Counted from the stretch's first letter, positions 1-64,000 are shown. The stretch: 64,000 nucleotides of DNA from a bacterium (GCA_965219955.1 OZ244799.1:3264001-3328000), one strand, 5' to 3'. Made by a program: numbers and translations. Notes: generated from the letters alone by a model not told the origin.

Positions 1-529
1 TCTCCTCGATGGCGTTTTCACCGTCTTTCGGGTCGACGTTCACGGCACGGATGGCGTCTTCCAACACGACGACCTCAAACCCCTCACGCCTGGCGTCGAG
101 CGCCGTGGCCTTCACGCAATAATCCGTCGCCAGACCGCAAACGAAAAGGCGCCCTATCCCTGCTGCTCTCAGGTCACCGGCCAGCGTGGTGCCGTCGAAC
201 CCCGAATACGCCTCGGCATCGCGGGTCGTGGCTTTCGATACCACCATTTCCACTTTCCCGGCGTTCAGGCGCGGATGAAATGCGGCGCCCGCTGTCCCGG
301 CCACGCAGTGAACGGGCCATATCCCGCCCTGCGCCTCAAACGAGGCGTGATCGGCGGGGTGCCAGTCGCGCGTCGCCACCTTCATCCAGCCCGGGATATC
401 CAGAAGCCCGTTCACCGGCGCGACGATCTCGTCCCCCTCGGTGACGGCGAGCGCTCCGCCCGGGCAAAAATCCACTTGCAGATCGACGACGATGAGGCCG
501 TCCTTCGCACCCGGTGAGTATTCAGCCAT
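1..529 (-). CDS. pncA: nicotinamidase/pyrazinamidase (isochorismatase family), 3' end outside window
   Basis: Not in the ORF track. Manual translation gives [29 protein letters not shown]...[12 protein letters not shown]...WPVHCVAGT...SKAT...YSGF...[16 protein letters not shown], the PncA D/K/C catalytic and metal-binding motifs. Confidence 0.93.
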
Positions 530-533
530 CGCC

Positions 534-1328
534 CTATTTCTCCTCTCCCAGCTTCAGGCGCCATTTTTTCCCGCCCGGCCCCCGGCGTATGGAAACCTCT
601 ATCTCCTGTGGATTCTCCAGAAATGTCTTTTCAAAAAAATCCACCGTATCAACCTTCTTTCCCCCCGCTTCGAATATGACGTCTCCACGACGAATGCCCG
701 CGAGCGCCGCCGGAGCGCCTTCGCGAACCGAGGAAACCAACAGCCCGCTCGCCTCTCCCCCACCAAAGAAGCGCGCCAATGCCGGCGTGAGCCTCTGGAG
801 AACGAGCCCGAGCTTTTCGGGGTGCTTGTAATCGCGCCGCATATGGAAGCCGTGTTCCATCACGACAGGCTTCACGTATATCGGCGATTTCATCCGCAAC
901 GCCAGCGCGACGGCGTCCGATGGGCGGCTGTCGAGCGAAAAACGCCTGCCCCCATCCTCTAAATCGATCAGGGCGAAATACGTGCCGTCCTTGACCTCCG
1001 TGATAACCACCCGGAGAACTTCCGCCCGGAGGGTTTTCAGCAAATTGCGCATCAAGTCGTGCGTCATCGGCCGATGATCCACGGCTTTTTCAAGCTCCAT
1101 GAGAATCGCCCGCGCCTCCGCCGGGCCGATCCAGATGGGCAGCAGCTTTCCCCCCTTTTTCTCCTGCAGCAGCAAGACGGGCTGGTCGTTCCTCTGATCG
1201 ACAAGGATGTCCTTCACCTCGACCCTGCGAAGCGCGGAGAGGGCCGCCTCCGCGTTCACCGGGTGCGCATGAGCGATGAAAGCGACAAGAACAACAAGAA
1301 AACCGGAAGACGCCATTTTAAGCCGCAT
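534..1328 (-). CDS. bifunctional nuclease (DUF151) domain protein with N-terminal signal peptide and C-terminal PDZ domain
   Basis: [20 protein letters not shown] and [13 protein letters not shown] motifs (DUF151). C-terminal [29 protein letters not shown] (PDZ). Hydrophobic N-terminus ending in VNA-EA. Confidence 0.85.
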
Positions 1329-1380
1329 GACTTCGATTCCTGATCATTTCGCCCGCGCTCATGAAACCAGCAGACTTTCC

Positions 1381-1824
1381 TCAGCGAGCAGATTCCGCCG
1401 AAACCCGGAACACGCATTCGGGAATCGCCATGTCCACACGCTTCTGACCCGGTTTTTCCTCCACCTTGGTCTCGTAGATTCCGTCGCAATCGACATCGAG
1501 CAGCGTGATGTCGTATGGATACTTGTTGTCCACGTCGATGTTGATCGCGAAAATCCTGTTGTTGATGGTGAGTGTTTCGAACTGGAATTCCCATTCATCC
1601 AGGTATTGCTTGATCAGGGTCTCCTCTCCGGGGATGCGCCTGCTGAGGTCGCGCCGGACCCATCCGAGAAAACGAGACCGGCTGAGTTCGGGCGTATCGA
1701 AACCCTCGGGCCTTTTCTCGACGGGTCCGTCCGAATCCGCCGAAGCCGCGAATACGGTTCCGGCTCCCAGGAGCGCCATCGCCAGGAAAACAAGAACACA
1801 GATTCGCCCAAAACGCACTATCAT
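1381..1824 (-). CDS. hypothetical exported protein
   Basis: Signal-peptide-like N-terminus MIVRFGRICVLVFLAMALLGAGTVFA, a DVDCDGIYE Dx[DN]xDG-like motif, and co-orientation with downstream genes. Start trimmed from the ORF track. Confidence 0.65.
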   Translation of the reverse strand: MIVRFGRICVLVFLAMALLGAGTVFAASADSDGPVEKRPEGFDTPELSRSRFLGWVRRDLSRRIPGEETLIKQYLDEWEFQFETLTINNRIFAINIDVDNKYPYDITLLDVDCDGIYETKVEEKPGQKRVDMAIPECVFRVSAESAR

Positions 1825-1974
1825 GGAAATCACCCTCGACATCCATATGAAACCCGGCGGCCGGCCAGACCCCGGAAGGCTGGTCACCCGTAAGAGTAGC
1901 ACCCGCCGCGCACCACCTTCAAGAGAAGTGTCCACGCCTCCGGGCGCCGGAAAACACGATCCGCCGGTTGCGCT

Positions 1975-2002
1975 TTGACATTTCCAGAAAGCGGATTATT
2001 CT
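1975..2002 (+). promoter_or_regulatory. putative sigma70 promoter of cupin-prpD operon
   Basis: TTGACA-16 nt-TATTCT about 95 nt upstream of the ATG at 2097. Confidence 0.45.
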
Positions 2003-2096
2003 TCGCATATCGGCGAATTCTCATCCCCACTGAAAAGGCGTGTTAAGCGCGTGCCTTGAAAACAACCATCACTGAAACTCCTTAGGAGAAACCTAC

Positions 2097-2450
2097 ATGA
2101 CGACGAGAGAAAGAAAAGCCCGGCTGATCCGGCCCGATGAGCGTGAATCTGAAGGCATGGCGGGCGGCGCGAGCCACAAGGCCATCGTATCGAAAGAGGG
2201 CGAGGGCACCGACCTCACCGTCTACTACTCGCTCATACAGCCGGGACAGACGCACGACTGGCATCACCACGAGGAGGACGAGGTCATATTCTGCGTGAGC
2301 GGCAGGGGCAGATACGACCTCGATGACGGCGAGATCAACTACGGCCCCGGACAATTCATCTTCATGCCCAAGGGCACGCGCCATTGCAACAACTGCGTGA
2401 GCGAAGAAGACGTGAGGCTGGTGGCCATCTTCCAGCCGGGCCGCGAATAA
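2097..2450 (+). CDS. cupin domain protein
   Basis: HxH...E motif (WHHHEEDEVIFCVSGRG) and PKGTRH second cupin motif. AGGAG SD upstream. Confidence 0.88.
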   Translation: MTTRERKARLIRPDERESEGMAGGASHKAIVSKEGEGTDLTVYYSLIQPGQTHDWHHHEEDEVIFCVSGRGRYDLDDGEINYGPGQFIFMPKGTRHCNNCVSEEDVRLVAIFQPGRE

Positions 2451-2502
2451 AGACGGCTGCTTCACGCCCTCGATAACAAAGAAGCCGCGCCTGGAGACGA
2501 AG

Positions 2503-3900
2503 ATGGACCCCATGCAGAAAATCATCGCGCACTACGCGAAACTCCGCTTCGACGATCTGCCCGAAGATGCCGTATGCGCCGCCAGAGGCCTCATCGTCGA
2601 TGCGCTCGCCTGCGCCCTGGCAGGCTCGGCGGCGCCCCTGAACCCCGAGATCATCGAACGCCACATCCGCTGGGGCGGCGCGCCCGAAGCCACGGTCCTG
2701 GTCTACGGGGGCCGTCTGCCCGCGCCGACGGCGGCATGGCTGAACGCCGCCATGATCCACTCGAACGATTTCGACGACACCGAAGACGTCACCCAGAACC
2801 ACATCTTCGTGACGATTCTTCCCGCCCTCCTCGCGGCGGGCGAGAGCTGCGGGCGAGCGATGCCGGGCCGTGAGGTCATCGCCGCCCTGGCGGGGGCCGC
2901 GGACGTGACTTTGCGGCTGAACGCCGTCGTGCACAAGAGCATACACCCGGGCTGGCTGCCCACCACGGTGTTCGGCGCCGTCTCGGCCTCCATGGCCGCC
3001 GCGCGGGCTTTGGGGCTCGATGAAGAGGGAATCGCCAACGCGGCGGGCTTCGGCTACGCGCAATCACACGGCAACCGCCAGGCGCTTCTCGACGGCACGG
3101 TCGCCAAACGGCTGCAACCCGCCTTCAGCGCGCGCGCGGGCGTGCACTCGGCCGTCCTGGCGCAAACCGGCGCCACCGGCCCGAGGCGCATCGTCGAGGG
3201 AGCGGACGGCATCATCGAACTCTTCGGCGGAGGCGAGGGCGACCCGGACGCGCTGACGAAAGAGCTGGGCGAAACCTTCCACGTCACCCGCGTCGGCATG
3301 AAGCCCTACCCGAGCTGCCGGGTATCCCATCCCCACATCAGCGCCGCTTTGGAGGCGCGCGAGCGGCTCGGTTCCTTCGGGGCGCAAGACGTCGAAAGCG
3401 TCGAGGTATGGGCGACGCCCATCGGCCATTCAATGATCGGACAGCCGTTCCGGATCAGGGAAAACCCCCAGGTGGACGCGCAGTTCAGCGCGCAGTGGAC
3501 GACGGCGTTCTCTCTCCTTAATGGCGTGCCGCGCATCGCGCACTTTGATCCGGCAACAATCGTCTCGGGCGCCGAGGTGATCGAACTCGCGCAGAAGACC
3601 AGGGTCCACATCTGGGAAGAGGGGAGCCTGCTGCTCGTGCCCGTGCGCATCCGCGTTAAGCTCAAGGACGGAAGAGAGGCCGACGTGACGCACGACAGAA
3701 TTAAAGGCTCTCCCGAATGGGCCATGAGCGAACAGGAGCGGAAGGAGAAATTCTTCTCCTGCGCCGAGGCCGCAGCGGTCAGGCTCGAAACCGAATCCGT
3801 GGAGCGCGCCTTCGAAGAACTCTCCGCACTCGAAGACTGCGCCGACATCCGGCCGGTTCTCACCCGGCTCGCCGCGTCTAAAATCCAGGCCCTCGCATAG
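2503..3900 (+). CDS. MmgE/PrpD family protein
   Basis: AAWLNAAMIHSNDFDDT, KPYPSCR, AQFS and KGSPE motifs. Confidence 0.92.
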   Translation: MDPMQKIIAHYAKLRFDDLPEDAVCAARGLIVDALACALAGSAAPLNPEIIERHIRWGGAPEATVLVYGGRLPAPTAAWLNAAMIHSNDFDDTEDVTQNHIFVTILPALLAAGESCGRAMPGREVIAALAGAADVTLRLNAVVHKSIHPGWLPTTVFGAVSASMAAARALGLDEEGIANAAGFGYAQSHGNRQALLDGTVAKRLQPAFSARAGVHSAVLAQTGATGPRRIVEGADGIIELFGGGEGDPDALTKELGETFHVTRVGMKPYPSCRVSHPHISAALEARERLGSFGAQDVESVEVWATPIGHSMIGQPFRIRENPQVDAQFSAQWTTAFSLLNGVPRIAHFDPATIVSGAEVIELAQKTRVHIWEEGSLLLVPVRIRVKLKDGREADVTHDRIKGSPEWAMSEQERKEKFFSCAEAAAVRLETESVERAFEELSALEDCADIRPVLTRLAASKIQALA

Positions 3901-3935
3901 AATTTCGACTCGGGCGGCTCTATAATCCCCTACCC

Positions 3936-5519
3936 ATGAGCCCAGAGAACGAACAAGCCATACATCCGGGGGCGAACATCGCCTGGGCGGCGAAGAGATA
4001 CGGGCCGCGCGAGGCGGTGGTGGACGGCGAACGCCGCCTGCGCTTCACCGACGTCTACGAGCGCAGCAAGCGGGTGGCGAACGCTCTCATCGCAGGCGGC
4101 CTCGAGCCGGACGACCGCGTCGCCAAACTCATGCGCAACCGCGCCGAGATCATCGAGATCAACTTCGGCGTGGCGATGGCGGGCGGCGCTTCGCTCAATC
4201 TCCACGGACGCAACGTCTTGAAAGAACACGTCCACATGCTGAACGACTCCGAATCCGCGTTCCTCATCCTGGACGAGGCCCACAAGGAATACGCAGAAGG
4301 GATCAATAACGAATGTCCTCATCTGCGCGGCATCATCGCCGTGGGGTGGGAGGGCGCAGGCGTTACGCCATACGAGGAGTGGCTGCAAAAAAGCTCAAGC
4401 CGAGAACCCGGCGTCGTCCTCGGGCCGGATTCCCTGTTCCATCTTCACTACACCTCGGGCACGACCGGAATCCCTAAGGCGGTCGTCAACACGCACCGAA
4501 CACACGTCGCGTGGCTGGCGAAGTTTTTCAGAAACCTCGACTACCGGATGGGCGCGCAAGATTCCATGCTCCACGCGGGCCCCATGACCCATGCGTCATT
4601 CAACTTCATCGAACCCACGTTCTTAAGAGGCGCGCGGAGCGTCATCATGTCCGGCTTCGAGCCGGAGTTGTTTCTCGAAATAGCGGAAAAAGAGAGGACC
4701 ACGACCACCTACCTCGTCTCCACGATGGTGCAGCGGCTCATCGAATGCGGAAAGCTCCCGAACGCCGACCTCTCGAGCCTGCACACGATCACCTACGGCG
4801 CCGCCCCCATATCGGAGGAGAACTTAAGGCACGCCATCGATCAGGTCGGCCCCATCTTCCGGCAAACCTACGGGCTGACCGAAGCGCGCCAGCCCATCGC
4901 GATTCTCGATCCCTGGGATCACATGGTCGATGGAACGCCTGAGCAGCGTGCGCGCCTCGCCTCGTGCGGGAGGGTCGCGGCGGGCGTGGAACTCGAACTC
5001 CTGGACGATGACGAACGCCCCGTCGAGGCGGGTGAGATGGGAGAGATATGCGTCCGCGGGGACTACGCCATGGCGAGCTACTGGAGAAACCCGGAGGCCA
5101 CGGCGGAGACCATGCGAAACGGCTGGGTGCACACCGGAGACCTCGCGGTGGCGGACGAGGAGGGGTATCTCTACATCGTCGACCGCAAGAAGGAGATGAT
5201 CATCACGGGTGGGTTCAACGTCTATCCCTCCGAAGTCGAGCGCGCCCTGTGCCGCCACCCCGCCGTTCTGGAAGCGCTGGTGATAGGCGTGCCCGACGAG
5301 CGGTGGGGAGAGGCGGTCAAGGCGATGGTGGTGCTGCGCCCGGGGGAATCGCCCGAGCCTTCGGACATCATCGACTTCACGCAGCAGGAAATCGCGGGCT
5401 ACAAGAAGCCGAAACAAGTCGAGTTTCTGGGCGAAATTCCAAAGAACGCGCAGGGGAAAGTCCTGAGGCGCGAGATTCGCGAAAAACACTGGGCCGGAAG
5501 AACGCGGCGGGTGAACTAG
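3936..5519 (+). CDS. acyl-CoA synthetase (AMP-forming, long-chain fatty acid-CoA ligase-like)
   Basis: YTSGTTGIPK, YGLTE, HTGDL, DRKKEMIITGG and PKNAQGKV motifs. Confidence 0.93.
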   Translation: MSPENEQAIHPGANIAWAAKRYGPREAVVDGERRLRFTDVYERSKRVANALIAGGLEPDDRVAKLMRNRAEIIEINFGVAMAGGASLNLHGRNVLKEHVHMLNDSESAFLILDEAHKEYAEGINNECPHLRGIIAVGWEGAGVTPYEEWLQKSSSREPGVVLGPDSLFHLHYTSGTTGIPKAVVNTHRTHVAWLAKFFRNLDYRMGAQDSMLHAGPMTHASFNFIEPTFLRGARSVIMSGFEPELFLEIAEKERTTTTYLVSTMVQRLIECGKLPNADLSSLHTITYGAAPISEENLRHAIDQVGPIFRQTYGLTEARQPIAILDPWDHMVDGTPEQRARLASCGRVAAGVELELLDDDERPVEAGEMGEICVRGDYAMASYWRNPEATAETMRNGWVHTGDLAVADEEGYLYIVDRKKEMIITGGFNVYPSEVERALCRHPAVLEALVIGVPDERWGEAVKAMVVLRPGESPEPSDIIDFTQQEIAGYKKPKQVEFLGEIPKNAQGKVLRREIREKHWAGRTRRVN

Positions 5520-5581
5520 AGGCCGGCCGCTTTCATCGTCGATTCAACGGAACGACCCTTATCAAAACAGGAGAGACGCCA

Positions 5582-6364
5582 ATGGACCTGACGCAAGAGT
5601 TCGGACTCAAGACCGTGAAATACCGCAAGGAAAACAAGATCGCCTACGTCACCCTGAACCGGCCCGACAAGCTGAACCCCCTGAGCTTCGCCACGGTGAC
5701 GGAACTCCTCCAGTGCTGGGAGGACGTGAACGACGACAAGGAGGTGTGGGTGGCGATACTCGCAGGCGAGGGGAAATCGTTTTGTTCAGGCTGGGATCAG
5801 AACCTCGAAGAAGATGAGCTCAAGATGGGCGCAGTCCGCCCCAAGGGGGTTCTCTACTGCGACCTCGACTGGATCAAGAAGCCCATCATCTGCGCGGCGC
5901 AGGGCTACGCCATCGGCGGGGGGATGAGCCTGTTCCTCGGCGCTGACGTCCGCGTCGTCTCCGAAGACGCCATGGTCGGATATTCACAGCCCAAGATCGG
6001 CATCATCAGCATCGGCGGGGCCATGCGCCTGCCCGCGGCGATTCCCGGCCTCGCCAGGTGGTACATGTTCTCGGGCGAACTCATCGACGCGGAAGAAGCC
6101 TACCGCCTGGGCCTCGTGGTGAAAATCGCCAAGAACGGGGAACTCCTCGACACCGCGACCGCCATGGCCGAGCAGATCATCGAGTGCTCGCCCATGACGG
6201 TGCAGCACACCAAGGAGGAGATCGCCGTGGCCGCCAACGTGTCGATGTATGAGGGCTATCGCCTGTGCCGGCCCATCATGAACCGCTTCTACAAGACCGA
6301 AGACTACCGCGAGGGCAAGAACGCGTTCATGGAGAAACGAAAGCCCGTCTGGAAGAACTGCTGA
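5582..6364 (+). CDS. enoyl-CoA hydratase/isomerase (crotonase) family protein
   Basis: TLNRPDKLN, FCSGWD, KPIICAAQGYAIGGG and EGKNAFMEKRKP motifs. ATG at 5582 follows an AGGAG SD. Confidence 0.9.
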   Translation: MDLTQEFGLKTVKYRKENKIAYVTLNRPDKLNPLSFATVTELLQCWEDVNDDKEVWVAILAGEGKSFCSGWDQNLEEDELKMGAVRPKGVLYCDLDWIKKPIICAAQGYAIGGGMSLFLGADVRVVSEDAMVGYSQPKIGIISIGGAMRLPAAIPGLARWYMFSGELIDAEEAYRLGLVVKIAKNGELLDTATAMAEQIIECSPMTVQHTKEEIAVAANVSMYEGYRLCRPIMNRFYKTEDYREGKNAFMEKRKPVWKNC

Positions 6365-6473
6365 GCAAGGGCCGACGATAAACCGGAAGATTCGCAAGTC
6401 CGCCTCCAGGAGTTGCGGGATAGACCGGTATGGAGGATAAGCCTTACCGGTCATCCAGAACCCGGGAGCGCGC

Positions 6474-7667
6474 ATGGTTTCTTCCAGGAAAGAAGGGGAG
6501 TTCGGCATCCGTGAGGGGTGGCTGATCATCCTCACGTGTTTCATCACCATATTCATCGCCTACACCACGGCCTTCATCCTGGGGCCCATGCTGGACGTCA
6601 TGGGCCGCGACATGGACCTCTCCCTGACGGCCATGGGGCAGCTCGCGGCCATCACCTTCATCCCCTGGGGGATAGGCGCACCCCTGCTGGCGCCCGTATC
6701 GGATCGCTACGGCCGAAAGCCGGTTCTCATCATCGGTGTAGTGGGTCTGTCCCTCTCCAACATCGCCACTTCGTTCGCGGACGGGTATCTCGCGGTGGCG
6801 GTCTGCCGCTTCATCGCGGGACTGAGCGGCGCACTCGTGCCGCCCACGGGGGTGGCGGTGATCGGCGACAACTTCACGGGCCGCGCGCGCGGACTCGCCA
6901 TCGGTTTCGCGACGGCGGGCGTGGCGATGGGCCTGCTCGTCGGTGTCCCGGGCATCGCGTTTCTGACGGATCACCTCGGCTGGCGCAACGCTCTCTGGAT
7001 GGCGGGTCTTTTCGGCATGGCGTTCTGCTTCTTCATGCTCCGCTCGCTTCCCTCCCGGAAGCTGAGCGACGCGCCTCCCTCCTTTCTGGCCAGCTTCGCG
7101 TGGATGCGCCAGGGCGCCACCTGGCTCCTGCTCAGCGGCAACGTCAGCGAGCGGCTCATGACTTCCACTTTTCTCACCTATGTATCCGTATTTCTGATGC
7201 GCACCTTCGACGTTTCCCTTTCCACCGCCGGGAGCCTGATCACGGCGATGTCCGTGGGCGCGCTCATCGGCGGACTCCTGGGCGGAGCGCTCGCCGGCGT
7301 GAGGCGGCGCTTCCTCATCATCACCGCCCTGGTTCTGCTCCAGGGAGAACTCCTGGCGTTTCATTTCTCGGGATTGGGATTTCTCACGCTTGCGATTGCG
7401 GCGGGCTTTCTCTTCTCGTTCTTCAGCCACCTGAGCCGTCCCGCCGTGATGGATGACCTGATATCGCTCGCCCCGCAGGCGCGCGGCGCCATCATCGGCT
7501 TCTATTCGACGAGCAACCAGGTGGGTCTCTTCCTGGGAGCCTCCCTGGGCGGATTCGCCATCCAGTGGGGCGGCTTCGAGGCGCTCGGCTGGCTCGTCCT
7601 GGGCGCGGCGATCCTCGGCGGGTGCTCCTACGCCGCGAGCGCATGGAAGTTTCGAAAAAAGGACTAA
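6474..7667 (+). CDS. MFS transporter (DHA1/AraJ-like)
   Basis: About 12 hydrophobic segments and the motif A SDRYGRKPV. Confidence 0.9.
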   Translation: MVSSRKEGEFGIREGWLIILTCFITIFIAYTTAFILGPMLDVMGRDMDLSLTAMGQLAAITFIPWGIGAPLLAPVSDRYGRKPVLIIGVVGLSLSNIATSFADGYLAVAVCRFIAGLSGALVPPTGVAVIGDNFTGRARGLAIGFATAGVAMGLLVGVPGIAFLTDHLGWRNALWMAGLFGMAFCFFMLRSLPSRKLSDAPPSFLASFAWMRQGATWLLLSGNVSERLMTSTFLTYVSVFLMRTFDVSLSTAGSLITAMSVGALIGGLLGGALAGVRRRFLIITALVLLQGELLAFHFSGLGFLTLAIAAGFLFSFFSHLSRPAVMDDLISLAPQARGAIIGFYSTSNQVGLFLGASLGGFAIQWGGFEALGWLVLGAAILGGCSYAASAWKFRKKD

Positions 7668-7707
7668 GCTCTCCTTCACGCGATTGACCGCAGCACAAGA
7701 AAATTAT

Positions 7708-7808
7708 TATACGTTATTGCGTATATATATTATTTATACTTTATAGAGTATAAAAATAAAATATACGATTAAACGTATATTGACATTTTATACGTTTCAA
7801 CGTATATT
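7708..7808 (+). promoter_or_regulatory. hipBA promoter with four palindromic HipB operators TATAC-N8-GTATA
   Basis: Operators at 7708-7725, 7735-7752, 7762-7779 and 7789-7806 (exact 27-bp period). TTGACA(7780)-17 nt-TATATT(7803) promoter lies among operators 3-4. Confidence 0.88.
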
Positions 7809-7829
7809 ATTCTCGAGGAGGAATAGGAG

Positions 7830-8084
7830 ATGAATGAGCTTGTTACCCGGTCGGAAAAACAATTGGGAGCAGCACTGCGCCGGGTCCGTAAACAGCGGGG
7901 TTTCACCCAGGCCGGACTCGGTGAAAAAATCCACATGCGCCAGGCCACCATCTCCAAGCTGGAGAGCGGTTCATCGGCAAGCCGGCTCCACACCCTGATG
8001 GCCTCCCTCGCCGCGCTGGACCTGGAACTGGTCGTGCGCCCGCGCAGCCGAAGCACAGGTGATGAGGTCGAGGTGCTGTTCTGA
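7830..8084 (+). CDS. hipB: HipB-like XRE HTH antitoxin
   Basis: QLGAALRRVRKQRGFTQAGLG...QATISKLESG HTH, directly upstream of hipA. Confidence 0.9.
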   Translation: MNELVTRSEKQLGAALRRVRKQRGFTQAGLGEKIHMRQATISKLESGSSASRLHTLMASLAALDLELVVRPRSRSTGDEVEVLF

Positions 8085-9400
8085 CAGCCAGACGACGCAC
8101 TCACATACCGCTGGCCGTCTATATGAACAGCCGCCTCGTCGGGCGGTTGCGCAAGGCGGCGAGCGGGGCTATCGACTTTCGCTACGATGAGAGTTGGCTC
8201 ACCTGGGAACACGGATTTCCGGTTTCTCTCTCCATGCCGCTGCGTGAAGACCTCTATGTCGGCGACCCGGTCGTTGCTGTCTTCGACAATCTGCTCCCGG
8301 ACAATCCCGACTTCCGAGACAAAATGGCGGCACGGACTCAAGCCGATGGGTCGGATACCTTCAGTCTGTTAAGCGCGGTCGGCCGAGACTGCGTCGGCGC
8401 CATGCAGTTTCTCCCGGAAGGAGAAGAGCCCGGCCCGGCAGGCTCCGTGCAGGGACGCGCCGTGAGCGAGAATGAAATCGCAGGGATTCTCGCCAATCTG
8501 ACAAACAACCCGCTCGGCATCGGTGCGCAGGAGGAATTCCGTATTTCGCTCGCCGGCGCACAGGAAAAGACCGCCCTCCTGTATTGCAAAGGTGAGTGGC
8601 ACCTCCCGCATGGCACGACGGCGACGACCCATATTCTCAAACCAGAAATAGGGTGGCGCAACGGTGTCGACCTCTCTCTTTCCGTCGAGAACGAGCATCT
8701 TTGCATGCGGCTTATCTCCATACTGGGCCTGCCTGTAGCCGGCACCCGTATGGAGAAATTCGGCGAGATAAAGGTGTTGGTCGTGGAGCGTTTCGACCGG
8801 CTTTGGGCGAAAGACGGGCGCCTCCTGCGCCTGCCGCAGGAAGACTGCTGCCAGGCGCTTTCTATACTGTCGGCTAGCAAATACGAGAGCGAAGGCGGGC
8901 CTGGGCTTCCCGATCTGCTCGAGTTGTTCATGAGCAGCGACGAACCGGCGCATGATCGCAAGTTGATCATGAAAGCGGTCGTTGCCTTCTGGCTTCTCTC
9001 CGCCACGGACGGACACGCCAAGAACTTCAGCCTGTTCCTTCACCCGCATGGCGGGTTTTCGCTGACGCCGCTCTATGACGTGATGTCGACTCAGCCGAAT
9101 CTCGACGAGCACCAACTCCGGCAACGCGACATGAAGATGGCCATGGCAGTCGGCAGGAACCGGCACTACCACATAAGTGAGATTATGCCGCGCCATTTTC
9201 TGCAAACGGCGGAATTCTGTGGCATGGGCGAAAGCATCGTCCGGGAGATATTCATGGAACTGTTGGAACATGGAGAGACGGCGATTTCGAGCGTGGAGAA
9301 CGATCTGCCGCCCGATTTCCCCGAACCGCTTTTTGAGAGCATTGCGGGAGGTTTCCACAGACGCCTTCTTCTGCTTGAATCCTGGACGGCTTCTCCATGA
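8081..9400 (+). CDS. hipA: HipA family Ser/Thr kinase toxin
   Basis: ISLAGAQEK, THILKP, ERFDR, QEDCCQAL, DGHAKNFS and LTPLYD motifs. The frame is open from CTG 8081, which overlaps the hipB stop. First ATG is at 8123, so the start is uncertain. Confidence 0.92.
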   Translation: MTARRRTHIPLAVYMNSRLVGRLRKAASGAIDFRYDESWLTWEHGFPVSLSMPLREDLYVGDPVVAVFDNLLPDNPDFRDKMAARTQADGSDTFSLLSAVGRDCVGAMQFLPEGEEPGPAGSVQGRAVSENEIAGILANLTNNPLGIGAQEEFRISLAGAQEKTALLYCKGEWHLPHGTTATTHILKPEIGWRNGVDLSLSVENEHLCMRLISILGLPVAGTRMEKFGEIKVLVVERFDRLWAKDGRLLRLPQEDCCQALSILSASKYESEGGPGLPDLLELFMSSDEPAHDRKLIMKAVVAFWLLSATDGHAKNFSLFLHPHGGFSLTPLYDVMSTQPNLDEHQLRQRDMKMAMAVGRNRHYHISEIMPRHFLQTAEFCGMGESIVREIFMELLEHGETAISSVENDLPPDFPEPLFESIAGGFHRRLLLLESWTASP

Positions 9401-9428
9401 CTCCAAGCCCCGAAGCACAGAAACCGAA

Positions 9429-9707
9429 GGGGCTGTTGAAAAAGCCCTCGTCAATGGAAAAACCCCGATTAACGAGGATTTGACTCGTCCAATGAAAGAG
9501 CAAGATTCACTCCCCCCTTGAGGGGGAGTCGATGAAGCCGAGCGGTTTGTGCGAAGGCTGAATCGGTGGGGGGTGAATCGCGTTTTATCGCCATTCCGAA
9601 TTATACCCCCCACCGAATCGCTTGCGGGCTTACGCCCTTAGCTCTTCGACTCCCCCTCAAGGGGGGAGTGATTTGGCCCGACTCGCAAGGATTTTTTCAA
9701 CAGCCCC
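9429..9707. mobile_element. MITE-like element with 15-bp TIRs GGGGCTGTTGAAAAA/TTTTTCAACAGCCCC enclosing a large palindrome
   Basis: Perfect TIR pair at 9429-9443 and 9693-9707. Internal perfect 25-bp inverted repeat at 9508-9532 and 9646-9670. No ORF. Confidence 0.7.
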
Positions 9708-9708
9708 C

Positions 9709-9832
9709 GTAGGGGCGGTTCGCGAACCGCCCCTACAAAAGCAAAATCTCGAACGTAACGAACCAGAGACATCGTAGGGACAGGCCCCTGTGCCTGTCCA
9801 AGAGAAGGACAACCACGGGGGGTTGTCCCTTC
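9709..9832. repeat. GTAG-tagged REP-like palindromes
   Basis: Perfect 28-bp palindrome GTAGGGGCGGTTCGCGAACCGCCCCTAC (9709-9736), followed by a GTAGGGACAGGC...GCCTGTCC / GGACAACC...GGTTGTCCCT doublet. Confidence 0.8.
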
Positions 9833-9878
9833 GGAGGGTCAATCCCAACCGAAGAAATGACGCCGAAACGCCGTTACC

Positions 9879-11543
9879 CTAATTCTTCACCGCGTCCTTG
9901 CGCCTCGGTTCGGGGAAGACGTCCTGATCGATGATCACGTCGACGACGGCGGGGCCTTCTTCCTTGAGGGCCTGCGCGTAGACGTCTTCCAGATCCTCGG
10001 GGTCTTCCACGCGGTAGCCCGCCGCGCCGAAGACGCGCGCGTATTCGTCGAACCTGGGGTTGCCGATGGCGTCGGCGATGTAGCGCCCCTCGTAGAAATG
10101 CTTCTGGTAGGCGCGCTCGGAGCCCAGGTTGAAATTGTTCAGGATGACGCAGACGGTCGGCAGGTTCTCGCGCATCGCGGTCTCGAGTTCCGCGCCGTTG
10201 CACAGGAACGCGCCGTCGCCGCTGATGGTGACGACCTTCTGACCCGGGCGCGCCAGCTTGGCTCCCAACCCCAGGGGGTAGCCGATGCCGATGGCCGCCA
10301 GATCCTGCGGCGCCACGAAACTTCTGGCTTGATCGAAGCGTTGGTATTCATACACGTAGCCTGCCGCGCTGCCCGCGTCGTTCGTGATGATGGTGTTCTC
10401 GGGCAGGACCCTGGCGAGGGCCATCTGCGCGCGCCTGGGGTCGATGGGCTTTCCGCCGTATTCCAGGGCGCGCTCGCGGTGTCTATCCTGCGCGTCGCGC
10501 ACCGCCTCGGCCTCCGCGCGCCACGCGGGGCGCGCCGTCTTCTCCCCCAGTTCGCCGAGAACGGCCCGGAGCGCCAGCCCCGCCTCCGCGTTCATCCCCA
10601 CCTCGGTGGCGAAGTTGCGGCCGATGTTGTGCGGGTCCACAGCCGCGTGAATGAGCCTGGCGCTTCCGAAGAAATCGGGGCGCAGGAACGTGGTCGAATG
10701 CGCGAGCCTGGTGCCGACGGCGAACACGACATCCGCCTTCTCGAACAGCGCGTGCGCCTCGGGCAGCGTTCCGCGCCCGATCGAACCCAGGAACAGGGGA
10801 TGCCCGTTGGGGACCACGTCGTCCCGGCCGGTGGAGGTCATGACGGGCGCGTCGAGCGCTTCGGCGAGCGCCAGCAGATCGTCGCTCGCCTCGTCCCAGA
10901 GCACGCCGCCGCCGCCGATGAGCAGGGGCCGCTCGGCGGAGGCGAGCAGCGCCGCCGCCCGCGCGACCGCCTCGGGGTCGGGAGCGAGCCGCGCACGCAC
11001 CTGATGAGCCGGAGCGCCGTTGTCCGAATACTCCGCCGTCTCGTTCAACACGTCGCGCGGCAGGTCGACGTGCACGGGGCCGGGCACGCCGGAGGTCGCC
11101 ACGTGACAGGCCTCGTTGATGACGTCGAAGGCGCGCTCGGGTTTTCTCACCTGCACCGACCATTTCACCATGGGGGCGAACATGGCGATCTGATCGAGTT
11201 CCTGGGTGGACTCGCGAAAGGTGTCCTTCATCATGGGAGCGCCGGTGATGACCAGCACCGGGCTCTGCGCCATCATCGAGTGCGCCACGCCGGTGACGAG
11301 GTTCGTGGCGCCCGGGCCGTTCGTCGCCATGCACACGCCCACCTCTCCCGTGAGCCGCGCGTAGGCGTCCGCCATGAGGGCGGCGCTTTGCTCGTGGCGC
11401 ACCGTGAGGAAGGAGATGTCCTCGCGCCCGTACATGCCGTCTAAAATCTCGATCATGCACGAACCCGCCATGCCGATGACGTGCTTCACCCCCAGTTTCG
11501 CGAGCGCATCCGCCACCGCGTGTCCAGCCGTCATGCTCACCAT
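9879..11543 (-). CDS. thiamine pyrophosphate-binding protein (acetolactate synthase / sulfoacetaldehyde acetyltransferase-like)
   Basis: RHEQSAALMADAYAR, GPGATN, PGPVHVDLPRD and GDGAF...NN TPP motif. Start placed after the AAGGAG SD. Confidence 0.88.
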   Translation of the reverse strand: MVSMTAGHAVADALAKLGVKHVIGMAGSCMIEILDGMYGREDISFLTVRHEQSAALMADAYARLTGEVGVCMATNGPGATNLVTGVAHSMMAQSPVLVITGAPMMKDTFRESTQELDQIAMFAPMVKWSVQVRKPERAFDVINEACHVATSGVPGPVHVDLPRDVLNETAEYSDNGAPAHQVRARLAPDPEAVARAAALLASAERPLLIGGGGVLWDEASDDLLALAEALDAPVMTSTGRDDVVPNGHPLFLGSIGRGTLPEAHALFEKADVVFAVGTRLAHSTTFLRPDFFGSARLIHAAVDPHNIGRNFATEVGMNAEAGLALRAVLGELGEKTARPAWRAEAEAVRDAQDRHRERALEYGGKPIDPRRAQMALARVLPENTIITNDAGSAAGYVYEYQRFDQARSFVAPQDLAAIGIGYPLGLGAKLARPGQKVVTISGDGAFLCNGAELETAMRENLPTVCVILNNFNLGSERAYQKHFYEGRYIADAIGNPRFDEYARVFGAAGYRVEDPEDLEDVYAQALKEEGPAVVDVIIDQDVFPEPRRKDAVKN

Positions 11544-11665
11544 CAATCCGGTCTCCTTGAAAGCAAAAAAAACAACCAGCAGGCGCGATCCGCCGCGCTT
11601 CATTTTTGGATGAATTCAGTCCGCAGAGATTAGGCCCGTGCGCGCGATTCGTCAAAGGCCTCGGG

Positions 11666-12394
11666 CTATCCGACGTTTCCTTTCGCGTGTATGGCGTTGG
11701 CGATGAGGTTCACCGCGTGATCCGCGTTCGCCTCGGGCCGGGCCGTCTCGGCGAAACGGTAGAAACTCTTGGTCGGCCTCAGCGAATCGCCGCCAAGCGC
11801 GCACAACTCCGCGCACAGGCGCTCGGCCTCTGAATCCAGATCGGCGTCCGGGACCACATGGTTCACCATGCCGATGCGCCTGCCCTCTTCGGCGTCGATC
11901 TCACGGCCCGTGATGACCATCTCGAAGCCGTGGCGACGGTCCAACTTTCTCGCCAGGTGGCTGATGACCACCGTGGGGGGAAACCCCTCCCTGATCTCGG
12001 GAAAGGCGATCCGCGCGGTACCGGAAGCCAGGACGATGTCCGCGCGGCTGATCAGCCCCGCCCCCGGCCCGTAGGCGCGGCCCCTCAAGGCCGCCACCGT
12101 CACGGCGGGAGAGAATTCCAGGGCGTCGTTCATCTTCACGATCCCCCGGAAGCGCTCTCTTATCACGTTCACCGGCGGGAGCCCTGCGCCGCCGCGCACG
12201 CTCTCCCTGCCCGCGCAAAAGTCCGCGCCCTCTCCGCTCAGCAGGATGACGTCGCACTCCTCGCCCGCCCGGAGCAGGGCTTCGGTGAGTTCTTCCATCA
12301 TCTCGAACGTGAGGCGGTTCGCCTCAGAGGCGCGCGCGAGCGTGACGCGGCCGAGCGTGTTTTCCTTCTCATACCGAACAGACGCCATTTTCAT
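11666..12394 (-). CDS. enoyl-CoA hydratase/isomerase family protein
   Basis: GADFCAG, AFPEIREG and ITGREIDAEEGRRIGMVNHVV motifs. Confidence 0.88.
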   Translation of the reverse strand: MKMASVRYEKENTLGRVTLARASEANRLTFEMMEELTEALLRAGEECDVILLSGEGADFCAGRESVRGGAGLPPVNVIRERFRGIVKMNDALEFSPAVTVAALRGRAYGPGAGLISRADIVLASGTARIAFPEIREGFPPTVVISHLARKLDRRHGFEMVITGREIDAEEGRRIGMVNHVVPDADLDSEAERLCAELCALGGDSLRPTKSFYRFAETARPEANADHAVNLIANAIHAKGNVG

Positions 12395-12594
12395 ACCCTC
12401 CCGTAACAGAAGCCGGATTCCGCAAACGCCCGGACATCTTCTGAAATATACCCGTTCGCCCTGAAATTGCAGGGATTATCGCCTGAAATCTTTCGAAAAG
12501 GAAAACGAAGAAGGGCTTGCAAAATTATTCGTAATTTGTTTGTATTAGAAATGTTTTATTTTCGTGAAATATATGCTGCGAGGGCCCGCTTGCC

Positions 12595-13968
12595 GTGAGC
12601 AACTTTCTTCAGGAGCAAACCGAGGCCGTCCATGAAGCCCGCGTTGAGAGCATCGCCACGGGCGGGGCGGGCGTCGCCCGCCTGGACAAGCGCGCCGTCT
12701 TCATCCCCAAGACGGCCCCCGGAGACATCGTCCGCTTCCGCGTCGCCAAAGAGAAGGGGAAACACCTGGTCGGCGAACTCGCGGAAATCATTCGCGCGGG
12801 TCCGGCGCGAACCGCGCCCCCGTGCGCCCACTGGAACGACTGCGGGGGATGCGCCCTACAGCATATCGATCCCACGGCTCAGGCGGAAGCCAAGAAACGA
12901 ATCTTTCTCGACACCCTGGCCCGCATCGGGAAAATCATTCCGGTCTTTCCCGTGTACACCATCGCGCTCCCCGAAAACGAAAAGCGCTACCGCTTGCGCG
13001 CGCGGTTTCATATACGGGGTTCGGAGATCGGCTTTTTCACCCCCGGGACGCAGCGCCCGGTCGAGATCGAGGACTGCCTGCTGGTGGAGCGGCCCATCGC
13101 CGACGCGCTCGGCCGGATCAGGCGCCTCCTCCAGTCGGAACCCAGGGCGGGGAGAGTCGAAGCCGTGGAAATGACCTCCCTCGGAGAAGAGGAGGGAGCG
13201 TCCGTGGGCCTTCATCTCCATGCGGCGGGGCGCCGGGAGCGCGGAAACTGCAGAATCGACCCCAGGACGCTGGGCGCCTGGAAGAAATTCGCCGAAGAAA
13301 ACCACTTTCTGCTGGCCACGGCAGGCAGGCGCGAGCCCGGGAAGCCGCCCCGCTGGCGGGCGTGGTACCGGCCCGATACGGAGCACCCGGATTTATGTCT
13401 GGGCGTATCGCCCGAATCCTTCATTCAGCCGAACCGCGCGCTCAACAGGCTGCTGGTGAAAAGCGTGGTCGAAGAGTGCCGGTTGAACGATGAGGCCCTC
13501 GTTCTGGACCTCTATTGCGGGGCGGGGAATTTCTCCTTCCCGCTGGCGCTCAGGGCGGGGCGCGTTCTGGGGGTCGAGGAAAACCCCCACGCCGTGGCCG
13601 ACGCGGAACTCAACCGAGAGGAGAACGGCGTCGGCAACGCGGACTTTCTCCGCCGGGGCGCTCATAAGCTCACCGAAGAGGAGGTCGTCTCGAAACTCGG
13701 AGGCCAAAAGCCCGGCGTCGTCGTGCTCGACCCGCCCCGAAAGGGCGCGCTCGAAGCGATGCCCCTGATTGCGGCGCTTGCGCCCGAGCAAGTCGTCTAC
13801 GTCTCCTGCAATCCGGCCACCTTCGCGCGCGACGCCCGTGAACTCGCGGCGAGCGGCTATCACGCCCGGGCCGCTTACGTGTTCGACATGTTCCCCCATA
13901 CAGCTCATCTGGAGATTCTTACATCGTGGACCCGGAAAGACCCTTCCGGTCCGACCCAACGATCCTGA
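12595..13968 (+). CDS. rlmD: 23S rRNA (uracil-5)-methyltransferase RlmD/RumA family
   Basis: TRAM-like N-terminus, CAHWNDCGGC Fe-S motif, DLYCGAGNF, DPPRKG, YVSCNPATFARD and DMFPHTAHLE. Confidence 0.88.
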   Translation: MSNFLQEQTEAVHEARVESIATGGAGVARLDKRAVFIPKTAPGDIVRFRVAKEKGKHLVGELAEIIRAGPARTAPPCAHWNDCGGCALQHIDPTAQAEAKKRIFLDTLARIGKIIPVFPVYTIALPENEKRYRLRARFHIRGSEIGFFTPGTQRPVEIEDCLLVERPIADALGRIRRLLQSEPRAGRVEAVEMTSLGEEEGASVGLHLHAAGRRERGNCRIDPRTLGAWKKFAEENHFLLATAGRREPGKPPRWRAWYRPDTEHPDLCLGVSPESFIQPNRALNRLLVKSVVEECRLNDEALVLDLYCGAGNFSFPLALRAGRVLGVEENPHAVADAELNREENGVGNADFLRRGAHKLTEEEVVSKLGGQKPGVVVLDPPRKGALEAMPLIAALAPEQVVYVSCNPATFARDARELAASGYHARAAYVFDMFPHTAHLEILTSWTRKDPSGPTQRS

Positions 13969-13982
13969 AAGGGAGGTCTCTC

Positions 13983-14600
13983 ATGTTCCTGACCCGCAGG
14001 CAACGAGAAATTTACGAGTTCATCAAGGAGTTCATCGGGGCGAACGGCTATGCGCCCTCCATCGTGGAGATCGGCAAGCACTTCCACCTCACCTCGCCCG
14101 CCACGGTGCACAAGCACCTGCAGAACATCGCGGAAAAAGGCCTCATCAAGAGAAGCTGGAACAGAAGCCGGGCCATCGAACTCATTCCGGGTTCCGACAC
14201 CATCGCCGCGAGCGCCGAACCGGCGCGGGTAGAACTCCCCCTGCGCGGCATGATCGCGGCCGGCATGCCGCTCGAGGCGATAGAGGACACCGAAACCATC
14301 CCCCTTCCCTGGTCTTCCGGAGACGGCAACCTCTACGTCCTCAAAGTGAAGGGCGATTCGATGATCGAAGACCACATCCGCGACGGGGACTACGTGATCG
14401 TGGAGAGCCGGAACAATGCGCTGAACGGCGAGACCGTGGTGGCGCTCGTGAACGGGGATTCCGCTACGCTCAAGCGGTTTTACCGGGAGGGCGCGCAAAT
14501 CCGGCTCCAGCCCGCGAACGAGGCGATGGCGCCCATCATGGTGAGCGAGGCGGACCTCCGTATCCAGGGCGTCGTCGTGGGCGTGCTCAGAAAGTATTGA
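13983..14600 (+). CDS. lexA: SOS repressor LexA
   Basis: LTRRQREIYEFI wHTH, IAAG cleavage site, KGDSMIEDHI (Ser) and TLKRF (Lys). GGAGG SD upstream. Confidence 0.95.
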   Translation: MFLTRRQREIYEFIKEFIGANGYAPSIVEIGKHFHLTSPATVHKHLQNIAEKGLIKRSWNRSRAIELIPGSDTIAASAEPARVELPLRGMIAAGMPLEAIEDTETIPLPWSSGDGNLYVLKVKGDSMIEDHIRDGDYVIVESRNNALNGETVVALVNGDSATLKRFYREGAQIRLQPANEAMAPIMVSEADLRIQGVVVGVLRKY

Positions 14601-14631
14601 CGCCGCCGCGTTTCGCGTGAGAGAAACGGGC

Positions 14632-15855
14632 ATGACGCAAAACCCGGAAGAGCCGGCGCCGGAGTCGCCGCGCGAGGTCAGGCTCATCGCGCACGTGGAC
14701 ATGGACGCTTTTTTCGTGTCCGTGGAGCGCATGGAACGGCCCGATCTCGAGAACCAGCCGGTGATCGTCGGCGGCAGCACGGGAAGGCGAGGCGTAGTCT
14801 CCGCCGCCTCTTACGAGGCGCGCGCGTTCGGCGTCCACTCGGCAATGCCCATGGCGAGGGCCAGGGAACTCTGCCCCCACGCCGTCTACATCCAGGCGAA
14901 CCACAAAAAATACGGAGAAGCCTCCAGGCGGGTGATGAAGGTGCTCGGAGACTTCACGCCCGCCGTACAGGCCGTCTCGGTGGATGAGGCGTATCTCGAT
15001 TTGAGCGGAACCGAACGCCTGCACGGCCCCCCGCTCCAGACGGCCGCAAGGATAAGAGAAGCCGTTTTGCGCGAAACGAACTGCTCGGCCTCCATCGGCC
15101 TGGCGTCGAGCCGCTTGGTGTCGAAAATCGCATCCGCACTCTCGAAACCCGCAGGTATCCTGCGCGTCTACCCGGGCGGGGAGGCGGCTTTTCTGCGTCC
15201 TCTCAAGGTGAGCAAAATACCGGGCGTGGGCAAGGTGATGGTCAAGAAACTGAACCGCCTGGGCATCTCGACGGTCGGCGATCTCGCCGCGCAGTCGCTG
15301 CCCTTTTTGGAGGCGCAATTCAAGAACTTAGGATCCGAACTCTACCGCAAGGCGCGGGGGATGGATGATTCCGAACTCGAACTCGAAAGCCGTCCCAAGA
15401 GCATCGGCAAGGAGACCACCTTCTCAGAAGACACCGCCGACCGCGCGAGGCTCGAAGCCATACTCACGGGCCTGGCCGAGGAGGCGAGCGCGCGCGTGCG
15501 GCGCAAGGGTCTTAATGCCAGGCACATCACCCTCAAAATCCGGTTTTCAGACTTCACGACGCTCACGCGCTCGTTCACGCTCGAGAAACCCACACACCTC
15601 GATAAGGAAATCATCGAACCCGCGCTCGACCTCCTTAGGCGCACCTGCGCGAAAGAGGGCAGGAACCGGAAATTCCGCCTGCTGGGGGTCTACCTCTCGG
15701 GACTCGACGAAGACGGTGCGCAGCCGCTTCTGTTCGAGGATACCGGACGCGAGAAAGAAGAACGCCTCGTGGAGAGTCTCGACCGCATCCGCGATCGCTT
15801 CGGCCACGAGGCCGTATTCTCACGAAAAAGCGTGGAGCGTATCAGGAAGCCCTAG
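14632..15855 (+). CDS. dinB: DNA polymerase IV (Y family)
   Basis: HVDMDAFFVSVE, SYEARAFGVHSAMP, SVDEAYLD and KSIGKETTF motifs. Confidence 0.95.
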   Translation: MTQNPEEPAPESPREVRLIAHVDMDAFFVSVERMERPDLENQPVIVGGSTGRRGVVSAASYEARAFGVHSAMPMARARELCPHAVYIQANHKKYGEASRRVMKVLGDFTPAVQAVSVDEAYLDLSGTERLHGPPLQTAARIREAVLRETNCSASIGLASSRLVSKIASALSKPAGILRVYPGGEAAFLRPLKVSKIPGVGKVMVKKLNRLGISTVGDLAAQSLPFLEAQFKNLGSELYRKARGMDDSELELESRPKSIGKETTFSEDTADRARLEAILTGLAEEASARVRRKGLNARHITLKIRFSDFTTLTRSFTLEKPTHLDKEIIEPALDLLRRTCAKEGRNRKFRLLGVYLSGLDEDGAQPLLFEDTGREKEERLVESLDRIRDRFGHEAVFSRKSVERIRKP

Positions 15856-16766
15856 AGGCGGATCAGGATCAGGATCGTCCCCAGCACCGTCATCACCGCG
15901 CCCAGGACAAGCTTGCCCGTGATGTTCTCGCTCTCTCTCAGGAACAGGTGCGACACCATGATAACCAGAAGGGGTTGAACCGACGTGATGGAGGTAACGC
16001 CCACCGCATAGGTGCGCGCCATGGCGTTGCTGAACGAGGGCACCGCTATCGTCTGGCAGACGGCGGCGGTGAGCATCCACTTCCAGCTCGCCCGGGGGAT
16101 TTTCTCCCCCGCCTCCCTGTGAGCGAAGCCGACCGCCAGCACCCAGGCGAAGCCAAGCCCTATCCAGATGAGCAGCGCCGATGCGGCCAGGGCGTTCATG
16201 TCGAGCGTGATGGTCCGCACCATGACGCCGGACACGCTCCAGTTCAGCGTGGTCAGGCCCGCCGAGATGTAGCCCTTGACGACGTCCTTTCGCGTGTGGC
16301 CCAACTCGAGGTTCGGCTGCGCGGGCGCTGAGCGCACCACCATGTTGAGTCCCACGATGAGGCAACCAAGCCCCATGATGATGAGAATCGTGAACGGCTC
16401 GCCCAGGAAGATGGTCGCCAGAAGCGCGGTGACGGCGGGCGTGCTCGCTGCGATGGGAATGGTGCGGCTCGGCCCGATGCGCCGGATGGCGTAATAGTAG
16501 GTGAGCCGCGAGATGGTGATCATGAAAAAGGCGGTGATCGGCAACAGTATCCAGGTTCTCGTCGACCCGGGATGAAAGGCCGAAGCCGGAAGTGCGAAGT
16601 AGATCAGAACGGAGACGAAGACGCCGTTCATCGTCGACATGGCCGCCGTCGTCCTCAAAAGCGGCGCGTTCTTCATCGCCAGTCGCACGCAAAAGGAGAG
16701 GCTCGTCCAGCTCAGGAGCGCCGAGGTGGCGAACAGCAGGCCCACGACATGGGTAGACAGGTTCAT
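15852..16766 (-). CDS. DMT/EamA family transporter
   Basis: Two repeats of about 5 TM segments, with AIRRIGPSR...P and FLGE / FLRE motifs. Confidence 0.85.
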   Translation of the reverse strand: MNLSTHVVGLLFATSALLSWTSLSFCVRLAMKNAPLLRTTAAMSTMNGVFVSVLIYFALPASAFHPGSTRTWILLPITAFFMITISRLTYYYAIRRIGPSRTIPIAASTPAVTALLATIFLGEPFTILIIMGLGCLIVGLNMVVRSAPAQPNLELGHTRKDVVKGYISAGLTTLNWSVSGVMVRTITLDMNALAASALLIWIGLGFAWVLAVGFAHREAGEKIPRASWKWMLTAAVCQTIAVPSFSNAMARTYAVGVTSITSVQPLLVIMVSHLFLRESENITGKLVLGAVMTVLGTILILIRL

Positions 16767-16806
16767 AACCGCTTTCCGGCGTTCGTTAAGACTTTCCGAA
16801 CGGCCG

Positions 16807-17265
16807 CTATTCGGGCCGCTTCAGCGTCCAGTTGTCCGCAACGCGCGTCGCCGCGCTCATGAACAGGTACAGAATGCAGCCCGCGCGAAACTTCTCCTTC
16901 ACCTCTTCGAGTTCCTCTTCCGAACCCGTCGACGTCACCTCTATCTCAAGCTCCACGCCGGTGACGCCCCCGTTCTCCGCGTGCGGGTCGCCGGGCGCGA
17001 ACCGCTCCATGGTGAGCCTTCCCTCGATCGCGCAGTCATCGAGCGGCATGCCGACCTCTTTTGCGAACAACTCCACGTGCGCGGCGCCGCAGCCCGTCAG
17101 TGCGCCGAGCATGTACTCGGCGGGGGTGGGATGCTCGAACAGCCCGCCGCGCTCCACGGGTTCGTCACTCGAGAACTCCGGGCAATCGCGCGCCTGTATC
17201 CGCGCGCGCAACTCCCCCGCCCATTGCGCGTTCGCCACACGGGTGATGGTATTCCGCTCGTCCAT
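16807..17265 (-). CDS. OsmC family protein
   Basis: DEPVERGG...PTPAEYMLGALTGC plus a second Cys (GCIL). Confidence 0.85.
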   Translation of the reverse strand: MDERNTITRVANAQWAGELRARIQARDCPEFSSDEPVERGGLFEHPTPAEYMLGALTGCGAAHVELFAKEVGMPLDDCAIEGRLTMERFAPGDPHAENGGVTGVELEIEVTSTGSEEELEEVKEKFRAGCILYLFMSAATRVADNWTLKRPE

Positions 17266-17362
17266 GCCGCCGTCCTCTTCAGATAAGATGGAATCCGCGG
17301 GTAGCCTACTACATCGCTCCCCCGCCGCGCCATGCGGACAGGGCGAAACCGCAAAGCCCTCA

Positions 17363-18547
17363 TCACTCCTCCATCGCGCTCAGGACGGCGGATATGAACC
17401 CCAGAAAACGCGCGCCCTCCAGAATCTGCGCGAAAGAAAAGAGGTCCGCCTCGATACCCACGTGGCGAAAACCACCGAAGACGAAGACCGTGGCGGATTC
17501 GCGTGAGGCCTCCCGCGCGCGATTCGCCAGCAGGATGCTCTCGGACGCCGGGATGAAGGGGTCCGCGCGCCCGTGCAGAAAATATTTTTTCCCCCCGGCA
17601 TCGCGAACGACTTCGCGCATCCCCCATTCCCGCAGGCGCTCTCGTTGCGCGGCCCCTTGCCGCGCATAAAGCGCCTCGAAGCGCTCCGGGGATTTGTTCT
17701 CCATCAAGGCGATGATCGCGCGCGCACCCTCGGGCAAGCCCGCGAGCAAATCGCCGACCTCCGCCGCCTCGTCCCGCCGCTTTCTCGAAACGATGGCCTC
17801 GACCCGATCCCGATGGGCGTCCAGGCCCAGGAGTTTCGTGTTGTAGCGCAGGAAGAGCCATTTCCCGTGGCGGATGGGCAGCCCTCCCGGGAAAGCGGGC
17901 CGGTTCTGGCCGCCGCTCGTGGTGAGGTGTTTCAGCACGTTCTTGAGATCGTAATAGGCGCCCACGCCGATGAACGCGGCCACCTTTTCCCGCACCGCAG
18001 GCCTCGCCGCCGCGCGAAGGGCCGGGCCCGCCGCGAACGAAAACGCCAGAAGGCTGCACCTTTGGGAAAAACCCGCGCCGGGCCGCGTCATCCACGAGAA
18101 TGCCTTCGCGATGCGCCGGGCATCCGCTTCTTCCGGGCGAAACCGCCTCATGCCGGGAAGGTCGGGGACGAGCGCCGCAAACCCGAGCCTCGCGAGCGAC
18201 CCCGCGAACGCTATCAGCCGATGGTCCGCCTTGCCCATCGTGGTCATTCCGTGCACGAGGACGACGCACCCGCGCGCGGGCGCATCGCCCCAGCCGGGGG
18301 AATCACGCGGCGAATAGGAATCCGCCAGAACGCCGTCGAGCGAAATTTCGGTTCTCAGCGGCTTTTTCGTGAGCAGCGAGAGCCAGCCGCCGCTCCGCAC
18401 GTCGATCATCCCCTGGGCCATGAGGAAAGAATCCACAGGGTGGCGAAGGCTCGAATTAAAACGCGATGCGACGAGCAACAGACCCAGGAGAAACGAAGCG
18501 AACAGCGCAAGGCTCCGGAGCGTGACGAGGCGTCTTAAGATGTTCAG
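17363..18547 (-). CDS. membrane-anchored alpha/beta-hydrolase-fold protein
   Basis: VVLVHGMT, AFSFAAG (Ser elbow), LHGRADPFIP (Asp) and FRHV (His). The frame extends upstream of TTG 18478 to a CTG overlapping the uvrA stop, adding a signal anchor ([25 protein letters not shown]). Confidence 0.72.
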   Translation of the reverse strand: MNILRRLVTLRSLALFASFLLGLLLVASRFNSSLRHPVDSFLMAQGMIDVRSGGWLSLLTKKPLRTEISLDGVLADSYSPRDSPGWGDAPARGCVVLVHGMTTMGKADHRLIAFAGSLARLGFAALVPDLPGMRRFRPEEADARRIAKAFSWMTRPGAGFSQRCSLLAFSFAAGPALRAAARPAVREKVAAFIGVGAYYDLKNVLKHLTTSGGQNRPAFPGGLPIRHGKWLFLRYNTKLLGLDAHRDRVEAIVSRKRRDEAAEVGDLLAGLPEGARAIIALMENKSPERFEALYARQGAAQRERLREWGMREVVRDAGGKKYFLHGRADPFIPASESILLANRAREASRESATVFVFGGFRHVGIEADLFSFAQILEGARFLGFISAVLSAMEE

Positions 18548-21438
18548 CCCACCACCGCTTCTTCGAAATACTTCTTCAAGAAACTACCCGTATGCGAGCG
18601 GGGACTCTGCGCCACCTCCCCGGGCGTGCCCTCGGCCACGATGCGCCCTCCCCTCTCGCCTCCCTCGGGGCCCAAGTCGATCACCCACTCCGCGTTGCGG
18701 ATGACGTCCATATTGTGCTCGACGACGACCACCGTGTTCCCCAGCCCCACCAGGCGCGTCAGCACGTTCAGCAACCGCTCCACGTCCTGAAAGTGGAGCC
18801 CCGTCGTCGGCTCGTCCATCAGGTACATGACGTCCCTGGGCGGCTTGGCGGCCAGCTGGCCCGCGATCTTCAGGCGCTGCGCCTCGCCGCCCGAGAGCGT
18901 GTTCACGGGCTGGCCGATCCGGAGGTAGTTGAGGCCCACGTCCCTCAGGATGAGCAGCTTGTTCAGCACCGAGGGCACGTGATCGAAAAAGAGAGAAGCC
19001 TCATCCACCGTGAGGTTCAGCACGTCGTGGATGTTCTTGCCCTTGTACTGGATTTCCATGGCCTGGGGCTTGAAGCGCCTGCCCTCGCAATCGGGACAGC
19101 GGATGAAGATGTCGGCCATGAAGTGCATCTCTATCTTCTGGATGCCGCTCCCGGTGCAGGACTCGCACCGCCCTCCCGCCGTGTTGAAGGAAAAATGCCC
19201 GGGGCCGTAGCCCATGTTCCGCGCCAGCGGCGTTTCGGCGAACAGTCGGCGGATCGCGTCGTAGGCTTTCAAGTACGTGATGGGGTTGCTCCGGGGGCTC
19301 TTGCCGATGGGGCTCTGGTCGAGCAGCACGACGGAATCAAGCTCCTCGAATCCCTCTATCCGCTCGAAGCGGCCGATGGCGCCCTTGCCGTCGTGGAGAA
19401 TCCGCGCCAGCGCCGGATAGAGCGTGTCGTGCACCAGCGTGCTCTTGCCCGAGCCGGAGACCCCCGTTACCGCCACCAGACGACCCAGGGGAACGTGGAG
19501 ATCCACCTTTTTGAGATTGTTCTCCTGCGCGCCCAGCAGGGAGAGGTAGGAACAGCTACCGTTATCCCCTCGCTTGATCTTCCTGGGGCTGATCTCGCGC
19601 TCGCCGCTCAGGAACTTCGCCGTCGCCGACCCCTCGCACCAGTCGAGCTCTTCTCTGGGACCGGAGAAAACCACCTCGCCGCCGCGCTCGCCCGCGCCGG
19701 GGCCCAGGTCCACGACGTGGTCCGCCTCGTCGATGACGTCGCGGTCGTGCTCGACCACGAGCAGGGTGTTCCCCCGATCGACCAGGTCTTTCAGGATGCT
19801 CACCAGGCGCGCGTTGTCCCTGGGGTGCAGACCGATGGTCGGCTCGTCCAGTATGTAGAGCGTGCCCGTGAGGTGCGCGCCGAGCTGGTTCGCCAGGTTG
19901 ATCCGCTGGTGCTCGCCCCCGCTCAGGGTCCTGGTCTCCCTGTCCAGCGTCAGGTATTCGAGGCCCACCTTGTGCAGGAAATCGAGGCGCTCGCGCACCT
20001 GCTTCAGGACGTCGCCCGCGCGCGCGTGCTGATCGGGCGTGAGCGGCGGCGCCTCGAAATATTCCCGCAACTCGCTCACCGGCATGGCGCAGACGTCGGC
20101 GATGGTGCGGTCGCCCAGCTTGATCCAGAGCGCCTCGGGGCGCAGGCGCGTGCCGTTGCAGGAGGCGCATTTCTGAAGGCTCTGGTAGCGCCTGATCATC
20201 ACGCGCACCCAGACCTTGTACTTGCGTCTCTTCAACCTCTCGAAGAACCGGTACACCCCCAGAAACGACCCCGAACCCTCGAACACCAGCTTCTTCTGGT
20301 CTTCGGGCATCTCCTGCCAGGGGGTGTGGATGTCGAGTCCCTCGTCCCTGGCTGCATCCTGGAGCTGTTCGCCGAAATACCGGCGGTAGCGCGGCCTCGC
20401 CCATGGCTCCACCGCCCCCTGGGCGAGCGTCTTCCTGGGCTCGGGGATGATGAGCGCCTCATCGAAGCGCAGCGTGTTGCCGAATCCCCCGCACTCCTGA
20501 CAGGCCCCGTTGGGATTGTTGAAGCTGAAGGTGTGCGGGACGGGCTCTTCGAACGTATGGCCGCAGCACTCGAGCTTCTGGCTGAAGCGAAGCCTCGGCC
20601 CGTCCACGAGCTGCACCTCGGCGACGCCGCCGCCCTCGCGGAACGCCGTCTCCAGCGATTCGCCCAGGCGCGCGCGGTTTCTGGAAGAGAGCTTCAGGCG
20701 ATCCACCACCACCCGAATCGCGCGGTGGTTCCGCACGGCGGGTCTCTCTTCCTCCGGCTTTTTCTTCGGGGGACGGCCGCGCTTCTTCGCCCTGGGCGCC
20801 GGCTCGGCTTCTTTTTTCAACCTCTCGAAAAGGGGGGGGCCGATGTTCACAATCTCGTCGTCCATCATCACGCGGACGTAGCCCTGCCCCATGAGGGACT
20901 CGAGTTCTCCCGGCAAATCCTCCGCGTCGAGCTCTCCCATCGGGAAAAGGATGAACCCTCTCGCGCCCTCATGGGCGTTCAGCAGGAGCGCCACCGTGCC
21001 GTCGACCGTGGCGGGCGCGACCTCGCTCCCGCAATCGGGGCAATGGATCTTCCCGGCCTTGGCGAAGAGAAGCCGCAGGTAGTCGTAAATCTCCGACGCC
21101 GTGCCCACCGTGGAGCGCGAATGGTTCACCGGGTTGTACTGCTCGATGGCGATGGCGGGGCTGATGCCCTCGATGTAGTCCACGTCGGGCTTGTCCACAC
21201 GCTCCAGGAACTGCCGCGCGTAGGTGGAGAGGCTCTCCACGTACCGGCGGTGACCCTCGGCGTAGATGGTATCGAAGGCGAGCGAGGACTTGCCCGAACC
21301 GCTCGGCCCGGTGACGACGATGAAGTGCTCCCTCGGGAGCTTGAGGGAGATGTCCTTGAGATTGTGCTCCCGCGCGCCCTCGATGCGGATGTCTTCCATC
21401 AGGGAGACGGCGGGAGGCGTTTCGATTCGGGTACTCAT
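18544..21438 (-). CDS. uvrA: excinuclease ABC subunit A
   Basis: [27 protein letters not shown], zinc fingers, second GVSGSGKST and [10 protein letters not shown]. Confidence 0.96.
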
Positions 21439-21587
21439 TTCCTCGTGACGGCTCTATGGGTGATGTGGGCGACGAACGAAACGATAACCCCTCAATATGA
21501 TGCGCGGGGGAGGCAAGTGTCAACGGTGGGGGGGGTTGAAAGCCTGAGGGACAGGTTGCGACCATTACAAAGGGCAACCAAGCACCC

Positions 21588-22373
21588 TCAAATCGCCTTG
21601 AGCCTGCCCCCGTCGACGGCGAAGACGCCGCCGGAGATGTAGCTCGCCTCGGGCGAGGCGAGAAACGCCACCATCGCGCCGAACTCCCCGGGCTCGCCCA
21701 GGCGGCCCAGCGGCACCTCGCGCTCCACGCGGGCGACGGATTCCTCGAAGGATATCCCCAAGCGCTTTGCGGCGGATTCGCGCCCCTGAATCGCGCGGTC
21801 GGTTTTGATGACGCCGGGGATGACCACGTTCACGAGAATGTTCTCCCCGCCCAGCGAGCGGGAGAGCGATTTCGCCAGACCGGCCACGGCGGGGCGCATG
21901 ACGTTCGAGAGCAGGAGGTCGTCGATGGGTTCGCGTACCGAACTCGATAGAATGAAGAGGATTCTCCCGCCGCCGCGCCCTCTCATGTGCGGAAGCGCCT
22001 CGCGGACGAGGCGCACCGCGCTCATGACGCCCAACTCGAAGGCGTCGAACCAGGCGTCGTCTTCAAAATCCTCGAACACCCCCCGGGGCGGACCGCCCGC
22101 GTTCGACACCAGGGCGTCCACGCCGCCGAAATGCTCCGCCGCCCCGCCGATGAATTTCCGGACGCCTTCCGCCGTGCTCACGTCCGCCCCGCAACTCCAG
22201 GTTTCCACGCCGGCTTGTTCCGCGATATCCGATGCCGCAGCGGCGCAGGCGGCCTCGTCGCGCGCGCAGATGGCGACGGCAGCGCCCCGCATCGCCATCT
22301 TGAGCGCCGAGGCGCGGCCCAGACCCTTGCTTCCCGCCGCCACCAGGGCGATTTTTCCTTCCATGTCACGCAT
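21588..22373 (-). CDS. SDR family oxidoreductase
   Basis: AAGSKGLG, NAGGP and YISG...VDGG motifs. Lacks the catalytic Tyr (SNVMR), so an atypical SDR. Confidence 0.88.
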   Translation of the reverse strand: MRDMEGKIALVAAGSKGLGRASALKMAMRGAAVAICARDEAACAAAASDIAEQAGVETWSCGADVSTAEGVRKFIGGAAEHFGGVDALVSNAGGPPRGVFEDFEDDAWFDAFELGVMSAVRLVREALPHMRGRGGGRILFILSSSVREPIDDLLLSNVMRPAVAGLAKSLSRSLGGENILVNVVIPGVIKTDRAIQGRESAAKRLGISFEESVARVEREVPLGRLGEPGEFGAMVAFLASPEASYISGGVFAVDGGRLKAI

Positions 22374-22497
22374 TCGGTATCTCCTCTGTCGCGCCCGGCC
22401 GCAGCTACCCGCCGAAGCCGGAGACCCTCATGGTTCGCGAGGAACCTGATCTTTCAGGTCGCGAAGGGTGCGGGGAAACAAGAAGAATTGCAAACGC

Positions 22498-23286
22498 TCA
22501 GATGATCGAGTGGAATTTTCCGCCGTCTACGTTGATCGTCGCTCCCGTGATGTAGCCCGCGTGAACCGACGCCAGGAACACCGCCAGCCCCGCCACCTCT
22601 TCGGGAGCGCCGAATCGTCCGAGGGGAATCTGTGATTCACGCGCCCGACGCATTTCGTCGACCGACGTCCCGCGTTCTTCGGCAAGTTGCTCCGTCATCC
22701 AGTCCTGCATGGGCGTATCGATCTGCCCCAGACAGATCGTGTTCACCAGGATATTGTCTTTCACCAGGGCCTGGGAGAGTCCCTTGCTCAGACCCAGGAG
22801 CGCGGCGTTCGTCGTGCTTCCTCCCAGAACGCCGGGCAGGGGCTCCTTGCCGGTCCCTCCGATCATGTTGATGATCCGTCCCCCGCCTTGTTTTCGCATG
22901 AAATGCGCCGCCTCGCGCGAGATCGCGAGATAACCGACGATCTTCGTGTCCACGGTCTTTCGTATCTGCGCCGGCGTCAGCGAGGAGAGCGTACTCGGCG
23001 CCGCGCGTCCTGCGTTGTTCACGAGGATGTCCAGCCGCCCGAAAGACTCGACTACGCGGGACGCAAGCTCCGACGCTTCCTCCTCCACGCTGATGTCCGC
23101 ACGCAGCGAGAGTCCCGCGCCGCCTTGTTCCTCCACCGCCTTAAGTGCGGCGTCCAGGCGGGCTTGATCCCGGCCGCAGAAGGCGACCTTCACGCCCTGG
23201 TCCGCCAAGGCCAATACCGTCGCCATTCCAATCCCGCTCGTCCCTCCGGTGACGAGAGCAACCTTCCCCTCCAGGCCCATATCCAT
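22498..23286 (-). CDS. SDR family oxidoreductase
   Basis: TGGTSGIG, NNAG and YITGATINVDGG motifs. Lacks YxxxK (GSTTN). Confidence 0.88.
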   Translation of the reverse strand: MDMGLEGKVALVTGGTSGIGMATVLALADQGVKVAFCGRDQARLDAALKAVEEQGGAGLSLRADISVEEEASELASRVVESFGRLDILVNNAGRAAPSTLSSLTPAQIRKTVDTKIVGYLAISREAAHFMRKQGGGRIINMIGGTGKEPLPGVLGGSTTNAALLGLSKGLSQALVKDNILVNTICLGQIDTPMQDWMTEQLAEERGTSVDEMRRARESQIPLGRFGAPEEVAGLAVFLASVHAGYITGATINVDGGKFHSII

Positions 23287-23319
23287 TGCCAATCCTCATC
23301 GCTTATGTCGCAAAGCCCT

Positions 23320-24426
23320 CTATCCCAGAACAATTTTCCCCGTGCCGTCCTCCCGGGTGATGCGGGTATCGAACTCCGCCGAGAGCCTCTCCACCAGGTC
23401 GATCACCCCTTCGGCTCTCTCGCCTTCGACCAGGCCGGAATTGCCCGCATCGTCAATCGAAGCCGGAACGAAGCCCAGGTCCGCTATCCCATCCTTACCG
23501 ACCGTGAGTTCAAACAGAGCCGTCTGCCGCGGCATGCGGTTCTTGATGAGTTCGGGCGTCATCACGCCGCCGTAGGAGAGTTCGGGGCTTCCGACATCGG
23601 GCAGTTCGTGAAAGATGAAATTCCCGATTCCGTAGAGGATCGGCTTTCCCTTGTAGATTTCGACCGCCTGCAGCGTGTGGGAGTGGTGTCCCAGAACCAC
23701 GTCCGCGCCCGCGTCCACCAGCGCGCGGCCGACGCACGTCTGGTATTCCGCCAGGTCGTAGCGGCTCGCCAGCCCCCAGTGACCGGCGATGATCACGATG
23801 TCCGCCTCCCGCTTCGCCGCCGCCACGACTTTCTGCATGCGCGTGATGTCGGCCTGGAGCGGAAAAGTTTTCACCGGAGGGGGCGTGCCGGGCTGTTCCT
23901 GGGTTCTCGGGCTCGGCTCCAGGACGAAAGCGGAAAAGACATGGATGGGCGCGAGGCCGGGGCGCTCCTCGCCCGCGGAGCAGCCGAGCGGAAGAGTGGA
24001 GGCGTAGCCCAGGAAAGCCACGCGGACCCCGGCCTTCTCGATGATGGCGGGCGCGTACGCCTCCTCCAGATTCCGGCCCGCTCCCACGCGCCGGATCCCC
24101 TTCGCGTCGAGAAGGGACAGGGTGTCGAAAAGCGCGTCGTAGCCGTAGTCGAGCATGTGATTGTTGGCGAGGGTGACGACGTCCACCCCCATCTCGTCCA
24201 ACTCGTCGATCAGGGAAGGATGGGAGCGCAGAAACGTGTACTTCTCCGCCGGATAGCCCCTCTCGGAATACGGGCTCTCCAGGTTGATGAACGTCATGTC
24301 GGCCCCCGCCATGCGCTCGAACAGGGCGCACACGGGTTCCGCTCCCGGTTCTCCCGGACGAGGAAGCTTCTTGCCGATGAACACGTCGCCTGCCAACGCG
24401 ATGGAAACCTTCCCTTCGTCGGACAT
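23320..24426 (-). CDS. CapA/PgsA-like metallophosphoesterase-fold protein (cytoplasmic)
   Basis: AGDV, NLE, LANNHMLDYG, HWG, GHHSH and YGIGNF motifs. No signal peptide. Confidence 0.88.
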   Translation of the reverse strand: MSDEGKVSIALAGDVFIGKKLPRPGEPGAEPVCALFERMAGADMTFINLESPYSERGYPAEKYTFLRSHPSLIDELDEMGVDVVTLANNHMLDYGYDALFDTLSLLDAKGIRRVGAGRNLEEAYAPAIIEKAGVRVAFLGYASTLPLGCSAGEERPGLAPIHVFSAFVLEPSPRTQEQPGTPPPVKTFPLQADITRMQKVVAAAKREADIVIIAGHWGLASRYDLAEYQTCVGRALVDAGADVVLGHHSHTLQAVEIYKGKPILYGIGNFIFHELPDVGSPELSYGGVMTPELIKNRMPRQTALFELTVGKDGIADLGFVPASIDDAGNSGLVEGERAEGVIDLVERLSAEFDTRITREDGTGKIVLG

Positions 24427-24432
24427 TCCGTA

Positions 24433-25524
24433 TCACTCCTTCTGCATCGATAAGGCCGCCTTTTCTCCGAGCCCGACCACGCCGCGGCCGCCTTCGATCT
24501 CGACCACCGTTCCGTATCCCGCCGACATGTCGGAAACTTCTCCCAAAATCCGCGCCGCATCCTCCGGTCCGGCGAGGAGCGGGTGTCCTGACGAGTCCAG
24601 AACGAGCGGCGTGAGCGACAACTCGCGCACTCCCTCCACCCCGAGCCGGGCCTCCACCAGGAGTTCGTCTTTCGACATGAAATCGTACACGTTCCTGGAC
24701 ATGCCTTCGGGAAGATCGTGAAACAGGAAATTGCTCACGCCGTAGACGATCGGCGTGCTCCCGGCCACCTCCACCGGCTGGATGCAGTGGGCGTGGTGGC
24801 CGACGATGAGGTCCGCGCCCGCTGCGGCGAGAGCGCCTCCGGCGTCGCGCTGGTAATCCATGAGGGCGCTCACGTTCGGCAACCCCCAGTGGGGCAGGAC
24901 GACCACGATATCGGAGGAGCGTTTCGCCTCGCGCACCGCGTTCTGGAGAGTCCAGACGTCATCGGGGGAGGCGAAAGTCATAGCGGGAGGCGGCGTGCCC
25001 GGCTGCTCCTGGGTCCTCGCGCTCGGCTCGACCACCCAGGCCGTGAAGACGTGCAGCGGATTCACGCCCGGCCTGCTTTCTCCCGCCGCGCTTCCCAGCG
25101 GAAGCGTGGCCGCGCACGCCAGAAAAGCCACGCGGATGCCCCCCGCCTCCAAAACCAGCGGACGCGACGCTTCCTCGATGTCCCTGCCCGCCCCCACATA
25201 GGGGATTCCTCCGCTTCGCAGAACCTCGAGAGTGTCCAGGAGGGCGTCGGGACCGTAATCGAGCATGTGGTTGTTCGCAATCGTGACGCAATCGACCCCC
25301 AGGTGATGCAGATCTTCGGCGCGCTCGGGGGCCGCCCGCATGCGGACGATCTTCTCGGCCGGCGCGCCCCGCCTTGAGAGCGGCATCTCCAGAACGCACA
25401 CCGAGAGATCCGCCGCTCGTAGCCGATCAAGGACCATTTCAAGGCCGGGTTCATCCCGGGGGAGTGGGCGGTTGACCCAGAAGTCTCCCGCGACGGCCAG
25501 GATGATCGTATCGGCTGCGCTCAT
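24433..25524 (-). CDS. CapA/PgsA-like protein (tandem paralog)
   Basis: AGDF, IANNHMLDYG, HWG, GHHAH and YGVSNF motifs. Start overlaps the upstream stop (ATGA). Confidence 0.88.
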   Translation of the reverse strand: MSAADTIILAVAGDFWVNRPLPRDEPGLEMVLDRLRAADLSVCVLEMPLSRRGAPAEKIVRMRAAPERAEDLHHLGVDCVTIANNHMLDYGPDALLDTLEVLRSGGIPYVGAGRDIEEASRPLVLEAGGIRVAFLACAATLPLGSAAGESRPGVNPLHVFTAWVVEPSARTQEQPGTPPPAMTFASPDDVWTLQNAVREAKRSSDIVVVLPHWGLPNVSALMDYQRDAGGALAAAGADLIVGHHAHCIQPVEVAGSTPIVYGVSNFLFHDLPEGMSRNVYDFMSKDELLVEARLGVEGVRELSLTPLVLDSSGHPLLAGPEDAARILGEVSDMSAGYGTVVEIEGGRGVVGLGEKAALSMQKE

Positions 25525-26921
25525 CGCTTCTTGCCCATCCGCAGGTAGCGCCCGTCCGTGCGTCTGAGACGGGCGATTCGCGCAAGCGCCCGGTCTACCT
25601 GCTGCGGGCAGGTACCGATGTAGCTTTCCGGTTTCGTGACCTCGTCGATTTCCCCGGCGGTGAGGTGTTTTCGTGCGACCGGATCCTCGAGGAGGCACTC
25701 CTTGAGCGAGCGCCCCTCTTCCCTCGCCAGCTGGGCGGCGTCATGGCAGATGGTATGCGCTTCGACCTTTCGCTTCGTCTTCTGGTACAGGCGAAGCATC
25801 ACCGCTTCGGTCATGGTGAGCTCCCGTTGAAGTTCGAGATTGCGCCTCATGGCTTTCTTGTCGACGATGAGACCGCCGTATATCCGCTTGGCCGCCGCGA
25901 TAGCGGATGACGCCAGACCGAAGCTCTCGGCGATTCGCGAGAATTCCACGGCGTAGCGGCTCGCGTCGCGCTCGTGCTGTTGCTGGACGTCCATCATCGC
26001 GAGCGCGTTCGTCCGTGAGAGCTTGGCGAGTCCCTCCTGCCATTCGCTCGTCTCGGGATTGCGCTTGTGAGGGAAGGTGCTGCTGCTGTGCTGGTGTTCG
26101 ATGTCCCAGGGCTCCGCCACCTCGGCCACTTCGGTCCGCTGGAGGTCGCGGAGGTCCATCCCGGCTTCCCCCAGCGTCGAATTGATCAGCGCGAGGATGT
26201 TGAGCAGCTCCGCGAAGCGGTCCGTGCGGTGGTGCATGCTCATGTAGGGAACATGGAGCGCCAGCCGCCTGGCCACCAGCGTTTCCATTCGCCGGGTGGT
26301 CCGGAGGTCGCTCAGGTAGACGAAAGTGGACTGGGCGCCGGTTCCCGAAGAGACGTTCGCGTAAAAAAGCCGCTTGCTGCACTCCTTCAGCCGCTCGATG
26401 TGATCCCGTATCTCGCTGCAGAGAATCGCCATCTTCTGGCCGTATGTGACGGGAGAGGCCTGCTGACCCTCCGTCCGACCGGCCATGACGGTGGCGCGGT
26501 GGCGCCGGGCCAGACGGACGAGGATGGATTCGAGCTCTCGAAGCTCCTTGAGCAGGAGGACGTAAGACTCGCGGATCTGCAGCGTCAGTCCGCCGTCGAG
26601 GATGTCCTGGGTCGTCGTCCCGAGATGGAAATATTCCCCTTCCGGCCCCGCCGTCTTCGCGAAAGCATGAACCAGCGAGACGATCCAGTGGCGCGCCTTC
26701 TCGAACTCGCGGAAGACGAGGAGGGGAGTGACCTTCTTCGCGTCGCAACCGCGTACGATGGCCCTGGACGCCCATTTCGGGATCATCTTCAGTTCCCCTT
26801 GCGCCCAGGCGATGGCCGCTTCCACGTCGAGCCACTTCTGGACCATGTTCTCTTCTGTCCAGACAGCCCGCATCTCGGGCGTGGCGTAATAATCACGAAG
26901 CAACAGGCACTGATCTTTCAT
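25521..26921 (-). CDS. adenylosuccinate lyase / CMLE-like fumarate-lyase superfamily protein (divergent)
   Basis: FHLGTTTQDILD, GRTEGQQASP, SSTFPHKRNP signature and HERD. Confidence 0.88.
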   Translation of the reverse strand: MKDQCLLLRDYYATPEMRAVWTEENMVQKWLDVEAAIAWAQGELKMIPKWASRAIVRGCDAKKVTPLLVFREFEKARHWIVSLVHAFAKTAGPEGEYFHLGTTTQDILDGGLTLQIRESYVLLLKELRELESILVRLARRHRATVMAGRTEGQQASPVTYGQKMAILCSEIRDHIERLKECSKRLFYANVSSGTGAQSTFVYLSDLRTTRRMETLVARRLALHVPYMSMHHRTDRFAELLNILALINSTLGEAGMDLRDLQRTEVAEVAEPWDIEHQHSSSTFPHKRNPETSEWQEGLAKLSRTNALAMMDVQQQHERDASRYAVEFSRIAESFGLASSAIAAAKRIYGGLIVDKKAMRRNLELQRELTMTEAVMLRLYQKTKRKVEAHTICHDAAQLAREEGRSLKECLLEDPVARKHLTAGEIDEVTKPESYIGTCPQQVDRALARIARLRRTDGRYLRMGKKR

Positions 26922-26971
26922 TTCTTCTCCGCGGCTATCCGTTGTTTGGAGGAATGAATGGAATCAAAAAC

Positions 26972-28357
26972 TCAATCCAGCGATGGTTGAACAAAACGGC
27001 CGCTGCCCGGCGGGACCACCAAATCTCCGTCTCTGGCGATCAGCTCCCCGCGCAGAAAGGTCATCACCGGCGCGCCCACAAAAGTTCTGTCGGCGAAGGC
27101 CGTGTAATTTCCTTTGCTTTTCCCCTTCACCGGATCGACGAACACGGTCCGCTCCATGTCGACCACCACGAGATCGGCGTCCGCTCCCGCACGGATCGTC
27201 CCCTTTTTCGGGTACAGGCGGAAAATCCTCGCCGGCGCCTCGCACAAGCGCGCAACGAGCGTCGGAAGCGGCAGGACACCCTGATTCACTTCGTTCAGCA
27301 TCGAGGGCAGAAAAATTTCGAGGCCGGGTCCGCCGGGCGGAGCGATCCATATGTTTTCGTTGTTCTTGAGCTCGTTAATCTGGGGGGCGTGATCGGTTCC
27401 CATGGTGTCGATGGTTCCGTCCAGGAACCCTTCGCGGAGGGCATCGCGATCGGCGGCCGTCTTGACGGGCGGGCTGAATTTCCCCCATGAACCCACCGCG
27501 TGAAGGTCCTTGTCGCACAAGAGCAGATTGCCCGGCGCGACCTCGGAGGTGATCTTCGGATTTTTCTTCTTCGCGTTGCGGATGAGTTGAACCGCTTCGG
27601 CGCCGATAACGTGACAGATATGCAGACGGGCACCCGTTGCCGTGGACATGGTGAGGGCTTCGAAGACCGCGAGCTCTTCGGCGAAATTCGGCCGGCTCAG
27701 ACGCCAGGCGTCGATGTCCGGCTTCATCGTTTCCTTGCATCGCCTGGTGAAGAGCTCGAGGATCGGATTTGATTCGGCGTGGATTCCAATCTGTCCATCG
27801 AAGCCCGCGATTTCCTCGAACAGCAGGAAGAGCTTGTCGATGTCGACCGTAATGTAATTTGCGAAATCTTCCTTGAAGGCCCCCGTTACGGCGGTGAAAA
27901 TCTTGTAGCCGATCGCGCCCAGCTCATGGAAGTGATGGAGCTCTTTTCGGTTCTGATCGCAAGCCCAGGCGTACAGGGCGATATCCGCGTACGTGCGATT
28001 TTCGATGAGCGCTTTTCGTTCGAGAAAATCCTCGGGCGTGAGAACATCGGGTATGCCGTTTGGCATCTGCATCACCGTCGTCACGCCGCCGACGGCGGCG
28101 CTGGCCGTTCCGGTGGTGAAGTCTTCCTTTTCGGATTCCCCCATGTCGCGCAGGTGTACGTGGGGGTCGATGATTCCCGGCAGAAGGTATTTCCCCCCGA
28201 GATCGATTTCCTCCGCACCTCCCCCGGGGAGAGCGCCTTCTTCGAGCGAAGCAATCCGCCCGTCGCGCAGGGCCACGTTGGCGCGGCGAATCTCTTCGGG
28301 CGTCACGACATTTGCGTTCATCAGGTTGTAATCACGGTTCACGTCTTGGGGCGTCAT
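26972..28357 (-). CDS. dihydroorotase/allantoinase-like cyclic amidohydrolase
   Basis: PGIIDPHVHLRD, GGVTT...MPN, YKIF, IHAE, HICH, TDHAP and KGTIRAGADAD motifs. Confidence 0.9.
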   Translation of the reverse strand: MTPQDVNRDYNLMNANVVTPEEIRRANVALRDGRIASLEEGALPGGGAEEIDLGGKYLLPGIIDPHVHLRDMGESEKEDFTTGTASAAVGGVTTVMQMPNGIPDVLTPEDFLERKALIENRTYADIALYAWACDQNRKELHHFHELGAIGYKIFTAVTGAFKEDFANYITVDIDKLFLLFEEIAGFDGQIGIHAESNPILELFTRRCKETMKPDIDAWRLSRPNFAEELAVFEALTMSTATGARLHICHVIGAEAVQLIRNAKKKNPKITSEVAPGNLLLCDKDLHAVGSWGKFSPPVKTAADRDALREGFLDGTIDTMGTDHAPQINELKNNENIWIAPPGGPGLEIFLPSMLNEVNQGVLPLPTLVARLCEAPARIFRLYPKKGTIRAGADADLVVVDMERTVFVDPVKGKSKGNYTAFADRTFVGAPVMTFLRGELIARDGDLVVPPGSGRFVQPSLD

Positions 28358-30360
28358 CGCTGTTCCTCTTGTGATGGGTAAGTAGACGTAACCTCATCCG
28401 CTCCCGCTCCGCGCCGGAAACGCAAGGAAGCATCTACGGATCTCCAGCGTTGCCAGGCGACTACGGCCAGCAACAGGATGAAGCCGGTTCCGTTCATTGT
28501 AATCGAGTAAGGGATAAACAAAAGCCCGGAGGCCACCAGGAGCATGCGCTCCACGATGTGAAGCTCCCGCAGCATTCTTCCCTGGACGCCGTAAGTGAAG
28601 GCCAGGATCCCCAGGAGGGAAGTCCCGACAGCGTAAACCACTTCCCCGGGGCTTCCGATAAAAACGAGGCCGGGGCTGTATACGAACATGAACGGGACGA
28701 TGAACGCCGCCAGCCCGATGCGTATCGCCAGGAATCCCGTCCGCAGCGGAGGCGCCTTGGCTATGGCGGCGCCCGCGTATGCGGCCAATGCGACCGGCGG
28801 GGTGATCGCCGAAATAATGCCGGAATACAAGACGAAGAGGTGCGCCGATATCTTGGGCACGCCCGCCTTCACCAGGGAAGGCGCGATCAGCACCGCCAGA
28901 ATAATGTAGGCCGGCATCGTGGGCATCCCCATCCCGAGCAGAATGCTGGTCACCATGCCGATCACCAGCATCGGAAGCAAAGCTTCATGAGCCAGTTCGA
29001 GGAGGGCGAAGGAAACCTTCGCCCCCAGGCCCGTCAGCGTGAAGATGCTCACCACGATTCCCGCGCACGCGCAGGCTAGCGCGACCTGCAACGTGGCCAT
29101 TGTTCCCGCACGAAGCGCGTCGAGGATCTGCCGGGGCGACAAGCGACTGGCGGCTTTCAGGGAGCTGACGGCGACCGTAGCCACAATCGCCCAGAAACCC
29201 GATTTCGTCGGGGACCAGTGCATGTACATCAACATGAAAACGAGAATGACCGGGGGGGCGAGAAAGGGCCAGCCTTCCGAGAGGAGCCGCAGCGGCCTGG
29301 GGAGCTCCGACCGATCCATCCCCCGAAGCCCCAGGCGCACGGCTTCGAGGTCCACGGCGATGAACACCGCGACGTAATAGAGGATGGCGGGCAGCAGCGC
29401 CATGACGATAATCTCTCTGTATGTGACGTGGATCATCTCGATCATGATGAAAACGGCCGCACCCATGATGGGGGGCATGAACTGGCCGCCTGTCGAGGAC
29501 ACCGCCTCGACCGCAGCGGCGAAGGTGGGCTGGTACCCCAGACGCTTCATCATCGGTATGGTGAACGTCCCCGTGCCCACGACGTTGGCCGTGGCGCTGC
29601 CCGATATCGTGCCGAAAAGAGTGCTCCCCACAACCGCGACTTTCGCCGGTCCGCCCCGCACTCGCCCGAAAAGCCCGAAGGCGAGATCGATGAAAAACCG
29701 GCCCGCGCCGGTCTCTTGAAGAAATGCCCCGAAGGTGATGAACAGAATGACGAATGTGGCTGAAACCCCGATCGGAAACCCGTAAATACCTTCCGTACTG
29801 GTGTAGGAGTGCTGCAGAATCCGCCCCCAGTCGTAACCGCGGTGCCCGAAGATGCCCGGCATGTTCGGACCCCAATAGGCGTAGACAACGAATGCCACGG
29901 CGACCAGCGGCAGCGTCCAGCCGATGACCCTCCGGGTTGCTTCGAGAACCAGGATGATGGCGACGATTCCGAGGAGCATGTCCGTTAAGTTCGGGTTCCC
30001 GTCCCGGAAGGTGAGCACGTGGTATTGATCGATGATGTAGAGGCCTATGGTGATGCTTCCGATAACGAGAAGGGTGTCGAGCGCTCGACCGAAAACATAG
30101 TACCGCTCCTTCGTTGCAGTCGGGTAAAGGAGGTATGTGAGAACCAGGATCGGACTCAAGTGAATCGAGCGCTGAATGAGCGCTCCGTACGCACCGGCGA
30201 AACCCGTGTACAGGTGGAAAACCGCCACTGCAATGGCCAGCCAGGTGATGACCGGGTTGAGGAAACGCTCGAAGGCGTTGTCCGGGCGTACCCGGCCGTG
30301 AACGATTGCCCCCGCCTCTTCCGGATCCGGCGGTTGTTTCGGTTCGCCATTCGCATCCAC
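28354..30360 (-). CDS. TRAP transporter 4TM/12TM fused permease (TAXI type)
   Basis: GGPAKVAV, GSATANV, EAVSSTGGQFMPP, LGMGMPT and ITPPVALAA motifs. Confidence 0.95.
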   Translation of the reverse strand: MDANGEPKQPPDPEEAGAIVHGRVRPDNAFERFLNPVITWLAIAVAVFHLYTGFAGAYGALIQRSIHLSPILVLTYLLYPTATKERYYVFGRALDTLLVIGSITIGLYIIDQYHVLTFRDGNPNLTDMLLGIVAIILVLEATRRVIGWTLPLVAVAFVVYAYWGPNMPGIFGHRGYDWGRILQHSYTSTEGIYGFPIGVSATFVILFITFGAFLQETGAGRFFIDLAFGLFGRVRGGPAKVAVVGSTLFGTISGSATANVVGTGTFTIPMMKRLGYQPTFAAAVEAVSSTGGQFMPPIMGAAVFIMIEMIHVTYREIIVMALLPAILYYVAVFIAVDLEAVRLGLRGMDRSELPRPLRLLSEGWPFLAPPVILVFMLMYMHWSPTKSGFWAIVATVAVSSLKAASRLSPRQILDALRAGTMATLQVALACACAGIVVSIFTLTGLGAKVSFALLELAHEALLPMLVIGMVTSILLGMGMPTMPAYIILAVLIAPSLVKAGVPKISAHLFVLYSGIISAITPPVALAAYAGAAIAKAPPLRTGFLAIRIGLAAFIVPFMFVYSPGLVFIGSPGEVVYAVGTSLLGILAFTYGVQGRMLRELHIVERMLLVASGLLFIPYSITMNGTGFILLLAVVAWQRWRSVDASLRFRRGAGADEVTSTYPSQEEQR

Positions 30361-30381
30361 TGCACGACTCCCTCGAGGTGA

Positions 30382-30413
30382 TCGGCGCCCCCGCTCTCAG
30401 GCGGGAGCGCCGA
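30382..30413 (-). terminator. intercistronic hairpin after TAXI gene (attenuator / mRNA stabiliser)
   Basis: TCGGCGCCCCCGC-loop-GCGGGAGCGCCGA stem between the SBP and permease genes. Confidence 0.5.
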
Positions 30414-30430
30414 AATACCCGTGCGGCAAA

Positions 30431-31399
30431 TTATTTAATGCCCTTTTCCTTGAAGTAACGCGCAGCGCCGGGATGAATGGGAATGGGAATTTTCCCGGCG
30501 GAACCGGGAAGCTTGTACTTCGACCCGGCGCGGTGAATGGCGGCGAGCTCGGCGGTCTTCTCGAGGACCGTTTTCGTCACCGCGTAGACCGTCGCGTTGT
30601 CCATGTCCGCGTGGGTGATGACGATGGTCGCCGACGCCATCGCCCCGACGTCTCCCTTCATGCCGCCGTAAGTGCCCTTGGGAATGCTCGAAGGCGTCCA
30701 GTATGGATGTACCTTATTGATTTTCTTCATGTCCTCCATAGAGACGGGGACCAATCTCACGTCGTGCGTCGAAGTGATGTCTTTTACCGCGCCTCCCGGA
30801 ATTCCGGCGAGTTGAATGGTCGCGTCAATGGTTCCGTCCTTGAGCGCCGCGACAGCTTCCGTCTGGGTCAGATGATCCGTTCGGGCGAACTGCTTGGTGC
30901 TGATCCCCAGGACCTCCAGCATCGCCACGCCCATCACCGCCGTGGAGCTTCCAGGCTGGCCGATGGATATCCGTTTTCCTTTATAGTCATACAAACTCTT
31001 GATGCCCGACTTCCTGAGCGTCACGAAATGCTCGATGCTGGCGTGGCCGCTCATCAGTGCGCGGAGCTTGTATTTTTCTCCCGGCTTGAATCGCCCGCCT
31101 CCTTTCACCGCGAAGTAGGCGGCGTCCGGGGTCGTCAGGCCAAAATCGGCCCTTTTGGTTCCGATGAGGCGCGTGTTGCCGAAACCGCCTCCCGTGACTT
31201 CGGCGTTCGCCCGCATCCCCGGAATGTATTTGGACAATAACTTGGCCATTCCGGTTGCGACCACGATGTACGTTCCACCCGAAGCGCCGCCGGCGATGGT
31301 GACGAACTTCTTGGCGGCTTGGGCGGAAGAAATCGTCATCGCCAAAACGGCGATGACCACCACTGCGAACTGAATGAACGTCTTCATTGCGCGTATCAT
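30431..31399 (-). CDS. TAXI family TRAP substrate-binding protein
   Basis: Signal peptide (SAQA-AKK), GGASGGTY, TGGGFGN, GQPGSS and PIHPGAARYF. GGAGG SD upstream. Confidence 0.93.
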   Translation of the reverse strand: MIRAMKTFIQFAVVVIAVLAMTISSAQAAKKFVTIAGGASGGTYIVVATGMAKLLSKYIPGMRANAEVTGGGFGNTRLIGTKRADFGLTTPDAAYFAVKGGGRFKPGEKYKLRALMSGHASIEHFVTLRKSGIKSLYDYKGKRISIGQPGSSTAVMGVAMLEVLGISTKQFARTDHLTQTEAVAALKDGTIDATIQLAGIPGGAVKDITSTHDVRLVPVSMEDMKKINKVHPYWTPSSIPKGTYGGMKGDVGAMASATIVITHADMDNATVYAVTKTVLEKTAELAAIHRAGSKYKLPGSAGKIPIPIHPGAARYFKEKGIK

Positions 31400-31518
31400 T
31401 TTCCGTCCTCCTTGGTTGGGTAGACAAAGAGCCTTCCTTGCTCTCCCGGAAGGATAATGAAGCAACAACAAGAGTCCGTATCCAAATGATTCGCAATAAA
31501 TTTCCGAAAGCAGGATTT

Positions 31519-32298
31519 CTATGCCTGGGTTTCCATCCAGCCCAGGGACGCCGAAACCTCCCGGGCGGCTTCGACGACCTGGACAGCAAGGATTTCCCGG
31601 TTCGAGTTCTCGATCCGGTGAACCGGGGCCGAGAGCGTCATGGAAGCCGCAACATCGCCGCGTTCATCCAGTACCGGTGCGGAAACCGCCCTGGCCCCGA
31701 CGATGAACTCCTGATCGCTGTACGCGTAGCCCTTCTCACGAATCTCCTCGATCTGTTTTCTTAACTCGGCGGGGTCGGTAATCGTGTTTTCCGTCACCCT
31801 CGAGAGCTTCTGCTGCACGATCGTTTCGATATCACGATCCGGCAAAAAGGCGAGCAGGGCTTTCGACGCCGCCCCGACGTGCAGTGGCCGCACCTCTCCC
31901 ACGAAAAACCGGGAGATGATCCTTTGGCGGCTTTCGATGCTCTCGATGCAAATGGTTTCCCGGCCCGACTTGATGCACAGGAATGTTGTTTCCCCCGTTT
32001 CCGAGGTAAGCCTTCTCATGACGGGAAGGGCGAGTTCGCAAAGGGTTCCATTTTGTCCGTTTTGAGAAACGTTTTTCGAGAGGAGGGAGAGGGAAGGCCC
32101 CAGCCGGTATTTCCCGTATTCGGCGGAAGCGTCCACGAAGCCCCTGGTCTGGAGGGTCTTGAGGAATCGGTACGTCGTGCTTTTGGGCAGCCGGATCTCG
32201 GAGGAGATCTCATCTACAGAAGAAGAGCCGGACCCGTGGGCTATCGCCCAGAGGAGATCGATGGCCTTGTCTATCGTCTTCATGGAAGAGGTAGACAT
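31519..32298 (-). CDS. IclR family transcriptional regulator
   Basis: LPKSTTYRFLKTL HTH, TGET, GAASKALLAF and IREKGYA motifs. Confidence 0.93.
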   Translation of the reverse strand: MSTSSMKTIDKAIDLLWAIAHGSGSSSVDEISSEIRLPKSTTYRFLKTLQTRGFVDASAEYGKYRLGPSLSLLSKNVSQNGQNGTLCELALPVMRRLTSETGETTFLCIKSGRETICIESIESRQRIISRFFVGEVRPLHVGAASKALLAFLPDRDIETIVQQKLSRVTENTITDPAELRKQIEEIREKGYAYSDQEFIVGARAVSAPVLDERGDVAASMTLSAPVHRIENSNREILAVQVVEAAREVSASLGWMETQA

Positions 32299-32303
32299 TG
32301 AAT

Positions 32304-32369
32304 TTCTCAGATATAGAGAATATTATTCTTATTAATTAGTAATATAGGTTTTGCTCCCGTATTTGTCAA
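32304..32369 (-). promoter_or_regulatory. sigma70 promoter and palindromic operator for the iclR-TRAP operon
   Basis: Minus-strand TTGACA(32369-32364)-17 nt-TATATT(32346-32341). Palindrome TTCTC-N7-GAGAA at 32304-32320, just upstream of the iclR start. Confidence 0.7.
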
Positions 32370-32465
32370 TCGAGAATTCCGTCGTCCCGACAACGCACCC
32401 CGGCGGGCGGAGCCGCCCCCCGGGAGGGCAATGGCAACCCCCTTGAAAGGGAAATCCCATAAACC

Positions 32466-32610
32466 ACCCCCCCCTACCCCCCCTTGTCAGGGGTCAAACG
32501 CGAGTGATGAACGAGCGTTTGCATAAGCCATTGACGAAAAACACATCGTCTTGCAAAACCTCCCTCTTCGGTCGGTTTTGACCCCTGTCAAGGGGGGGTA
32601 GGGGGGTTGC
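32466..32610. mobile_element. ~145-bp MITE-like palindromic element, copy 1
   Basis: Ends CCCCCCTACCCCCCCTTGTCAGGGGTCAAA / TTTGACCCCTGTCAAGGGGGGGTAGGGGGG. A near-identical inverted copy lies at 34260-34402. Confidence 0.75.
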
Positions 32611-32783
32611 CTTTCGACGAGGAGGGCGGGGCCGGGCGCCTGATCCAACAACGGCGAAAAACGTACTATACTCCTGATGTTCCCCGGAATTATCGGGAGG
32701 AGGGCAGGGCCGCTTTTCGGGCCGTTCGCCATTCCTGATGTCTCGATTCGCCATTATCGTGTCCAACCTGAAAGGAGGCTCCG

Positions 32784-33812
32784 ATGCGCGCGGTGGTTCT
32801 GCATGAATGGGGAGGTCCCCTGACGCTCGAGACGGTGCCCGACCCGGCGCCGGGCCACGGAGAAGTCGTGCTGCGCGTGCGCGCCTGCGCGCCGGACCAG
32901 TTCGACGTGACCATCCGCGCGGGCCGGATCGGCGGGAAGCTGCCCCTCATCATGGGGCACGAGATCGCGGGCGAGGTGGCGGCCCTCGGGCCGGGCGTCG
33001 AGGGATGGGCCGAGGGCGACCGCGCGGTCGTCCACGCCTATCTCACCTGCGGGCGGTGCCGCTTCTGCCGGCTCGGCCGGGTTACGCTCTGCGAGAATTT
33101 CCTGGGCTACTTCGGCGTGCACCGGGACGGCGGCTACGCCGAGTACGTGCGGGTCCCGGCGGGGAACCTGTGCGCCATTCCCGATGGCGTGGGCTACGCC
33201 GAGGCCACGACCATCGTGAGCCCGGTGGCGACCCCTCTCAAGGCCATCAAGACGCGCGCGGGTGTGAGGCCCGGGGACGACGTGGTCGTCGTCGGCGCCT
33301 GCGGCGGGGTGGGGATCCACGCCGTCCAGATCGCAAAAGCCTTCGGCGCGCGCGTCGTCGCGGTGGACATCGACGACGCCAAGCTCGCCCGCGCGCGTGA
33401 GCTGGGCGCGGACCACGTCGTGAACGGCCTGAAGGAGGACTTCGCCGAGGCCGCGCGGGAGGTCACCGGCGGCGAGGGCGCGGACGCCGTGCTGGAGTTC
33501 GTGGGCACGGAGGGGACGCTGCCGAAGAGCTTCGCTTCGCTCGCGCGGACGGGCGTGCTCGTCGTCGTGGGCTTTCAGCCGGGCGCCGTCTTCGCGAGCG
33601 ACCCGACGCGCTTCGTGAACGACGAGATCACGGTAACGGGTTCGCGCTACGTGAACCGCGCGGAGCTGGCCGAGGCCGCCGACTGGGTCGGGGCGGGCCG
33701 GGTGAAGCCGGTCGTATCAAAGACGTACCCCCTGGCCGATGTGGAACAGGCGCTGGCCGACCTCTCGGAGAACAAGGTGGTCGGCCGCGCGCCGGTCCTC
33801 ATCGACGCGTGA
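32784..33812 (+). CDS. zinc-binding alcohol dehydrogenase (MDR) family protein
   Basis: GHEIAG, CGRCRFCRLGRVTLC structural Zn motif and GACGGVG. AGGAGG SD upstream. Confidence 0.92.
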   Translation: MRAVVLHEWGGPLTLETVPDPAPGHGEVVLRVRACAPDQFDVTIRAGRIGGKLPLIMGHEIAGEVAALGPGVEGWAEGDRAVVHAYLTCGRCRFCRLGRVTLCENFLGYFGVHRDGGYAEYVRVPAGNLCAIPDGVGYAEATTIVSPVATPLKAIKTRAGVRPGDDVVVVGACGGVGIHAVQIAKAFGARVVAVDIDDAKLARARELGADHVVNGLKEDFAEAAREVTGGEGADAVLEFVGTEGTLPKSFASLARTGVLVVVGFQPGAVFASDPTRFVNDEITVTGSRYVNRAELAEAADWVGAGRVKPVVSKTYPLADVEQALADLSENKVVGRAPVLIDA

Positions 33813-33832
33813 GGGCGAACGAGAGCGGGGAG

Positions 33833-34153
33833 GGGGTATTGAAAAAGTCACTTCGCCCCTAGCAGCGTCCCCGTTCGCCTCATCCTGAGTAGCGGCCCCT
33901 CGACTTCGCTCGGGGCAGGCTCCGCCCCCCATCTTCCTCATCCTGAGTAGCCGCCGAAGGCGGCGTATCGAAGGTCAATCGCGCCCAATGCGGAAGCGAT
34001 TGCTCCGCATGTCGGAAGACGCCTTCCATCCTTCGATACGGCGCTTACGCGCCTACTCAGGATGAGGTTTTATGGCCACCTGCGCGCTAGGAAGGAGGGC
34101 CGCCGCGTAACCCCATATGGCCCGCTCCCGAATCAGGTTTTTTCAACAGCCCC
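33833..34153. mobile_element. TIR-bounded MITE-like element containing CCTCATCCTGAGTAG...CTACTCAGGATGAGG palindrome
   Basis: Ends GGGGTATTGAAAAA and TTTTTCAACAGCCCC, with internal CGTATCGAAGG/CCTTCGATACG inverted pairs. Confidence 0.6.
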
Positions 34154-34259
34154 TCAAGGGGGAGTAAAGTCTCCTCCTTCCCCGGTTGGCTTTATACGCA
34201 GAATCACGAGAGCAGGACTTTTTCAGGAGGTAGAGGGAGCTTTCCTCTCGACTGGAAAA

Positions 34260-34402
34260 GCAACCCCCCTACCCCCCTTGTCAGGGGTCAAAACCGACCG
34301 AAGAGGGAGGTTTTGCAAGACGATGTGTTTCTCGTCAATGGCTCATGCAAACGCTCGTTCATCACTCGCGTTTGACCCCTGTCAAGGGGGGGTGGGGGGG
34401 GT
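34260..34402. mobile_element. ~145-bp MITE-like element, copy 2 (inverted relative to 32466-32610)
   Basis: Reverse complement matches copy 1 along its length, with few substitutions. Confidence 0.75.
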
Positions 34403-34405
34403 TCC

Positions 34406-34675
34406 GTAGGGGCCGCATACATGCGGCGGGATATTTCGAAATTCTCCTGATTCCGGCATGCGCCGGAATGACGAACAAAACCGCACCGCCTCATCCTGAG
34501 TAGGCGCGTAAGCGCCGTATCGAAGGATGCCTTCTCGTCCCGGTGCGAGCCCCTCGCCCTTCGATACGCCGCCCTTCGACAAGCTCAGGACAGGCTCTTC
34601 GGCGGCTACTCAGGGTGAGGAAAGAAGCGTTGGCGGTTTCCAGGGGACGCATACGGGGCTTTTTCAACAGTTCCT
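34406..34675. repeat. cluster of GTAG/CGTC-type palindromic repeats; includes ~185-bp unit repeated at 42913-43107
   Basis: GTAGGGGCCGCATACATGCGGC and ATTCCGGCATGCGCCGGAATGACG palindromes. A 71-bp block (34555-34625) is identical to 42989-43059. Confidence 0.75.
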
Positions 34676-34700
34676 CACCAATCGGGCTTGCCCCCACCGG

Positions 34701-35543
34701 TCAGGTGATCGCAGGCTTCCAGTCGTAGATCCGCTGCAGGGCGCCTCCCATGAGGGTTGCGCGTTCGTCGTCGCTCAGGCGGTCCGTGAGGCGGAACGGC
34801 GCGACGCCCTGCTCGTAGGTCAGCAGGTGGACCGCGCGCGTCCAGTCGGTGCCCCACAGGCAGCGGTCGAGGCCGAACGCGTCGAAGACACGGCAGAGCG
34901 GCTCCCAGATGTCGTCGTAGGGGTAGGGTTCGCGGGACAGCGTGCAGGCGCCGGTGATCTTGACAGCGACGTTGTCGTAATCCGCAAGCGCGAGGAGAGC
35001 GGGGAGGTCGGCGAATGGTTCCGGCGGCGCCGGCGGGTGGAAAGGCTGCTCAAGTCCCAGGTGATCGAGGATCAGCATCGCGCCCGGATGCGCGCGCGCA
35101 TACCGCGCGAAATGCTCCAGCATGCCCCAGCACATGAGATTCACCGGCAGCGAGGCGCGGGCGGCGGCGGCGAGAACCCGGTCGATTCCCGGATGTTCCG
35201 GATCGAGGCCGGGGCCGGGGTTCAGCATGACCCGCACCCCCACCGTCCCTGGAACGGCGGCCCAGTCGGCAATCGTCTCCGCGACAGCCGGGTCGGTCGG
35301 GTCGACCGGCTTGATCAGGGCGAACCGGCCCGGATGCGCGGCGTGAACCTCGAGCGCGTAGGAGGCGTCGTAGCGGTAGAGGGCGAACGGCGAGATGAGC
35401 ACGGCGGCGTCCACGCCGACGGCGTCCATGGCCGCGGCCATGGCCTCACCGGTGACCTCGGGCGGCCCCGGCAGATCGCCCGCCCACGGCCGCCCCGGGT
35501 GGTTCCGCTCATAGGCGTGGACCTGGGCGTCTATCGTCAGCAT
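34701..35543 (-). CDS. amidohydrolase_2 family protein (lactonase-like)
   Basis: IDAQVH, ILDHLG, VAVKITG and CLWGTDW motifs. Confidence 0.88.
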   Translation of the reverse strand: MLTIDAQVHAYERNHPGRPWAGDLPGPPEVTGEAMAAAMDAVGVDAAVLISPFALYRYDASYALEVHAAHPGRFALIKPVDPTDPAVAETIADWAAVPGTVGVRVMLNPGPGLDPEHPGIDRVLAAAARASLPVNLMCWGMLEHFARYARAHPGAMLILDHLGLEQPFHPPAPPEPFADLPALLALADYDNVAVKITGACTLSREPYPYDDIWEPLCRVFDAFGLDRCLWGTDWTRAVHLLTYEQGVAPFRLTDRLSDDERATLMGGALQRIYDWKPAIT

Positions 35544-35647
35544 GTCTTGCGTCCCCCCTCCCGGCGGGCAGGTGCGCAGGATTCGCGTCCCGCTACGCTA
35601 CCACATCGACCATTCGAAGCGCACGGCTCTTCATGGTGGGTTCAACG

Positions 35648-36513
35648 CCCCCTTGTCCGGGGTTGTTGAGAAAGTCCTGCAATACCGGAATGACGGCAAT
35701 GGTATCCCGCCTTGGCGTAGGTAGTGTAGGGGCCGCATACATGCGGCCCGTCGTTGGAAGGCAAAAAGGCCGGGTCGCATATATGCGACCCCTACACACA
35801 AGAGATCCGCCCGGTGAAGGCTTTTTCAAGCGGTGGGGGGTACGATGGTTTTGTAGGGACAGGCCTCCGTGCCTGTCCTGCCCTTCGTGGTTGTCCTTCG
35901 TCAGGACAGGCACGGAGGCCTGTCCCTACAGAACCACCACGCCAGTCCGTAATCACTCCCCCCTTGAGGGGCTTGTTGAAAAACCCCCTCATCCCGAGTA
36001 GGCGCGCTTGCGCGCCGTATCGAGGGACGAGGGAGAGCCGGGAGCCTGGCCTGAGATTGTCGATGGGGAGCGCCCTTCGATACAAACGCTCCTTTCTCAG
36101 TCGCGTTTTACCTTCGGCGGCTACTCAGGGTGAGGCGGCGTGGTTTTGTTCGTCATTCCGGCGAAAGCCGGAATCCATTTTGACTTTTTGCTTTTCGCAT
36201 TGATTCATGCTCGACAAAGCCGCAATCAAACGCCTGAACGCATCCGCCCTCATCGGCTCCGGACTCCGCATTCTCTCCCGTCCCGAGCGGGGCTGACGCC
36301 GGAATAACGATCAAAGACGAAAGGCGAAAATGGATTCCGGCTTTCGCCGGAATGACGGTGGTTTTCCCGCATTGAGGGGCTTTTTCAACAGGCCCCTCAA
36401 GGGGGGAGTGATTCCTCTCTCCTTGGGCTTTTTCAACAATCCCGTCAAGGGGGGGTAGGGGGGGTTGCTTTTCGAGACAGCGTTTTTGTAGGGGCCGTTC
36501 GTGAACGGCCCTC
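35648..36513. repeat. nested array of palindromic repeats and TIR ends
   Basis: TIR ends at 35659, 35969, 36381 and 36429. GTAG REPs at 35725, 35853 and 36488. CGTCATTCCGGCGAAAGCCGGAATCC and its inverse at 36151 and 36331. CACTCCCCCCTTGAGGGG/CCCCTCAAGGGGGGAGTG arms. Confidence 0.8.
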
Positions 36514-37480
36514 ACCGCCCGTAGCGCAGCCTCGCTACGGCGCCCTGTTTCGCGATCTGTCCCTGCGCGTAGCGGCCCGGCATGGCCGGCGAGCGCCAGC
36601 GGCCGGCGAGCTGCATCTCGACCAGGGAGGCCCCCGCGCTCGCCAGGCTCTGCGCGCCCCCCACCCGGAGGCTGTGGCCGCTCACGCGCCCCTCGGCGCC
36701 CGCGGCCTTCCCCCACCGCGCGATGACGCCCCGGATGCTCCTGTCCGTCAGGCGCCCGGGCCGAAGCCGCCCCCCCTTGTAGACGGGCCGGAAGAGCGCT
36801 CCCTCCTCGATGCCCGCGCGCGCCAGCCAGGCCCGGATGCGCTCCACCGTCGGCGCCCCGAGGAACTGCACGACGCCCAGGCCCTCCTGGTCCGTCTTCG
36901 AGCGCCGGATCCGCACCGTCTGCTCGCCCAGGTCCACGTCCGCAACGTCCAGGGCCGCGACCTCCGACACCCGCAGCAGCGCGTCGCTCGCCACCGCCAC
37001 GATCGCGGCGTCACGCACGCCCCCCAGGGTCCCCGTCCCCTCCGCCAGCGTCGCCGCAAGGTCCGCCTCCTCCCAGCGCACCCCGGCCACCTGGCCGCGG
37101 CCGCGCTCCGAACCCAGACGCCTGAAGCCCGCCAGGGCGCGCAGCGCCGAAGGACCCACCGGAGAGGAGCGGCCGCCCAGCCTCGCCCGGAACCGCAGCG
37201 CCGCAACCGCCATCGAGGCGCAGGCCGCCGAGCGGCCCTTCTCGAAGAGCCCCGTGAGGTAGGCCGCCACCCCGGCGTCGGTCTCGGGATACCCCGAATC
37301 CTCGAAACCGCGCAGCGCCGCCTCGTAGGCGCGGCGCGTGTTCTCGGCGATAGAGGCGCGCACCAGATCAGACGCCGCGCGGAACGGACCGAAGCGCGTC
37401 GGGCGGCCTTCGTCGGGTTTTTCCAGGGGGGAGCGTCTCCCCGGCGTCGCGGGTCTCGCCCATGGTTCTCCGTTGTCCAT
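36512..37480 (-). CDS. tyrosine recombinase/integrase (Cre-like, with N-terminal SAM-like domain)
   Basis: AENTRRAY, RDAA...LLRVSE (Arg), RRSKTDQEG (Lys), SGHSLRVG (HxxR), GRW and RYA (Tyr). Start is uncertain (37480 or upstream). Confidence 0.9.
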   Translation of the reverse strand: MDNGEPWARPATPGRRSPLEKPDEGRPTRFGPFRAASDLVRASIAENTRRAYEAALRGFEDSGYPETDAGVAAYLTGLFEKGRSAACASMAVAALRFRARLGGRSSPVGPSALRALAGFRRLGSERGRGQVAGVRWEEADLAATLAEGTGTLGGVRDAAIVAVASDALLRVSEVAALDVADVDLGEQTVRIRRSKTDQEGLGVVQFLGAPTVERIRAWLARAGIEEGALFRPVYKGGRLRPGRLTDRSIRGVIARWGKAAGAEGRVSGHSLRVGGAQSLASAGASLVEMQLAGRWRSPAMPGRYAQGQIAKQGAVARLRYGR

Positions 37481-37635
37481 CGTTTGTCCGGCGTCCTGAA
37501 GTTCCGGCGGCGATTCCCGTTCAAGGGGCTGCCATCCCGGGTCCACGCCACATATATGTCGCCTTCCCGATCCCATGCAACATATATAAGGCCGAAAAGG
37601 AAGAATCGCCCGCCGGAATCGTTTTTTTTACCCTA

Positions 37636-37879
37636 TCTTTACAGCAATCCCTGTCTTTTCTTTACGGCAATCCCTGTCCTTGCCGCAATTACATTCTTAT
37701 AACTGTTATTATCAGAAAATATAACACCTCTCACGACCATGTCAAGCGCGATTTCGGGGTCCCCGGAGGGGTTTCGGGCGCCGTTTCGCGTCTTTTTTCG
37801 CTCATTTTCGGCCCGAATGCGCCCCGAAACGGCTCTCCCGGCGGAGAACGGGGCTTCCAGTGTCCAGTAATAACAGTTA
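37636..37879. promoter_or_regulatory. putative recombination/accessory site next to recombinase
   Basis: Tandem 23-mer TCTTTAC(A/G)GCAATCCCTGTC(T/C)TT at 37636-37681. Exact inverted 12-mers TAACTGTTATTA (37700-37711) and TAATAACAGTTA (37868-37879). Confidence 0.5.
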
Positions 37880-38432
37880 GCGGCGGGCAGGCCGGGTTCA
37901 AGGCGCCCGGAAGACACTTGCCTTTGGAGGCCGTGAAGGGCGGGCGCATGCCGCAGGAATATGTGTCCCGCGGAACCACCGGCCCGGACGGCGGCGCGGC
38001 CTCGCCGCCGCGCCCCGGCGCTGCCGATACGGATCAGGACGGGCCGGACGGCGGCCTTTATATACACGCGATAGAGGAGGTTCATCAGACGAAGCCGAGA
38101 ATGCGCTGGAGAAACCTTTATTGACCCGAGTTTGCAACGCGATTCACGAGGCGCGGTCATCCCGGAGATGACGGTGTAAACAAAAAGACCCTCCCCCCCG
38201 AAGAACCAGCTTGCGGCGGGGACCATCCCGAAAGATCCACGCCTCCTGAATGACGTCCCAGGCAGATTGGACGGCGGGCCCGGAAGACGCCGGCTCCCCG
38301 TTCCGCCAGGACAGGCTCACAAACACAAATAGATGAAAGATCCGAATTAAACGCGAGGAAAGGAGGTTAATCGGAGAAAGCCGGAAATTCACTGAAGATC
38401 CCTTTTTCTATGTATTCAGGAGGACTCACTAA

Positions 38433-40334
38433 ATGATGTTCAAAGACAAGTATATTCACAAGTTTTACGCTTTCGCGCTGGCGGCCGTGTTCGCGCTGAC
38501 GCTGGCCGGCTGCGGCGGCGGCGGTGGCACGGCGGCGGCGCCGGACCCGGAGCCGCCCGCAATGCCGGAACCGACCCCGCAGGAAACCTGCGAGGGTGAC
38601 GGCGGCCGCTATAACGCGGACGGCTCCTGCACGAGCGCTGAGGATCTCGCGGCGGAAATGACCGAAGCGGAAGCCCTGAGCGCCGCGCAGGAAGCAGCGA
38701 TGACGGCCTACATGGCGGCGATGGCGGCAGTGGCCGGTGCGGTGGACCCCGTGGCGGCTACGAACGCGCAGCCGCACGCAACCGCGGCCATGGCGGCATC
38801 CGCCTCGGCGGCGGCGGCCACGGATTCGGCGACGGCCATGGAGCACCAGGCGGCGGCCGAGGCGGCCCGCGACATGGCGGTGGAAGCCGGCATGACGCGC
38901 GGCCTGGGGATCACCACACGGGCGAACGCGGCTTCCAACCAGGCCGCCATCGACAGCGCCACTCTCGTCGGCGTGCCTGCTCCCGCTCCGGTATCCAATG
39001 CGGGAAGAGTGGGCAGGGCGATGGCAGCCGCTGCGACGACGGTAGCTGCGGGCGCCGATGGCAATGTCGACGGTAGCGCTACTACTACAAATCCAGATAC
39101 CACCCAGCAGGGCGCAGTGGTCACGTCATCGGCGAGAAACATCGGCAGTGGTCCCAGATTCACGGTAATGGCGCCGACCGGCGGCACCGCCACCCCTCAG
39201 TTGAGAGGCGAAAGCCCGACAGCGATCACGACGCGCGGCGGCTGGGCGGGCGCCGAATTGCTGAGCGGCTCGGGCGCTCCGGGTGGCAACAGAGGGTATG
39301 CCCTCGTATTCACGGACATCAATCCGGCGGCGCAGAGTTATTACACCGCTGTTGATACCACCATCCCCGCTAGCGCGAATTTCCGTAATGCTGACCAACT
39401 AGCAGCAAATGTTGATACAACAGAAACTACCGGCCAAAGCGTAAACAGGGCTGTCATCGGCGGAGAAATCCCGGGAGACGGAAGCCACTTTGTGGGAACG
39501 TATAATCAGATCCCCACCGACAACAACCCGCCTGTTCCGGGACGGTTCTTCTGTGGTACCGGCGTGGCCTGCTCCATCAGCGTAGACGCCTCGGGCGTCC
39601 TCAGGGGGATTACGGGCTACGTGTTCCAGCCCGCCATCGCTGGATCCGTGATGCGGGGAGACTCGGACTATATGACCTGGGGCGTTTGGGTGAACATTCC
39701 GAACGACCCGCAACAGACGAGCGGAACTACTACTGCAGATGCTGCTCTTACGAACCCCGCAACCGCCGCCGCATTCGCCAGCGGCAGGGACCCGTTCCAG
39801 GTTCCGGCCGATCTCACGGGCACGGCGACGTATAACGGGGTCGCGAACGGCCTGTATGCGGCGGGCGGCATGGTCGAGTACTTCGAAGCCGACGCCAGCC
39901 TTTCGGCCGATTTCGGCGGCAGGAGAGCCAACGATTCTGATCCCAGAGATGGTACCGCGAACGACAATGGCCTCCTGGGCGCCGTCACCGGATCCATCAC
40001 CAACATCAAGGCCGGCGGCATGGACGTCGAAGGTTCGCTGACGCTGGGTAGAGCTCCACTGCTCGCCGGTGATCCTGCTGTTACGACACCTGCTACTGCT
40101 CCTACAGCTGATTCCCCGGCCAACGTCTTCAGAGGCAACACCCAAGGCTCCCTGGGCGGCAGGGCCATACAAGGTTCCTGGACGGGGCGGTTCTACGGCC
40201 CCCAAAGGGCGCAGGGCGTGGCGATTCGAACCGAATTCCCCACGACCGCGGCTGGCACCTTCGGCGCCAGAACGCCTGCGGGCGCCCCAGGGGTCAGCAT
40301 CCTGGGTTCTTTCGGCACGTGGAGGGCCGAGTAA
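38433..40334 (+). CDS. surface lipoprotein with C-terminal TbpB-like beta-barrel
   Basis: Lipobox LAGC plus poly-Gly linker, Ala-rich stalk, and DYMTWGVW, GTATYNG, GSWTGRFYG, AGTF and SILGSFG barrel strands. AGGAGG SD upstream. Confidence 0.82.
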   Translation: MMFKDKYIHKFYAFALAAVFALTLAGCGGGGGTAAAPDPEPPAMPEPTPQETCEGDGGRYNADGSCTSAEDLAAEMTEAEALSAAQEAAMTAYMAAMAAVAGAVDPVAATNAQPHATAAMAASASAAAATDSATAMEHQAAAEAARDMAVEAGMTRGLGITTRANAASNQAAIDSATLVGVPAPAPVSNAGRVGRAMAAAATTVAAGADGNVDGSATTTNPDTTQQGAVVTSSARNIGSGPRFTVMAPTGGTATPQLRGESPTAITTRGGWAGAELLSGSGAPGGNRGYALVFTDINPAAQSYYTAVDTTIPASANFRNADQLAANVDTTETTGQSVNRAVIGGEIPGDGSHFVGTYNQIPTDNNPPVPGRFFCGTGVACSISVDASGVLRGITGYVFQPAIAGSVMRGDSDYMTWGVWVNIPNDPQQTSGTTTADAALTNPATAAAFASGRDPFQVPADLTGTATYNGVANGLYAAGGMVEYFEADASLSADFGGRRANDSDPRDGTANDNGLLGAVTGSITNIKAGGMDVEGSLTLGRAPLLAGDPAVTTPATAPTADSPANVFRGNTQGSLGGRAIQGSWTGRFYGPQRAQGVAIRTEFPTTAAGTFGARTPAGAPGVSILGSFGTWRAE

Positions 40335-40358
40335 GCAACAGCGCATGACTCCTTCGGT

Positions 40359-40383
40359 TCCCGGGCGTCAGCACGACGCCCGG
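40359..40383 (+). terminator. hairpin between the two lipoprotein genes
   Basis: CCCGGGCGTC-AGCAC-GACGCCCGGG perfect 10-bp stem with no U tract. Confidence 0.4.
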
Positions 40384-40497
40384 GGCCGGGGGATGAACGA
40401 ACGCGGCGCAAGGCGTCGCGCAGGCAGTAGATGGAAACCCAAGTTTTATCCGCTCGCCCCTTCCGTTTTCCCGGAAGGAACCAGCCTTAGGGGGCAA

Positions 40498-42288
40498 ATG
40501 ATGAAAATGCTCAAGCTTTTGGGATTGACGGTATTTGTCGTGTGCATTGCGGCATTTGCCTCCGGCTGCGGCGGCGGTGGCGGCGGCTCTGCGATGACGC
40601 CGGAGGAACCGCCGCCGGTGATGGAATGCCCGGAGGGTCAGGTCGGGACGTACCCGGACTGCACGGAACCGGGGCCGACGGATGAGCAAAGGATAGCCGC
40701 GGCGAGGCAAATACTCGCAGACAACCTCACTGACGCCCGCAGTCTGGCGCTAGCGGCGAGTTCGGTGGCGGCAGCGGTGCAGTTCCACCCCGACGCCACG
40801 GCGGAGCAGGTAGATCTTGCTCTCGGTTATGCAGCCGACGCGCAAGCGGCCCTGGCGGCTGTCGAGGCCGCGAGGGACGCCGGGAATGCGGCCGCCGCCA
40901 CGCTCACGCAGGCGCAAGCCGCGGTGACGGCCGCGCAGGCGGCGCTTAATGACCTGACGGCCGCGCAATCGGCGGCGGCGGGCATCCAGAGCGCCGTGGA
41001 AGCGGTTGCGAGCCAGCGCCAACAAATGCAAGCGAACGAGGCCGCCCTGACGAACAACTCCTCGCTCATCCAGCATGTGAGAGCCAACAAGATCCTCTCC
41101 GACGCGCTGTTGGAGGATCTGGAGCCCGCCCGGCTTGTTGGAGGTCGGGCCGGGGTCACCGACGGTTCTGACCCGCAAATTGCTGAAGATGATACCGAGT
41201 CGTGCACTGCGCCGTGCGCCACGTTCCCTGCGAATACCGGGACCGGCGCAACAGCGGTCGTCGGACAGCGGGGAGTTCGGGTGGGAACCCTTATTTCGAA
41301 CAGCACGACGCCTGCGCTTACCGGAACGGGCCGCCTTCCCTATGGATTCAATCTGGAAATGGAAGACACCCCCTCTGCTGATATTACCACCTTCATCAAC
41401 GCCTACACGGACATTTCGCAAACGCGGCTCAAGGTAAGAAGAAGAACGAATTTCCTGGAAGACGATGCTGCGGAAGGCGATCGGCGGTATGAAGAAGTAG
41501 ATGTGGCAGACACCGACTATCTGCTCGCCGGAATCTGGATGACGGTGAACAACGCCAATCTGGGCGAATCTCAGATACAAGCCTTCGCGTATGGGAGCCA
41601 GCCCATCGTCGCATCTTTCAATTTCTGTAGTGGTATTGAAGGCCCTACTGATCCGGTATCTACAATGGTAACATCAACAGCTACTCCAGCGGTAACAACG
41701 ACGACTACAAGAGCATGTGCGCCGACTGAAGGATTAAGCACCATCGCCGGCGCCAATGGATTTGTGGACGAAGGCAAAGACGTGACGGCCACCTACACGG
41801 GGGATGCGAACGGCGCCTACATCGCGGGAGGAGATACGAGTTATTTCACCGGGAGCGTCGAACTCACGGCCGAGTTCCAGAACCCGATAACTCAAGGAAA
41901 CATGGTTGCTGAGGATGGCAAGGGCAGCATTCAGGGTTCGGTCACGAACATCACCTCCGGTGGACAGTCAATCGTGGGCAGCATCGAGCTTCAAAAACAG
42001 ACCCTTGGAAATGATATAAACACCGCTTTTGCTGGTGCGGCCGTCGGCGTGGTGGACGGCAAATCCTTCGGCGGCAATTGGAGGGGCCAGTTCTTCGGAC
42101 TGAGACACAAACCCAAAACCACGGAAACGGTAACGGATAGAACGGATCCTCTTGCTATAACAACTACCATAACAACGACGTACAAGCCCGATGCACCCGG
42201 TTCGGTTGCGGGAACCTTTTTCGTCAAGCAGCTGAGCAACCCGGCTGGAGAGGCCGCCTTCATCGGCGCGTTCGGGGCGCACAGGTAA
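40498..42288 (+). CDS. surface lipoprotein with C-terminal TbpB-like beta-barrel (paralog)
   Basis: MMKMLKLLGLTVFVVCIAAFASGC-GGGGGG lipoprotein signal, Ala-rich helices, and DYLLAGIW, ATYTG, GNWRGQFFG, AGTF and FIGAFGAHR. Confidence 0.82.
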   Translation: MMKMLKLLGLTVFVVCIAAFASGCGGGGGGSAMTPEEPPPVMECPEGQVGTYPDCTEPGPTDEQRIAAARQILADNLTDARSLALAASSVAAAVQFHPDATAEQVDLALGYAADAQAALAAVEAARDAGNAAAATLTQAQAAVTAAQAALNDLTAAQSAAAGIQSAVEAVASQRQQMQANEAALTNNSSLIQHVRANKILSDALLEDLEPARLVGGRAGVTDGSDPQIAEDDTESCTAPCATFPANTGTGATAVVGQRGVRVGTLISNSTTPALTGTGRLPYGFNLEMEDTPSADITTFINAYTDISQTRLKVRRRTNFLEDDAAEGDRRYEEVDVADTDYLLAGIWMTVNNANLGESQIQAFAYGSQPIVASFNFCSGIEGPTDPVSTMVTSTATPAVTTTTTRACAPTEGLSTIAGANGFVDEGKDVTATYTGDANGAYIAGGDTSYFTGSVELTAEFQNPITQGNMVAEDGKGSIQGSVTNITSGGQSIVGSIELQKQTLGNDINTAFAGAAVGVVDGKSFGGNWRGQFFGLRHKPKTTETVTDRTDPLAITTTITTTYKPDAPGSVAGTFFVKQLSNPAGEAAFIGAFGAHR

Positions 42289-42359
42289 CGGAGCAGGACG
42301 CCTTCGGCCTCGGGGCTTCATCGCCCCGGAGCCTCAGGCGGGCGAAGGAAAAGGAAGAA

Positions 42360-42550
42360 GAGTGGAAAAGGGGGTTGCCCGTTGGTTGCTTCCCTCGTGA
42401 TAGAGCAAACAGTACCGCTCCTGGTTATGAGTTTGAGTCCTCGAGCCGGGAACGGGAACAACGGGCAGCCCCTGTTCTCGCTTCATCGAAGCAAGCCGGC
42501 ACCCCGACTCGGCCTGCACCTCGGGGAATGTGTCGCAGCAGTTCCCACAC
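42360..42550 (-). ncRNA. structured non-coding segment resembling an IS110-family non-coding end (no transposase present)
   Basis: 14-bp outer stem (42371-42384/42459-42472) with internal loops, plus two upstream hairpins. The motif order GGTGCAGGCCGAGT...CCGGCTCGAG...CATAACCA...GAGCGGT...CTATCA...GGAAGC is recalled from IS110 ends and not verified. Strand is uncertain. Confidence 0.35.
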
Positions 42551-42557
42551 TCGGGGG

Positions 42558-43275
42558 TTTTTCAACAACCCCTGAAAGCAGCCCTTCGAGGGGTGTCGGC
42601 CCTTTCCTCCACAGACCACGCGTTTTCGCCTCCCCGCCTTGAAAGGACAGCGCCGAGGAGGGGCTGTCCTTTATCCCCCGACAAGGGTCTGTTGAAAAAA
42701 TCCCCTGAGGGAGCGCGTTGAATTTCACTCCCCCCTTGAGGAGGGGGAGTCGGCAAGACGAGGGCGAAGCCCGAAGTCGCGCCGGTGGGGGGACATGCCA
42801 CAGAGTAAACCTCCCCCCACCGAATCGGCCTTCGCAAAAAACGCTCGGCCTCTTCGTCTGGCTTTCCCCTCGGGAAGCCAGACCCTCAAGGGCCTGTTGA
42901 AAAAGTCCTCTCCGCCTCATCCTGAGTAGCGGCGGAGCCGCGTATCGAAGGATGCCCTCTCACCCGGCGCGAGGTGTTCGACTCCCCGCGCCCTTCGATA
43001 CGCCGCCCTTCGACAAGCTCAGGACAGGCTCTTCGGCGGCTACTCAGGGTGAGGAAAGAGGCGTTGGCGGTTTGTGGAGGGGCAGACCAGGCTTTTTCAA
43101 CAGCCCCCTCAAGGGGGGAGTGGTTCCTCTCTCGTCGGTCGGTTACTTACGACAAATAATGAGAGGCGTTGTGAGATTCTCCGGAAGGGTTTTGTAGCAG
43201 GACAACCCAAAAGGGTTGTCCTGGCCTCCGTGGTTGTCCTTCGTCAGGACAGGCACGGAGGGCTGTCCCTACAGC
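42558..43275. repeat. nested palindromic repeat / MITE cluster
   Basis: TIR ends at 42558, 42684, 42890 and 43093. An inverted homolog of the 9508-9670 palindrome starts at 42726. The TIR element 42890-43107 is flanked by duplicated CTCAA. A GTAG doublet matches 35886-35930. Confidence 0.78.
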
Positions 43276-43619
43276 GAACAATCTCGAAGGTCGGATAGGA
43301 CTTTTTGGGCAACCCCTCACCACCCGGGTTCGCGCGCGCGTTTGCCCGCATTTGCCGTCACCGGGCATTCTCCGGAGGAGGCGATAATCCCGCGCGGGAA
43401 AGGGAGCATCAAACCGGCGGGAGGAGGGGAGAAATGGAAAGGGTGTTCCGGTTCGATCGGAGGGTCGCAGGCCCTCTTTCTTCCGGTCGGCGAACCGCAG
43501 CCGCTCCCCGTCCGCGTTCGGCCCGCGAACCGGAATTTCCGAAAAATAAGATAAAATTGGATAAATTCACGAGGTTTTTCGATAAATTAAAAAATGTTAT
43601 CTTGTTGATAAATAATAAG

Positions 43620-44468
43620 TTATCTGGTTTTCGTCTTCGGGGCGGCGATGATGTAGGTGGGCGCCGCCCGCCCCGGAATCTCGATCTCATCGCGCACCCA
43701 CAACTGCGAACTCGAGCCGCCGTCGAGGTTCATGGCGTCGCGGACGCCGAGGCCGCCCTCCGATTCGGGCAGCGCGAGGAACTCCTGAAGCTCGCACCAG
43801 GAGATGCCGCGCGTCTCGGCCTCGCTCACCAGGACGACGAGCCTGTCCCCGGCGTCCAGGGCGACCACCGTCCTCCTCGTGGCGCGCAGGTATTCCCGGT
43901 AGCGGGACAACCCCTGAACGGGCTTCCCGTCCTCGACGAGGAGAGGCCCCGCCTGGAACGCTTCGCTGACGCCCGCATCCTCGAACTTTTCGCGGGAAAC
44001 GATTTCGGGCCGGCCGCCGCTGCGCCCTGCGGTGAACACCGCTCCGTAATGCAGGAACGTCTTGCGCCCCCGGTACAGCACGCGGCTGTTGAACACCTTG
44101 CCGCCCGAGCGGAAATACCCCATGGGCCGGCCTTTTTCGTCATAATAGCCGGCGTTGAGAACCACGGCGGCGCCCGGCTTTTTGCCGATGGCGCCGAAGT
44201 CGACGGGTGAGAACCACTCTGATTTCTCGCGCCAGTGGAGCCTGATTTCAAAGTCCTGATGCCGCAGGCGAACCGCCTTCATCCGCGCGGTCGCGCCGTT
44301 TTCGAACCGGATTCGAACGTCCCGCGTTTCCAGCGGCAGGGTTCGCCCCGGCGTCCAGCGGCCGTCGCCCACGGGCCGGCCCTTGAGAGGACAATCGGAT
44401 GCGGCCGCCGCGGGCCGGACGGCCACAAGAGAGCCGACAATCAAAATCAACACCAGCAAACGCTTCAT
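43620..44468 (-). CDS. phosphodiester glycosidase (NAGPA/DUF2233) family exported protein
   Basis: Signal peptide MKRLLVLILIVGSLVAVRPAAA, and LNAGYY, QAGPLLV and AMNLDGGSSSQL motifs. Confidence 0.85.
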   Translation of the reverse strand: MKRLLVLILIVGSLVAVRPAAAASDCPLKGRPVGDGRWTPGRTLPLETRDVRIRFENGATARMKAVRLRHQDFEIRLHWREKSEWFSPVDFGAIGKKPGAAVVLNAGYYDEKGRPMGYFRSGGKVFNSRVLYRGRKTFLHYGAVFTAGRSGGRPEIVSREKFEDAGVSEAFQAGPLLVEDGKPVQGLSRYREYLRATRRTVVALDAGDRLVVLVSEAETRGISWCELQEFLALPESEGGLGVRDAMNLDGGSSSQLWVRDEIEIPGRAAPTYIIAAPKTKTR

Positions 44469-44523
44469 GGCGAAAAGCCCCTCAACGCCGCCAACCCCGC
44501 TTCCGTCCGACTGCGCGCAATGA

Positions 44524-46134
44524 CTAGAAACCAGCCGCGCAGCCATCCCTCCGGTGGTCGGAACCACCCATGAAAACGCCGTCATCCAGCCGGACGATTC
44601 CCTGCCCGCCGCCGAAGCCCTCATAGCCGCCTGCGCGGCGGACGTCGTGGCCGCGCGATTCCAGCTCCCGGAGCACGGCCTCCGGCACGCCGCTCTCTAT
44701 CGCCACCGCCCGGCCACCCAGAACGCGAAAACGCGGCGCTTCGATGGCCTCCTGGACGTCCATGCCGAAATCCACCATGTTCGAGAGCACCTGCACGTGG
44801 CCCTGGGGCTGCATGTCGCCTCCCATGACGCCGAAACTCATCCAGGGTTCTCCGTCTTTCATCACGAAACCGGGAATGATGGTGTGCAGGGGCCGCTTTC
44901 CGGGCGCGATGCAGTTCGGGTGGCCTTCTTCCAGCACGAAGCCGCTGCCCCGGTTCTGGAGCATGATGCCCGTCTCGCCCCCGGTGACGCCGGAGCCGAA
45001 ATGATGGAACAGGCTGTTGATGAACGAGCACATGTTGCCCCGGGAATCCGCCACGGTGAGGTAAATCGTGTCGTTCCAGGTGTCGGGAATCCCGGCTGCG
45101 GGGCTGCCGGCTTTCTTTTCATCGATGAGCTTGCGCCTTTCATCGGCATACCCTGAAGACAGCAGCCCTTTCAGGGGCACGTCCGCCCTGGCCATATCCG
45201 CGACGTAGCGGTCCCTGTCCGCAAAAGCGAGCTTCATCGCCTCGATCACGACGTGGAGATGCTCGGCCGAGCCGTAACTCATCTCCCCGAAAGGATAAGC
45301 GTCGATGAGATTCAGGCATATCAGCGCCGTGACGCCCTGCCCCGAGGGCGGTATCTCGCAAAGCTCATGGCCGCGGTAGGATGCGCGAATCGGCTCGACC
45401 CATTCAGATTTCGTGGCGGCGAAATCTTCCAGTTCGAACAAACCCCCGATTTCCTTCGTGTAGCGGACGATCTCCTCGGCTATCGGGCCTTCGTAGAAAG
45501 CCTCACGCCCGCCACCGGCTATCACCCGCAGGGATTCTCCCAGCTTCGGGTTCCGGAATCTTTCTCCGATCTTCGGCGAACGTCCCGCCGGCAGATAGGT
45601 TCGCCGCGAGTATGCGCACTTTTCCAGCTTTTCCGTCTGGTTCGCCCATGCGCGGCCGATGATGGGAGAGAGGGGAAACCCGTCTTCCGCGTATTGAATC
45701 GCCGGCCCCAGAAGCTCCGGCATTGTCTTTTTGCCGCTGCCGCATCGCTCGTGGGCGGCGAACCAGCCATCCACCGCACCGGGAAGGGTGCAGGAATAAA
45801 TTCCCGTCACCGGCATGGAGGAAAATTCCCGGTAACGCGAGAACGTGGCCCTGGCCGGACTCTTTCCGCTGCCGTTCAAGCCCAGGAGTTCCTTCGCATC
45901 GGCGTCCCAGTAGAGCATGAACATGTCCCCGCCGACACCCGTGGATTGCGGCTCCACCACGTTCAATGCCGCGGCTGCGGCGATGGCCGCGTCCATGGCG
46001 TTTCCGCCTTCTCTCAGTATCTGGAGACCCGCTTCGGCAGCCAGGGGCTGGCTGGTCGCCACCAAGCCCCCCGCCGCGAATACGGGGGAGCGTCCTGCGG
46101 CCAGCGCCGTCCTTGTCGTCGGCTCTTTCAACAT
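44524..46134 (-). CDS. ggt: gamma-glutamyltransferase
   Basis: ATSQPLA, GGNAMDAA, DTIYLTVAD (Thr nucleophile), LQNRG, PGKRPLHTIIP and GGDMQPQGH motifs. Confidence 0.93.
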   Translation of the reverse strand: MLKEPTTRTALAAGRSPVFAAGGLVATSQPLAAEAGLQILREGGNAMDAAIAAAAALNVVEPQSTGVGGDMFMLYWDADAKELLGLNGSGKSPARATFSRYREFSSMPVTGIYSCTLPGAVDGWFAAHERCGSGKKTMPELLGPAIQYAEDGFPLSPIIGRAWANQTEKLEKCAYSRRTYLPAGRSPKIGERFRNPKLGESLRVIAGGGREAFYEGPIAEEIVRYTKEIGGLFELEDFAATKSEWVEPIRASYRGHELCEIPPSGQGVTALICLNLIDAYPFGEMSYGSAEHLHVVIEAMKLAFADRDRYVADMARADVPLKGLLSSGYADERRKLIDEKKAGSPAAGIPDTWNDTIYLTVADSRGNMCSFINSLFHHFGSGVTGGETGIMLQNRGSGFVLEEGHPNCIAPGKRPLHTIIPGFVMKDGEPWMSFGVMGGDMQPQGHVQVLSNMVDFGMDVQEAIEAPRFRVLGGRAVAIESGVPEAVLRELESRGHDVRRAGGYEGFGGGQGIVRLDDGVFMGGSDHRRDGCAAGF

Positions 46135-46167
46135 CCACTCCTTTAGAAGATCCAAGAACTTATCGGT

Positions 46168-47235
46168 TTATGCGTCGCATATTTTCGACCGTTCTCTACC
46201 GCGGAGAAAAACCATCTCACACACCTCTCCGCCGCCAGATGAAGCCATGGCGCCGGGCCCGACGATACACCTTTTCAAAATGGAATTCTCTCCAATCATC
46301 CCGCCCGGAAAGAGGATGGATTCTCGCGCCACGGCGTTATTCCCAAGAGTAGCACCCGCCATCATTGCAGTGAAGGGGCCCGCTCGCGCATTTTTTTGGA
46401 TGACGACATCGGGACCCATCAAGACGGGAGGCTCGATGCTGCCCTCTCCCCATTTCATGACGGGGCCTTCTATCAACAAAAACCCCTTTGGGGGCCAACT
46501 GAAATCCGGCGCGAATTCACCGGACACGACGTCCATGTTCGCCTGCAAATACCGCGACGGCGTGCCGACGTCCATCCAATAGGAATCGCTCAAAACCGCT
46601 CCGATCCGCGCGCCGCTCTCCATCAACCGGGGATAAACTTGCGTTGAAATATCCCACGCCACGCCCGCAGGGATATGACTCAACATTTCAGGGGACATGA
46701 TGCTCAACCCGGTGAACATCGCCTGGCTCAGTTCGCCCTGCGGAATCCCCGGCGCGCTCGCACCCAAAAATTTTCGCAAACGCCCTGCCTCATCAAATTC
46801 GAGCACCCCGTACTCTTCAGCCTCAGGGGAGCGCCTGAGAATGAGGGTGGCGAGAAAATCTCCCTCTCGATGATGGTCCAGCGCCGCTTTCAGATCCGCA
46901 CCACACAGCGCATCCGCGTTGATGACGAAAAAAGGCTCGTTCTTCTCGCACAAAAACGCCTCCGCATTCCTGATTCCACCGGCGGTGCCCAAAATCTCGG
47001 GCTCGTGGAAATAGTGGATATGGACGCCATGCGCATAGTCGCCCAAAGCGGAGCGAATTTTCTCCGCGCCATGGTGCAAATTGACTGCGGCTTCTTTCAC
47101 ACCGAGAGCCGCCAATTTCTCCAGCGCAAAACCGATGAGCGGCACGCCGCCCAAGGGCAGAAGCGGCTTGGGAATCTCCTCTCCCAATGCTCCCAATCTT
47201 GTCCCATAACCAGCCGCCATCACGAACGCCCGCAT
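46168..47235 (-). CDS. NDP-sugar pyrophosphorylase (mannose-1-phosphate guanylyltransferase-like)
   Basis: MAAGYGTRL...PKPLLP, EPEILGTAGG and WMDVGTP motifs, with C-terminal hexapeptide repeats. Confidence 0.88.
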   Translation of the reverse strand: MRAFVMAAGYGTRLGALGEEIPKPLLPLGGVPLIGFALEKLAALGVKEAAVNLHHGAEKIRSALGDYAHGVHIHYFHEPEILGTAGGIRNAEAFLCEKNEPFFVINADALCGADLKAALDHHREGDFLATLILRRSPEAEEYGVLEFDEAGRLRKFLGASAPGIPQGELSQAMFTGLSIMSPEMLSHIPAGVAWDISTQVYPRLMESGARIGAVLSDSYWMDVGTPSRYLQANMDVVSGEFAPDFSWPPKGFLLIEGPVMKWGEGSIEPPVLMGPDVVIQKNARAGPFTAMMAGATLGNNAVARESILFPGGMIGENSILKRCIVGPGAMASSGGGEVCEMVFLRGRERSKICDA

Positions 47236-47337
47236 TGCGCGCACCTTTCCTGGCTTAAAATCATCTTTCCTTTTGCTCCGGGAACAAAACAAAACCGGGC
47301 ATTGCAGTCTGCCCGGCTTGTTTGATTTTCTATATGA

Positions 47338-49671
47338 CTACCCTGCTTCGACGCCTTCTTTGTGAATAGCCATGGCGACGCTCTCCGGCGTGATGGGCAG
47401 CTTGGTGAAACGATGACCGACGGCATCGCGCACGGCATTGGAAATCGCGGCCAACGTGGGCACCAGGGAACTCTCTCCCACACCCTTGGCGCCGTAGGGC
47501 CCTGTCTCATTGGCCGCTTCCACGATAATGGTGGTGAACTCGGGCGTATCCATCGAGACGGGAATCTCGTATCGGGCCAGATCCGGCGTAAGGACGCGGC
47601 CATCATGCACGTCGATTTCCTCGATCAGGGCTTGTCCGAGACCCATCTCGATACCCCCTTGAATCTGCCCGACTACCCCTTGCGGGTTGATGGCCCGTCC
47701 CACGTCATGGGCGGCGACCATGCGCCTCACCCAGACCTCTCCCGTACCCGGGTCGACCGCAACGTCCGCGACCTGCACGCCATAGCTGTACACCATGAAC
47801 GGCTCGCCCTCTCCTGTTTCGGGGTTGAACGTCAAGGGGCCGGTGCTGAACCAGCCCTGGCCTGTAATCTGCTTGCCGACCAAAAGCGCCTGCGAGACCA
47901 CCTCGCCAAACGAGATAGAACGCTCAGGCGCGCTTTTGACGAACACGCGCCCATTCCTGAAAGCGATGTCTTCGGCCGGCCCCTCGAGCATCTCCGCCGC
48001 TACGGGGGACAGGATATTCCGAACTTCCGCGATGGCCTCGCAAATCGCATTGCCGGGAATGGTGGTGGAGCGCGAACCAGCCGTAAAACCACTCTCGGGA
48101 ACGGCATCGGTATCCACCTGCATGACGCGCACGTCCTCAAAGCGCACGCCCATCGCTTCCGCCGCTATCTGGGCCAGCACCGTGTGCGAACCCTGCCCGA
48201 GCTCGATGATTCCTACACCTACCTGGACTTTACCGTCATCGGTGACATGAATCTGCGCGCCGCAGGAATCAGACGGCGAGGCGGCGCCCGTGGAATACCA
48301 AAAACCCGCCATTCCACGCCCGTACAGCAGGCCCCCTCCGTTTGCGTTTTCCCGCGGATGCGGCCCGAGCGCATTTTCCGCTTCGTCGAGACAATCCATG
48401 TACCCCACACTCTGGTCCAACACCTGGCGGGTTGCAGTCGAAGAACCGAGTTTGTAGCCGTTCAGTCGCCTCAGTTCGAAGGGGTCCATTCCGAGTGAGA
48501 GCGCCAGTTCATCCATCTGGCTCTCAATCGCAAAATGCACCTGGGGAACGCCCAAGCCACGCATCGCGCAGGTATTGATGTTGTTCGTGAGCACGAGATA
48601 GCCGTCGGCCCAGACGTTGTCGCATTCATATGCACCGGAGGAATGGATGATGAGCTTTTTGATGATGCCGGGTCCTACCGCGGCGTACGGGCCTTTGTTG
48701 AGATAAATATGGATGCGCATGGCGGTGATTTTACCGTCTTTCCTGGCGCCGATTTTATGCCGGATCACCGCAGGCACTCGTTTCGCCTTGCCGCCCAGGG
48801 ATTCTTCCCTCGTGTAGTTGTAGATGGCGGGGCGACCTGTCTTAAGCGCGACCAAGCCCGCCCGCATGGCGATTTCGATGGAGGTTTCCTCTTTTCCACC
48901 GAAACCGCCACCCGGTGGCGTTGAGATGAACTGAATCTCGTTTTGCCCCAAACCCAGCACCGGAGCGATGACGCGCCTCACCATATGCGGGCACTGGGTG
49001 GGCCCCGTGCAGGTGATGGAGCCATCGGGGTTGGGAACCACATAGCCCGCATCTGGCTCAAGATAAGCGTGATCGATGAACTGCGTTTCGTACGTATCCT
49101 CCAGAATCACGTCCGCCTCGGCGAAACCCTCTTCCACATCTCCTTTTCGAATTTTCAGGTGGGTGAGCACATTGCCTTTGGCCACCGGATGCTCCGGCTG
49201 GACAACAGGGGCGTCATCTTTCAGGGCGTCCTGTGTCTCGAAAACAGCCGGAAGCGCTTTGGCTTTGATTTTCACCAACCCGGCTGCGAACTCCGCCTGC
49301 TCCAGCGTGTCCGCCGCCACAATGGCCACGACATCCTGAAGTGAATAGATGCGCTTATCCACCAAAGCCGGCTGATCGGGAATCAACATACCGTAGAGTT
49401 TCTGGCCGGGGATGTCCTTCGCGGTCAGGACACAGGCGACGCCCGGCGCATTTTCCGCCTTGGTCGTGTCGACCCGCTCCAGTGTTCCGCAAGCGATAGG
49501 AGCTGTCACCGGAACAACGTACAGCGGATTGAACAGTTTGTGGTCCGCAGCGAATACGGGCGAACCATCCGCCTTGGGTGGCCCATCCACCCGGGGCATG
49601 TCGGCGCCGATGAGATCCCCATCGTCATCAGGTCCACCGAACATCTCTTGGTAAAAACGTTCTGACATCAC
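47338..49671 (-). CDS. xanthine dehydrogenase family molybdopterin-binding subunit
   Basis: HAYLEP, GGGFGGK, AMRGLGVPQ, ELGQG, QIQGG and GPYGAKGVGE motifs. Confidence 0.92.
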   Translation of the reverse strand: MMSERFYQEMFGGPDDDGDLIGADMPRVDGPPKADGSPVFAADHKLFNPLYVVPVTAPIACGTLERVDTTKAENAPGVACVLTAKDIPGQKLYGMLIPDQPALVDKRIYSLQDVVAIVAADTLEQAEFAAGLVKIKAKALPAVFETQDALKDDAPVVQPEHPVAKGNVLTHLKIRKGDVEEGFAEADVILEDTYETQFIDHAYLEPDAGYVVPNPDGSITCTGPTQCPHMVRRVIAPVLGLGQNEIQFISTPPGGGFGGKEETSIEIAMRAGLVALKTGRPAIYNYTREESLGGKAKRVPAVIRHKIGARKDGKITAMRIHIYLNKGPYAAVGPGIIKKLIIHSSGAYECDNVWADGYLVLTNNINTCAMRGLGVPQVHFAIESQMDELALSLGMDPFELRRLNGYKLGSSTATRQVLDQSVGYMDCLDEAENALGPHPRENANGGGLLYGRGMAGFWYSTGAASPSDSCGAQIHVTDDGKVQVGVGIIELGQGSHTVLAQIAAEAMGVRFEDVRVMQVDTDAVPESGFTAGSRSTTIPGNAICEAIAEVRNILSPVAAEMLEGPAEDIAFRNGRVFVKSAPERSISFGEVVSQALLVGKQITGQGWFSTGPLTFNPETGEGEPFMVYSYGVQVADVAVDPGTGEVWVRRMVAAHDVGRAINPQGVVGQIQGGIEMGLGQALIEEIDVHDGRVLTPDLARYEIPVSMDTPEFTTIIVEAANETGPYGAKGVGESSLVPTLAAISNAVRDAVGHRFTKLPITPESVAMAIHKEGVEAG

Positions 49672-49752
49672 AAACCTCCGCTCATGAAAAACCTATGGTT
49701 TCGATATGATGGAATTGATTTGAATGATTGCAAGGAAACAGCCGCCAATCGC

Positions 49753-50676
49753 TCAATCTGACTCCGGTCCACCGGGTTTTCTCCGGAGCAAGCGCTCTAT
49801 CTCATCTGCTACCTCGGCGCCGGGAGGCAACTTCCCCTCCTCTGCCTCTTCTTCGAGTTCTCCATCGAACGCATCCTGAAAATCCAAACCTGGGATGTCA
49901 TCCGGGATCTGGCCTTTCTGAACGTCCTCCACATATTTGGCAATGCGAGGATCTCTGGCGATGATTTGCTCAACCTGACCATCAAACGTATCGATGGCGA
50001 TATCGAAATCCTCCAAGGATATTTCAATACCACCCAGGTTACTCAATTTGTCCAACAGGGCGCGCGTTGCTTTCGGGTTGGATAGAGATGCGATGTAGTG
50101 CGGCACATTCACCCATAAGCTCACCGCCGGAAAACCTTCATCCTGCATGAGCGTATGAATGACACCCACGATCCCTGTAGGACCTTCATAGCGTGTAATC
50201 TCCACCCCCGAGGGTTTTACCAATAACGGATCAGTAGCAATAGCCATCAAATGGCTGGGCTGGGTATGCAAATCTCCCGCGAGCAACGCCCCCATCGTCA
50301 CGATCATGCGCGCACCGTAGTGGCTGCCTATCGCCAGCACATCGCGGCTAAAGTGTTTCCATTTCAAATGAGGTTCCGTACCGATCCCTACGAGCAGGTC
50401 ACGCGCCAGGCCCGGCGTTTGACAATAGAAAAATTCGTTCAGCGGCCAGGTAATCTGCCGCTCACCGGTTTCGCTGAGCTTGACTGTTGGCCTCTGATCC
50501 GCAAATTGGAAAAAATCATCCGACTGGATTTGCGCTACACGCTTTCCCTGGAAATGTTGAATCAAATAGCGCGCCGCCGCCGTTGCGGACTCCGCCGCAT
50601 CATTCCATCCAGAGAATGCCATAACAAACAAAGGATCGTTGGCGTCCTCCACCTCATGGAAAAAAGTGACGCCCAT
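49753..50676 (-). CDS. PAC2 family (proteasome assembly chaperone-like) protein
   Basis: AFSGWNDAAESAT, RP, EPHLKW, YEGPTGIVG, SLWVNVPHY and NPKA motifs. Confidence 0.85.
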   Translation of the reverse strand: MGVTFFHEVEDANDPLFVMAFSGWNDAAESATAAARYLIQHFQGKRVAQIQSDDFFQFADQRPTVKLSETGERQITWPLNEFFYCQTPGLARDLLVGIGTEPHLKWKHFSRDVLAIGSHYGARMIVTMGALLAGDLHTQPSHLMAIATDPLLVKPSGVEITRYEGPTGIVGVIHTLMQDEGFPAVSLWVNVPHYIASLSNPKATRALLDKLSNLGGIEISLEDFDIAIDTFDGQVEQIIARDPRIAKYVEDVQKGQIPDDIPGLDFQDAFDGELEEEAEEGKLPPGAEVADEIERLLRRKPGGPESD

Positions 50677-50794
50677 ATTCAAGACCTCCATTCTCACGTC
50701 GTATGTCTAGATTTTTCCAAATTCAACAGGGAGAACATGTCCGTCCATATCACTTGTTTAGAGCAAACTTCTCCTCCCCCGATCGTTTCTCCTA

Positions 50795-52000
50795 TCAGGC
50801 TTCTTTTGGAAAATTCCCGCTCTCCGGTGGATGGGTGAATAAATTGCTCCTGTGCCCTTCCAACCCGGGCGTTTCCCATGAGGGAGCACCCCCCATCTCG
50901 GGCAACTCGCCTTGCGCCACTTCTTTTTGGAGTCTCCTCCACTCGTTCTGGAGATCCAGTGAATGGCCCCTGAAATGCGGCATGACGTACCGCGCGAACA
51001 TCTCGAGTGAGTTTCTTATTTTCTGATCGCCCACCCATTCGTGCGTCGTGAGCATGAGTCCGCCGAATCCGCCTGATTCCTCCTGCATTTTCTCTATCAT
51101 CTCAATCGCGTCATCCGGAGTGCCCACTATCCAGTATCTTTGCTCTGCGGCAACTTTCGGGGTGATTTCAGAACGCGGCTGATCAGGATACGCCTCATAA
51201 GCAGGTTTCAATCCGATATCCATGAAGTAATTCATATCGCGCTGGGCAATTTTTTCGACGTCAGCCCATGCCTTCTCTCGGCTTTCGGCAAGATGCACGT
51301 ACGTTGTGATTCTCCAGTTCTCGCGCGACACTCGCGTGCCGTATTTTTGCGCGCATTCCTCCATATAGGGCCATTGCTCGGAAAGCGAGAGGTTCTCCAT
51401 GATTTTCTTGCCGCCGAAGGAGAGCAAAATCATCTCGTGCCGAGCGGCCATATCGATTGCGCCACGACTCCCCGCCGACGCGATGGCTAACGGCATTCTG
51501 GGCTTTTGGTAGGAGCGTACCTGCAGACACACATTTTTCAACTTCCAGAACCGTCCCTCATAATCGAAAGGCTCAGGCGATTCCAGGAGCTTGATCATGA
51601 TATCCACCGATTCGTTCATCATCGGACGTAGATCACCCGAAGGAATGTCGAACAGCTTGATGTCGCTTACCAAATTGCTCGGGCCCACTCCAAAAATGAC
51701 GCGTCCTCTGGTGAGTTGGTCCAAAAACGCCATTCGCTCCGCCAAGTGAAACGGATGATGAAAAGGGACGCTGATCACGGAAGTACCCAATCGAATTCGC
51801 TTCGCCCTGGCCGCAGCCATGGCAAGAGCCATCTCCGGTGCCGGCATCGTCTCCCAACCACCGGAATGGTGCTCACCGATATAGAATTCATCAAAATCCA
51901 GTTCATCGGCATATTCGATGAGTGAAATATCACGCTGATAGGCAAGCGACGGATTTTCAGAAGGGTGGTGAATCGGCATCATGAAAAAGGAAAATTTCAA
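50795..52000 (-). CDS. LLM class flavin-dependent monooxygenase (limonene monooxygenase-like)
   Basis: FMMPIH, IGEHHSGGWE, IRLGTSVISVPFHHP, IVGTPDD and FARYVMPHF motifs. Confidence 0.9.
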   Translation of the reverse strand: MKFSFFMMPIHHPSENPSLAYQRDISLIEYADELDFDEFYIGEHHSGGWETMPAPEMALAMAAARAKRIRLGTSVISVPFHHPFHLAERMAFLDQLTRGRVIFGVGPSNLVSDIKLFDIPSGDLRPMMNESVDIMIKLLESPEPFDYEGRFWKLKNVCLQVRSYQKPRMPLAIASAGSRGAIDMAARHEMILLSFGGKKIMENLSLSEQWPYMEECAQKYGTRVSRENWRITTYVHLAESREKAWADVEKIAQRDMNYFMDIGLKPAYEAYPDQPRSEITPKVAAEQRYWIVGTPDDAIEMIEKMQEESGGFGGLMLTTHEWVGDQKIRNSLEMFARYVMPHFRGHSLDLQNEWRRLQKEVAQGELPEMGGAPSWETPGLEGHRSNLFTHPPESGNFPKEA

Positions 52001-52197
52001 GGCGAGTTCCCCCCTCCAATAGAAGTGTGAACTGGAAAATCATGAATCTTTCAAGTGATGATATCCTATTTACGAATTTCCAGCATCCCGCAATTAAAAT
52101 CAAAACCTCCTCCTCTTGTCATGATCCTCTTATTCCTCCATTATCCTCGCGCTTTGGGCGCATCCCCGGATATCGCGAAATCTGACTCGAGGTAAAA

Positions 52198-54003
52198 TTG
52201 GCTATCACGGAACGAACCGAACTGAGAAATCTCGCCATCATCGCTCATGTCGACCACGGCAAGACCACCCTGGTGGATTCGATGCTCTGGCAAAGCGGCA
52301 TCTTCCGCGAAGGGCAAGACGTGGCCGATCGCGTACTTGATTCGATGGATCTCGAGCGGGAGAAGGGAATCACCATCATGGCGAAAAACTGCGCCATTGA
52401 TTTCAAAGGCATCCGCTACAACATCGTGGACACGCCGGGCCATGCGGACTTCGGCGGCGAGGTGGAGCGCGTCCTCTCCATGGTGGATGGCGTGATGCTT
52501 TTGGTCGATGCTTCGGAAGGGCCTCTGCCGCAAACACGGTTCGTGGTCAGCAAAGCCCTGGAGCGGGAACTCCCCTTCGTCGTGGTCATCAATAAGATTG
52601 ACCGCTCTGACGCAAGACCAGAGCAGGTACTCGACGAAATCTACGACCTGTTCATCGATCTGGATGCCGGCGAAGCCCAGCTCGATTTTCCCGTGCTCTA
52701 CGCCGTCGCTCGCGAGGGCAAGGCCGGCTTCGAGCCCGATGCCCTCTCTCCGACACTGGAGCCTTTATTCCATACACTCCAAAGTGATATCCCCCCTCCC
52801 TCATACGACGCGGACAAACCACTTCAAATGCTCATCTCCCGACTGGAATACGATAGTTATGTCGGTCGTCTCTCCATCGGTCGAATTTGGAATGGGCAAC
52901 TCAAGGCAAAGACCCAAGCCCTGGTTCTGGGGCCAAACGGGAACCAGATAAAAGGGGAGATCGCCTCTTTATTCGGCTATGAAGGGTTGAGCCGCTACCA
53001 GATGGAAGAAGCGCGCGGAGGTGACATCGTTGCCGTAGCCGGCTTGGAGGAGGTGGAAATCGGTGACACCATAGCAGATGTGGACAACCCGGTCCCGCTT
53101 CCCGCCATCAGCGTGGATGAGCCCACCATCGCCATGAATTTCAGGATCAACGATACTCCCCTGGCAGGCCGCAGCGGGAAATACCTCACCTCGCGCCAGA
53201 TCCGAGAAAGGCTCTTGAGGGAGGCGAAGAACAATGTGGCCATTAAAATCGAGGAGACCAACACCGCGGATACCTTGCGCGTGTCCGGCCGAGGTTCTTT
53301 GCAACTCGCCGTCCTGATCGAGCAACTCCGGCGCGAGCAATACGAACTCACCGTCGGCCGACCCGAAGTCATCACGCGCAAAGAAGGCGGCCAAATCCTG
53401 GAGCCCATGGAAAACGTGGTAGCAGACATTCCGGAAGAATTCATCGGGGCCATTACACAGGGTCTGGGAGCGCGCAAAGGTAAAATGACCAAAATGATCA
53501 ACCATGGAAAAGGGCGCGCGCGGCTCGAATTTTCCATTCCCAGCCGGGGCCTCATCGGCTATCGCAACGAATTCCTCACCCAAACGCGGGGAACAGGCAT
53601 ACTCACTCACATTTTCGCCGGATGGGGGGAATGGGCGGGCGAGCTCCCGGGCAGGTCGACAGGCGCATTGATATCGGATCGTGCGGGCAAAACCACGTCA
53701 TACGCGGTGGAAAACATCCAAGAGCGCGGAACTCTCTTCGTCGCGCCGACGGAAGAAGTCTATGAAGGAATGATCATCGGCGAGAACAGCCGCGAACAGG
53801 ACATGTTCGTCAACATTTCAAAGGAAAAGAAACTCACCAACATCCGGGCAGCCCACGCCGACATATCCGCTCAACTCATACCGCCCAAACGATTCAGCCT
53901 GGAAGAAGCGCTCGAATTCTTGCGCGAGGGCGAATGCCTGGAAGTAACTCCCGAAATCTTCCGGTTGCGTAAAACGAAACTAAAAGCCAGAAAACACGCC
54001 TAA
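52198..54003 (+). CDS. typA: translational GTPase TypA/BipA
   Basis: [44 protein letters not shown] and KKLTNIRA motifs. Confidence 0.96.
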
Positions 54004-54007
54004 TGCG

Positions 54008-54505
54008 CTAGCCATCCAGCACCTTGTTCCACTCTGAAATCCTGTCTTTTTGCGCTTCGAACAACCCGGAGGCGTCACCTTCGACCTCGATTTTTTCAAT
54101 CCCGTCACCCTGCTCAATCGCATTCACCACGTCCTGCCCGGAAGTGACGCGCCCAAAAACGGTATGATTGCCGTCGAGCCAGGCGGTGGGCACATGGGTG
54201 ATGAAAAACTGAGAACCATTCGTGCCCGGACCCGCATTCGCCATCGAGAGAACACCGGGACCGTCGTGGGGAAGATCCGGGGAGCATTCATCCTCAAACT
54301 GATAGCCGGGACCACCCGTTCCAGCACCCAATGGACAGCCACCCTGAATCATGAAATCAGAGATCACACGGTGAAAAATAAGGCCATCGTAGAAACCCCG
54401 CTTGGCGAGGTTTACAAAGCTGGCCACTGTCACCGGGGTTTTGTCTTCATGCAAATCGAGCCGTATCTCACCCCGGCTCGTCTTTATTACAGCGGAAAGC
54501 GCCAT
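54008..54505 (-). CDS. cyclophilin-type peptidyl-prolyl cis-trans isomerase
   Basis: [31 protein letters not shown] and [10 protein letters not shown] motifs. Confidence 0.95.
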
Positions 54506-54623
54506 GAATTGCTCCTTTAGAATATAGGCGGGCGCAAAAACATCGTCACCCATGAATGCACCAAACGTGAATCCCAGAGTTGACGGCGAAGAATAACAGA
54601 ACCGTCCTTTCCGGTCTAAACCC

Positions 54624-55637
54624 TTACGGGTTTCCTTTCAGCTCGAAAACCTCCGCCAAAAGCTCATAGGACTTCACCCTGGCCTCGAAGCTGTGCATCA
54701 CGTTCACGACGACGAGTTCCTCGACTTTGTGTTCGGAAGCCAAGGTCTCGAGCCTTTTCTTGACCTGTTCCGGATCCCCGGCGATGGTTCTGCTGTCGAT
54801 ATCCTCAGCGAAGGCGCGCTCCATGTTCGTCCACGGGTAGGCGAGCGCCTCCTCGGGCGTAGGCACGCCGCCTCCCTCGCCGCGGCGGCTTCTGAGCATA
54901 ACCAGGGGCCTGCTGGCCGCATGGTAGAACGCTTCTTCTTCGGTGGGCGCGCAGATCACAAAAACCGCCAGACTTCCCGCGGGCTTCCTGCATTTGGCCG
55001 ATGGGCGAAAATCCCTCCGGTACATATCCATGACCTGGACGCTGCCATACGTGTTGATGAAATGTGCGAATGAAAAAGCGCAACCAAAATGAGCGGCGAG
55101 AATCGCGCTTTGATCCGAGGTTCCCAGGAGCCAGATCTCAGGCGCCGTCTCTCCGCTGGGCATAGCGCTTATACGGGCGAAGGGGTGATCTTCGGGCAAC
55201 GACCCTTCAACCCAACCCCGGAGGTCCGAGACCTTTTGCGGGAAATCATCGTAGCGAAAACCACTCTGCTCGGGCGCCAAAGCCGCGGATGTGAGTCTGT
55301 CCGCTCCAGGAGCGCGGCCCAAACCCAAATCGATGCGGCCCGGGTAGAGGGTCTCCAGCACCCGGAACGATTCGGCCACCTTGAGTGCGCTGTAATGACT
55401 GAGCATGACCCCGCCCGACCCCACGCGAATCGTCTCGGTCGTCGCGGCAATCCGGCCGATCAAGACTTCGGGCGACGTGCCCGCAAACGCCCCATGGCTG
55501 TGATGTTCCGCCAGCCAGTAGCGGTGATAGCCCAGGCGTTCGGCAACTTGCGCCAACTCGACGGTCTCGCCGATGGCGTCCGCCGCCGTTCCTCCCGATC
55601 GGATCGGAGATTGATCCAAAACACTCAAACGAATCAT
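54624..55637 (-). CDS. LLM class flavin-dependent oxidoreductase (YhbW-like)
   Basis: [25 protein letters not shown] and [13 protein letters not shown] motifs. Confidence 0.92.
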
Positions 55638-55677
55638 CTATTCGAGAACCACTTGAAAGCAGAATTCCGGGGAAAGT

Positions 55678-56325
55678 TTATTTCTGAACCGGTTTCACCT
55701 GAATATATTCTTCGAGATGAATCACGCCCTTTGTTCCGCGAATAATCTGAAGAACCAGTTTTTTTTCGAGCTCCGTTCTTGCACGGCCGATTACATAGAC
55801 CTTGTTCCTCACCGACTGCCAGCGGTAATTCACGGAATTCACGCCCTCGGTCGTCAAGAACTGGCCCTTGAGCTTGGCTTCTATCCACGCATCGCTGGCG
55901 ATCCGGCTGAGCTTGACGATATCGCGCTCCACGGCCGGTTGCGTCTTCGCTACCTCGCGGTTGCGCTCCACCTCGGCCGGAGAACCGAGAAGGATATGAT
56001 CATAAACGGCTTTGATTCTGGGGTCGCCCCGCGCAATACTCAAAACACCTTCTCGTTTTCTCTCCGCATCCACCACGCCGGTCAACAACACCCTTCCTTC
56101 CCACACGTCCGTATTCACGTCGACAGGCAAACCACTATCCACACGCAAATACTCTTGCAACAAATTCGCATGTATTTTCGCATCTTCAAGCTGCCGGTTC
56201 AGAGAGCGGTCCTCTAAGGCGCTCTTGATACCCTTTTGGGCGACCAGAAACGCTCCGGGCACACATCCATTTACCCACAATGGCAAAAGCGCGACGATGA
56301 AGATGAACCTGTTGAATTTACTCAA
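55678..56325 (-). CDS. BON domain lipoprotein (DolP/YraP-like)
   Basis: Lipobox VNGC after TTG 56325, and two BON repeats (EGRVLLTGVV; SDAWIEAKLK...VYVIG). Confidence 0.82.
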   Translation of the reverse strand: MSKFNRFIFIVALLPLWVNGCVPGAFLVAQKGIKSALEDRSLNRQLEDAKIHANLLQEYLRVDSGLPVDVNTDVWEGRVLLTGVVDAERKREGVLSIARGDPRIKAVYDHILLGSPAEVERNREVAKTQPAVERDIVKLSRIASDAWIEAKLKGQFLTTEGVNSVNYRWQSVRNKVYVIGRARTELEKKLVLQIIRGTKGVIHLEEYIQVKPVQK

Positions 56326-56558
56326 GAGTTCCTCTGAAGGGCGACGTGAAACAAAGGCACTCTTTATTTTGCCTTCAGACTTGAGCAGAGGCAACCACCA
56401 GAAAAACGAAAATCCTTCTAAAGCTTCCGCGCCATTATCGAGACCATTCCGCTGTTTCGATTGCAATGCTTTGTGAGAAAACGCATCATGTATCCATTCA
56501 TGAATCAATCGCCACACCATCGAATGTTCACAAGGTCCTTCTTCGCTCAGGAGAAAAA

Positions 56559-56759
56559 ATGCCGATTTCAGACGATTCGTTAAAGTCCCGCTGCGAAGAC
56601 GTGTTCGGAGAATCGCTCGACTCCGAACGTCGCGCCCTGCTCATCGCCACGACAGAAAACATGGAGAAAGGACATCCACCATTGCGGGAACACCTTTCGC
56701 CGAAAACAGAACCTGCCGGACACTGCGGATTCTTGCATTCCCTCGCGAGGGAGAAATAA
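56559..56759 (+). CDS. small hypothetical protein, possibly amidase accessory subunit
   Basis: AGGAG SD, 66 aa, and a stop 1 nt before the amidase start. Contains a C-terminal EP motif. Confidence 0.55.
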   Translation: MPISDDSLKSRCEDVFGESLDSERRALLIATTENMEKGHPPLREHLSPKTEPAGHCGFLHSLAREK

Positions 56760-56760
56760 A

Positions 56761-58173
56761 TTGACAAGCGACATCACGACCCTCACCGCCGCGGAAATCG
56801 TCACGCAAATCAAAGAAAGAACCATCAGCGCCGTCGAAGTCACCGGGGCGCATCTGGAGCGCTCTGAGAAAATCGGGGAGGCTTTGAACTCCTGGATCAA
56901 GCTCGATTCAGAGGGCGCCCTCAAGGCGGCGCAAGAAGTGGACGCCGCCATTGCCCGAGGCGACGACCCGGGACCCATGGCCGGCGCGCCGATAGGCTTG
57001 AAAGACTTGATCGACATGGAGGGTCTGCCTACCACGGCGGGCAGCATCATCGACAAAAACAACGTCGCGGACTCAGATGCCTTGCTGGCCCGAAAGATAC
57101 GCCGCGCCGGCGGCGTGATACTCGGAAAACTCAACCTGCATGAATTCGCATTCGGCCCCACCGGGCACAATCCCCATTACGGGGATCAGAAAAACCCTTG
57201 GGATACCGATCGGGTCACGGGCGGGTCGAGCGGCGGTTCGGGCAACAGCGTTGCGACGGGCCAGGTTTCCATCGCCATCGGTTCCGACACGGGCGGGTCC
57301 ATTCGGATTCCCGCATCCCTATGCGGCGTCATCGGACATAAACCCACGCATGGGCTCGTCACGAAATCGAACTGCGCGCCGTTGTCGTGGTCGCTCGATT
57401 CCTTCGGGCCATTGTCGAGGTCCGCCCGGGACTGCGCGCTCATGATGTCCGCCATCGCGGGACACGACCCGGCCGACGCCTCATCCATCGCCTGTGAGCC
57501 GCTCGACTTCATGGGGGCGCTGAACAAGCCCATCGAAGAGTTCCGCATCGGCCACGCGCGAGAATACTATGAACAACGCTCGGAACCTCCCGTGGCGGAA
57601 GCGGTGAACAATCTGGCCAAGACGCTTCAGGAAATGGGCGCCAAAGTTGTCGATATTGAAATACCCGACGTTGAAACCGCGTTTCATGCGGCCGCCGTGT
57701 TGATGGTATCCGAAGCGGCGGCCGTGCATGAAAAAAACATAAAAGAAAACGCGCAAGATTTCGATCCCGCGGTTCTCGAGAGAATCAGGCCCGGTTTTTT
57801 CATTCCCGCCACATCGTATATCCAGGCGCTTCGATTCCGGGAGCAATGGACGAAGCAAGTCTGCAGGGAAGTATACGGTCAGGTAGACCTCGTTCTCTCC
57901 GCCGCCACGCCGGTCCCCGCCGCTTTGCGCTCTCAGTCGACCGGAACGGTGCGTGGGAAAGAAGTCGAGATTCGAACGCTCATGATCTCCTTGACGAGGC
58001 TTTGGAATTTCCTCGGCGGACCGTCGACGGCCTTTCCATCGGGCATGAGCGAGGAGGGTCTACCGCTTGGCGCGCAAATCATGGGCGCGCCTTTTGCGGA
58101 CCACCATACGCTGGCGTTGGTGCATCAACTCGAGAAAATGGGTGTGGTGAAAGTGGAGATGCCGCCTCTATAG
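56761..58173 (+). CDS. amidase signature family enzyme
   Basis: GLKDL (Lys), GKLNLHEFAFG, TGGSSGGS and GSDTGGSIRIPASLCG motifs. Confidence 0.92.
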   Translation: MTSDITTLTAAEIVTQIKERTISAVEVTGAHLERSEKIGEALNSWIKLDSEGALKAAQEVDAAIARGDDPGPMAGAPIGLKDLIDMEGLPTTAGSIIDKNNVADSDALLARKIRRAGGVILGKLNLHEFAFGPTGHNPHYGDQKNPWDTDRVTGGSSGGSGNSVATGQVSIAIGSDTGGSIRIPASLCGVIGHKPTHGLVTKSNCAPLSWSLDSFGPLSRSARDCALMMSAIAGHDPADASSIACEPLDFMGALNKPIEEFRIGHAREYYEQRSEPPVAEAVNNLAKTLQEMGAKVVDIEIPDVETAFHAAAVLMVSEAAAVHEKNIKENAQDFDPAVLERIRPGFFIPATSYIQALRFREQWTKQVCREVYGQVDLVLSAATPVPAALRSQSTGTVRGKEVEIRTLMISLTRLWNFLGGPSTAFPSGMSEEGLPLGAQIMGAPFADHHTLALVHQLEKMGVVKVEMPPL

Positions 58174-58188
58174 CTCAGAGGCGCTGCT

Positions 58189-59445
58189 CTACTCCGGCCT
58201 GGCTCCGTCCGGACCCATCGGGAACTTCTCACAAAGCGAGCGTACGTCTTCCCTTACCGAGGCGATGCGCGCCTCATCCGTGATATCGGCCAGCACGTCG
58301 GCTATCCAGCCGCCCACGACTTTCATCTCGGCCTCTTTCATGTGGCGCGAAGTCAACGCGGGCGTCCCGACGCGGATCCCGCTCGTGAAAGCCGGTTTCC
58401 TGGTGTCGAAAGGAATCGCATTTTTATTCACCGTGATTCCCGCCTGGCCCAGGGCGGCTTCCGCCTTCTTGCCGCTGAAACCGGCCTCACGCAGATCGAG
58501 CAGAATCAGGTGATTGTCCGTGCCGCCCGAGACGAGGTGGATGCCGCGCTTCAGGAGTGCGTCCGCGAGCGCCTTTGCATTTTTCACAATCTGCTCCGCA
58601 TAGGCCCTGAACTCCGGGGTGCTTGCCTCCTTGAACGCCACCGCCTTGGCTGCGACGACGTGCATCAAGGGTCCGCCTTGAAGGCCGGGGAAAACAGCTT
58701 TGTTCATCCCGGCCGCGTAGTCTTCGTCGCAAAGAATCATCCCGCCGCGAGGACCCCGGAGCGTCTTGTGCGTCGTGGTCGTGACAATCTGCGCATGGCC
58801 CGCGGGGCTGGGGTGCGCACCGCCTGCGATGAGACCCGCAACGTGGGCGATATCCGCCATCACCACGGCGCCCACCTCATCCGCAATCTCCCTGAAGCGC
58901 GCATAATCGATCGAACGCGGATACGCGCTCGCCCCCACGACGATGATTTTGGGACGGTGCTCCTTTGCCTGGCTTTCCACTTCGTCAAAATCGATGACGT
59001 GGTTTTCGGGATCCACGCCATACGCCACCACCTTGAACCAACGGCCCGAGAAGGTGACGGGGTGGCCGTGAGTGAGGTGGCCCCCATGCGAGAGGTTCAT
59101 TCCCAAAAGCGTATCGCCCGGTTCGAGTAGGCCGTAATACACCGCGGCGTTCGCCTGGGCGCCGCTGTGCGGCTGCACGGAGGCGTGATCCATGCCGAAA
59201 AGAGACTTCGCCCGCTCGATGGCGAGGGATTCGGCCACGTCTACGAACTGACACCCGCCATAGTAGCGCCTTCCCGGAAATCCCTCCGCGTATTTGTTCG
59301 TCATCACGCCGCCCACCGCTTCCATCACTGCTTCGCTCACATAGTTCTCCGAAGCGATGAGTTCGAGCTCGTCCGCCTGGCGTTCTCTTTCATCTTCCAT
59401 GGCGGCGAAAATATCGGGATCTCTCAGCGCAAGTGCCGACGACAT
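58189..59445 (-). CDS. glyA: serine hydroxymethyltransferase
   Basis: [29 protein letters not shown] and [13 protein letters not shown] motifs. Confidence 0.97.
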
Positions 59446-59611
59446 CGAGTGGGACCTCCAGATTTTCTGTTCAGGCGTGGGGAATGTTTCGGAACATCTC
59501 GGGCGGATTGAAGCTAACAAACCGACCTCAAGACGTCAATATCAAATGACAAATGTGCCATTATGACGCAAAAGGTATAATGACATTCAGAAACTTCACG
59601 AAAAGGAATTG

Positions 59612-60079
59612 ATGATGCCGAACGAAACCGATGATTTGCTCGATATCTCCTCGGATGGAGTACCCAACACGTCGCTTCCGCCTGAGCCGGAAGAACTCGG
59701 CGCGCTGGATTCGCTGTGCGATGTAATTTTATCGAGCGAGGAAAACCGCGGGCCATCTATGGAGAAACTGCAAAGCCTCGTGGCGCGCTATCCGGAAGCC
59801 CTATCCGGCTGGGTGGCCATGGGGCGGATTGCGCTTGCAAACGAAGAGACGATCAGCGCATACGCCTACTTTCGGGTCGCCTACCACAGGGGGCTGGACA
59901 AGGCCCGCGCCTCGGGCTGGCGCGGCGATGGGCGCATCCCCTGGGAAATCACCGCCAACCAGCCGTTTTTGCGCGCCATTCAAGGCTTGGCGCAATGCGC
60001 CGACGCCATCGGAGAATCCGCCGAGGCGAAACGCTGCAATGAATTTCTGGGAATGCTCGACCCGAATCATCCGTTCTAA
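59612..60079 (+). CDS. DUF3151 domain protein
   Basis: AYAYFRVAYHRGLD...GWRGDGRIPW...NQPFLRA...IGE...RC pattern of DUF3151. Confidence 0.78.
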   Translation: MMPNETDDLLDISSDGVPNTSLPPEPEELGALDSLCDVILSSEENRGPSMEKLQSLVARYPEALSGWVAMGRIALANEETISAYAYFRVAYHRGLDKARASGWRGDGRIPWEITANQPFLRAIQGLAQCADAIGESAEAKRCNEFLGMLDPNHPF

Positions 60080-60193
60080 TACGACGTTTTCTTCATACGA
60101 TGTGTGGAACCTGAGAAGAATGCCTGCGAAGCGGCTGATCGCTACGCCGATACCAAAGAATAAAAAAATCCATCCTCAGGATGAGCTTTCCGC

Positions 60194-60520
60194 TCACCCC
60201 CCCATGTATTGTCCCATCAAGAGGACGAGGTCGCCTTCTTTCATCTCGGAATCGAGCGTGTGGTGAATACCCAGGAGCGCATCGTTTACGGCAATTTCGA
60301 GGTGTTCGGCCAGTTGGCCGGTGCCGTTGTGCCAAAGCGCTTCGTCCAGGGACCTGTAGCGCCGGCTCATCTTTTTGAGGACTTCGCGAAGCGTGGCGCC
60401 TTCGGGCACTTCCTCATCGAAAACCTTGCGTTCGTTCCCGTCACCGCCCACGAAAGTCGACGCCCAGGAGATGAACTCCAGCCGGACACGAATCGCCTTG
60501 ACGCTTTTCGTCTCGTTCAT
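60194..60520 (-). CDS. MoaD/ThiS family sulfur carrier
   Basis: Ubiquitin-like fold pattern (IAVND, KEGDLV) ending in GG. Confidence 0.85.
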   Translation of the reverse strand: MNETKSVKAIRVRLEFISWASTFVGGDGNERKVFDEEVPEGATLREVLKKMSRRYRSLDEALWHNGTGQLAEHLEIAVNDALLGIHHTLDSEMKEGDLVLLMGQYMGG

Positions 60521-60547
60521 CGCGTCATCCCCTGTCTCCAAGGTGAG

Positions 60548-62440
60548 CTATACGTTCGCACCCCATAGCGCTTCGGCGACATCTTCCAGATCGAGCTCGC
60601 GCAAAAGTTCGGGCTTGGGGCGGCCTGTCTCCCTGTCGTAGCCGGTCGTCTCGTACCAGATATCGAGCATTTTCTCCCATTGATCCATTATCGAGACGCC
60701 CGCGATCGGTCCATCCACCGGCGTGGAACCATACCGCTTGGATGGCTTCTCGACCTCAGGCCCAATGCCGCAGCGCAAGTTGAAGGCGCGCATCAAGGCG
60801 TTGATGCGCCGGCCGGTCTGCATCGCTTCATCCTTGTCCACGTCCCAACCGGTGGCGGCCTGAATCGATCGGCACAAAACGTCCATCGGCGCGCGCGTAG
60901 TGAACACGCACGCCCCCAGGGAATCCTCATACGCGCGTCGGCCCCTGAGGCCGCCCACGTGCTTGGGCACCGCCTCCGCGTCCTGCGGGTGCACGCGCGC
61001 GGGAAGGTCGTAATCCGTCGGGAACACCGGGGGAGCCGTATCCATCGTTCCGCCCGAACCCGTGCAGGTATCGATCATCTCCTCCCAGCGGGAGCGGTGG
61101 TCGTGCCCCCTCGGGGAATTGCCGACTTCCGTGTAAATGGCGCAATCCTGCGCCTCGCCGCCGAGTTTCTCCGCCGCGAGCTTCGTTCCCTCGGCCAGCA
61201 GGTCGCCCATGCCTTCGCGCTTGCAGATCATCTCGAGAAGCTTGTTGGCCCCGTCGATATCGCCCCACTCCAGGCGGAAGCCGAGGTCCTGATCCGTGAT
61301 GTAGCCCTTTTGCTGACACTCCATCACCCAGCCGCAGAGCCAGCCGAACTCGTTCACGTCCACACAGGCGCGATCGAGCTGGGTGTTCATCCAGGTGACC
61401 TGCTGCGGGTCCGTGGCGCCAATCGTCCAGCCCGCGCCCGACCAGCCCTCGTACTCGGGCTCGTCCACCACCTGCCCCTTATAGGGGCCGGAGGAGATGA
61501 CCTGCATGTGGCAATGGTGCATGCCGCACGCGCTGCACTGATGGCCCCGGTGGTCGAAACCCTCGCGCAGGCCGTTGGCCTCCCATTGCTTCGTTTCGAC
61601 TTCCTCGGGCCACACGTTCGTCGTGTAGTTCCGGATCGGGAGCGCGCCCATGCCTTGCAGGTTCCGGACGCCGCCCAAGGTGCCGTAGAGGTACAAACCC
61701 TTGGTGGAGGGATCGGTCTGGAGGCTGTGGGCGATATCGTCCGCCGCGGCGAAGAGCGCCTTGGGATGGGCGGCGGCGACTCCCTTCGTTCCGCGCTCGA
61801 TAGCCACCGCCTTCACCTTCTTCTTGCCCATCACGGCCCCGCAGCCGTTCTTGCTCGCCACGTGGCCGTAATCGCCCTGTATGGCGGAGAAGCGCACGAG
61901 GTTCTCGCCCGCGGGCCCGATGCTGTAGACGCTCAAATTATGGCCGCTCAGATTCAGCGTCTTCTCGAGCGATTGCTGTGTCTCCCAGGTGTCCTGGCCC
62001 AGCAACCCGGAGGCGTCGCGAAGCTCCACCCCGTCATCGCGAATGTGGAGATAGACCCAATCGGGCGATTCTCCCTGAAAGACGATAGCGTCATAACCGC
62101 AATACTTGATGTTCGCGCCGAAGAAACCGTTCGCCTGGGTGTTGGTCGCGCCGTTGGTCATCGCGCCCCGCGTCACCACGGTGAGCCCGCCCGTTCCCCA
62201 GACCGGCAGACCCGCGAGAGGACCCGTAGCCAGAACCAATCGGTTCTCGGGATGATCCCAACCCACGTCGGGCGGCACTTCCTCCCACAGAATCTTGGCG
62301 CCCAGGCCCGCGCCGCCCACCCATTTTCTGCGGTCGGCGGCTTCGAATTTCTCTCCCCAGGTCTTCCCGCTCGAGAGATCGACCCTGAGGATTTCTCCTG
62401 CATATGCGTAATCAGTCAAGACATCGACCTCCTTGTTCAT
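60548..62440 (-). CDS. aldehyde:ferredoxin oxidoreductase (tungstopterin) family subunit
   Basis: ILRVDLS, IGPAGENLVRF, GAVMGKK, CSACGMHC, EPEYE and DSLGAC motifs. Confidence 0.92.
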   Translation of the reverse strand: MNKEVDVLTDYAYAGEILRVDLSSGKTWGEKFEAADRRKWVGGAGLGAKILWEEVPPDVGWDHPENRLVLATGPLAGLPVWGTGGLTVVTRGAMTNGATNTQANGFFGANIKYCGYDAIVFQGESPDWVYLHIRDDGVELRDASGLLGQDTWETQQSLEKTLNLSGHNLSVYSIGPAGENLVRFSAIQGDYGHVASKNGCGAVMGKKKVKAVAIERGTKGVAAAHPKALFAAADDIAHSLQTDPSTKGLYLYGTLGGVRNLQGMGALPIRNYTTNVWPEEVETKQWEANGLREGFDHRGHQCSACGMHHCHMQVISSGPYKGQVVDEPEYEGWSGAGWTIGATDPQQVTWMNTQLDRACVDVNEFGWLCGWVMECQQKGYITDQDLGFRLEWGDIDGANKLLEMICKREGMGDLLAEGTKLAAEKLGGEAQDCAIYTEVGNSPRGHDHRSRWEEMIDTCTGSGGTMDTAPPVFPTDYDLPARVHPQDAEAVPKHVGGLRGRRAYEDSLGACVFTTRAPMDVLCRSIQAATGWDVDKDEAMQTGRRINALMRAFNLRCGIGPEVEKPSKRYGSTPVDGPIAGVSIMDQWEKMLDIWYETTGYDRETGRPKPELLRELDLEDVAEALWGANV

Positions 62441-63759
62441 GAAGAAATGGCTATTTCATGCGCAGATATCGACGGACGCCCCAAAACGGTTTCCGGCAGC
62501 AAGCCGCCCGCGGCGCCCGAGGCCAGGAATGCACGCTTCACGTCGAATGGATTCTCACGCAAATGCTCTTTCCACTCCGAGATATCCACCCCCGTGTACA
62601 CGAGACCCTTCAACATCCCCACGTCGTTCGTCGTCCAGATTTCCCGGGTCTTCCCCAGGATGATCGCGCCGGTCAGCCTCCCGCCGTGAAACAGGAGCTT
62701 TCTGTAGGCGGGCCGCTCTGACCGCACAGCCTCGAAGACTTCGGCATCCGGGTCGTCCCAGGCGCCGAAGCTCGCGATCTCCATATCGAGCACATCCACG
62801 ATGTTCATGAGCAGGCTGCCCTTGTAGGCGACCTCCTGGCCGGCCATGTTGGCAGCCGCCACGCGGCCATGCTGCATGGCGGTGGGTTCGATGGCGTGTA
62901 CGACCTTCTCGCCGGTGACCGCGTCGGGGCCTTCCGCGATATCTCCCGCCGCGTAGACGTTCGCCACGTTCGTGCGGCAATGCTCGTCCACCAGAATTCC
63001 CTGGTTGGTCTCGAGGCCGCTGCCCGCCACCCAGTCGATGTTGGGCTTGATGCCCGTGGCCATGATGACCAGGTCGACCTCCAGATCGGCGCCTTCCTTG
63101 AACTTGAGGAGTTTCGCATCCCCTTTGTCCTCGATGGAGGTCACTTGCGTCGAGGTTCTCACTTCCACGCCTCGCTCATTGAGCCAATCCTGAACGATTC
63201 CGGCACCCGTATCGTCTATCATGCGCGGCAGTATGCGCGATTCGAGTTCCACGACGGTCAGCTTCACCCCCTGATTCACCAGGGCGTTCAGAATCGTAAA
63301 GGCGATGAATCCCGCGCCGATCATCGCGACGCGGGCGCCCTCGCCCACGCCGGACGCCACGGCGCGCGCCTGGGGAAACGTCCAGAAGCTGTGCACGTTC
63401 TCCCCGTCCGCGCCGGGCACGGGCGCTTTCACAGGGGAGGAACCCGTGGCGATTAGAAGGTTGTCGTATTCAATCTCGTCGCCCCCCTGGAGGATGAGCT
63501 TGCTCGCGGACGTGTCGATTCTCTCGGCGCGCGCGCCGAGCCTCGCGTCCACGTTCAAAGCGGCGAGCTTGGGAGGAGAGGCGATGTAGACGTGTGATTC
63601 TGCGATGTCCCGCGCCAGGTAATAGGGCAGCACCATCCGCGAATACGGGGTCTCGTCCGCGACGAGGACGATCTCGGAATCTCCTTGATCCAGTTCCCTG
63701 AGTGTAGTGATGGCGTTCCAGCCGGCGGTACCGCCGCCCACGATGACGTGTCTGGCCAT
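62437..63759 (-). CDS. FAD/NAD-dependent oxidoreductase (AOR-associated, NirB/rubredoxin reductase-like)
   Basis: VIVGGGTAG, LLIATGS, IGAGFIA and YAAGD motifs. Confidence 0.9.
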   Translation of the reverse strand: MARHVIVGGGTAGWNAITTLRELDQGDSEIVLVADETPYSRMVLPYYLARDIAESHVYIASPPKLAALNVDARLGARAERIDTSASKLILQGGDEIEYDNLLIATGSSPVKAPVPGADGENVHSFWTFPQARAVASGVGEGARVAMIGAGFIAFTILNALVNQGVKLTVVELESRILPRMIDDTGAGIVQDWLNERGVEVRTSTQVTSIEDKGDAKLLKFKEGADLEVDLVIMATGIKPNIDWVAGSGLETNQGILVDEHCRTNVANVYAAGDIAEGPDAVTGEKVVHAIEPTAMQHGRVAAANMAGQEVAYKGSLLMNIVDVLDMEIASFGAWDDPDAEVFEAVRSERPAYRKLLFHGGRLTGAIILGKTREIWTTNDVGMLKGLVYTGVDISEWKEHLRENPFDVKRAFLASGAAGGLLPETVLGRPSISAHEIAISS

Positions 63760-63761
63760 GA

Positions 63762-64000
63762 TCAGAGCACCCCCGCAAGCGGTCCGGCGGGCGATTTCGC
63801 CCGCTCCGCGGCAAAGGGCCCGACCCAGTCGGTCTTATCGGCCTCCTCAAAAACGATCGCGTCGGTGGGGCACACGGACGCGCATGCTGGATTCCCGCCG
63901 CACAAGTCGCACTTGAACGCCTTGTGGGTGTCGATGTCGTAGAACATCGTTCCATAGGGACAGGCAATCGTGCAGAGCTTGCAGCCCACGCAAATGTCAT
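63762..64000 (-). CDS. 4Fe-4S dicluster ferredoxin subunit (5' part outside window)
   Basis: CVGCKLCTIACPYG and KCDLCGGNPACASVCPTDAI motifs. Confidence 0.9.
   Translation of the reverse strand, partial: DICVGCKLCTIACPYGTMFYDIDTHKAFKCDLCGGNPACASVCPTDAIVFEEADKTDWVGPFAAERAKSPAGPLAGVL

Follow-up and report, generated by a model that had tools for sequence, protein, structure and literature searches.

Two adjoining genes for putative surface lipoproteins of an uncultured marine bacterium, A and B, carry long hypervariable loops rich in A/T-ending codons between conserved strands rich in G/C-ending codons, and both genes are mosaics among alleles and paralogues. At roughly even chances in our estimate, the scaffolds are homogenised by recombination and rich in GC3 (G/C at third codon positions), whereas the loops are old allele-specific blocks drifting towards A/T at synonymous sites. 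The cassette lies in a 64,000-nt stretch of GCA_965219955.1 (OZ244799.1:3264001-3328000), hereafter the window; gene and patch coordinates count from its first letter.

The lipoprotein cassette and its neighbourhood

The features of the cassette and its flanks are as follows.

36512-37576, - strand: tyrosine recombinase (Phage_integrase family; Pfam PF00589, E 1.8e-18)
37700-37879, no strand: candidate invertible promoter, 156 nt flanked by perfect 12-nt inverted repeats
38040-38432, + strand: upstream region kept among paralogous loci (94.7% over 395 nt versus the region 5' of paralogue A3)
38433-40334, + strand: gene A, lipoprotein of 633 aa, lipobox LAGC; predicted TbpB/HpuA/hemophilin-like fold with N-terminal helical bundle, beta handle and C-terminal barrel
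40498-42288, + strand: gene B, paralogous-type lipoprotein of 596 aa, lipobox ASGC
42291-42646, + strand: downstream region kept among paralogous loci (98% over 357 nt versus the B3 downstream region; 92.7% versus B4)

A longer ORF at 40069-42288 was rejected as gene B, being a 5' over-extension of 40498-42288. The lipobox regions read from the translations (A, ...FALTLAGC-GGGGG; B, ...AAFASGC-GGGGGG) have a Cys and flanking residues that are invariant in 114 A and 101 B homologues. The AlphaFold2 (AF2) model of A (pLDDT 88) has a 130-residue helical bundle ahead of a beta-rich handle and a C-terminal eight-stranded barrel, and the C-terminal 260 residues of B are homologous to this barrel (hhalign B 335-596 versus A 407-633, probability 99.9, E 3.8e-36). 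The motifs DY..G.W, ATY.G, G.W.G.F.G and AGTF, which the first-pass annotation had named as conserved strands, are invariant or nearly invariant columns in the same 114 A and 101 B homologues.

A-B pairs occur in five copies in the genome. The other four have protein identities of ~45-52% and lack the loop sequences of A and B; the coding sequences of A and A3 share only ~52% protein identity, despite their 94.7% upstream match. The tyrosine recombinase lies beside two of the five pairs (a 68% homologue adjoins paralogue A4) and travels with the A-B pair, both being present in genomes G011 (contig C8, G011:C8) and G012. Between this gene and A sits the candidate invertible promoter, with repeat arms at 37700-37711 and 37868-37879 and a strong promoter-like site inside the segment (37745->37718, - strand, 11/12 positions matched, TG present). 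An invertible promoter with a tyrosine recombinase is known as a fimS-type switch. The likeness here is the promoter-like site between inverted repeats beside a recombinase gene; the difference is the single orientation, since the segment is present in 10/32 related loci and has the window's orientation in 10/10. Neither the 2.929 Mb locus nor any of the five paralogues has a minus-strand match to it in its upstream region. Such an element concerns on/off control and is separate from the codon patchwork.

With TbpB, LbpB, HpuA, fHbp and hemophilin HphA, A shares a lipobox signal peptide and, in the AF2 model, a beta-rich handle followed by a C-terminal eight-stranded barrel; the defining features of Slam-dependent lipoproteins follow excerpts of Hooda et al. 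2017 (PMC5449769). The relation of A and B to TbpB-like lipoproteins is by predicted fold only: neither protein has a TbpB_B_D or GNA1870-type domain in Pfam/NCBIfam at E <=0.1, and a PDB search with their profiles gave no SLP chain at E <=1. At the level of sequence, A and B match nothing in Pfam or NCBIfam and no PDB chain of any kind. One SlipAM gene, comprising TPR and DUF560 parts, occurs in the genome (G000:C1:2998776-2999645; 94.8 bits; weak TPR_Slam match). A remote family member, sharing 29% identity with A over 196 aa, lies two genes away from it, but the A-B cassette is ~300 kb off and hence not adjacent. A and B are probably a two-gene cassette of TbpB/HpuA/hemophilin-like surface lipoproteins, putatively displayed via the genome's single Slam translocon.

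Codon patchwork and hypervariable loops

Scanning GC3 in 12-codon windows (overall GC3 0.72 in A and 0.66 in B) located seven patches, all on the + strand.

39063-39116, + strand: A patch 1, long loop, residues 211-228, GC3 0.25-0.42
39369-39440, + strand: A patch 2, loop segment exchanged between alleles, residues 313-336, GC3 0.08-0.33
39711-39764, + strand: A patch 3, residues 427-444, GC3 0.25-0.33, indel-rich among orthologues
40053-40124, + strand: A patch 4, long loop, residues 541-564, GC3 0.08-0.33
41614-41739, + strand: B patch 1, residues ~373-414, GC3 0.17-0.33
41992-42027, + strand: B patch 2, residues ~499-510, GC3 0.33
42118-42180, + strand: B patch 3, Thr-rich loop, residues ~541-561, GC3 0.17-0.42, lowest at 42136-42171 (0.17)

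Weaker dips in B lie at 41164-41199 and 41434-41469 (GC3 0.33), and GC1+2 within dips stays at 0.46-0.75. GC3 is not uniform along either gene, dipping to 0.08 in A and 0.17 in B, and all six stretches that the first-pass annotation had described as abrupt switches to A/T-ending codons lie in or on these dips. Chance was assessed with 2000 shuffles of synonymous codons among positions of the same amino acid, taking patches as windows with <=3/12 G/C-ending codons. A has 4 patches versus 0.20 +/- 0.43 expected and 29 low windows versus 0.5 expected, neither of which is attained in any of the 2000 shuffles; in B, low windows number 37 versus 2.8 +/- 3.4 expected (0/2000 shuffles) and patches 3 versus 0.95 expected (P = 0.05). 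Across the genome, 1518/1756 ORFs of >=300 aa have no patch and low windows make up 0.27% of all; those with many patches mostly show a GC3 that is low from end to end (0.49-0.61) or have over-extended starts.

Mapped onto the AF2 model of A, the four loops of >=13 residues have GC3 of 0.29, 0.31, 0.46 and 0.22, versus 0.76 in strands (Fisher p 9e-4) and 0.60-1.00 in short conserved loops. These include loop 209-222 (patch 1; GC3 0.29), which is hypervariable with indels, loop 325-340 (patch 2; 0.31) and loop 545-562 (patch 4; 0.22), with a family mean of 0.24 at residues 550-558. B patch 2 is the loop homologous to A patch 4 (alignment to A 541-566), and B patch 3 has a family entropy of 2.15 and a family GC3 of 0.41. 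B patch 1 is an insertion relative to A (hhalign) and to paralogues B3-B5, which have a gap there, and no close relative of it was found among 26 B genes. Among the best-supported matches listed for close alleles in other runs, 11/15 differences fall in patches 1 and 2. The A/T-ending segments are thus hypervariable loops between conserved strands, as had been proposed.

The link between codon usage and variability extends across the family. GC3 by column class is 0.83 (invariant), 0.80 (near-invariant), 0.68 (variable) and 0.56 (gapped) in A1, and 0.78, 0.68, 0.62 and 0.44 in B1. As column entropy rises, GC3 falls from 0.80 to 0.58 in 19 A genes (gapped columns 0.48; rho -0.40) and from 0.75 to 0.51 in 27 B genes (gapped 0.49; rho -0.33), with GC1+2 nearly flat. 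Conserved columns exceed variable columns in GC3 in 31/31 A genes, including those of MAGs labelled Nitrospirales, and low GC3 recurs at the same loops family-wide despite differing amino acids (means 0.20-0.32 at three loops). In 15 family pairs, GC3 is 0.71 at identical, 0.61 at substituted and 0.52 at gapped positions; the corresponding values in 1080 non-family paralogue pairs are 0.843, 0.830 and 0.811 (mean difference 0.013, sd 0.033). The family effect of ~0.10 is about eight times larger, with 13/15 pairs above the control's 95th percentile. In divergent pairs, dS at low-GC3 columns is 2-3x that of scaffold columns (0.76 versus 0.29; 1.65 versus 0.46), and dN/dS is 0.45-1.38 versus 0.30-0.63.

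Mosaicism and the source of A/T-ending codons

The window's flank is 96% identical to that of G011, but identity between the syntenic proteins is 74% for A and 66% for B. Over the initial 300 nt of A, 45/53 informative sites follow the syntenic allele L009, and beyond them 303/340 follow L002, an allele from another locus; the breakpoint at 38729-38732 has a chi2 of 156.5 that 0/1000 permutations reach. Patch 2 has been swapped as a block, differing from the 91% allele L002 and resembling the 67% allele L017. Segmental exchange, one of two mechanisms suggested in the first-pass annotation, is borne out by these mosaics. The other, localized mutagenesis, is not: the loops of the near-identical alleles A1 and L002 differ mainly by whole-block replacement (patch 2) rather than scattered point changes, no patch has a template repeat, and reverse transcriptase genes are distant. 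The observed partners in exchange are genes of full length and expressed type, located at other loci and in other genomes; the donor copies for which a genome search had been advised were absent for all 7 patches (best non-self match 13-19 nt, E >=0.22).

Segmental exchange alone leaves the A/T-ending codons unexplained, so an added step is needed, namely escape from whatever keeps GC3 high, and we infer that the loops made this escape. Under the favoured reading, homologous recombination among alleles and paralogues would time and again exchange and homogenise the signal peptide, helical stalk, barrel strands and even the non-coding flanks, with scaffold synonymous sites held at the genome-typical GC3 of ~0.8. 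The long surface loops would persist, under putative diversifying or balancing selection (possibly by host, phage or predator), as old allele-specific blocks that have diverged strongly and are transferred only whole. Being too divergent to pair with other alleles, they would feel little of a weak GC-raising force, perhaps GC-biased gene conversion or perhaps weak selection that linked diversifying selection renders ineffective, and their third positions would hence drift with A/T-biased mutation pressure.

Codon choice in the loops is that of the genome's rarest codons: ACT 46% versus 4%, GCT 48% versus 6% and CCT 52% versus 8%. Ribosomal-protein genes show no preference for T-ending codons (ACT 5%, GCT 8%; GC3 0.78 versus a genome mean of 0.785), and the T bias is equal in leading-strand and lagging-strand paralogues. 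Y3, the pyrimidine fraction at position 3, is 0.66-0.70 in columns sharing Y-restricted residues versus 0.38-0.52 in those sharing R-restricted residues (A: p 1e-4 and 3e-38). The T-ending excess thus arises because Asp/Asn/Ser-rich exchange paths carry a pyrimidine at position 3. On the favoured reading, Asp, Asn, Ser, Thr and Ala of the loops would interconvert via codon positions 1-2 with this pyrimidine kept, and the A/T shift would hence yield mainly T-ending codons (ACT, GCT, CCT, GAT).

Polarised substitution counts are only suggestive as support for A/T-ward drift. In A columns outside low-GC3 patches, changes to A/T (S>W) outnumber the reverse (W>S) among sister alleles by 51 versus 5 in three hand-picked pairs and 59 versus 19 in six automatically chosen pairs, although the use of distant outgroups in parsimony favours common-to-rare changes in both classes and alone could give an estimated ~1.7:1 in scaffold. 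The thirteen flanking genes give 109 versus 96, and the B scaffold shows no clear excess (13 versus 9, automatically chosen pairs). Inside patches polarised counts are few and discordant between pair sets: S>W 5 versus W>S 3 in hand-picked pairs. The implied equilibrium GC3 is 0.25-0.60 depending on the pairs chosen, so its match to the loop GC3 of 0.2-0.3 is loose.

The loops could instead have been born A/T-rich, as segments from an A/T-richer source or by error-prone fill-in during illegitimate recombination, and then slowly gained G/C. Mostly-gap columns, which represent insertions, do have the lowest GC3, and the largest B patch is itself an insertion. In automatically chosen pairs the low-GC3 columns gave W>S 6 versus S>W 2 in both A and B, which if real would mean that patches are gaining G/C; this excess comes from 8 changes per family in the direction that parsimony bias gives, and the hand-picked pairs point the opposite way. 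Patch GC1+2 is not lowered, the genome holds no donor copy, and neither a host nor a donor of low GC came to light, each of the 31 family loci having a GC of 0.55-0.65 and the same contrast; we consider this origin unlikely. Still less probable is targeted diversification, by a diversity-generating retroelement or a cassette-tied, deaminase-like C>T / G>A hypermutation. A recombinase accompanies the cassette, patch positions 1-2 show S>W 17 versus W>S 6, and of the 51 third-position S>W changes outside A patches, 26 are C>T and 15 are G>A; that A/T-ward flux lies outside the patches, however, means that it is not confined to loops. Patches 3 and 4 lack an enrichment of scattered changes between near-identical alleles (identity 0.95-0.97 versus 0.93-1.00 in scaffold), and no strand-coordinated C>T versus G>A heterogeneity was found among 10 lineages (chi2 8.0, df 9, p 0.54). 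Besides the lack of template repeats, no usable reverse transcriptase is near: RVT_1 matches occur only at 2.32 Mb and 2.637-2.640 Mb, >=660 kb away, and the latter gene is split by a serine recombinase gene within a field of transposases. Quite improbable, too, is that the A/T-ending loops record a mutagenic process specific to the cassette and linked to its recombination. C>T / G>A damage would then strike intermediates, single-stranded or from break repair, at these recombinase-associated cassettes, and conversion would remove it from the scaffold while the loops retained it; if true, this would be a diversification mechanism without reverse transcriptase.

Selection on the nucleic acid or on translation might favour rare A/T-ending codons in loops through slow translation, weak mRNA structure or lowered paralogue identity against conversion, and the use of the genome's rarest codons and the persistence of low GC3 at the same loops would fit. 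Yet GC3 falls gradually with variability and does not mark domain borders, short conserved loops keep high GC3, and the T preference is accounted for by the amino-acid exchange paths. A Sec-type lipoprotein signal peptide implies export in an unfolded state, so co-translational pausing offers no obvious gain, and we give such selection little credence. An ordinary effect present in any gene, by which conserved residues use preferred codons more for translational accuracy, would leave the small same-sign trend seen in the control pairs; the family trend far exceeds it and highly expressed ribosomal-protein genes are not higher in GC3, making this account highly improbable. The same holds for loop growth by triplet-repeat slippage, for example of (ACT)n or (GCT)n, by which T-ending codons would become fixed along with in-frame length change. 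Loop indels are indeed whole codons and short runs such as act-act-act and gct-gct are present, but adjacent identical codons are not in excess (A, 22 versus 19.5 +/- 3.6, 50 distinct patch sequences, P 0.29; B, 31 versus 41.9 +/- 5.7, 121 distinct patch sequences, P 0.99).

Relation to other variable systems

Among Slam-dependent lipoproteins, tbpB and fHbp are antigenically variable and modular. TbpB-like lipoproteins have long variable surface loops and mosaic alleles, as A and B do; an excerpt of PMC13480600 mentions TbpB antigenic variability. The present system differs in the helical bundle ahead of the handle, its five A-B pairs, the recombinase at two of them and the Slam gene, which usually adjoins such lipoprotein genes but here does not. 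Its hosts are MAGs labelled Nitrospinota or Nitrospirales, not Proteobacteria, the group searched by published Slam surveys according to excerpts of PMC5449769; the available part of PMC8406197 contains 0 mentions of Nitrospin*.

Diversity-generating retroelements likewise produce localised hypervariability in a surface protein, but in one C-terminal variable region, whereas the variability of A and B spans several loops with indels, and neither a nearby reverse transcriptase nor a template repeat accompanies it. Silent-cassette antigenic variation is known from pilE/pilS of Neisseria and vlsE of Borrelia. Variable segments between conserved blocks are replaced segmentally there as here, but this genome has no silent copies that could donate loop sequences.

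Lassalle et al. 2015 (PMC4450053) report that bacterial GC3 is linked to recombination independently of codon selection. The likeness is that recombining segments keep high GC3 and non-recombining ones lower GC3, independently of expression-linked codon preference; the difference is that the contrast here plays out over 50-130 nt inside individual genes and is tied to hypervariable loops, with biased conversion being putative. Although the family recombines heavily, its GC3 (0.57-0.83) mostly lies under the genome mean (0.785), contrary to the trend with recombination that is reported at the gene level. Within these genes, the GC3 contrast would most likely mark the loops that recombination does not homogenise.

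Codon-usage patches in paired lipoprotein genes

The window lies at G000:C1:3264001-3328000, in a single-contig genome of 4.28 Mb whose G+C content is 60.9% and whose ORFs average 0.785 in GC3. The two lipoprotein genes and their neighbour lie as follows.

36512-37576, − strand: tyrosine recombinase gene, upstream of gene A and divergent from it
38433-40334, + strand: gene A (copy A1), 633 aa, lipobox LAGC
40498-42288, + strand: gene B (copy B1), 596 aa, lipobox ASGC, co-oriented with A

The first-pass annotation had described abrupt switches to A/T-ending codons within these genes, and this patchwork was borne out, as dips in sliding 12-codon GC3 exceed those of synonymous-codon shuffles. Dips lie at 39063-39116, 39369-39440, 39711-39764 and 40053-40124 in A (minima 0.08-0.25) and at 41614-41739, 41992-42027 and 42136-42171 in B (minima 0.17-0.33). 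The remainder of both genes is mostly at GC3 0.58-1.0, with a few weaker dips to 0.33-0.5, and GC1+2 is not lowered within the dips. When synonymous codons were permuted among positions of the same amino acid (2,000 shuffles), A had four patches (stretches of 12-codon windows with ≤3 G/C-ending codons) compared with 0.20 expected, and no shuffle had as many. B had 37 low windows compared with 2.8 expected (0/2,000 shuffles), and its three patches compared with 0.95 expected were borderline (P = 0.05). Genome-wide, 1,518 of 1,756 long ORFs lack any patch, and paralogues of A are among the most patch-rich (seven patches in A3; six patches with 71 low windows in A4); other patch-rich ORFs are mostly low in GC3 from end to end or have over-extended starts. 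Because such starts dominated max-segment and sum-of-segments statistics, these were dropped for window counts. The genome-wide ORF set does not include A1, which is overlapped by an over-extended B ORF and was analysed separately.

The genome contains five A-B pairs with protein identities of 43-52%, and one B is interrupted. In this paralogue, B2 (G000:C1:2361154-2364587 of the same genome), the C-terminal end lies ~1.7 kb downstream, with an opposite-strand ORF between the parts. Among 8,000 candidates scored, 297 homologues of A and 203 of B were found at E ≤1e-3, all from MAGs and either unnamed or annotated as 'hypothetical protein'. Within the genus, A is present in 7 of 18 other genomes and B in 9 of 22. 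Scanning species-representative genomes yielded 32 loci, whose MAG labels are Nitrospinota, 'bacterium', Nitrospirales and one Chloroflexi, and the A-B order is conserved among parsed loci. Metagenome runs with close alleles carry sponge or marine labels only, with no RNA run among those listed. The titles and abstracts listed by literature searches, which do not prove absence, include no report of this family in Nitrospinota or of within-gene GC3 patchwork in surface lipoproteins.

Variable loops and a TbpB-like fold

The AF2 model of A (pLDDT 88, pTM 0.80) has a helical bundle spanning residues 69-201, with beta structure after it. Its top Foldseek matches are HpuA, fHbp, hemophilin, TbpB and NHBA (E 2.5e-5 to 1e-3). 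None of these chains was recovered by sequence profiles of A or B, so the relation of A and B to TbpB-like proteins is by fold only. The A barrel (residues 407-633) is homologous to residues 335-596 of B (hhalign probability 99.9). Neither protein matched a Pfam family at E ≤0.1, and an NCBIfam search gave no match to A and two to B, both far sub-threshold and from unrelated families.

The A/T-ending segments had been read as hypervariable surface loops, and mapping onto the AF2 model of A, together with column entropy and gaps across A and B genes, agreed with this assignment to hypervariable loops. The patches of A fall at residues 211-228, 313-336, 427-444 and 541-564. Over the model's beta portion, GC3 is 0.76 in strands versus 0.61 in loops (Fisher P = 9e-4), with values of 0.29, 0.31, 0.46 and 0.22 in the four loops of at least 13 residues and 0.60-1.00 in short loops. 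Relative to A, the largest patch of B is inserted between two strands of the barrel, and B patch 2 is the homologue of the loop at A patch 4 (hhalign). From invariant through near-invariant and variable to gapped paralogue columns, GC3 falls from 0.83 through 0.80 and 0.68 to 0.56 in A1, and from 0.78 through 0.68 and 0.62 to 0.44 in B1. The shift also occurs within single amino acids when the five A paralogues are pooled (Thr 0.85 to 0.64, Ala 0.80 to 0.56, Asp 0.91 to 0.48).

The same pattern extends across the family. With rising column entropy, GC3 declines from 0.80 to 0.58 in 19 A genes (0.48 in mostly-gap columns; rho −0.40, P = 5e-25) and from 0.75 to 0.51 in 27 B genes (0.49 in mostly-gap columns; rho −0.33), and GC1+2 is nearly flat in both sets. 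Low-GC3 patches occupy the same positions in orthologues of 67-91% identity. In a wider scan, conserved columns (GC3 0.60-0.89) exceed variable columns (0.44-0.77) in 31/31 genes, and G+C is at least 55% at every one of the 31 loci. Between divergent pairs, dS is 2-3 times higher in low-GC3 columns than in scaffold columns (conserved signal, helical stalk and barrel strands), and dN/dS is 0.45-1.38 in the former versus 0.30-0.63 in the latter. A generic link between conservation and codon choice was rejected, as the effect is too small in 1,080 non-family paralogue pairs of 35-65% identity (GC3 0.843 in identical, 0.830 in substituted and 0.811 in gapped columns; mean difference 0.013, s.d. 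0.033). In 15 family pairs the corresponding values are 0.71, 0.61 and 0.52, with differences of 0.026 to 0.161; 13/15 pairs, which are not mutually independent, lie above the control 95th percentile and 9/15 above the 99th.

Surface display of A is predicted from likeness to Slam-dependent lipoproteins, judged by criteria drawn from Hooda et al. 2017 (PMC5449769): A has a lipobox, a handle and a barrel, but does not lie beside a Slam gene. A single Slam gene (PF04575, 94.8 bits, plus a weak TPR_Slam match) is present in the genome, two genes away from a distant A-family member whose signal peptide is of the same type. This sole SlipAM gene lies in locus L122 (G000:C1:2998776-3002713), where its neighbours are a DUF559 gene and the gene for a 540-aa lipoprotein that is a distant relative of A.

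Mosaic alleles and flanking elements

Segmental exchange among alleles, also proposed from the first reading, is corroborated by a breakpoint in A and by a block difference at patch 2. Downstream of the cassette, 19.6 kb are 96% identical to a contig of a related genome (G011:C8), where the syntenic A and B share 74% and 66% protein identity with those of the window. A 91% copy of A in the same relative (G011:C27) lies at another locus with flanks lacking synteny, and in G012, another related genome, 850 kb separate the recombinase-A-B unit from the flank. In a triplet test, A matches the syntenic allele at 45/53 informative sites in the first 300 nt and the non-syntenic allele at 303/340 sites beyond, with a breakpoint at 38729-38732 (chi2 156.5; 0/1,000 permutations as high). 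Patch 2 of A differs between A1 and the 91% relative as a block with codon indels; in that block A1 is similar to a 67% allele and the relative to a 79% allele. The N-terminal part of B tracks the syntenic allele and its body an allele from G017, and for the B patches none of 26 genes is a close relative. At paralogous loci, non-coding flanks are 94.7% identical upstream (395 nt) and 98% identical downstream (357 nt).

On contigs of two other metagenome runs, A1 has counterparts with ~95-96% identity across 38984-39886, and 11/15 differences among the best-supported rows listed fall in patches 1 and 2, about one fifth of that span. Runs X5-X7 give little or no coverage of 41142-42173, the body of B. 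In contigs from four runs, the conserved 5′ portions of the two genes (38433-38820 in A, 40498-40625 in B) have a summed depth several-fold above that of the bodies, as expected if many family alleles share these portions. Together, the protein part of the analysis gives good support to a lipoprotein cassette that is variable, mosaic and of TbpB fold.

Between the recombinase gene and A, a perfect 12-nt inverted repeat (37700-37711 / 37868-37879) surrounds 156 nt, within which the − strand carries a strong sigma-70-like site (37745->37718; 11/12 matches, with TG). By its sequence, this segment is a candidate invertible promoter, now directed toward the recombinase gene and away from A. Its orientation is identical in 10/10 related loci holding it, and a promoter and terminator scan found that − strand promoter-like site only. 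Rfam gave nothing at gathering score over 36000-44500. Just upstream of the recombinase gene start, 37636-37699 holds a tandem array of two to three 23-nt units, which may be protein-binding sites. Short repeats resembling MITE or REP, with hundreds of genome copies, occur at 42720-43600, 36376-36454, 9504-9674 and 33876-34622; copies bracket the recombinase-A-B unit and include a 17-nt perfect inverted pair (36395-36411 / 42725-42741). A phosphodiester glycosidase (NAGPA) domain is encoded by an ORF (43620-44624, − strand) at the border where near-identity to G011 resumes. Elsewhere, a mobile-element field (L121, G000:C1:2629000-2642000) contains B-like gene fragments, transposases of the Mutator and IS110 families, two tyrosine integrases and a gene for a reverse transcriptase that is interrupted by the gene for a large serine recombinase.

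Third-base change and the origin of the patches

In low-GC3 columns of A, third bases are T 0.46, C 0.27, A 0.17 and G 0.10, and T-ending codons are frequent compared with the genome (ACT 46% versus 4%, GCT 48% versus 6%, CCT 52% versus 8%, GAT 79% versus 33%). At four-fold codons, Y3 is 0.66-0.70 where family members have Y-requiring residues (Asp, Asn, His, Tyr, Phe, Cys, AGY-Ser, Ile) and 0.38-0.52 at Glu/Lys/Gln columns (P = 1e-4 and 3e-38 in A; 6e-69 in B high-GC3 columns; 0.086 in B low-GC3 columns). The third base is thus retained as positions 1-2 change and, since Asp, Asn and Ser abound in the loops, the A/T shift takes the form of T.

Third-position changes outside patches and in flanking genes. 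S>W, G/C to A/T; W>S, A/T to G/C; non-patch, all columns outside low-GC3 patches, that is, scaffold plus intermediate.
A non-patch, three hand-picked sister pairs: S>W 51, W>S 5; implied equilibrium GC3 ~0.25, current 0.77
A non-patch, six automatically chosen pairs: S>W 59, W>S 19; implied equilibrium GC3 0.49, current 0.75
B non-patch, two pairs: S>W 13, W>S 9; implied equilibrium GC3 0.60, current 0.68
Thirteen flanking genes: S>W 109, W>S 96; implied equilibrium GC3 0.70, current 0.72

The S>W changes of the hand-picked A pairs include 26 C>T and 15 G>A, and the synonymous-only count is 40 versus 1. Inside patches, S>W versus W>S counts are too few and conflicting (5 versus 3 with hand-picked pairs; 2 versus 6 in A and 2 versus 6 in B with automatically chosen pairs), and parsimony with distant outgroups skews both column classes toward common-to-rare changes; the A/T-ward flux in A is therefore treated as real but imprecise, and the evidence for it as suggestive.

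Donor copies of the loop segments, sought in the genome as a source for exchange, were not found there, nor was a template repeat for the patches. The following mechanisms were rejected: a DGR, the genome having no usable reverse transcriptase and no template copy; triplet-repeat slippage, adjacent identical codons not being in excess; translational preference for T-ending codons, which ribosomal-protein genes use at 5% (ACT) and 8% (GCT); replication-strand asymmetry, the T bias being equal in leading and lagging paralogues; and a low-GC donor lineage, none being present among 31 loci.

The explanation we favour, whose chances of being right or wrong we consider evenly balanced, is that recombination homogenises the scaffold, which would hence stay under the GC-raising regime of the genome, whereas the loops, as allele-specific blocks of deep divergence, would escape that regime and drift to A/T at third positions. 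GC-biased conversion, discussed for bacteria by Lassalle et al. 2015 (PMC4450053), and weakened selection beside diversifying sites are each compatible with the patchwork. The main rival, that the loops were A/T-rich from birth, seems to us rather improbable, and targeted mutagenesis of the loops, raised in the first-pass annotation, very unlikely.

These analyses indicate that lipoproteins of the TbpB/HpuA/hemophilin fold, predicted to be at the surface, are present in uncultured bacteria with MAG labels Nitrospinota and Nitrospirales. Their genes are organised as multi-copy, recombinase-linked, mosaic two-gene cassettes, with a Slam gene in the window's genome. They offer a clean within-gene contrast, GC3 being ~0.8 in scaffold versus 0.2-0.3 in loops with transcript, strand and expression level common to both. 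If the proposed cause is true, mutation pressure would be separable from a recombination-dependent or selective GC3-raising force in a 61% G+C genome, a separation usually attempted between genes only. Low-GC3 patches could in addition be used as a single-genome marker of long-lived hypervariable surface loops.
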